Shown here piece by piece: positions 1-27,967 of a stretch of 27,967 bases of DNA. The notes below the pieces were generated by a model, which saw only the letters and a list, made by a program, of their open reading frames with translations, ran no database searches and was not told where the DNA came from. Every line of letters starts with the position of its first letter. Position 1 is the stretch's first letter. The stretch is from a virus (taxonomy: Duplodnaviria; Caudoviricetes): positions 1 to 27,967 of IMG/VR virus record IMGVR_UViG_3300020044_007438; one strand, written 5' to 3'. A program made the position numbers and the translations under genes.

Positions 1-164
1 GGCCGCTTGCCCGGTGCCTTGAACTCGATGAACAGGACGCGGCCTTGATAGAGGAACATGCGGTCGGGCTGCCCTTTCTGGTTCTGCCCGGCGAGCTTGA
101 GTGACAAGCAGCCCTTGGCCTTGGCGTATGCGCAGACTGCCTGTTCGATGGTGGACTCTCTCAT
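1..164 (-). CDS. VRR-NUC domain nuclease (Holliday junction resolvase-like), runs off the window edge
   Basis: Not in the ORF track. Manual translation from ATG 164: MRESTIEQAVCAYAKAKGCLSLKLAGQNQKGQPDRMFLYQGRVLFIEFKAPGKR, with the E..IE / G.PDR / FIEFK.PG pattern of VRR-NUC proteins. ATGA overlap with the stop of 161..658. Confidence 0.88.
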   Translation of the reverse strand, partial: MRESTIEQAVCAYAKAKGCLSLKLAGQNQKGQPDRMFLYQGRVLFIEFKAPGKR

Positions 165-658
165 GGTTTCTGGGTTAGGGATTGGAGGGCTTCGTCTGCG
201 ATCTTTACCGCATTTGCTACGGGAGCTGGATATTCTGGTTGCGGAACTCCAAGCTCATTCTTAATGCTCCGCAACGCCTCAGCCAGCCTGTCGCGCTGTG
301 CGGTGACTTCCGCTATCTTACTGAGTCTACCGCTGGCTATTTGTTTCCATGTTCCGTTCTCGTCCCGCGCCTCGTCTCGCTCGCGCAAGGCTTCAACCCG
401 TTCAGCTTTCGCTTTAACCCACGCTTCTTGAGTTATTTTCAAAACCTCTCGCGCCTCGTCGCGCTGTGCGGTGACGGTGGTCCAACACCTAAGAGCATGT
501 TCAAGATCACAAATCCGTTTAGCTTGGACATCCGCATAGGCATTGGCGGCTTTCCGAAACTCTTTCCAAAATGTAGCATCTTGTTCTTTGCTTCCTATGC
601 GACCGTATTTATTGACAAACGCTTGCACGTTTTTAGGCATTGTTAGTTTTTCACTCAT
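161..658 (-). CDS. Hypothetical coiled-coil protein, 'ERDEARE/VTAQRD' modular family
   Basis: 165-aa ORF with ATGA overlaps at both ends; contains VTAQRDEARE, ERDEARD, VTAQRDRLAEAL and C-terminal LQSLT blocks shared with the neighbouring gene. Confidence 0.8.
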   Translation of the reverse strand: MSEKLTMPKNVQAFVNKYGRIGSKEQDATFWKEFRKAANAYADVQAKRICDLEHALRCWTTVTAQRDEAREVLKITQEAWVKAKAERVEALRERDEARDENGTWKQIASGRLSKIAEVTAQRDRLAEALRSIKNELGVPQPEYPAPVANAVKIADEALQSLTQKP

Positions 659-795
659 TGTGATTTCGGGGTTAGGGATTGGAGGGTTGCACGCAATCCC
701 TCATACGCTAGCATGGTATTGTGTCTGCCTTTGGCTGCGATAAGTATGGTTGCTGCATTTACGGCTTCCGCCAGCCTGTCGCGCTGTGCGGTGAC
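282..795. repeat. 26-bp identical direct repeat GCCAGCCTGTCGCGCTGTGCGGTGAC (282-307, 770-795) with a partial copy at 458-475; also an 18-bp repeat GGGTTAGGGATTGGAGGG (172-189, 669-686)
   Basis: Read directly from the sequence; these encode the shared VTAQRDRLA and LQSLT blocks. Confidence 0.9.
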
Positions 796-1338
796 GGCGG
801 CGAGTTGGTTCTCGGCACGCGCGGCCATTTCGACTGCTACCTGCCATTTGTTTTGCCATCCGATGTTCTCCGCCTGCGCCTCACGCAAAAGCTCCCATGC
901 AGCCAGTTCGCATTGAGTGTCGTTCTCCTCCTCATCATCCGTGCGCCCGCGCCCCTCGGCAATGGACTGCCAGCGGATAGACTCCTCCCGCGCCTCGTCG
1001 CGCTCGCGCTTCAATACTGCGTTGGTTACTTTAAGGACTCGCTTGTATGCTTTTGCGTTTTCGGAATTCTTCCGCGCCTCGTCGCGCTGTTCAATCGCTT
1101 CACCGAGCGCATCCACGCACCGCATAGTCGCGGCAATTAGTCCAGATTCTCCCCATAGTTGGCTATTGGGATGGCCGCCAAGCTCGGCGCACATTTTAGC
1201 CTCAATTTTAACAAGGTGTTCCCGCGCCTCGTCCCGCTCGCGTTCTAGTTTGAGGGCGAAGTCAATATCAACAATCCATCCATGATTATCTGACCATTGG
1301 CTTATTTTATCGGTTTCAGGTGTTGGTAGTGTGTTCAT
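655..1338 (-). CDS. Hypothetical coiled-coil protein, 'ERDEARE/VTAQRD' modular family
   Basis: 227-aa ORF after an A/C-rich leader; TPETD...LERERDEARE, EQRDEAR, RERDEARE, VTAQRDRLAEA, LQSLT. Confidence 0.8.
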   Translation of the reverse strand: MNTLPTPETDKISQWSDNHGWIVDIDFALKLERERDEAREHLVKIEAKMCAELGGHPNSQLWGESGLIAATMRCVDALGEAIEQRDEARKNSENAKAYKRVLKVTNAVLKRERDEAREESIRWQSIAEGRGRTDDEEENDTQCELAAWELLREAQAENIGWQNKWQVAVEMAARAENQLAAVTAQRDRLAEAVNAATILIAAKGRHNTMLAYEGLRATLQSLTPKSQ

Positions 1339-1360
1339 AGTTTTGTGTTGGTTGGAGAAT

Positions 1361-1414
1361 ATCGAACAGGTCGATACACTGAACGCATTGCGTCAGTGAT
1401 CTTGGCTGTTGTGC
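1361..1414 (+). mobile_element. attC: Integron attC-like recombination site 1 (54 bp)
   Basis: R'' ATCGAAC (1361-1367), 5-nt spacer, arm GATACACTGA pairing with TCAGTGATC (1393-1401) with one extra base at L'' position 4, a second unpaired A, a short CGC/GCG stem-loop, 6-nt spacer, R' GTTGTGC (1408-1414). Confidence 0.78.
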
Positions 1415-1593
1415 AGAGAATCAGCCGCCAGTTCGCGGAGAGCTTGCCGTTTGATGTCAGCCTTACGAAGCCATTCACCACACAGCGACCGATATTGATT
1501 GCCGTGCCAGCCTCGCCGCCCGTTGAGATATTTTATCAGATCCGCCGCGCTCATGTCGGACGGAGCCGCTTTCGTTTTCGTTGGTGCTTTCAT
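1393..1593 (-). CDS. Small hypothetical protein (66 aa, MKAPTKTK...) ending inside attC1
   Basis: Part of track ORF 1393..1623; start moved to ATG 1593, which forms an ATGA overlap with the stop of 1590..1829. Confidence 0.6.
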   Translation of the reverse strand: MKAPTKTKAAPSDMSAADLIKYLNGRRGWHGNQYRSLCGEWLRKADIKRQALRELAADSLHNSQDH

Positions 1594-1850
1594 TTGGATT
1601 TTGGATGCCTTCCGGTTTTCCATTCTTCGCGCCCAATGATCCGGTGGTCATGGATGCGGTGGCGGTGTTCGCCGCACTTGATACAGACTTCCTCGCTCGG
1701 TGATCCAAAGCCGTTGATTGCTGTGATCGACCAGTCATGGCGGCATCGAAAAAGATGCACAACAAGACGTGTCATCCAACCACTATGAGCGGCGGAGTTT
1801 GTTACGAGATTGGAGTCGATTGCGCTCATAGTGGCGGATGCACATTTGCG
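1409..1850 (+). mobile_element. Putative integron gene cassette (442 bp) carrying antisense-oriented phage ORFs
   Basis: R' at its start (GTTGTGCA, 1408-1415) is the exact reverse complement of R'' at its end (TGCACAAC, 1756-1763), as expected for a cassette that recombines as a circle. Confidence 0.72.
1590..1829 (-). CDS. Small Cys/His-rich hypothetical protein (79 aa) starting inside attC2
   Basis: C.H.W...C..CG pattern (CRHDW...CIKCG), possibly metal binding; ATGA overlaps at both ends. Confidence 0.65.
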   Translation of the reverse strand: MSAIDSNLVTNSAAHSGWMTRLVVHLFRCRHDWSITAINGFGSPSEEVCIKCGEHRHRIHDHRIIGREEWKTGRHPKSK

Positions 1851-1856
1851 TTATCC
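1757..1856 (+). mobile_element. attC: Integron attC-like recombination site 2 (100 bp)
   Basis: R'' GCACAAC (1757-1763), spacer AAGAC, L'' GTGTCATCC pairing with L' GGATGCAC (1836-1843) with one extra base at position 4, perfect 12-bp arms CCACTATGAGCG (1780-1791)/CGCTCATAGTGG (1823-1834), spacer ATTTGC, R' GTTATCC (1850-1856). Confidence 0.85.
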
Positions 1857-2320
1857 ATGAATGAAGAGCCACTAGACGGGGACAGTTCCGAGGAAGTTTT
1901 CGCACAGATCGGCATCACGTTGCTTCTTGTGCAAGATTTCGAGTTCATGTTTGAACGTGCGTTGAAGCTTGTTTTCGCGGATTCGCATGAGCTAACGGCG
2001 GAGATTGTATTCAAGAAGGACAAGAGAAGCCTTGGCCTTTTGATGAGTGATTTACGGTTTTTCGCTGCCTCAAGCTGTTCCCGCGCCTCGTCCCGCTGCT
2101 CGGTGACAGCGGCGAGTTCCTCCCGCGCCCTGTCCCACTGTGCGGTGACGATGGTGAGTTCTCGTTCCAGACAATCAGCGTGATCGGTCATAATAGCGAA
2201 CGCCATTTCAGCGTCTTTTTGATCGGATTTTTTAACTACATGATCTGTTCTCGGTGTGTCGTTCATCTTGCGGATTTGTTCGTGGATTGGGCTGTCGCTC
2301 CATGTTTGGGGTGTGTTCAT
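1826..2320 (-). CDS. Third 'ERDEARE' family protein; C-terminal ~75 aa read antisense through the cassette remnant
   Basis: TPRTD...LERELTIVTAQWDRARE...AVTEQRDEARE, then a Ser-rich tail; stop inside attC2; ATGA overlaps at both ends. Confidence 0.7.
   Translation of the reverse strand: MNTPQTWSDSPIHEQIRKMNDTPRTDHVVKKSDQKDAEMAFAIMTDHADCLERELTIVTAQWDRAREELAAVTEQRDEAREQLEAAKNRKSLIKRPRLLLSFLNTISAVSSCESAKTSFNARSNMNSKSCTRSNVMPICAKTSSELSPSSGSSFMDNANVHPPL
1857..2057 (+). pseudogene. Truncated cassette-type ORF fragment (MNEEPLDGDSSEEVFAQIGITLLLVQDFEFMFERALKLVF...KRSLGLLMSDLR)
   Basis: ATG lies immediately after R' of attC2. It reads like a helical globular protein for ~67 codons and then runs into the antisense of the ERDEARE repeats; no closing attC was seen. 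End coordinate is approximate. Confidence 0.55.
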
Positions 2321-3024
2321 CGGCTCGAAACGATTGGTTTTTTGAATGCGCGGATGCCGTATGCCTTAGTTAGCGTCTCTGGATCTTCGCCTTGGCTTTC
2401 AAGTGCTTTGATCCAGTCCAATACTGGCGTGCGGCGAACAGTAATTTCGCAAGCAGGGCGAAGATTCATAAAGACCTTGTCTTCGTCCATCACCTCAAAA
2501 TCCCACGCGAACCGCACGCCCTCGGCGACCTTGGTTGCGGCGACCTCGTTGGATGCTTGCAGTTTCTCGGCAATAGCACGCTTTGCAGCAAGGACGGCAG
2601 CGATGCCACCCTCCTCGGCGGCTTCACGGGCGGCCCGGGCTGCCTCGAACGCGGCACGCTCGGCGGCCTCCTTCTCAGCCTTGATCCGCAGCACCTCCTC
2701 GGCGTGCTTGCCGACAAGCTGCTTGATGCGTCCCTCCTCGGCGGTGATCTCGATCAAAAACTCGGCGGCGGCCTGGTCGATCATCTTGCCGATGCGGTTG
2801 ACCGGCTCCTTTACGAGCTTCCTGCTCTTCTCCACCTCGATCCGCATCGCGGCGAGCTGGCGGGTGTGGAACTGCGCCCGTGCGCTGTCGTCGTTGTCGC
2901 CGACGGCGGTGATGCCTGCCGAGTTGGCGAGGATCTCAGCTTTGCGAGCTTCGGCCTCAGGCGAGATGGTCAGTTGGTAGCCATCCCCAGCGAGGATGAG
3001 GGGCATTAGTTCGGTGGTGTTCAT
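2317..3024 (-). CDS. Coiled-coil phage early protein (235 aa), possibly DUF1351/Gam-like
   Basis: Track ORF 2317..3099, start moved to MNTTELM (ATG 3024, ATGA overlap). Long helical region (RKLVKEPV...ID...EEGRIK) and a C-terminal WDFEV.D...GIR block; family assignment tentative. Confidence 0.6.
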   Translation of the reverse strand: MNTTELMPLILAGDGYQLTISPEAEARKAEILANSAGITAVGDNDDSARAQFHTRQLAAMRIEVEKSRKLVKEPVNRIGKMIDQAAAEFLIEITAEEGRIKQLVGKHAEEVLRIKAEKEAAERAAFEAARAAREAAEEGGIAAVLAAKRAIAEKLQASNEVAATKVAEGVRFAWDFEVMDEDKVFMNLRPACEITVRRTPVLDWIKALESQGEDPETLTKAYGIRAFKKPIVSSR

Positions 3025-3194
3025 GGTTGGTTGATTTCTTCGATTGTTTCTTGTTGGTATCCATACCCAAGCAGGGCTGGCACGATGACATCCTGCCATA
3101 GCTCGTGAATGTTTAAGTCGTCATTGCCAACGGCGATCTCGACGGCGTGGCTGTATTTCGGTTCTGAATGCGTTGTCTCTAGTCGTATTTTCAT
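3021..3194 (-). CDS. Small hypothetical protein (57 aa)
   Basis: Not in the ORF track: MKIRLETTHSEPKYSHAVEIAVGNDDLNIHELWQDVIVPALLGYGYQQETIEEINQP. Fills the gap, has an A/C-rich leader, and its stop overlaps ATG 3024. Confidence 0.7.
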   Translation of the reverse strand: MKIRLETTHSEPKYSHAVEIAVGNDDLNIHELWQDVIVPALLGYGYQQETIEEINQP

Positions 3195-3213
3195 GTTGTT
3201 TGTTGGTTGGTGT

Positions 3214-3402
3214 CTATTTGTAACGAAGAGCGGTTTGCCTGCCGGGCTTGCGTTTCTTGTCGCGCTCCTTTTTCTCGACTAAGAGCTGGAGAGCGCGGAT
3301 ATGGTCGCGGGTGCCGGGTTTGTCAATGTCGGGCGACTTTCTGAGGTCACGCAGGATCGCATTGATCGTGGCCATGCTTAGGGTGTGGTCGTAGGTCTTC
3401 AT
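3214..3402 (-). CDS. Small basic hypothetical protein (62 aa, MKTYDHTL...)
   Basis: Track ORF 3214..3453, start moved to ATG 3402 (ATGA overlap). Confidence 0.65.
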   Translation of the reverse strand: MKTYDHTLSMATINAILRDLRKSPDIDKPGTRDHIRALQLLVEKKERDKKRKPGRQTALRYK

Positions 3403-3656
3403 GCGTTCTTGTTTTGGTTGATTGCCAAGAAATGCCGTCCTTCCTTGCCGCACTTATCACAACCGAAAAGTCGCTCTAGCCTAGAGATTTCCCTTCGTTC
3501 GGACTCGCAAATTAGTTCCGTGAATGTCTGCACTGTTTCGCCAGTCACAAGGGATAGTTTTGACCTTAAGGGGCGAGCGCAAATATCCATGTTCCTGATG
3601 TATTTGTTGCGTTGGCAATGTTTGCAATTTTTGCAAATAGGGGTGTATGTGTTCAT
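3399..3656 (-). CDS. Cys-rich small protein (CxxCxxC...C...C...CGxEGRHF)
   Basis: 85 aa, ATGA overlaps at both ends, Cys pattern suggests metal binding. Confidence 0.7.
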   Translation of the reverse strand: MNTYTPICKNCKHCQRNKYIRNMDICARPLRSKLSLVTGETVQTFTELICESERREISRLERLFGCDKCGKEGRHFLAINQNKNA

Positions 3657-3826
3657 GGGTTCGGAAATGGTCGGGGTGTGTCCTGCGTGATGTGTCCGGT
3701 GCAGATGCAGCAGCCGGTCAGCAGGAGGCGGCAGTGGTATTTGTGGCAGTGTGCGCAGTGGTTCGGTGGGGTGACGCGCTCGCGGGCTTTGGCGGCCTTC
3801 TCGATGAGCGCCTGCCGGATGCTCAG
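3653..3826 (-). CDS. Small Cys/His-rich hypothetical protein; start uncertain (possible CTG at 3826)
   Basis: 3' part of track ORF 3653..4033 (HCAHCHKYHC...CCIC); fills the gap and its stop overlaps ATG 3656. Confidence 0.45.
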   Translation of the reverse strand: MSIRQALIEKAAKARERVTPPNHCAHCHKYHCRLLLTGCCICTGHITQDTPRPFPNP

Positions 3827-4296
3827 AACGGCTGATTGGCCGTCGCCTTGCCGGGGTAGTCCCAGAGCGTCCAGGGCAGGCGATGGAGCAGGATCGGCGG
3901 CAGTCCGTCGCGGTCTGCCCGGATCGCCAGCCAAATAACGTCCGAATCCAGCGGATCGCGCATCACGCAGAGCTGACTCTCGAATGCGTTCATCGCTTCG
4001 TGCCACGTCTCGACCTCCTGTGGGGCGTTGCACGGGGTCAGTGGGATTGCCTCCCCCTCCGGCTGCGAAAGGCTGCGGAGCGCAGCGTGGTGCGCCTTGG
4101 TGGCCACCTCCGCAGGTTGCAGCGGGGTCTTGGCACTCAGCACCAGCCCCGCCCTGCGCTTTCCCGCCGCTGGCGGGTCGATGCGGTTGATGGCTGCCTC
4201 TAGCTTGAGGTCAGGCTGGGCGGCGGGTGGTGCGGCTGCCGGTGGCTGTGCAGCGGCGGCTTTTTTGGCGGCGATGATTTCGGCGATGGTTGGCAT
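3823..4296 (-). CDS. Hypothetical protein (157 aa, MPTIAEIIAAKK...)
   Basis: Track ORF 3823..4365; start moved downstream of the terminator hairpin. Ala/Pro-rich N-terminus. Confidence 0.7.
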   Translation of the reverse strand: MPTIAEIIAAKKAAAAQPPAAAPPAAQPDLKLEAAINRIDPPAAGKRRAGLVLSAKTPLQPAEVATKAHHAALRSLSQPEGEAIPLTPCNAPQEVETWHEAMNAFESQLCVMRDPLDSDVIWLAIRADRDGLPPILLHRLPWTLWDYPGKATANQPF

Positions 4297-4316
4297 GGCG
4301 GTTGGTAGTCTCGCCC

Positions 4317-4349
4317 AGAAAACCCCACCCCGCATCGCGCAGGGTGAGG
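4317..4349 (-). terminator. Rho-independent terminator after the SSB-like gene
   Basis: Minus strand CCTCACCCTGC-GCGAT-GCGGGGTGGGG-TTTTCT: 11-bp stem with two G-U pairs and a short U tract. Confidence 0.7.
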
Positions 4350-4377
4350 CGTGCCATGCAAGCACTTGTCCCGGAGA

Positions 4378-5061
4378 TCAGTAATCGGAGTGGCCGAGGA
4401 TGTCAGCCAGCTCGGTGAGAGCAGCCACGAGCGCAGCGTCGTCGCCCTTGTTGTCGGCCTTGGCTTTCGGCAGCCACTTGTCGATCAGGCTGGCTACGCC
4501 TACCTCGTCAACCTCGCCAAGAGCCTTGCCCTTGTATTTGCCGACATGGACGATGACCGACTCCCAGCCGGACGCTTCGGCTTTCGCCTCGGTCTGCTCG
4601 GTAGGTGCGTCGGTGTCGCGGTCGCGGATGCGCTTGTATTTGCCGCTTGGCTTGAGTGCCTTGTCCTTGTCGGGGGCGATGAACGAGATGTTCGCGTATG
4701 TGCGATCATCTTTCGTCTCATGCTGGATGATGAGTTTGACCCCGTGGCCGATCAGTGATTCCATGTCGAACTCGTCGAGTTCAAGCTGGGTCAGGTCGCG
4801 CCCCATCATTTTCTTGAGGTCTTTCCGCAGAGCTGCCTTCTCGTTGAGCGATGGCGTGTAGCCACGGCTCCAGATGCAGAAACGGCGGTCGTTTTCCTCA
4901 TCCATGCACTCGGTTTCAAAGACGAGTCGGAACTCTTCTTTTTCCCCGAATGCAGTCATGCGCTTTTTCAGCTCGGTTATGTCCACCAACACACCCTTGA
5001 TGGGGGCATCGGTTGCGGGGTGAGGCTGGAAGTTACTGTTTCTTTTTTCGCTTAGTTTCAT
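4378..5061 (-). CDS. Putative ssDNA-binding/replication protein with a C-terminal GKYKG mini-domain
   Basis: Start moved to MKLSEKR (5061). RLVFET...YTPSLNEKAALRK...FDMESLIG...YANI resembles phage SSB-like OB-fold proteins; C-terminal VHVGKYKGKALGEV resembles the small FGKYKG domain. Confidence 0.62.
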   Translation of the reverse strand: MKLSEKRNSNFQPHPATDAPIKGVLVDITELKKRMTAFGEKEEFRLVFETECMDEENDRRFCIWSRGYTPSLNEKAALRKDLKKMMGRDLTQLELDEFDMESLIGHGVKLIIQHETKDDRTYANISFIAPDKDKALKPSGKYKRIRDRDTDAPTEQTEAKAEASGWESVIVHVGKYKGKALGEVDEVGVASLIDKWLPKAKADNKGDDAALVAALTELADILGHSDY

Positions 5062-5062
5062 A

Positions 5063-5083
5063 TTGTTGTTGTTGTTGTTGTTG
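5063..5083. repeat. (TTG)7 / (CAA)7 microsatellite directly upstream of the start codon at 5061
   Basis: Read directly from the sequence. Confidence 0.9.
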
Positions 5084-5090
5084 GAGAGGG

Positions 5091-5339
5091 TTAGCGGCTG
5101 GAGCAATGCACAAGCACTGCGGTGGCGACGAGGATTAGCAGGGCGACGGCGAGGCTTGCGGTAATGCGCCCGCTTGCGTCGGGTGCCGGGTGTGCGTAGG
5201 TCGAGCGGCGCACGGGCTTACTCAGCTCGTCGATCTGGAATCGAAGCAGCGGGTCAGGTTGATACCTAAGCTGCTCGTCGAGGTTGACTGGACGGAACTT
5301 GTCCTGCCCGGGTGTGATGTCGTTGTTGTCTGTTTTCAT
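5091..5339 (-). CDS. Small protein with a C-terminal transmembrane helix (82 aa)
   Basis: MKTDNND... ending ITASLAVALLILVATAVLVHC; A/C-rich leader. Confidence 0.65.
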   Translation of the reverse strand: MKTDNNDITPGQDKFRPVNLDEQLRYQPDPLLRFQIDELSKPVRRSTYAHPAPDASGRITASLAVALLILVATAVLVHCSSR

Positions 5340-5371
5340 GGTGTTATTGGTGGTGAGAACAATGTTGCGCA

Positions 5372-5578
5372 TTATTCGCGCTCAGGTAAGTTTTCGAGAA
5401 CTATCTCGCGCACTTCGTCGATCTCAGCCTCCGTAAGCTCGATGTCGTCGCTGTCGTAGTGTGCATGTAGAATCTCGATGTCGGCGTGCTCTTCGGGCTG
5501 CATGTATGTGGCTGGCGTGCCAGGGATGTATCGCGCCTCAACGGTGATCTCAATCTCGCGGTAGATGGTAATGGTCAT
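5372..5578 (-). CDS. Small acidic hypothetical protein (68 aa, MTITIYREIEITVEARY...)
   Basis: 3' part of track ORF 5372..5689; ATG 5578 forms an ATGA overlap. Confidence 0.72.
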   Translation of the reverse strand: MTITIYREIEITVEARYIPGTPATYMQPEEHADIEILHAHYDSDDIELTEAEIDEVREIVLENLPERE

Positions 5579-5751
5579 TTCGCGTATTTTTGAAGGTTGT
5601 CCATGATGCGCTTGATTTGCTTGGCTGCGGTAGCGGGCGGAATGTCGCCGCGCTCGCTGCATACGCGAATACTTTCGACGGCCTCGCAAGAGCGGTAAAG
5701 CGCGGCAGCCAGAGCTGACAGGCGGGCGGGGGTGATCGTGTCTTTGGTCAT
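5575..5751 (-). CDS. Small hypothetical protein (58 aa)
   Basis: Not in the ORF track: MTKDTITPARLSALAAALYRSCEAVESIRVCSERGDIPPATAAKQIKRIMDNLQKYAK; its stop overlaps ATG 5578. Confidence 0.65.
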   Translation of the reverse strand: MTKDTITPARLSALAAALYRSCEAVESIRVCSERGDIPPATAAKQIKRIMDNLQKYAK

Positions 5752-5767
5752 GTTAGTAAGAAGGATG

Positions 5768-5788
5768 GCCGAGGGATCGAACCTCGGC
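5768..5788 (-). promoter_or_regulatory. Intergenic hairpin with a tRNA T-loop-like loop (GCCGAGG-TTCGATC-CCTCGGC)
   Basis: Perfect 7-bp stem, 7-nt TTCGATC loop, no U tract; function inferred only. Confidence 0.5.
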
Positions 5789-5796
5789 GGGGTGGG

Positions 5797-6003
5797 TTAG
5801 CGGGCAAGCATGTTAACGAACTCACCAGTGAGCTTGCGGTAGAACATCGCGGTGTAAGTGCGGCGTTGGCGACCTGTTGGATTACTGACTCCAAGGTAGA
5901 GGTTGGATTCAAAGCCTTTTTTCAGAAGCTCTTCAGCAAGGAATTTTCCGGCTGGATCAACTGACTGCATAGTGAATGTGCGGGCGAAGGATTCGGTTGT
6001 CAT
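5797..6003 (-). CDS. Hypothetical protein (68 aa), probable first early gene
   Basis: MTTESFARTF...; follows the AT-rich intergenic region; A/C-rich leader. Confidence 0.7.
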   Translation of the reverse strand: MTTESFARTFTMQSVDPAGKFLAEELLKKGFESNLYLGVSNPTGRQRRTYTAMFYRKLTGEFVNMLAR

Positions 6004-6162
6004 GTTCGTATTGGTGTTAATTGTTGTTGGCGTTGCTCTCGGCAACAGGGACAAGCTAGGCATTGCCGAACGAAATGAAAAGACATTTCTGCAATTATTT
6101 TTACGCGATCCGAGAAATGCTTTATTCCACTAGGGAAAACGGGCGAAAAAAAGTTTACGGAA
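6004..6162 (-). promoter_or_regulatory. AT-rich intergenic region at the late/early boundary; probable early promoter
   Basis: Largest non-coding gap in the left half; candidate -10 TAGCTT (6058-6053), a weak -35 and upstream A/T tracts. Confidence 0.4.
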
Positions 6163-6453
6163 TCAGCCTGTGACCCGCTTGTAGACGGTGGCGATCTTTC
6201 CGTTTAGCCGGATATTCCGACTGGCAAGCTCCCCATTTTTAGCCATCCTGCCGAACTTGGATCGAAGTGAGGCGTGGTTCACTTCTAGGCCAGCCGCGAT
6301 CATTCTCTTCGCGGCCATGTCCACGGTGAACTCATCGGGCTTGACGTAGTTTTCCTGCTCAGATTCGACCAGCCACGCAAGCACGTCGTCGATCTTGCCT
6401 AAAGTATCCCCAGCGGGCTGATCCAGTCGTTTCCCTCTTTTACTATTTGCCAT
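6163..6453 (-). CDS. Hypothetical protein, possible winged helix-turn-helix
   Basis: 96 aa; EFTVDMAAK...SLRSKFGRMAKNGEL...VYKR helix-helix-wing pattern; overlaps the upstream gene by 55 nt. Confidence 0.55.
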   Translation of the reverse strand: MANSKRGKRLDQPAGDTLGKIDDVLAWLVESEQENYVKPDEFTVDMAAKRMIAAGLEVNHASLRSKFGRMAKNGELASRNIRLNGKIATVYKRVTG

Positions 6454-7124
6454 ACTTCGTGTTTTCCGGTTTTGGTATTGTGCAGCCCGTAGGCGAAAGA
6501 GTTGCGCCAGCCGAGCTTGGCAGCGTGGTGGTCGGCGTAGGACATCTTGGTCATATCAGCGAGCGTGCCGACGCTGTGAGCCGTGCCGCCGTCAATGTGC
6601 CGGGCGTGGTAGATGTCGGGCTTGTGGGTGTGACCGTGGATGCAACTGCCCCAATGTTCGAAGTGTGCCTTGGCTGGATACATCGTGGCGCGGAATCCAT
6701 GGATCAGCTTGAGGCTGCCGATGGATAGGTGCGATGAAACATTCCACGGCACCCACTTGATCCGCATCTTTCGCATCTCGTCCTCGGTGTCCTGTGCTTT
6801 TTTCGCGCAAAGCTCCGCAAGCATCCCGTTGCTCGACTCCTGCGCGGCACGCCAGAGTCGGTGGTCGTGGTTGCCCATGGTCAGCATGTTCGGCCGATAC
6901 CAGTCGAGCAGCTCCATGCCGCAGTTGTAATCGTAGCTGATGCCCTCCATGCGTTCCTCCGGGGAAGCACCCTTGCGAAGCGATCGGAAGTCGAACACGT
7001 CACCCAGGTGGACTCGGTGCTTCGGTTTCCACTCGGCGATGAACCGCTTGACTACCTTCGTCGCATCCGGGCAGACAAGATCGCCGTGGGTGTCTGCAAG
7101 AAAGATTGATTTTTCCCATGCCAT
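6399..7124 (-). CDS. Calcineurin-like metallophosphoesterase
   Basis: All five motifs present: ADTHG, LGDVFD, GNHD, IHG, GHTH. Confidence 0.92.
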   Translation of the reverse strand: MAWEKSIFLADTHGDLVCPDATKVVKRFIAEWKPKHRVHLGDVFDFRSLRKGASPEERMEGISYDYNCGMELLDWYRPNMLTMGNHDHRLWRAAQESSNGMLAELCAKKAQDTEDEMRKMRIKWVPWNVSSHLSIGSLKLIHGFRATMYPAKAHFEHWGSCIHGHTHKPDIYHARHIDGGTAHSVGTLADMTKMSYADHHAAKLGWRNSFAYGLHNTKTGKHEVWQIVKEGNDWISPLGIL

Positions 7125-7178
7125 GATTTTGAGCAGTTAAATTCGTGCGAGATGGTTGCGTTTCTGACAACTTTCCCG

Positions 7179-7493
7179 TTATTCCAAAATGGTCAGTTGT
7201 TGATGGACTTTTTGCCAAGCGGGAAAAAAGACATTTTCCAGTGCGCGGACGAAGCATTCTTCATAGCGATCAAATCCTTCGATGTAGGTTAGACCGCAGA
7301 TGTCGAGCGCTGCGTGGAGCATCTCATGGCGCAGCGTCTCGCGCAGGCTGGATTGTTTGGCAAGCGTCCTTGCTGCAAGGACGATCTCAGCATCGTCGCC
7401 GCGATACTCGCCCCACGCTTCGAGCTTCGGGTCGATACGGATGGCTATGATGCGCCCTCCGATGGTGATCTGTGTGGGAGGGTTGGCGGGCAT
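7179..7493 (-). CDS. Small zincin-like HEXXH metallopeptidase-domain protein
   Basis: 104 aa; WGEY...IVL...ETLRHEMLHAAL...EE pattern. Confidence 0.75.
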   Translation of the reverse strand: MPANPPTQITIGGRIIAIRIDPKLEAWGEYRGDDAEIVLAARTLAKQSSLRETLRHEMLHAALDICGLTYIEGFDRYEECFVRALENVFFPAWQKVHQQLTILE

Positions 7494-7498
7494 GGTGG

Positions 7499-8062
7499 TT
7501 ATCGGGTTGCCTCAAAGTGCATCGCATCGCGGCTCCAGAAAGCGCCGGCAGAGAGCCAGCCTTGCCGCGCGAACGCCTCCATAGCCTCGATGGGCATGGT
7601 GGCAGCGCGTGGCCAGTGGGCGCGCAGGCCGTTCGTGTCCGGCGCGAAGTCAACGGCGATGCCCCAGGCGTGTTTGCTGTGCCGAAATCCGCCGCGCATC
7701 TTGCGGTAGTTGTAGCAGCCAGCGTATTGTCCGAGGATCCACGCCGAAGGTGTGTCAGCGATGTCGGCGATGGCAGCGATCAACGAATGAGCGACAAGGT
7801 GATGGCAGCGGATGCTGCGCACGGCTGCGCCATCGTATTTCACGCCGAGGCCGATCACCGGCAAGTTGACGAGCTGCGACTCATCGCCCGGCTGCCCGAA
7901 CCGGGCAATGACGCTTGCGTCGTCGCCGTTCGGCCATGGGTGAGGTTGCGGCATGAGTGACCGCAGGTGCCGCTGACAGGCGGCAGTCGATACATCGCCC
8001 CATAGACCGTCCGGCTTCGTGCCGATCCGTTCCTGCAAGGCGATGATCTGTGCCTTGGTCAT
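7499..8062 (-). CDS. Endolysin: peptidoglycan-binding N-terminus plus M15 family peptidase
   Basis: LQERIGTKPDGLWG (PG-binding-like); YNYRKMRGG..SKHAWGIAVD and DAMHFE zinc motifs. Confidence 0.9.
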   Translation of the reverse strand: MTKAQIIALQERIGTKPDGLWGDVSTAACQRHLRSLMPQPHPWPNGDDASVIARFGQPGDESQLVNLPVIGLGVKYDGAAVRSIRCHHLVAHSLIAAIADIADTPSAWILGQYAGCYNYRKMRGGFRHSKHAWGIAVDFAPDTNGLRAHWPRAATMPIEAMEAFARQGWLSAGAFWSRDAMHFEATR

Positions 8063-8235
8063 TTGGTCGGGTTGACGTAAATACTGCGTGATATTTCCGT
8101 CGCGGCGACAACGCTGGCTTGGTCGATGCCGCGTTGCTCGATCACGGTAACCGTGCCGTCAGGCGAGGTCGTGGTGGTGATCGTCGAGACGCAGGAGGCC
8201 AGCGCGAGGCAGGCGAGGGCGAGGATGGTTTTCAT
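8059..8235 (-). CDS. Small lipoprotein in the lysis cluster (58 aa; spanin candidate)
   Basis: MKTILALACLALASC: signal peptide with LASC lipobox; ATGA overlaps at both ends. Confidence 0.7.
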   Translation of the reverse strand: MKTILALACLALASCVSTITTTTSPDGTVTVIEQRGIDQASVVAATEISRSIYVNPTK

Positions 8236-8396
8236 CGGCGGGGGGTGTTGGTTGTGTCGTTGGCGAGATAGCCGAGGACGGCGAGGGATACTGGCAAGAT
8301 CCATGTTTTCCAGTCGATCAGTGAGTTCCCATCCTGGACGGTTGTCTGGATGGCGGCGGCGGCGGCTGCAAGCAGTCCGATAAGTGTCGTCTTCAT
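8232..8396 (-). CDS. Holin-like small membrane protein (54 aa)
   Basis: Not in the ORF track: MKTTLIGLLAAAAAAIQTTVQDGNSLIDWKTWILPVSLAVLGYLANDTTNTPRR; two hydrophobic stretches; ATGA overlaps at both ends. Confidence 0.65.
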   Translation of the reverse strand: MKTTLIGLLAAAAAAIQTTVQDGNSLIDWKTWILPVSLAVLGYLANDTTNTPRR

Positions 8397-8596
8397 AGAT
8401 TACGATTTTTGTAAAGGCATGTCCCGAGGCCGCAGCCTTTGCTCAGGCGATCAACATCCTCCTGTAGCTTGACAACGATGCCGCGCAGGGTGGCGATCTC
8501 ATTCGATAAAGCGCGGTAGATGATCGCGGCCAGCGTGCTGATGACGGTGGCAAGCGCGATCATCACGGTCAAAATCCATTCGGTGGGGACGGTCAT
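8393..8596 (-). CDS. Membrane protein, TM helix plus coiled coil (67 aa; holin or inner-spanin candidate)
   Basis: MTVPTEWILTVMIALATVISTLAAIIY then a heptad region and two C-terminal Cys. Confidence 0.65.
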   Translation of the reverse strand: MTVPTEWILTVMIALATVISTLAAIIYRALSNEIATLRGIVVKLQEDVDRLSKGCGLGTCLYKNRNL

Positions 8597-8609
8597 TGTG
8601 TGGCTAGGG

Positions 8610-10664
8610 TTATTCGTTTGATATGACTTTGAAAACTCCAAACTGTCGGATGTCGTAAGTCACATCTGTTGCGGTAAAATCTATAAAAGCGTCAATAATA
8701 ACCGGATCTGTGATTACCGGATTGATGACTGTTCCTGTTCCTGTTCCTGCTGCGGTGGCGATGAATCGCGTTCCAACCGTGTTGTTTACTGCCCCGACAA
8801 GCGTAAAGTCTGTTGTGCCAACCGTTAGGATTTCATATTGTTTCCCAGCCACCATTGAAGTTGCATTAAGGCTGGTGACAAACGGCGGCACGGTAAATTC
8901 CGGCGAGATAAAAAGCCCGGTGATCGGGTTAAAATTACCTGTTCCCAAGTTGCTACCTTGTGAGATTGCCCTAAAATTAACAAAGCTGGCATTCGACCCA
9001 GAAACGCGCCCTAAGATCGTAATGTCTCTGAGTGTATGTGTGCCGCTGACCGGACGGAGACGGCAAGCGAATCTTACTCGCTCGCCCTGTTTCAAACCTG
9101 TAGTAGCGCGGATGTAAATTGATCCTGCTGTATTGGCGACGGATGGGACTACGCGAACGCGTTGCCACGTTGTCCCGTCTGCGTCGGTCTGCGCTGACCA
9201 TGTATCAGTAAATGCAGATCCTCCTTTTGCCCATCCTGTCGGGATAGTGGCTTGGGATGGGGAGTTGTTGGTCGTCACCCATATCGCCGACGATGATGGC
9301 GGCACGATGGTTGCGGGCGGTCGGGCTGCGTATGAGCTGGCGATCTGCGTGTTGATTGCCACCGCCAAGCGGTGTGCGTATGCAGGTGTAGGGTGGATTC
9401 CATCCCACAATGACTCCGTAGTGGCAAAGCCACCTGACATAGTAGCAAGCGCGTGGGTGTCGATAAGCGTCACGCCGAGGGATGTCGCGATAGCGGAGAG
9501 TGATGCGTTAGCGGTGGCAATGTTGTCGCGCCGTGTGGTAGCAGTGGCGGATGACTTGTCTAGGGCAACGCCCGTGCCTGTTCCTGCCGATCCCGATTTC
9601 ACAAATACGGTGCCGACGTTGTTATCGGCAGCTCCAAAGCTCGTCCATGTGGTTGTCCCTGCGGAATAAATTTCGTAGGTGTTTCCGTTGGTCATCGACG
9701 CTGCAGCGGTTGCCCCGCCTCCATACGGGGTGCAGTTAAAGGCGATGACGGGTAGCCCGGTGGATACTGCTTTCGTCCAGTAGCTTGTGAGTCGGGTAAT
9801 GAGGGTCGCCGCCGATACGCCGCCCGTGATGATGTCATTGATCCCGCCTTCCAACACGAGCATTTCCGCGCCGGAGTTGAGGGCGTTGTCGAGAGGATAC
9901 ACGCCGGATGCGCCATCGGTCAGTCCCGGGAGTTGGTATCCTGAATACCCAAAGGTTTTCTGTGATGCGGATTCGGCTGTTCCGTAGTTTCTGACAAGAC
10001 GCACGCGATGGCCTGAGATGTGTTCAAGCCACGCTCCATACCCCGCGCCTGTATCATGGATTCGCGGTTGGTGGGTGGTGTCGATTGCCGAAGATTGAGC
10101 GGTGATGGATGTCCCGACGAGGGCAACACGAAGCGGATTAGTGAGATCAGCACGGCCTTGGTCGCCTTTGTCGCCTGTCGCGTAGAAGTCGAACGTGACG
10201 ACCTCGTTGTTGTCGAACGCAGAGCCGGAAACGTATGTCCCGTTGATGTGGTGATGGTTGCCCTCGTCAGTGACGCTGGTGACGAGGAAGTTGAAATGGC
10301 TGGTGTCCGCGTTCGAGTTGCTGCGGATCACGACCCGCGCCTTGATGGTCGAGGTCGAGTCGTCGATCAAGGCCAGCAGTGCGCTGGTGTTTGTGCCGTC
10401 GAAGTCGGTGTCACGAATCGAAATCCGCGTCACGGCGCTCAAGGTCGAGCTGTTGAATTTCAGATAACCCGCACTCGGTGATCCGGCGCTTGTGCTCGTG
10501 TCGAACGTGTATTTCAGACCGGCACGGTCGCCTTGCGCTCCGGTGGCTCCGGTGGCTCCGTTGGCTCCGGTGGCTCCGGTGGCTCCGGCTGGCCCACGCG
10601 ATCCGATAGCTACTGAAAATTCGGTAGACTCGTTATTTGCCGTGAATGTGATGTTTGTGGCCAT
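8610..10664 (-). CDS. Tail spike/fibre with collagen-like repeat and SGNH hydrolase domain
   Basis: 684 aa; (G-x-y)n near the N-terminus; SGNH blocks VGTSIT, GYSG, EGGIND, DGIHP; beta-rich C-terminus; last gene of the tail module. Confidence 0.82.
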   Translation of the reverse strand: MATNITFTANNESTEFSVAIGSRGPAGATGATGANGATGATGAQGDRAGLKYTFDTSTSAGSPSAGYLKFNSSTLSAVTRISIRDTDFDGTNTSALLALIDDSTSTIKARVVIRSNSNADTSHFNFLVTSVTDEGNHHHINGTYVSGSAFDNNEVVTFDFYATGDKGDQGRADLTNPLRVALVGTSITAQSSAIDTTHQPRIHDTGAGYGAWLEHISGHRVRLVRNYGTAESASQKTFGYSGYQLPGLTDGASGVYPLDNALNSGAEMLVLEGGINDIITGGVSAATLITRLTSYWTKAVSTGLPVIAFNCTPYGGGATAAASMTNGNTYEIYSAGTTTWTSFGAADNNVGTVFVKSGSAGTGTGVALDKSSATATTRRDNIATANASLSAIATSLGVTLIDTHALATMSGGFATTESLWDGIHPTPAYAHRLAVAINTQIASSYAARPPATIVPPSSSAIWVTTNNSPSQATIPTGWAKGGSAFTDTWSAQTDADGTTWQRVRVVPSVANTAGSIYIRATTGLKQGERVRFACRLRPVSGTHTLRDITILGRVSGSNASFVNFRAISQGSNLGTGNFNPITGLFISPEFTVPPFVTSLNATSMVAGKQYEILTVGTTDFTLVGAVNNTVGTRFIATAAGTGTGTVINPVITDPVIIDAFIDFTATDVTYDIRQFGVFKVISNE
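10519..10596 (-). repeat. Collagen-like coding repeat (GPAGATGATGANGATGATGAQGDRAG), 9-bp CCGGTGGCT units
   Basis: Read directly from the sequence; boundaries approximate. Confidence 0.85.
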
Positions 10665-11029
10665 TATGCGTGAGGATCTGCGATAATTTGATGAGTGCCT
10701 TTGAACCAGTCTTTATCAAGCACAGATGCGCCATCAATCGTTTCGATTGCCCATGAATAGAAACCAGCTGGGATAGAAATTGCGCGAGGTTCAACGGTAA
10801 ACGCCCATGCGTAAGCAGTTGCCGTGCTGATGGTAATTTCTCCAACGTCGTTGCTGTCCAAGGTCAGAGCAACAGATCCATCGGTCAGGCTCTTCCACGA
10901 CATTCTGACTCTCGACAAGGTGCTAGAATACTTCGTGTCGTCGCTCGATGTAATCGCGATGGTTAGTCCTGACCAAGTTTCCCCAGTCACCGTTTGAGGC
11001 AGCGTGATATTTTGAGGATCGCAACTCAT
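10664..11029 (-). CDS. Putative fibre adaptor (BppU N-terminal-like beta protein)
   Basis: 121 aa; GETW...AGFYSWAIE...GTHQI pattern; directly upstream of the spike. Confidence 0.55.
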   Translation of the reverse strand: MSCDPQNITLPQTVTGETWSGLTIAITSSDDTKYSSTLSRVRMSWKSLTDGSVALTLDSNDVGEITISTATAYAWAFTVEPRAISIPAGFYSWAIETIDGASVLDKDWFKGTHQIIADPHA

Positions 11030-11031
11030 GG

Positions 11032-11892
11032 TCAGGTCGTTTTGCCAACAACGGTAATGTAGAGATCACTGTCCGAAGTAGCGTTGAAAGTCAGAGTGGT
11101 AAGCAGGTCAGAAAGGTTGTTCGTGTCGTTCGTTGCGACTCGGTATTCGCCGGCGCGTAGTTTCGCATCTTCGTTGGTGGATGTCATGGTGACTGCACCA
11201 GTTGCGCATCTTGCCCAGAATCCTTTAAGCGTAACGATTGTAGGGATCGCGATGCCTTCAAAGTCCTTTGCGTCCCCATCGCTGATGTTCGCGCCAGCAC
11301 TTGCAGTGCCTGAGGTCGTGTTGGCAGAGGTTGCAGCAGCCGATACGCCTAGCCCGGCTGCAATGGCAATGTTGAGCGTTGCATCATTCGCTGGCAAGAA
11401 CCCCAAGGTCGATGCGTTGCGCGTTGTGATGACGGTGTTAGTCGAGCTGGTCGCTGTGAACAGTGCTGTGTAATCCGCGTCTGCGTTAAGCGCCGCAGTA
11501 ATAGCAGTTGCGATAAGCGTTGCCGTCGTCTGAACTCCTGTTGTTAGCGGCACCAAGATAGCCTTTGGTGATCCGGTCATGCCTGCTGCTGTCACCGTAA
11601 CTGTAAGATTGCCCGAACTCGTCGCACCAGACGCGGCGGTTACTGTTGCTGTCTCGACCTGGGCAGTTCCGGCTGTAAATGCGTCCGATGCGGACGTTGT
11701 GTTTGTCGCAACGACAAGAACAAGATTGCTGCCAGAAACGATCCTTGCTCTCAGAGCATAGGCAACATCGCAGTTGGTGAGGGTGACAAAGTTATTGAAC
11801 GTGCCGATCTCGACAGAGCCGGTTACACCCGTTGAAGTTGCTGTTGCGGTGGCTGATAATCCCGCGTTCGCCCTAGCTGCCGTCAAGGTCAT
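11032..11892 (-). CDS. Thr/Ala-rich virion structural protein
   Basis: 286 aa, beta-rich composition (AQVETATVT...ATLIATAITAALNAD); has its own promoter-like motif. Confidence 0.65.
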   Translation of the reverse strand: MTLTAARANAGLSATATATSTGVTGSVEIGTFNNFVTLTNCDVAYALRARIVSGSNLVLVVATNTTSASDAFTAGTAQVETATVTAASGATSSGNLTVTVTAAGMTGSPKAILVPLTTGVQTTATLIATAITAALNADADYTALFTATSSTNTVITTRNASTLGFLPANDATLNIAIAAGLGVSAAATSANTTSGTASAGANISDGDAKDFEGIAIPTIVTLKGFWARCATGAVTMTSTNEDAKLRAGEYRVATNDTNNLSDLLTTLTFNATSDSDLYITVVGKTT

Positions 11893-11926
11893 GAGCTAGA
11901 ATTGCCCGATGCGTGGCGAAAGTCAA
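11893..11926 (-). promoter_or_regulatory. Late promoter-like motif (TTGACTTTCGCC), starts 34 nt before ATG 11892
   Basis: One of four matching copies at fixed spacing to an ATG. Confidence 0.7.
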
Positions 11927-11928
11927 TT

Positions 11929-12393
11929 TCAAACGGGAGGGCCGAACGTCACGTCGATGATCTCGATAAGCAATTCCTCGGATGATCCTGTGTCATTGTA
12001 AGCAAATGATGCGTAAATCTGCCATTGGTTCCCGCATGCTCGACCCATTAGCCCCAGATCGTTGAGGTCGATCACAATATACACACTACCTTCATCGTAA
12101 AAAAACACTTCCTCGATAAGATCCTCGTTGATGTAAACAGAGACTGCTTTTTCTGATTCTGGGTTGGTATTAGTGGCGCGGATGGTGGCTTTCCACAAGC
12201 AGCATGTTGCGAAATTGATGTATCCTTGTGCCGAAAGATCTCCCACTACACGCCACTCGTCATCGTCCTCTGCGCCTGTTAATTCCGCATCATCAGACAA
12301 AAGCGATACCGTCCGCCACTTCGGCGTGCTTGCCCCGTGCTTGACGCAGTAGCGCGTCCCGTCAATGTCGATGCTCTGTATCAGGTGGCTCAT
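11929..12393 (-). CDS. Tail-associated hypothetical protein (154 aa, MSHLIQSID...)
   Basis: Track ORF 11929..12567, start moved to ATG 12393 (ATGA overlap); acidic. Confidence 0.7.
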   Translation of the reverse strand: MSHLIQSIDIDGTRYCVKHGASTPKWRTVSLLSDDAELTGAEDDDEWRVVGDLSAQGYINFATCCLWKATIRATNTNPESEKAVSVYINEDLIEEVFFYDEGSVYIVIDLNDLGLMGRACGNQWQIYASFAYNDTGSSEELLIEIIDVTFGPPV

Positions 12394-13325
12394 GGTGTCG
12401 GTATTCCAAGGATAGTGTATTCGGTCGGCGTGCCATCTACGCAGATATTGACGATGACCTCTTGGTATTCGACCCACTCTGGCGTGGTTCCATCGTGCTG
12501 CAATACCCACTTGTATCCGCTGGGTGGAGCTGCAAGCAAAACCCATTCCTGGCCAGTTGCATCCCAATACAGCATGTCTCCATCTGTCACGCCGTCTTTC
12601 ATTTTGATCTCAATATCGTCGGCATTTTCAGTGATCTCAATACCTGACCCATCTTTAAGATACCTCAAATCCCACCTACCAGCGGATGTGTTCCACTCCT
12701 TCAAAATCCTTGCCTCACCGCCACTTGCTGAAGTCGTAGTGTTTTCCAATAGTTCTGGCTGAAAATGGTCAATATGTCCCGTGTGGAGTTGGTCGCATTG
12801 AAGTTGTGCGGGGGCGGTGGTGCTGTCGGGGTTGGCGATGATCTCAGCAATACGGATGTAGCGTTCTCCTTCCGTCCCTGACTGGTTGTCACCGCCGATA
12901 AGCTCTGGAGGCGAGTCCTCCGGCCATGCCGTCCCGCTGTCGAAAGCTGCCGCCGTGCATTTGCCCTCAACGTCAATCGTCAGCTCGACCCAGAGCTTGT
13001 CATCCTCAATGACGACTAGCGGTTCTTCGGTTGTCGGCAGGTCTGTGATCTCGATTGGCTCCCCAATTTCCGCGCTGGCGTTGTGGCGCGGCACCACATG
13101 CCCGAACTGTGCGAATACCTCGTAGGTTTCAGGGTCGCCCGGAATGCGCCGCAGAGTGACCGTAAGGGGCGCAAGTTTCGGGGCGGGAAATACAATTCCC
13201 GACATCTTGTCTTGCCGTGCCGCAAGTCTTTTTACGGATTGCCACAAGTCAGCTATGTCCCTTGCCATCACTCGGTCGCCTCGCTTGGGTGGCGTCGGGT
13301 TGTTGTTTATCGGGATTTGGCTCAT
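12390..13325 (-). CDS. Putative tail tip/minor tail protein
   Basis: 311 aa, second gene after the tape measure, ATGA overlaps; function by synteny. Confidence 0.6.
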   Translation of the reverse strand: MSQIPINNNPTPPKRGDRVMARDIADLWQSVKRLAARQDKMSGIVFPAPKLAPLTVTLRRIPGDPETYEVFAQFGHVVPRHNASAEIGEPIEITDLPTTEEPLVVIEDDKLWVELTIDVEGKCTAAAFDSGTAWPEDSPPELIGGDNQSGTEGERYIRIAEIIANPDSTTAPAQLQCDQLHTGHIDHFQPELLENTTTSASGGEARILKEWNTSAGRWDLRYLKDGSGIEITENADDIEIKMKDGVTDGDMLYWDATGQEWVLLAAPPSGYKWVLQHDGTTPEWVEYQEVIVNICVDGTPTEYTILGIPTP

Positions 13326-14137
13326 GGCGTGTAAAGTAACGTGTTATCGTCGCTGTCCTCGATGGTTGACCATGTGCGCGTCCAGGTGATCGGGCTGTCG
13401 CTGGATCGCGTCTCGGTCGATCCTGTCAGCATCCAGACGGTATTCGGTGGGGTCGCTGGGTTCTTCGGCGGGGTGTCCTTAAATCCCATGTCGGCAACCT
13501 CTGCATTAGTCAATCCTCCGAGGTCAGTCTGCGTCTCGGTGTATTCGGCTACCGGCGTTTTGTATGTCCGGTTGTCTCGCTTGAAAATACAATTAAACCA
13601 ATCGAGTTCGTCCCCGCCCGAGATCGTGACAATCTCATTGCCCGTTACGTTATCCTCAATCAAGATTCCAGAGGTTACCTCTGTGTAACGGGCTTGTCCG
13701 TTGTAAAGCCGAACCATGCCGTTTGCTGCTGAGTTGACGGATTGGTCTAGTAAAAGAAATTTCGGATGCCTGATTGTCGGAGTCTCCCCAAGGCTTGTGG
13801 TTAACTCGTAGACTTTCTGCTTCTCAGATTCTGGCTCAGATAGCTCAAAGTATCCGCTGAAATTGATCCGTATTAAATCAATGCCGTTTCCTCCACCAGC
13901 ATTCTCCTCGTATTCATGGTCATCAACGACCATGATGTTGAAATAATCATCGCCGTCAGGATACAAAGTGGCAAGTTGCACCCCTTTATCGAGGTTCGGG
14001 CGTATGAGGCTGTAATCTCCACGCCGAATCGTGAAGCTCATGCTTGCGGTAGTCTTACCAGTCTTGTCTGTTGTCGCCCTAAAATCGTTTCGCGGTTTCA
14101 ACACGCCGCTTGCCAGTCCGTAAACTGTCGCGCTCAT
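13322..14137 (-). CDS. Putative distal tail/minor tail protein
   Basis: 271 aa, directly after the tape measure; function by synteny. Confidence 0.6.
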   Translation of the reverse strand: MSATVYGLASGVLKPRNDFRATTDKTGKTTASMSFTIRRGDYSLIRPNLDKGVQLATLYPDGDDYFNIMVVDDHEYEENAGGGNGIDLIRINFSGYFELSEPESEKQKVYELTTSLGETPTIRHPKFLLLDQSVNSAANGMVRLYNGQARYTEVTSGILIEDNVTGNEIVTISGGDELDWFNCIFKRDNRTYKTPVAEYTETQTDLGGLTNAEVADMGFKDTPPKNPATPPNTVWMLTGSTETRSSDSPITWTRTWSTIEDSDDNTLLYTP

Positions 14138-15177
14138 GCGTACATCGCGCCTCCATCGCGGTAGATGCGTTCAAGTAGCGAGTTTGTTTTCATGATTTCG
14201 GTCGTTGGGTCGATCATTGATGTTGAGTCATCTTTCCCGCCGAAGAATGACGGCAGCTTTATGCCGGGCATTTTAAGACTGATGCTATCAAATATCCCCA
14301 TTCCGATCAGTTTGCCCAGTCCTCGGAACTTTTCTTCAATGCTCTTCCAGATTTCAGAATCACCCATGACTTCGATTGCTTTTGCAAGCTCGGCCTTCAG
14401 CGTGTAAACGATTTTGGAAAAGTCACCGGTATCAATCGCCTGCTGGATTCCGTCCATCAGTTTTTTTACCGTGCTTCCATCGCCGCCGATAGCGTTGAAG
14501 ATGGCGAGGTTAAGTCCGCGCCACAGGTAAGGCAGTCGCTTGAATTGATCTTGCGCTTTGCCAAGTCTGATTGCCGCTGCTTCTACGTTCGAGGCGAAGC
14601 CGTCCATTTCCTCACCTGCCTGGTTAAATACGTCCTGGTTGCGGAAAAGTTTCAAAAGCTGCATGGACATTTTCGCGCCGAAAATCTTCTCCAAACTGTT
14701 TTCAACCTTGCCAGCATCATCGCCCATTGCTGCGACTGCTCTGCCGATCATCTCAAATTGCTCCATCGTAGTTTTGCCTGCCAAGTCACTGCTTTGCAAT
14801 CCGATAGCGCGGAACGCTTTTTGTAAATCTTCGCCGCCGTTTGCTGCGTCATAGATGTTGTCGCGAAGAGTGGAAAGCATCCGACCTGCTTTGACTTCCG
14901 ACCCAGCTAAGTCCAGCGCCCGATCAAGTTTGATGATTTCGGCGGTTGATGCTTTTACTTGGAGCGCTGTGTCTTCGGCCTCGCCAGCAAAGTCTGCGAG
15001 CTGGTCAACGCCAGTCGCCGCTTTGATAGCCAAGTCCACGAGACTCTTGCTCATCATCGCGCCGGCACCCATCGCCATGCCCCGTCCTACGGATTTGAAC
15101 ATGCCGCCGATAGATCCGAATCCTTTTTTAACTGCTGACGAGTCAAAGCCTACTTTTAAAGTTGTTCCGATAGCCAT
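14134..15177 (-). CDS. Tail tape measure protein (short, 347 aa)
   Basis: Helical Ala/Gly-rich sequence (AFRAIGL...EQFEMIGRAV...KIFGAK), directly downstream of the frameshifted chaperones. Confidence 0.8.
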   Translation of the reverse strand: MAIGTTLKVGFDSSAVKKGFGSIGGMFKSVGRGMAMGAGAMMSKSLVDLAIKAATGVDQLADFAGEAEDTALQVKASTAEIIKLDRALDLAGSEVKAGRMLSTLRDNIYDAANGGEDLQKAFRAIGLQSSDLAGKTTMEQFEMIGRAVAAMGDDAGKVENSLEKIFGAKMSMQLLKLFRNQDVFNQAGEEMDGFASNVEAAAIRLGKAQDQFKRLPYLWRGLNLAIFNAIGGDGSTVKKLMDGIQQAIDTGDFSKIVYTLKAELAKAIEVMGDSEIWKSIEEKFRGLGKLIGMGIFDSISLKMPGIKLPSFFGGKDDSTSMIDPTTEIMKTNSLLERIYRDGGAMYA

Positions 15178-15392
15178 TGGTCAATTCTCCCTTCTAGTTC
15201 CTGTTGTTTTTTGTTTGTTGCCTCGCATTCGATTGTTTGTGTGTATCTGAGCGTAGATCCGTGTCGAGCCGCTTCACAATACATCAGTTGCATCACTCGC
15301 GCCATGTCCGTTTCCCAGATGAGTTTGTCCGCATTGATCCCATGACGGATCGCGAACGACTCGATCTGGGCTAGGAGGCATGGCGAATCTCC
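15156..15392 (-). CDS. Tail assembly chaperone gpT-like segment, expressed by -1 frameshift as a G-T fusion
   Basis: Not in the ORF track. The -1 frame is open from the slippery site (GDSPCLLAQIESFAIRHGINADKLIWETDMARVMQLMYCEAARHG...WLSEQL) to TAA at 15158-15156. Confidence 0.8.
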   Translation of the reverse strand, partial: GDSPCLLAQIESFAIRHGINADKLIWETDMARVMQLMYCEAARHGSTLRYTQTIECEATNKKQQELEGRIDQWLSEQL

Positions 15393-15748
15393 TTTCCCAC
15401 ATTATCGGAGTCCATGACAGATTGACCGAGCCGTTCCAGCGATTGCGCGACCTGTGCGATCACGCCGTCGATTTCCTCAATGTGATAGGCAGCGAACTTG
15501 GCTAGTGCTTGATTCCTGTCTTCCTTGTCCATGTCGATGTAATCGGTCATCTCTTCGCGGGTCTGTGACATGACTAGGATGATTTCAACCATATCATCTG
15601 GCGTGGGTTCGTTGCCTTCGGTCACAAAGCCGTTGTTCAGCGCACGAAGCACTACGGCCTGACCGGCACCGATTTGCCGCAACGGTTTCCCGCCTAGTTG
15701 GATTTCTCCGATCCACGATTTCAGCAATGTCTTGTCTCTTTCTTTCAT
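15371..15748 (-). CDS. Tail assembly chaperone (gpG-like)
   Basis: 125 aa ending ...NVGKEIRHAS with the slippery site; upstream of the tape measure. Confidence 0.8.
   Translation of the reverse strand: MKERDKTLLKSWIGEIQLGGKPLRQIGAGQAVVLRALNNGFVTEGNEPTPDDMVEIILVMSQTREEMTDYIDMDKEDRNQALAKFAAYHIEEIDGVIAQVAQSLERLGQSVMDSDNVGKEIRHAS
15392..15398 (-). promoter_or_regulatory. -1 ribosomal frameshift slippery site GGGAAAG
   Basis: G GGA AAG in the correct phase near the end of the chaperone gene; same heptamer as lambda G-T. Confidence 0.85.
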
Positions 15749-16281
15749 CCGTTCATTCGGTTAATTAGTTCCTGCTTCTGGAGTTTCGGCATACCGACGC
15801 CAATCAAGGCGCTGGCTGTGCCGTTTGTCATAAAGGTTTCTCGATTCGATCGCATGTGCAGCGTCAGCAGCTCGCGCCGATTCAGAACGTGCGCGAGGCA
15901 ATAGCTTTCTGGGTTTTCAGGGAAAGCTGAAATGTGCCGTTGTGCATCTTCAAAATCCTTCAAATGACCGATCTCGAAAAGCGAGTGGGCATGGTCGAAC
16001 CATTCATGCAGCTTCATTCCCTTAGAAGCGGATTGCACGAATTCGGACATGATCCGAAGCGGATGTTGGCTTGGAATTGTCTCGATGTTGCTCCAAGCCG
16101 TTGACATGTCGCCCGTGCTGAATCGCCCGTCAAAACTGATTGATCCGAAGTGGTATCGGGAATAAACATGCCCGTTTTGATGCGCCACAAGAGTGCAAGG
16201 CGATGCCTCGTCCAGAGGCACTCCTAGTGCCATCAGTGCGCAGGCAAAGTTAATGTCTCCAGTTCCAAATGATGATGTCAT
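15745..16281 (-). CDS. Hypothetical protein between the tail tube and chaperone genes
   Basis: 178-aa ORF; ATGA overlap with the chaperone; no recognised motif. Confidence 0.7.
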   Translation of the reverse strand: MTSSFGTGDINFACALMALGVPLDEASPCTLVAHQNGHVYSRYHFGSISFDGRFSTGDMSTAWSNIETIPSQHPLRIMSEFVQSASKGMKLHEWFDHAHSLFEIGHLKDFEDAQRHISAFPENPESYCLAHVLNRRELLTLHMRSNRETFMTNGTASALIGVGMPKLQKQELINRMNG

Positions 16282-16301
16282 ATTTCATTGATAGCTACGG
16301 A

Positions 16302-16727
16302 TTAGGCTGATGTGTAGACTGATGTGGAGTCAACACTTGGGTAGAACACTCCGGTAAGGCTGCCAGTTTCAAAGCCGTTATTCGTGCGGGTCATGCTTGC
16401 CGCTGTGATGATGACCGAAGCATTGGCCACCGGGGTAATTTTGAGGATGTCGGCGTAGACCGTGGAACTGTCGCCCGTTGCGTTGGCGAGAACAACCAGA
16501 TCAGCCATGCCGACGACCATGCCGGCTCCTTTGGTGCTGATTACGCCTTCGCAGCTGATGTCGATGCGCTCGTTGCTGATCGAAACGCCGATGTCTTGAC
16601 CTACATGGTTCGGTGCTGTTCCTACTTCGGAAGCGCCGTTAAATGAAATCGAACCTAGGAAAAGCCCGGTCGAACTGGATTCGGAATTAGCTCCAAACTT
16701 TGCGGTTGAGTAAACGGTTGCGCTCAT
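16302..16727 (-). CDS. Putative major tail (tube) protein
   Basis: 141 aa, Ser/Thr/Gly-rich beta protein following the neck genes; by synteny. Confidence 0.65.
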   Translation of the reverse strand: MSATVYSTAKFGANSESSSTGLFLGSISFNGASEVGTAPNHVGQDIGVSISNERIDISCEGVISTKGAGMVVGMADLVVLANATGDSSTVYADILKITPVANASVIITAASMTRTNNGFETGSLTGVFYPSVDSTSVYTSA

Positions 16728-16741
16728 AGTGGTTGGGAAAG

Positions 16742-17179
16742 TTAGATTGGACAGGCGATGACCGTCATTTCAAATCTGGTAATCCGTTGCCCATCGCCTG
16801 ACTCAGTAATCCCCGAAGGAAGTCGAATGTCAAACACTCTCGCTCCGTTCCGGTCGCTTACCCATGCGATCATGTCCCGATCTCCCAAGATGTCGTAAAG
16901 ATTCTGACGCCAGCCAAGCTCGGTGGCAATCGGAGTTCCTTCGTTGTTTTGGTCGGCTGGGACTGTGTGCATCTCAACGGAGATTTCATAGTCGGTCACG
17001 CCATACATCGTTACGTTGCCTGTTTCATGGACTGCCGCGCCCGTCTCATAGATCCCTATGAATGGCGGGGTGACGTCCGCCTCCTCGCCAGTTATGGCGA
17101 TCTGGATTCCGTCTAGGTCGATGTATTCCTCTTGGATGCGTTTCTGTATCCACTGCCTGATTGATTTCTGGATGTTCAT
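16742..17179 (-). CDS. Putative tail terminator/completion protein
   Basis: 145 aa, acidic, PPFIGIYE block; position just before the tube gene. Confidence 0.55.
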   Translation of the reverse strand: MNIQKSIRQWIQKRIQEEYIDLDGIQIAITGEEADVTPPFIGIYETGAAVHETGNVTMYGVTDYEISVEMHTVPADQNNEGTPIATELGWRQNLYDILGDRDMIAWVSDRNGARVFDIRLPSGITESGDGQRITRFEMTVIACPI

Positions 17180-17928
17180 GCTTTGTCCTTTTTGTCGATG
17201 ACTGCGAGTGTTTTTCGGTAAAACGTCACGGTTTTCTTTAGTCCGAACTGAATTGATTTAGTGATGCCTGAGCTTTGCAGGACATGACTGTTGCCAGAAT
17301 ACGCAAGTTTGTTTGTGATTTTTGCCACTGGTTTCCATCCCATGACCGGCTTTTTAGAATTTCCAAAACGCTTGTGCTTTTGAGTGTAGCTCAGAAAGTT
17401 TCTGCCGATGCTCATTTTTTCTGTTCCGGTCTGAGCGCGAGCGATCTCCGTTCCTGCGCCAAGCCATGCGCCTTTTGCCATACCTGCTTTTGCGAGTCTC
17501 ATTTTTATCGCGACCTTAAACGTCTTCATGTCGCAGACCATTTTTTCGGAACGTGCCAATTCAGCTGTGCGAGAGTTGCGCTTCGTTTGGTTTAACTCGA
17601 TCCAGTCGTTGACAGCTTGATGGTCAGTCAGCGCACGGCGTGATTGAACTCCGTATTTAGCTCCTTGATTTGTGGCCGAGTAGCCGCGACCGCGTGTTTT
17701 CTCCAGCTTTTCGACAACCAGAAGCACATTGTATGCGTCCCGAAATATCGCACCTTCCTGTTTGATTCGGGTTTTTACCTTGCCGAATACTTGAGTTTCA
17801 AACGCCAGTTCGCGACAGACCTGAATGCTCCACCGAATCACTGCTTGCGCGTTGGATTCGCCAAGTTGCTTGGCGAAACGCTTTAAGCTGCGTTCAAGTT
17901 TCGGCTGGTCTATTTCCGCTTTAATCAT
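17176..17928 (-). CDS. Putative neck protein (basic, HK97 gp10/lambda Z-like position)
   Basis: Start moved to MIKAEIDQ (ATG 17928, ATGA overlap); 250 aa, very basic. Confidence 0.6.
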   Translation of the reverse strand: MIKAEIDQPKLERSLKRFAKQLGESNAQAVIRWSIQVCRELAFETQVFGKVKTRIKQEGAIFRDAYNVLLVVEKLEKTRGRGYSATNQGAKYGVQSRRALTDHQAVNDWIELNQTKRNSRTAELARSEKMVCDMKTFKVAIKMRLAKAGMAKGAWLGAGTEIARAQTGTEKMSIGRNFLSYTQKHKRFGNSKKPVMGWKPVAKITNKLAYSGNSHVLQSSGITKSIQFGLKKTVTFYRKTLAVIDKKDKA

Positions 17929-18236
17929 GCCTTGTGGATTTCTTCCAGGGTAATCGTGGTAAAACTGCCGCCCTTGCGGATTCCTTCTACTCGCCATTGC
18001 TCTGAACGTGCCGTGGCGAGCTTTTTAAGCAACGTGCCTGATGGTAGCGAGGAAGTCTTGCAGACAGCCGTGAGACGCTTTGTAGGCTCAAATCCGACCT
18101 CGCCAAATGTCTTTGCCTCGTCTGCTTCGGCGAGGATGCAGGAAATAGCCGTGCCGTTGATGGTCACGGTTTCCGCGCCGATCATGGCAAAGGACTGCGT
18201 GGCTGATGCAAGTGCGTGTGCCGAAACAATGGACAT
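17925..18236 (-). CDS. Head-tail joining/head closure protein (gpFII-like)
   Basis: 103 aa beta-rich (GAETVTING...WRVEGI...TITL); synteny. Confidence 0.65.
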   Translation of the reverse strand: MSIVSAHALASATQSFAMIGAETVTINGTAISCILAEADEAKTFGEVGFEPTKRLTAVCKTSSLPSGTLLKKLATARSEQWRVEGIRKGGSFTTITLEEIHKA

Positions 18237-18270
18237 GCGCCCATCCTTGCCGAAATAGGGCGAAAATCAA
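18237..18270 (-). promoter_or_regulatory. Late promoter-like motif (TTGATTTTCGCC), starts 34 nt before ATG 18236
   Basis: Matches the other three copies; intergenic. Confidence 0.68.
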
Positions 18271-18293
18271 ATCAACCCTGCCAGCGGTCGAGG

Positions 18294-18926
18294 TCAGGAA
18301 AAAGACGCTTGATCTTGATGAAGTTTTTCAGGAGCCGCCGTGGTCGCCGCATCATGCCGATAATAGTGCAGGATTTTCGGTATGTGAACGGTCGTTCTCG
18401 CTCGCTTGCGTGCCTGTAGCGCCCATGCGCGATCCTCTCCGTAGTTCGTCTCTAAGAACTGGCAGCCTGCCACTGTGTCGCGTTTCCACGCGCAAACGTG
18501 CCACGCATCGCGGTTGGTGATGCCGCCGGGAACGAATCCATGATCGCCCTGCCCTAGTTGGAAGTCCACGACGCTCTGCTTGCCGTTGTAGGTTGCCCCT
18601 TGGAGGAACGTAATCACGTCGGCACCGCTGGCGGCAGCGGCCAGCAGCTCCTCGACGTAGCTGTCTGCGATGTCGTCATCATCATCGACGAACGCGATGT
18701 ATTGCCCCCGCGCGATGTCGAGCAGTGCCTGCCGCTTCGCGCCGATGCTACGGGTGCGGTTGTCGCTCAGCATCAGATGCTCGACCTGCCCCGAAGTCCT
18801 CGGCGCGGAACTCAGATCCTCGGTGCGGGTTGGTAGGGCTGCGATCTGCTCCTCGATCCTCCACTGGAGGGTTTGCAGTTGTCTCTCGCGTCCTGGTATC
18901 GTCGGGGTCAGTATTGATAGGATCAT
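18294..18926 (-). CDS. Glycosyltransferase family 2 (GT-A fold)
   Basis: MILSILTPT start; IGAKRQALLDIARGQYIAFVDDDD (DxD), GEDRAW, LHYY. Confidence 0.9.
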   Translation of the reverse strand: MILSILTPTIPGRERQLQTLQWRIEEQIAALPTRTEDLSSAPRTSGQVEHLMLSDNRTRSIGAKRQALLDIARGQYIAFVDDDDDIADSYVEELLAAAASGADVITFLQGATYNGKQSVVDFQLGQGDHGFVPGGITNRDAWHVCAWKRDTVAGCQFLETNYGEDRAWALQARKRARTTVHIPKILHYYRHDAATTAAPEKLHQDQASFS

Positions 18927-19020
18927 GTGTTTTGTTCTTTCTGAAAATTGCGTCGTAGTTGTTGCGGTAGGCCGGTGCGTCACCCAGCCTGTGCCAGTCG
19001 CCTTTGTGGGTCTTGCTCAT
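18748..19020 (-). CDS. Possible tiny phage ORF (MSKTHKGDWHR...YRNNYDAIFRK)
   Basis: ATG 19020 overlaps the upstream stop and the first ~31 codons fill the gap; the frame then runs on overlapping the GT2 gene, so the 3' part is doubtful. Confidence 0.4.
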   Translation of the reverse strand: MSKTHKGDWHRLGDAPAYRNNYDAIFRKNKTHDPINTDPDDTRTRETTANPPVEDRGADRSPTNPHRGSEFRAEDFGAGRASDAERQPHP

Positions 19021-21188
19021 ACGGTTTGATTCCTTACCCAGCATCGACCGACGACGTGGTAGTTGATGCCGGATTCTTGGACTGCTTTCAGCACGCCCGG
19101 CGCGTCGATGTCATGGCCGCCGAAGAATCCTTCGGGTTTCACCTTGGGTAGCCATGCCGCGATGTCGGCCTTGACGCTTTCGTAGTCGTGCGCTGCGTCG
19201 ATGAAGATGCCGTCAGCGGATTCGTCCGGCTGATGTTTCGACTCTGCCACGCTTTCGTTGCGGCACTTGGTGATTTTCCGGCTGCCGCAGTTTTCGCGGA
19301 ACTCATCCCACACGTCCACTTGCCCGGTGTCGGGATCGCCAGCAAAGGTATCGACGCAGATGAGGGTTGCTGATTGCTTGCCGATGTCGTCGAGTCGGTC
19401 GCGCAGGTAGATTGCGCTCTTGCCCTTCCAACTGCCGACCTCGATAAATGTCCCGTCGATAGGCAGGGTGTCCGCAACGTAGTCGTAGACATCGCGGAAG
19501 TCGAACCATCCTGCGATATCGCTAGATACCTTTTGCCCCGCGGTCAGTCGAGCCAAGATGTTCTTGCCGATCTCGTAGTTTGCCGGCGCGTTGCTACGGG
19601 CGTATGTCTCATCCATCTCAGCCTTGCCGAACGCTGGGTGCAGATGCTCAAAAGTGAGGTCGCGTGCGTCAATGACCACGCCGTCACGGAAGGCGCATTC
19701 AGAGAACCAGTTGTCTGAGAACATGCTGAAAAACTCAGGATGGAAGAGGTATCCTTGATCTTCGTATCGGGCGCGGGTCAGGATCGCCATGCAAAGCAGG
19801 TCATCGGTGCGGTGGCCGTCACTGATAGCTAGGACGGCGGGCTTGGAGGTGTCGCCTAGTGCCTGCAAAATTGCAGTGTCCCAGCCTTGGAAGGGTTCCC
19901 AATCGTCAGAAAGTTGCAATAAGACCTCGCCGCGTGAATGTTTTGCACATTCGTTCCAGGCATCAACGGGGCCACCATTGCCGCGAACTAGGCAGTGACG
20001 AGTAACCATCAAGGGCATAGCCTCGGGGTCGTCTGCATCAAGTCCGAAGATATGCTCAATCGCATCTGGTGTGTCTGCCATGCGAAGCCAATCGTTTTTG
20101 CACCTCCATGCTTTGCCAGCTCGACCGCGTGTCGCGTGAAGGAGGCTGATCTTCGCGCCGTGCATGATGAAATGGTTGATCTCTTGCGCGTCTGCCTCCT
20201 CGCCCCTGCGGTTTGCGCGTAGAGCCATCGCCCGCAGGCTTACGCCTAATCTGCCGTAATACATGCGGCGAAGGTTCCAAGGCGGTTCTGGAGGCATTCT
20301 CAGCGCAATCATGGCCTCTGTCCAGCCGAGCGAGTGTTGCGGCGAGTTCATAAGGCAGGAAAGTCCAAGCTCTCCGTAGGCTTCTCTCCGAGATGGGTCG
20401 GTGGAAAGCGCCTGTAGCAGAAGGTTGTGCTTTGTATCTTGGTCGCCTGCCAGGCGAGCCAGTTGGAATAAAGCCTCGTAGCGTTCATTCTGTCCTGCGT
20501 CCGGTAACTGCGCAAATTCCATCGCCTTCGGTATCGCCTCGGCGTTTCGATCTAATGCGATCAGAGATTGGAAAACATGGAACTTTTGCGACACTGTGCG
20601 CTCGTCCTCTGGGATGCTCTCTAGGATGCGCAGGTTGCGCTCGTCCCGGCTGGCGTGGCGCTTGCCAGACGCATGAACGATCTCGGCGCCGTCAAAACGC
20701 ATGTGGTTTGTTCCTTCGTCAAATTTTAGGCATTCGTGGATGGGGTTCTCCCATCGTGCGCAGCCGTTGCGCCAGATCCGCTCACGCCAGTTGACTACGC
20801 CGTCCTCTGGCACAACGTAGCGCATCAGCACGCCGTCAATGTCTTTGTCGCCGATGTCCTCGATAAGCTGCCGGATCTGCGCGATTGAGTCGGGCGTGAT
20901 TACGTCGTCGGTGTCTGCCCACATCAGCCAGTCGCCGGTGGCAAGATCGCAAGCGGTATTGCGGGCTGCCGCGAAGTCATCGACGTGCGGCCAGTTGTGG
21001 ACGTTGTGATACTCGCCAGTCTTGCAGCCGCGAATTTTTGCAATATCCAGCGTGCTGTCTGGCAACTGGTTGCCGATTGCCCGCACCACGATGATCTCGT
21101 CGGCGATCTTCTCAAAATGATCGAGGAAGCGGTTGATGTAGTTCTCGGCGTTGCCGGTGATGACGCAAAGGCTCAGTTTGTTTTTCAT
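19017..21188 (-). CDS. Multidomain GT2 + TPR-like + second GT-A-like domain + class I SAM methyltransferase
   Basis: LSLCVI...DFAAARN...WADTDD...IHE (GT2); helical repeats (DPSRREAY); ISLLHATRGR...LSDDW...EHLHP (GT-A); IEVGSWKGKS...IDAAHDYE...GGHD (Methyltransf_24-like). Confidence 0.88.
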   Translation of the reverse strand: MKNKLSLCVITGNAENYINRFLDHFEKIADEIIVVRAIGNQLPDSTLDIAKIRGCKTGEYHNVHNWPHVDDFAAARNTACDLATGDWLMWADTDDVITPDSIAQIRQLIEDIGDKDIDGVLMRYVVPEDGVVNWRERIWRNGCARWENPIHECLKFDEGTNHMRFDGAEIVHASGKRHASRDERNLRILESIPEDERTVSQKFHVFQSLIALDRNAEAIPKAMEFAQLPDAGQNERYEALFQLARLAGDQDTKHNLLLQALSTDPSRREAYGELGLSCLMNSPQHSLGWTEAMIALRMPPEPPWNLRRMYYGRLGVSLRAMALRANRRGEEADAQEINHFIMHGAKISLLHATRGRAGKAWRCKNDWLRMADTPDAIEHIFGLDADDPEAMPLMVTRHCLVRGNGGPVDAWNECAKHSRGEVLLQLSDDWEPFQGWDTAILQALGDTSKPAVLAISDGHRTDDLLCMAILTRARYEDQGYLFHPEFFSMFSDNWFSECAFRDGVVIDARDLTFEHLHPAFGKAEMDETYARSNAPANYEIGKNILARLTAGQKVSSDIAGWFDFRDVYDYVADTLPIDGTFIEVGSWKGKSAIYLRDRLDDIGKQSATLICVDTFAGDPDTGQVDVWDEFRENCGSRKITKCRNESVAESKHQPDESADGIFIDAAHDYESVKADIAAWLPKVKPEGFFGGHDIDAPGVLKAVQESGINYHVVGRCWVRNQTV

Positions 21189-21230
21189 ATTTCTTGAGGT
21201 GATGTAATGCGGCGGGAGGTGGGTGGCAAC

Positions 21231-21265
21231 AAAAAAACCGCCAGCCCCTTTCGAGACTGACGGTT
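21231..21265 (-). terminator. Rho-independent terminator after the major capsid gene
   Basis: Minus strand CCGTCAGTCTC-GAAA-GGGGCTGGCGG-TTTTTTT. Confidence 0.88.
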
Positions 21266-21287
21266 CATGACATGCACCGAAGAAAAC

Positions 21288-22181
21288 TTATGGCTTGGTG
21301 CCGAATGCGAGGCCGAGGGTGAGTCCGGTCGCAGTGCCGTAGAGGCACTCAAAGGCTCCGAACATCTGACCAGTTGCTTGGTCGAACGAGCGGCGGTAGC
21401 CCATGACGATGCCGGATGGGTCGGCAGCGCGTTCCACGGAAAGATACTCAGCACCGGCTTGCGGCTCAAGGTAGCGCATTGCGACCGAGATGGCGTCTGG
21501 GTGAGCGGCGAAACATACGAGGGAGGTCGCTGCAGTCGGCAGGATGTTCGTCTCGTAGGTTGGGAAGCCGACCAGCTGGCCGAGCGTGCCTTGACGGGCA
21601 GCTTGGTTGTCGCCGATGGCGTAGGCTTGAAGCACGTTCGTGGTGCCAAGGAGCGAGGCGCCGACAACGGTGTTGTGGATGAACGAGCAGACGCCGGGAT
21701 CAACGTCCACGTTGCGGCCTGCCAGAACAGCGCGAAGGGCGATGAGCTGGGAAAGTCCATAGTTGGCCTCCAAGGTCGTCACCGATGCTGATCCGAAGTT
21801 GGTGGTGGTGATGAGCTTCCAGATGTTCTCAAGAACTTTCTGACCGAGTGCGCGACCAGCTTGCATCGCGAGTTCGTCAAAACGAGCGGCAGAGCTGTTC
21901 GCATTCTGCAAGTCGGTAATGTCGAAGGTGACGATGTTGTGCTGGTTGAGGTTGACGGTGTTGTGAGTTACCGCGCCGCCGCCTGTCTGATAGTTGGCAG
22001 TGGAGGCGTTGAACGTGGTTGCAGTCATCGCGGAGATGAACGGAACGACAATAGCGTCACCTTTGCCGCGTGCGCTGTCATCGAGCGAACGGGAGAAGGC
22101 GCGGAGTGGGGCGAGCTTGGCGGTGAAGGCTTTCAGTGCCTCTTGCGCGAAGATGGTATCGTTGAAGGATAGTGTGGCCAT
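21288..22181 (-). CDS. Major capsid protein (HK97 fold)
   Basis: 297 aa after the protease/scaffold gene; GDAIVVP, GTLGQLVGFPTYET and ECLYG blocks typical of coat proteins; followed by a strong terminator. Confidence 0.85.
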   Translation of the reverse strand: MATLSFNDTIFAQEALKAFTAKLAPLRAFSRSLDDSARGKGDAIVVPFISAMTATTFNASTANYQTGGGAVTHNTVNLNQHNIVTFDITDLQNANSSAARFDELAMQAGRALGQKVLENIWKLITTTNFGSASVTTLEANYGLSQLIALRAVLAGRNVDVDPGVCSFIHNTVVGASLLGTTNVLQAYAIGDNQAARQGTLGQLVGFPTYETNILPTAATSLVCFAAHPDAISVAMRYLEPQAGAEYLSVERAADPSGIVMGYRRSFDQATGQMFGAFECLYGTATGLTLGLAFGTKP

Positions 22182-22208
22182 AATTCAGTTTTGTTTGAGA
22201 GTTGTTTG

Positions 22209-22682
22209 TTATTTGGTGAGTAGTTGGCGGATCTCTGCGCCGTGCTTGGCGTAGTATTCCGTGCGGGCTGCGCCTTTGAGGGTGGCGAGTGCTTCGATGT
22301 GATCTTGTGGAGCAGAGTCGGTGCCTGCTTCTGGGAGCGGTGCAGGCTGCCCAATGCTGGCGAGAATCTCGATTGCTTGGGTGGATGTCGATGCTTTAGC
22401 TGCCTCGATGTCCGCTTGTGCTTGCGTCAGATCGCCTTGAAGTCCGCTGATGGTTTCATCCTTGGCGACGATCTCAGCTTTGAAGCCTTCAGCGACAACG
22501 GTAAGATTGGAAATCTCCATTTCCTGTTCCGCAACAACGGATGCAAGGTTGGTCAACTCGATGATCTTAGCTTCGGCAGAAACGAGGTCAGCACGGAGGC
22601 TGTCGGCTTCTTCAATGTGCGCTTTCAGCTTGTCAGCTTCGTCGTCATTCAGGGATGGGAACAAGGTCTTAAAAATGTTCAT
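22209..22682 (-). CDS. Nested in-frame scaffold protein (Nu3-like, MNIFKTLFP...)
   Basis: Internal ATG 22682 preceded at -35 by the late promoter motif; downstream sequence is an acidic coiled coil. Confidence 0.6.
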   Translation of the reverse strand: MNIFKTLFPSLNDDEADKLKAHIEEADSLRADLVSAEAKIIELTNLASVVAEQEMEISNLTVVAEGFKAEIVAKDETISGLQGDLTQAQADIEAAKASTSTQAIEILASIGQPAPLPEAGTDSAPQDHIEALATLKGAARTEYYAKHGAEIRQLLTK

Positions 22683-23648
22683 GGGTGTCTTTGTCTCCGA
22701 TTCGGGGCGAATGTCAAACTGCTTGGCGTTTTGCTCTTTTCCGTCTTTCAGCACGACATCGACGAATCCTTTTTCTTTTGCTTCGTCGGCTGTCATCCAT
22801 GTCTCGGCGATCATCATTTCGCGGATCTCTTCCTCGTCCATGCCAGTGCGTTCGGCATAGATGCCGGCGATCTCGGCGCTGATGCTTTCCAGTAGCTCGG
22901 CCTGCTTCTTCAGAGCGCGTGCGTCACCAGCTGCGATGGTGCTGGCTTCGTGGATCATCACGCGGCTTCCTGCTGTCATACGGCGCTTGTCACCAGCCAT
23001 TAGGATGACGCTGCCCATCGAGGCAGCTAATCCGTTGACGGTCGCCGTGATTTCTACGCCACGGGCGGACATTTCGCGCAGTGCATTGTAAATGCGTTGA
23101 CCTTCAAAGACCGATCCGCCTGGCGTGTTGATTTCGATCTCGATGGCGTCGAGCGCGTCGTCTGCTTTGCAAACGATCTCGCCGATCTGCATCTGAGCCG
23201 CGACGGCGCGTTCACCATAAAGTTTGTCGAGCTTGTCGATGAGATCGTCGGCAGACTCTTTGTTGACGCCGCTGTTGAGCTTGACCTTGCCAAGCCGATT
23301 GTTGATTTCGATATTCATAAGTTGATTGTCGGTTTGTAGTTCTTTGAGTTTTTGATTTGCCCATGATGATCCCGGATCGCCGCCCCACAATGCCCACGCA
23401 ATGCGTCCGGCCGATGGGTAGCCATCTTCTCCGGGTGAGAATCCTTGGCCTTGTTTATCGACCTCGTGCCGCGCGAAGTAGCTGACCATCCGTCCGATGG
23501 TGTCCGGGGAAAGGTTCGTCCGATTGCTGATGTCGCGGGCGCGTGCCACGCCGACCTCAGTTCCGCCTCGGTTAAATTCAGCACGCCACTCCAGTCCGAG
23601 CTTTGCCTCGGCGGCCATGGCCTCAGTCGGTTTGAGATCAATCGCCAT
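22209..23648 (-). CDS. ClpP-type head maturation protease with an extra N-terminal domain and C-terminal coiled-coil scaffold
   Basis: INTPGGSVFEG, GLAASMGS, VMIH, ETWMTADEAKEKGFVD. Start moved to MAIDLKP (23648). Confidence 0.88.
   Translation of the reverse strand: MAIDLKPTEAMAAEAKLGLEWRAEFNRGGTEVGVARARDISNRTNLSPDTIGRMVSYFARHEVDKQGQGFSPGEDGYPSAGRIAWALWGGDPGSSWANQKLKELQTDNQLMNIEINNRLGKVKLNSGVNKESADDLIDKLDKLYGERAVAAQMQIGEIVCKADDALDAIEIEINTPGGSVFEGQRIYNALREMSARGVEITATVNGLAASMGSVILMAGDKRRMTAGSRVMIHEASTIAAGDARALKKQAELLESISAEIAGIYAERTGMDEEEIREMMIAETWMTADEAKEKGFVDVVLKDGKEQNAKQFDIRPESETKTPMNIFKTLFPSLNDDEADKLKAHIEEADSLRADLVSAEAKIIELTNLASVVAEQEMEISNLTVVAEGFKAEIVAKDETISGLQGDLTQAQADIEAAKASTSTQAIEILASIGQPAPLPEAGTDSAPQDHIEALATLKGAARTEYYAKHGAEIRQLLTK
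22683..22717 (-). promoter_or_regulatory. Late promoter-like motif (TTGACATTCGCC) inside the protease gene, starts 35 nt before ATG 22682
   Basis: TTTGACATTCGCCC is identical to the copy at 25453-25466. Confidence 0.68.
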
Positions 23649-25152
23649 CTTCTTCTGTTGGTTCAGGTGCTGATGGCGCCGGTTCGTTTTGTTCATGATC
23701 GGCCATTTCGTTCGGCGTGATCATGAACATTTCGCGATCATCAACGGTGTGGCTCATGCCGTGCAATGCGTTGAGTTCATCGGCAACCGTATGCGCGATG
23801 TGCTTGCGCATCCATACGGAACGGGCGCGGCTAGTCAGAAAGTCGGTTTCTGTAAGTCCGCGTGCTTCCAATACTTCGGAAAGGTTGCGCGAACCGGTGC
23901 GTAGCTCCTCCAGTTCCATCTTGCTTTCACGACCATCATCGACCGACAAGCGGGGCGGGCGGGAGAAGTCCCAAAGGGTAGGTGCCGCAAGTTTAGGAAC
24001 TCGACCTTGCGCCGCAAATACGGAATACGCAAACGAGATCGCCCGGCGGGCAGCATACCAAAGCTGCCCTTGGCGCTTAATGACGAACCGGCGACACTTG
24101 ACGATCTCGCCACGCTCGGCTGTGCCTTGCCCCGTCGATTTCCAGACGGAATAAGACCAGACGGGAATGATGGCTTCGCGGTTGAGTCGATCTTGGAACG
24201 CCTCCCAGTTCGGGCCGGGGTTTTTATGTTCCATCTGCTCCATGCGATGCCCGCCTTCGGCTGGTAAATACATGACGCCACCGGGAAATGCTTGCGTGGA
24301 AAAGGGCGATGGGTTCGCGCATGTGCCGTCGCCTGCCATGTCATTGGCTGGATCGTCGATGTCTGGACTACCTGTTGAGTTAAAGACGGTCAGGTGAAGA
24401 CGCGAAATGATCTGCTGCCGAATCCTTTCGTCCTCAGTTGATAGCAGAGACATTTTCAAAGATTCCAGCGCGTGCGTAAAACAGGGCAGACCGCGCCCTT
24501 GCTCGCAGTGCGTCGGGTCAAATAGGTGGATCACGTCAGATGCCGGAACGTCCTTGAATTTTTTCACGCCATCCTTGCCTATGTCGAAACGATACGCCGC
24601 AGGTCGTCCACTTGGATAGTAAATGATGCCATCAACAATGCGCATTCCTTCGTATTCACCATCGGCAACGGTTTTATCGTAGTCGCTGTAACAACGGTGA
24701 CTAGGTATCATCTGAATCCTAGGGAAGCCGTCGGCGCCAACGATCATCATCCAGAACACGTCACCGCTGCGGTCGATCTCGACGCTCGAAAGCTCCAGCA
24801 TTTTCCACCAGTCAAAGATACCACCGCGAACGTCTGCTTGTGGATACCATACGTCGTGGAGGAATTTCGCTACTTGCTTGCCTTTCTCCTGGTCAGTCGT
24901 GCCGAGATAGGATGGAAGCCACGCCTCGCCTACGCTGTAATCCGCTTTCTGTAGGATGCAAGCGCGTGGCACACCCATGTTGACGAAAAGCCGATTCGAC
25001 AAGCTCAGTAATGTCTTGCGGTCATTCGACGGGATCAAGCGCTCAATGTCATCGTTTAGAACGGTGTATTGTGGCCCGCGCCGATTTGAACGGTCGGCTG
25101 CGTGCGCGAGGCGATAAGGTTGCCCGGTGTGGTCAAGGATGGCGGAGGTCAT
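23638..25152 (-). CDS. Portal protein, lambda gpB family
   Basis: 504 aa; RIQMIPSHR, DGI....GRPAAY, VIHLFDP....QGRGLP; follows the terminase and gpW-like genes. Confidence 0.88.
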   Translation of the reverse strand: MTSAILDHTGQPYRLAHAADRSNRRGPQYTVLNDDIERLIPSNDRKTLLSLSNRLFVNMGVPRACILQKADYSVGEAWLPSYLGTTDQEKGKQVAKFLHDVWYPQADVRGGIFDWWKMLELSSVEIDRSGDVFWMMIVGADGFPRIQMIPSHRCYSDYDKTVADGEYEGMRIVDGIIYYPSGRPAAYRFDIGKDGVKKFKDVPASDVIHLFDPTHCEQGRGLPCFTHALESLKMSLLSTEDERIRQQIISRLHLTVFNSTGSPDIDDPANDMAGDGTCANPSPFSTQAFPGGVMYLPAEGGHRMEQMEHKNPGPNWEAFQDRLNREAIIPVWSYSVWKSTGQGTAERGEIVKCRRFVIKRQGQLWYAARRAISFAYSVFAAQGRVPKLAAPTLWDFSRPPRLSVDDGRESKMELEELRTGSRNLSEVLEARGLTETDFLTSRARSVWMRKHIAHTVADELNALHGMSHTVDDREMFMITPNEMADHEQNEPAPSAPEPTEEDGD

Positions 25153-25430
25153 GATGGGAAAATTGTAATCGACGTTGAGGAAATCGCCTTGCCCCTGTCG
25201 AGGTAGGCGACCACATGACGCAGCAGCATGAGCCGCTGACCGTTCGTCATTGTTTGAGATGTCGAGAATGTTTGACCGTTCACTGTTGAGCTGGTAACCT
25301 GCGCGGTCGAGTTCGGGTCGGTGGCGATAGCTAGTGCCAATGACGCAAACTCTTCGCGGATCGCTGCTGATGCGCTCGGATTGTTCCGAACCGCTACATA
25401 GACTGCCCTTGCCGTTTCCGCGATACTCAT
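25149..25430 (-). CDS. gpW-like head completion protein (93 aa)
   Basis: Small gene between terminase and portal (VTSSTVNGQTFS); start MSIAETAR at 25430. Confidence 0.6.
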   Translation of the reverse strand: MSIAETARAVYVAVRNNPSASAAIREEFASLALAIATDPNSTAQVTSSTVNGQTFSTSQTMTNGQRLMLLRHVVAYLDRGKAISSTSITIFPS

Positions 25431-25465
25431 CACGCTTGTTGTCACGAAACGAGGGCGAATGTCAA
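25431..25465 (-). promoter_or_regulatory. Late promoter-like motif (TTGACATTCGCC), starts 35 nt before ATG 25430
   Basis: Fills the gap between the terminase stop and the next ATG. Confidence 0.7.
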
Positions 25466-25477
25466 ACAAAGCTGCCG

Positions 25478-27274
25478 TTACTCGCTGTCAAATACTCTCA
25501 TCACCAATGCCGCAGTCACTTGGTAATACATGCAGTCCCAAAGGTGGTTTGCCCCGCCGCTAGGCCGTATCCAGATGCCCTTCTCCTGACCAGTCTTAGA
25601 GTTGCGCTCAATGCTCCGGCGTTCGCACTGCATGTGGTTCTCAAAAGGTTTTGAAAGATCAGCCGGCAGCTCGATCTGATCGCCATCCGCCATCAGCCTG
25701 GACAAGATGTCTTTGATTGGATTGGACGCAGTGAAGATGTATTTTGCCACGCCACCGCTTCGCGCCCGGTGGCGCTTAGTCATGCTGTAGAGCTTCTCGA
25801 TAGGCTTGCCGGATTGCGTCGGGTGGAGGAAATGGGATTTGTTGCCTTCTCCTTTGATGCCCATCCATCCATGTTTTACGCACAAATCAGCCATCCGGTC
25901 GGTATCATAGCCAAAGTCAATCAAGGTCTTTGCCCTCGGAACTGCGTAGTTGTCGCAAAGTTGCAGAAGCTGGGTTTCATCCATTCCATCGCTGGGCATG
26001 TATCCTTCATAAAGAACTCGGCAGAATCCTCCTTGCCTCCATGCGGCGATGACGATCCAGAAATGATCTTTGCCAGCGTCGATGGTTGCGAAGCGATGCG
26101 CCTCACCGTCAATAGGCTGTCCTCCGGCGAAATCTGCTTTCGCGTAGTCGCTGGATCTGCGCACCACGACCTCGCTGTCGGCCATGTCGTCTGTCCAGAA
26201 ACTCGCCCTTCTTTTCTGTGTCCACTGCCGCAGGTTATCGGCGAATCCTGCGGTCGAGAGCCGTTTCGCGGTCAGGTATTCTAAGACTTCTTGCCACCAC
26301 GGCACCCACCAGATCGCGAGCGAATCGACGTGGAATCCTCGGATCGACTCAACGTGGTGCGGATTGGTCGGGATGTATCCGAGCTTGCCGTTGCCCATAT
26401 TCGATGCCGTCAGTTTGCGCCTGGTCAGAGTGTCGTCGGCGTATTCTTTCCTGCACTCCTTGCAATGCAGCCGGGCGGTTTTCGCTGTTGCCTGCTCGTC
26501 AACCACTCCTTTTGACCTCTCGATTACGTCGTATTTGATGCAGTCCCAGCCGAAAGGTTGCTCCACTCCACAGTCGCACCGCCAGCCGAACGATGCCCGG
26601 TCGGTCTTCATCCATTCGCGCCATAGGTCATCACCTCCTTCGTGCTTGCCGTCGTCGTCGATCCGTCCACCGACCCCAGCCTGCGAGACGTAGTATTCTT
26701 TCCGATTCCACCTGTTGTGAGTTCGCGCTTGGCACTCGCGCAGCAGTCCCGGCGCCCACTTCCAAACCTCGTCACCGTAGATCCACCGCACCGATTTCTC
26801 TTGAAAGTTGGACATGTTTGCGCCGCCGAGAACAAGCGGCATGTGCGGGAAAATGATCTCCAACTTTCGGCTCTTGTGCCGATCTTCCGGCCACAGGTTA
26901 CGGATCGATTCAACAGATTTGAGCGCAGGCAGCAGCCGAGTCTCTGCCCAGAACCTAGCGTCCGCGTCGGTCTGCGAGGTGTAGAGCATTGCACCAGGAT
27001 CTTCGGCGACGATGTAGGGGATCAGCCCCTCGGCCATCGTTGACTTGCCCGAACCAGTCGGCGCGATTACCACGACCTCCCGCACTTCGTGATCGCCGGC
27101 GCATTCCATCGGCGCCTTCCACCACGGCGTTTGCTCAGGATCGAAGAAGCTGGCTCGTTCGGAGTTGGCAATTTTGACGTTCTTCGCCGCCCAGTGCCAA
27201 GGCTTTAGCTGGGTCGGTGGCTTGAGTCCGATCCTAATCCCGCTGATCCATGCTTGTTTGGCGGGGTCATTCAT
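25478..27274 (-). CDS. terL: Terminase large subunit, lambda gpA family
   Basis: 598 aa; TPWW, Walker A APTGSGKS, Walker B WIYGDE, Cys pairs (CDCG, CKEC), nuclease TIDAG and NHLWDC. Confidence 0.93.
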   Translation of the reverse strand: MNDPAKQAWISGIRIGLKPPTQLKPWHWAAKNVKIANSERASFFDPEQTPWWKAPMECAGDHEVREVVVIAPTGSGKSTMAEGLIPYIVAEDPGAMLYTSQTDADARFWAETRLLPALKSVESIRNLWPEDRHKSRKLEIIFPHMPLVLGGANMSNFQEKSVRWIYGDEVWKWAPGLLRECQARTHNRWNRKEYYVSQAGVGGRIDDDGKHEGGDDLWREWMKTDRASFGWRCDCGVEQPFGWDCIKYDVIERSKGVVDEQATAKTARLHCKECRKEYADDTLTRRKLTASNMGNGKLGYIPTNPHHVESIRGFHVDSLAIWWVPWWQEVLEYLTAKRLSTAGFADNLRQWTQKRRASFWTDDMADSEVVVRRSSDYAKADFAGGQPIDGEAHRFATIDAGKDHFWIVIAAWRQGGFCRVLYEGYMPSDGMDETQLLQLCDNYAVPRAKTLIDFGYDTDRMADLCVKHGWMGIKGEGNKSHFLHPTQSGKPIEKLYSMTKRHRARSGGVAKYIFTASNPIKDILSRLMADGDQIELPADLSKPFENHMQCERRSIERNSKTGQEKGIWIRPSGGANHLWDCMYYQVTAALVMRVFDSE

Positions 27275-27967
27275 TTTGAAAAACCTTCCCTTGTGCGTCC
27301 GAAAGGTTGTCGAGGATCTCGATGATGTTCTCGCGCAAGACCTTTTGAATCTTGGTTTCGCTCAATCCTGCAAGTTGAGGAGGTAGATCAGATGTCAGCT
27401 TTAGCAGCTCGGCACGAATTACAGAGTAGCACGCGGTAGCCGCTTCCCGAACTTTGCCGCTTGGCACCAGTTCTTTGCTCTCGATCTGAACGGTAATAAT
27501 TCCTTTCAGAGCCATCACCTTTTCCTTGAGGATCTTTACGTCGTCAATGTTGCCTGCGCTGCGGATGGCTTTTTCGATCTCCTCCAGTGTCTGCGCGGTC
27601 ACTGCTTCTGGCGTTGTCGTCTTCGTTCCAGGCTTGATCCGAGATCGACGCCGGGATTGCCAAGTCTGAAACGCCTCAACATTCCAGCAATCAACGCCTT
27701 GACGTTTGGCTTCTTTAATAACTGCCTCTTCGTATTTATGATTACCTTTTTTGGTAGTCTCTTCTGTAATAGGGACTTGTTTCTGAGCCTCCATAGCAGA
27801 TTCATAAGACGGAGGAATTTTAGCCATTAAATTTTTAATTCCACCTGGAATAACGTTTAATAATTCTTCCATGCTAATTGTTTTGTTTGGAAATAATCTT
27901 GCCATTTCTTCGTCTTCAGTTTCAGTTTCTCCGCCATCAGCAAAAGCAACGATACCGCCACCCGCAT
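27267..27967 (-). CDS. Terminase small subunit (Nu1-like C-terminal part), apparently joined to unrelated sequence at its 5' end
   Basis: C-terminal KELVP...IRAELLKLTSDLPPQLAGL...IIEILDNLS is Nu1-like and overlaps terL. The frame stays open to the window edge; the part above ~27700 is visibly AT-richer. Confidence 0.7.
   Translation of the reverse strand, partial: AGGGIVAFADGGETETEDEEMARLFPNKTISMEELLNVIPGGIKNLMAKIPPSYESAMEAQKQVPITEETTKKGNHKYEEAVIKEAKRQGVDCWNVEAFQTWQSRRRSRIKPGTKTTTPEAVTAQTLEEIEKAIRSAGNIDDVKILKEKVMALKGIITVQIESKELVPSGKVREAATACYSVIRAELLKLTSDLPPQLAGLSETKIQKVLRENIIEILDNLSDAQGKVFQNE

Follow-up and report, generated by a model that had tools for sequence, protein, structure and literature searches.

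A unit of 442 bp at positions 1409 to 1850 of the window (the whole stretch of DNA analysed, a complete viral record entry of 27,967 nt that is linear and about 40% complete as a genome) is probably an integron-type cassette whose phage genes lie opposite to the attC polarity, and it was likely inserted, and is likely still exchanged, by an IntI supplied in trans at the G|TT of folded bottom-strand hairpins (the bar marks the crossover). Integrons are known as bacterial gene-capture devices and, lately, as stores of anti-phage genes. Here integron chemistry appears refitted to phage operons, with reversed cargo in which DNA-modifying genes abound, exact natural filled and empty sites, and phage-borne integrases.

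Genomic context of the cassette

The terminase, portal, protease and capsid genes of the window are all on the minus strand, and the attC unit lies among a series of small minus-strand genes flanked by a conserved anchor gene and a conserved endonuclease gene, which bound a variable slot. The features of this region are:

3 to 164, minus strand: endonuclease gene (phrog_93), conserved, bounding the variable slot and cut by the contig end
655 to 1338, minus strand: the phage gene transcribed next downstream, with a start region directly adjoining R'' of attC1
1361 to 1414, plus strand: attC1, a short site with a 14-nt centre, crossover G1408|T1409; its L' arm gives ORF B its TGA stop
1393 to 1623, minus strand: ORF B, 76 aa, crossing the crossover as AAC (Asn), with its stop inside attC1; partial homologues in L001 and L182
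1409 to 1850, plus strand: the cassette, 442 bp, G|TTGTGCA ... TGCACAAC-attC2-G|; homologous units in L001, L182, L183 and Logan contigs
1590 to 1829, minus strand: ORF A, 79 aa, Cys/His-rich (C-x-H-x-W, C-x-x-C), with its start and first 22 codons within attC2
1757 to 1856, plus strand: attC2, with a 60-nt centre holding a 12-bp stem, crossover G1850|T1851; contains the ATGA stop/start overlap of ORF C and ORF A
1826 to 2320, minus strand: ORF C, a phage coiled-coil gene with ERDEAR-type repeats, its 3' half running antisense through the sense-cassette remnant and its stop in attC2
1851 to 2057, plus strand: sense-cassette remnant, comprising the 5' end and the 67 initial codons (1857-2057) of a 173-aa protein, truncated and fused to a phage gene
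2317 to 3024, minus strand: anchor gene, conserved, upstream of the variable slot, with 43 relatives in viral contigs and a weak PHROG match

The slot was 0-898 bp long and held no attC in 13 of the 14 relatives checked (of 43); it measured 2,153 bp in the window and 2,263 bp in the close relative L029, with attC sites in both. The array of L029 (6990-8500) is longer and has decayed sites, among them one attC nearly identical to that of L001; it also ends in G|AT, and its coiled-coil gene is fused to a short AT-rich stub much as at the right end of the window's array.

A family of short direct repeats (window 276-307, 355-403, 444-487, 764-807, 978-1004, 1062-1110, 1212-1238 and 2071-2161) encodes ERDEAR / AVTAQRD coiled-coil motifs across three small genes. 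Contigs of relatives join between these repeats, which points to a second, homology-driven route of mosaicism in the same slot. Elsewhere in the window, glycosyltransferase and glycosyltransferase-methyltransferase fusion genes (18294-21188, minus strand) lie between the capsid and neck genes, and a 9-nt tandem repeat with a collagen-like GAT run (10528-10596) lies in a 684-aa tail-fibre-like gene.

Anatomy and polarity of the attC sites

The geometry R''(AAC)-5 nt-L''(8)...L'(7)-6 nt-R'(GTT), with paired L boxes, was scanned by script and fitted only two places in the 27,967 bases; in 100 dinucleotide shuffles the average was 0.08 sites, and two never occurred. The boxes of attC1 read R'' ATCGAAC, spacer AGGTC, L'' GAT-A-CACT, L' AGTGATC, spacer TTGGCT and R' G|TTGTGCA, and those of attC2 read, in the same order, TGCACAAC, AAGAC, GTG-T-CATC, GATGCAC, ATTTGC and G|TTATCCA, the L boxes pairing 7/7 at each site. 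The preliminary description had reported full attC anatomy at 1361-1414 and 1757-1856, and direct reading, the script, the shuffles and a covariance model all bear this out. It had also noted that R' of the first site is the exact reverse complement of R'' of the second, which was confirmed at 8/8 bases for the unit 1409-1850. This complementarity is real and is a cassette mark, but it is symmetric and does not set the polarity.

The L-box rule fits attC2 on either strand. Two extrahelical bases lie on the R''-L'' arm of both sites, one at L'' position 4 and one a top-strand A two bases past L'', and plus polarity was assigned because of this second base on the R'' arm and because of the covariance model. 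The model was built from the bottom strands of 45 bacterial attC sites, and since these were chosen by the same geometry rule it is a weaker test than IntegronFinder's, which is a different model; attC1 scored 29.9 bits and attC2 28.9 bits (E about 1e-5), against 12.6 bits for the opposite strand of attC2 and 11.0 bits for the best unrelated place. Folding gave z-scores of -2.5 to -3.2 on both strands, which folded about equally, and folding energy was set aside as uninformative on polarity.

The first extrahelical base on the bottom strand is T in attC1 and A in attC2, where G is usual though not essential. Among 235 bacterial sites of this attC group the top-strand base at this position was G in 221, C in 12, A in 1 and T in 1, counts in which the seed pattern favours G. 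The earlier suggestion that the A and T imply a divergent IntI is accordingly not supported: top-strand C occurs in only 12/235 sites of the group, and in the available text of PMC2727003 IntI1 tolerates any base at this position of the VCR site in recombination with attI, at a 1.2- to 2.7-fold loss. A bottom-strand T there lowered attC x attC deletion 68-fold in the VCR test, according to the same portion of that paper, and by analogy excision at attC1 may be slow because of its bottom-strand T.

Rfam gave no match in window positions 1-6000, and a promoter and terminator scan around the sites stayed at chance level, with nothing terminator-like at the palindromes. GTTCGAT at position 143, the only upstream copy, was considered as a left partner for attC1 and rejected; it lies inside the conserved endonuclease gene and also occurs in relatives without attC.

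Coding content

The seven protein homologues of ORF A share an invariant Cys/His core but have unrelated N-termini, and the N-terminal part that varies among them is the part encoded inside attC2. Synonymous and other codon changes numbered 21/4 against L001, 11/6 against L182 and 16/18 against L183; the ORF A frame is free of stops in all three, and all three plus-strand frames contain stops in each of them. As the frame of ORF A is conserved and the plus frames are broken, the cargo is antisense to the attC polarity. The placement of both ORFs of the unit on the minus strand thus holds, with coding of ORF A indicated by the codon changes, the stop pattern and the homologues. A crude measure of ORF cover had favoured the sense strand for the window unit and was overruled by this comparison, and a plus-strand ORF at 1345-1788 was rejected as cargo since stops interrupt it in homologues. 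ORF B may truly start at a later ATG near 1593.

The usual rule that a cassette ORF is read towards its own attC does not describe 1409-1850; it describes only the remnant at 1857-2057, a plus-strand ORF that was absent from the preliminary description. This ORF begins 7 nt after the attC2 crossover G, is 94% identical to P0008 over 67 codons, and belongs to a protein with five full-length homologues. From its position, 1851-2057 appears to be a truncated ordinary sense cassette. Its protein family had no match in bacterial genome contigs and one weak match in 401 genomes of the class tried, among which no close P0008 gene was found.

Pfam and PHROG gave nothing firm for ORF A, ORF B, ORF C or the remnant, and no match at all for ORF B. 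ESM Atlas returned unnamed clusters only, plus a DUF1660 lead at 0.88. In the database search the ORF A family was confined to one viral contig and three metagenome contigs.

Exchange at the cassette borders

A pattern search of viral contigs found copies of attC1 at 94-96% over 47-54 nt in nine contigs and a longer 88% match in a tenth. All ten switch neighbour at G|TT, with seven different next cassettes, and in 8/10 the ORF that enters is terminated by the same TGA within attC1. Logan contigs from five public runs behaved alike at both ends of the unit: some matched attC1 to 1410 and then unlike sequence, some matched the cassette body 1407-1766 with a different attC arm before it and a different attC interior after it, and others matched from 1590 to 1853-1855 and diverged just beyond attC2. 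The proposed exchange at G|TT is thereby observed among relatives, with neighbours changing at both borders of 1409-1850.

Homologues of the unit carry the R'/R'' pair GTTGTGCA/TGCACAAC (window, L183) or GTTCGGTG/CACCGAAC (L001, L182), so that both ends co-vary. The L182 unit has no upstream attC and ends at G|AT, which matches the GWT attG consensus given in the available text of 10.1101/2022.09.11.507474. In L183 such units are mixed with two near-identical attC sites heading sense-looking inserts, and in L184 the ORF A core is present with no detectable attC.

No excision joint or circle was found in the assembled contigs of relatives from the five runs, nor was the empty site of the window's own cassette, for which the query was offset by one base. 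The runs containing window sequence had shares that were all 0.13 or less, and none of the runs listed was RNA. Host-type genomes had been named as a place to find similar sites; the attC1 pattern was found in none of the 401 genomes of the class tried.

Antisense cassettes in other phages

A wider family was gathered by one attC pattern of a related subfamily (121 viral stretches, 137 loci, 80 with flanks), a choice biased towards methyltransferase cassettes and towards alignment ends on the attC side; several of the loci are near-copies of one another. The scanner and covariance model miss the AT-richer sites of TJE1 and P12002L, and all counts are lower bounds for one attC group. The same pattern gathered 100 bacterial-genome stretches; the 80 listed are mostly Pirellulaceae/Planctomycetota, with some Verrucomicrobiota. 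To judge from these bacterial pattern matches alone, the host group would be Planctomycetota/Verrucomicrobiota-like.

After 12 overlapping duplicates had been dropped, R' and R'' matched perfectly in 50/76 adjacent pairs (permutation mean 4, maximum 11); a site's own R'/R'' pair was perfect in only 11/207. Across 78 oriented loci, 44/158 internal alignment ends fell at most 12 nt from a crossover, against about 2% expected, a figure that the choice of pattern inflates for ends at the attC side but not for the 12 starts at offset 0. A 759-bp cassette that carries a Mom-like gene occurred in four contexts with exact junctions, L002/L003 (the closest relatives of the window phage) and three others; in seven relatives its empty site is contiguous, and this site coincides with the stop codon separating two genes. 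A 652-bp methyltransferase cassette occurred in five contexts, again with exact junctions. Of 11 junction queries, one recovered empty sites.

The phage units also share an orientation. T exceeded A on the top strand in 52/55 phage units versus 49/134 bacterial units, and PHROG matched 17/54 antisense ORFs versus one weak match among 53 sense ORFs. The 17 antisense matches comprised 12 methyltransferases, one Mom-like, one Lar-like and three unknown proteins, a composition in which the seed pattern favours methyltransferases. An antisense ORF crossed the left crossover in 34/55 units, 32 of these 34 reading AAC there, as ORF B and ORF C do; in the remaining 21/55 it stopped before the left crossover or was absent. 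Matches to bacterial-genome loci were found for 5/55 phage units, two of them long matches on short contigs with phage-like genes.

Some phage sites depart from this layout. The tested attC sites of TJE1 are sense to its genes, those of P12002L are mixed, the L043 site points with its anchor gene, and a few other pattern loci are off the antisense trend. Virus Rctr41k (KX853513.1, L331, 4680-10842), which is not in the tables available from Qi 2023 (PMC9892861), has a gene annotated xerD for an IntI-like protein, and after it come attC-like hairpins and methyltransferase genes; its hairpins, read by eye and scoring only 10-12 bits in the covariance model, are apparently sense. Given these exceptions (TJE1, P12002L, Rctr41k, L043), the antisense layout belongs to this phage group and not to all phage attC sites.

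Two further observations concern array structure. In L076 (269-921 and 4099-4817), a contig with at least eight attC sites, a query for the joined empty site also matches, at 97%, the stretch that follows the methyltransferase cassette's attC, since the upstream attC arm is almost identical; cassettes may have been shuffled over short distances within this contig. Bacterial arrays L257, L260 and L261 repeat several times a 410-450 bp cassette beginning GTTCTGAT, possibly gene-less.

Integron integrases

The window record (about 40% complete) contains no intI. IntI over cut-off was absent from the window, from 42 anchor-gene relatives (L029 not among them) and from the 10 records sharing attC1, a result that upholds the integrase-less array of the preliminary description for this set of records. 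The locus fits a CALIN, with at least two nearby co-oriented attC sites and no intI nearby in a record that is 40% complete; the window does not have the intI and attI beside the array that define a complete integron.

The IntI profile search covered part of the pattern loci (39 + 47 + 50 records), in which TIGR02249 was over cut-off in 4/39, 1/47 and 2/50, plus one record at 207 bits. A complete integron, with intI and attI beside the array, is present in G004, G005, G031, G036, G078, G130 and G133, and probably in G024. The six phage IntIs aligned (of eight) keep the catalytic R-K-HxxRH-Y residues and the IntI insertion, and phage IntI matched the IntI structure 2A3V at E 1e-58. An attI-like junction with the first cassette lies 32-62 nt from the intI start in 5/8 loci. 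The phage intI is opposite to the attC polarity, as is usual, and is therefore the last gene of the phage operon. G004, G005 and G031 (3/3 checked) have terminal repeats, terminase, portal and capsid, and G004 and G005 also encode a separate phage integrase. Nine attC sites precede intI in G005. The longest phage array seen here is in G036 (L296, 4378-12017), where intI closes a series of fifteen co-oriented attC sites, each at the head of a small phage gene.

In a tree with 22 bacterial-genome IntIs the eight phage proteins require five changes (at least three forced) and sit on long branches. Two bacterial-assembly IntIs (L328, G146, and L316, G154) group with those of phages and may mark prophages or misbinned phage contigs.

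Proposed mechanism and alternatives

IntI cuts folded bottom strands at R', and single-stranded exposure favours folding (PMC2727003, PMC8946536, available text of each). At the window locus an IntI from the host or from another phage would act on the folded bottom-strand attC hairpins at G|TT. Antisense cargo would need no Pc, as the phage early operon would transcribe through the array towards attI and intI, and the coding strand would be the recombinogenic bottom strand. Each ORF would start inside the attC of its cassette and stop in the R' box or in the attC next door, always in one frame, so that a new cassette could be translated at once; frame discipline may have been selected for this reason. 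The short attC1 would likely be a slow-excising docking point at the far end; the array would also have acquired at least one ordinary sense cassette, which was truncated afterwards; and the cargo may serve against restriction.

With no IntI in the window, the relatives or the attC1 sharers, supply in trans is likeliest for this lineage. The earlier proposal of a borrowed host integrase stands in that the cassettes are real, exchange occurs at G|TT and no own IntI was found, but the evidence does not single out a host source: seven phage records of the same cassette type encode IntI, which makes a co-infecting or resident phage an equally possible one.

It is unlikely that the window's phage carries its own intI and attI in the missing 60% beyond position 1, with the locus as the tail of a complete phage integron. 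In IntI-bearing phages intI does lie downstream in transcription, which here is off the fragment's left end; yet IntI occurred in 0/39 anchor-gene relatives (5 at least 90% complete), in none of L002, L026 and L033, and in 0/10 attC1 sharers, and the array, which adjoins intI in the IntI phages, is here bordered to the left of attC1 by 1.36 kb without attC or intI. The truncated sense cassette fused to a phage gene at the right end, the similar foreign-looking stub at the same slot of L029 and the want of a left partner for attC1 would suit a passive relic, a piece of host array caught once by illegitimate recombination (a capture of the kind proposed in the available text of Qi 2023, PMC9892861), its interiors later replaced by phage genes and IntI inactive. 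Such an origin may describe how this one array began; as an account of the locus it is improbable, given that neighbours switch exactly at G|TT at both borders, that close relatives have filled and empty sites, and that nearly all units hold phage-type cargo, with little sharing with bacterial arrays (5/55).

A true minus polarity, with the integrase cutting R'' on the top strand and the genes sense to the functional site, is very improbable. It would be allowed by the symmetry of the R'/R'' match, by the fit of site 2 to either strand, by the ORF A homologues, which change just past R'' and carry different attC interiors, and by the top-strand recombination at R'' that does occur if the extrahelical bases are moved (PMC2727003, available text); the second extrahelical base and the covariance model favour plus, however, cassettes that are shared retain their attC, with breaks at G|TT, and the intI/attI geometry is canonical for plus. 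Occasional R''-side exchange may explain the swapped attC interiors. That the palindromes are chance hairpins or transcription signals, to which the nearly equal folding of both strands could be referred, has almost no probability in view of the shuffles (two sites in 0/100), the lack of any terminator-like or Rfam match, and the comparative evidence.

Significance

An exchangeable cassette with reversed phage cargo offers a site-specific route for phage mosaicism and a two-way link between phage and host cassette pools, of which this array keeps a sense-cassette remnant, as well as natural material for asking how cassettes are made. A broader reading is put forward tentatively, as a possibility that we rate below even: tailed phages of PVC bacteria might run their own integron pool, in which cassettes are built anew from phage genes with reversed attC, tuned for in-frame translation after any other, and shuffled by repeatedly domesticated or borrowed IntIs, forming a bank of counter-defence genes (DNA methyltransferases, Mom-like, Lar-like) as a counterpart to the anti-phage cassettes that host integrons carry. 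If true, natural sequences would show cassettes being born, in the one gene core that occurs with two different R-box pairs, with several attC interiors and in one case without any attC, and the open question of cassette origin would become testable.

Comparison with known systems

A literature search covering few subscription journals found no description of antisense phage cassettes, of the fixed frame or of phage-adapted integrons, Qi 2023 being the sole relevant paper it brought up on the antisense layout, and none of these features appears in the available text of PMC4889954, PMC7439510, 10.64898/2026.03.17.712381 or 10.64898/2026.09.14.751636. The available text of Qi 2023 (PMC9892861) reports, for 10,705 genomes, 17 CALINs and 4 temperate phages with intI, with TJE1 and PH101 as typical arrays. 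Those phages are alike in having attC clusters without intI and methyltransferase cargo, and there IntI1 recombined five phage sites; they differ in that this text describes neither an antisense layout nor a fixed frame, and neither a comparison of filled with empty sites nor an intI adapted to phages. That part of the paper thus already establishes that phages hold attC clusters and captured integrons and that IntI1 acts on phage sites; the antisense layout was not found in print.

The integrons of Pirellulaceae/Planctomycetota and Verrucomicrobiota share with the phage arrays the attC subfamily, its geometry, an intI opposite to the cassette polarity and the R'/R'' match within a cassette. 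Their cargo is mostly sense, whereas that of the phages is antisense, phage-type and overlaps attC, and the phage IntIs form several long branches apart from most Planctomycetota/Verrucomicrobiota IntIs. Insertion at attG, as in SALINs (10.1101/2022.09.11.507474, available text), likewise has IntI inserting cassettes at GWT, here G|TT in L002/L003 and G|AT in L182; it was shown there in bacterial chromosomes, and here the target is a phage operon in which the upstream stop codon is kept. In the inverted-integrase integrons of Treponema and others, as described in the available text of PMC4889954, intI and cargo are co-directional, as they are here, but that type flips intI relative to attC, and the phage type keeps the intI/attC relation and flips the genes. 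The synthetic attC placed in coding sequence (PMC7439510, available text) encodes protein and still recombines; it was engineered, and the sites here are natural, with start and stop codons inside. By membership the window locus is a CALIN that, judged by its sequence, would work like an integron cassette array with reversed cargo.
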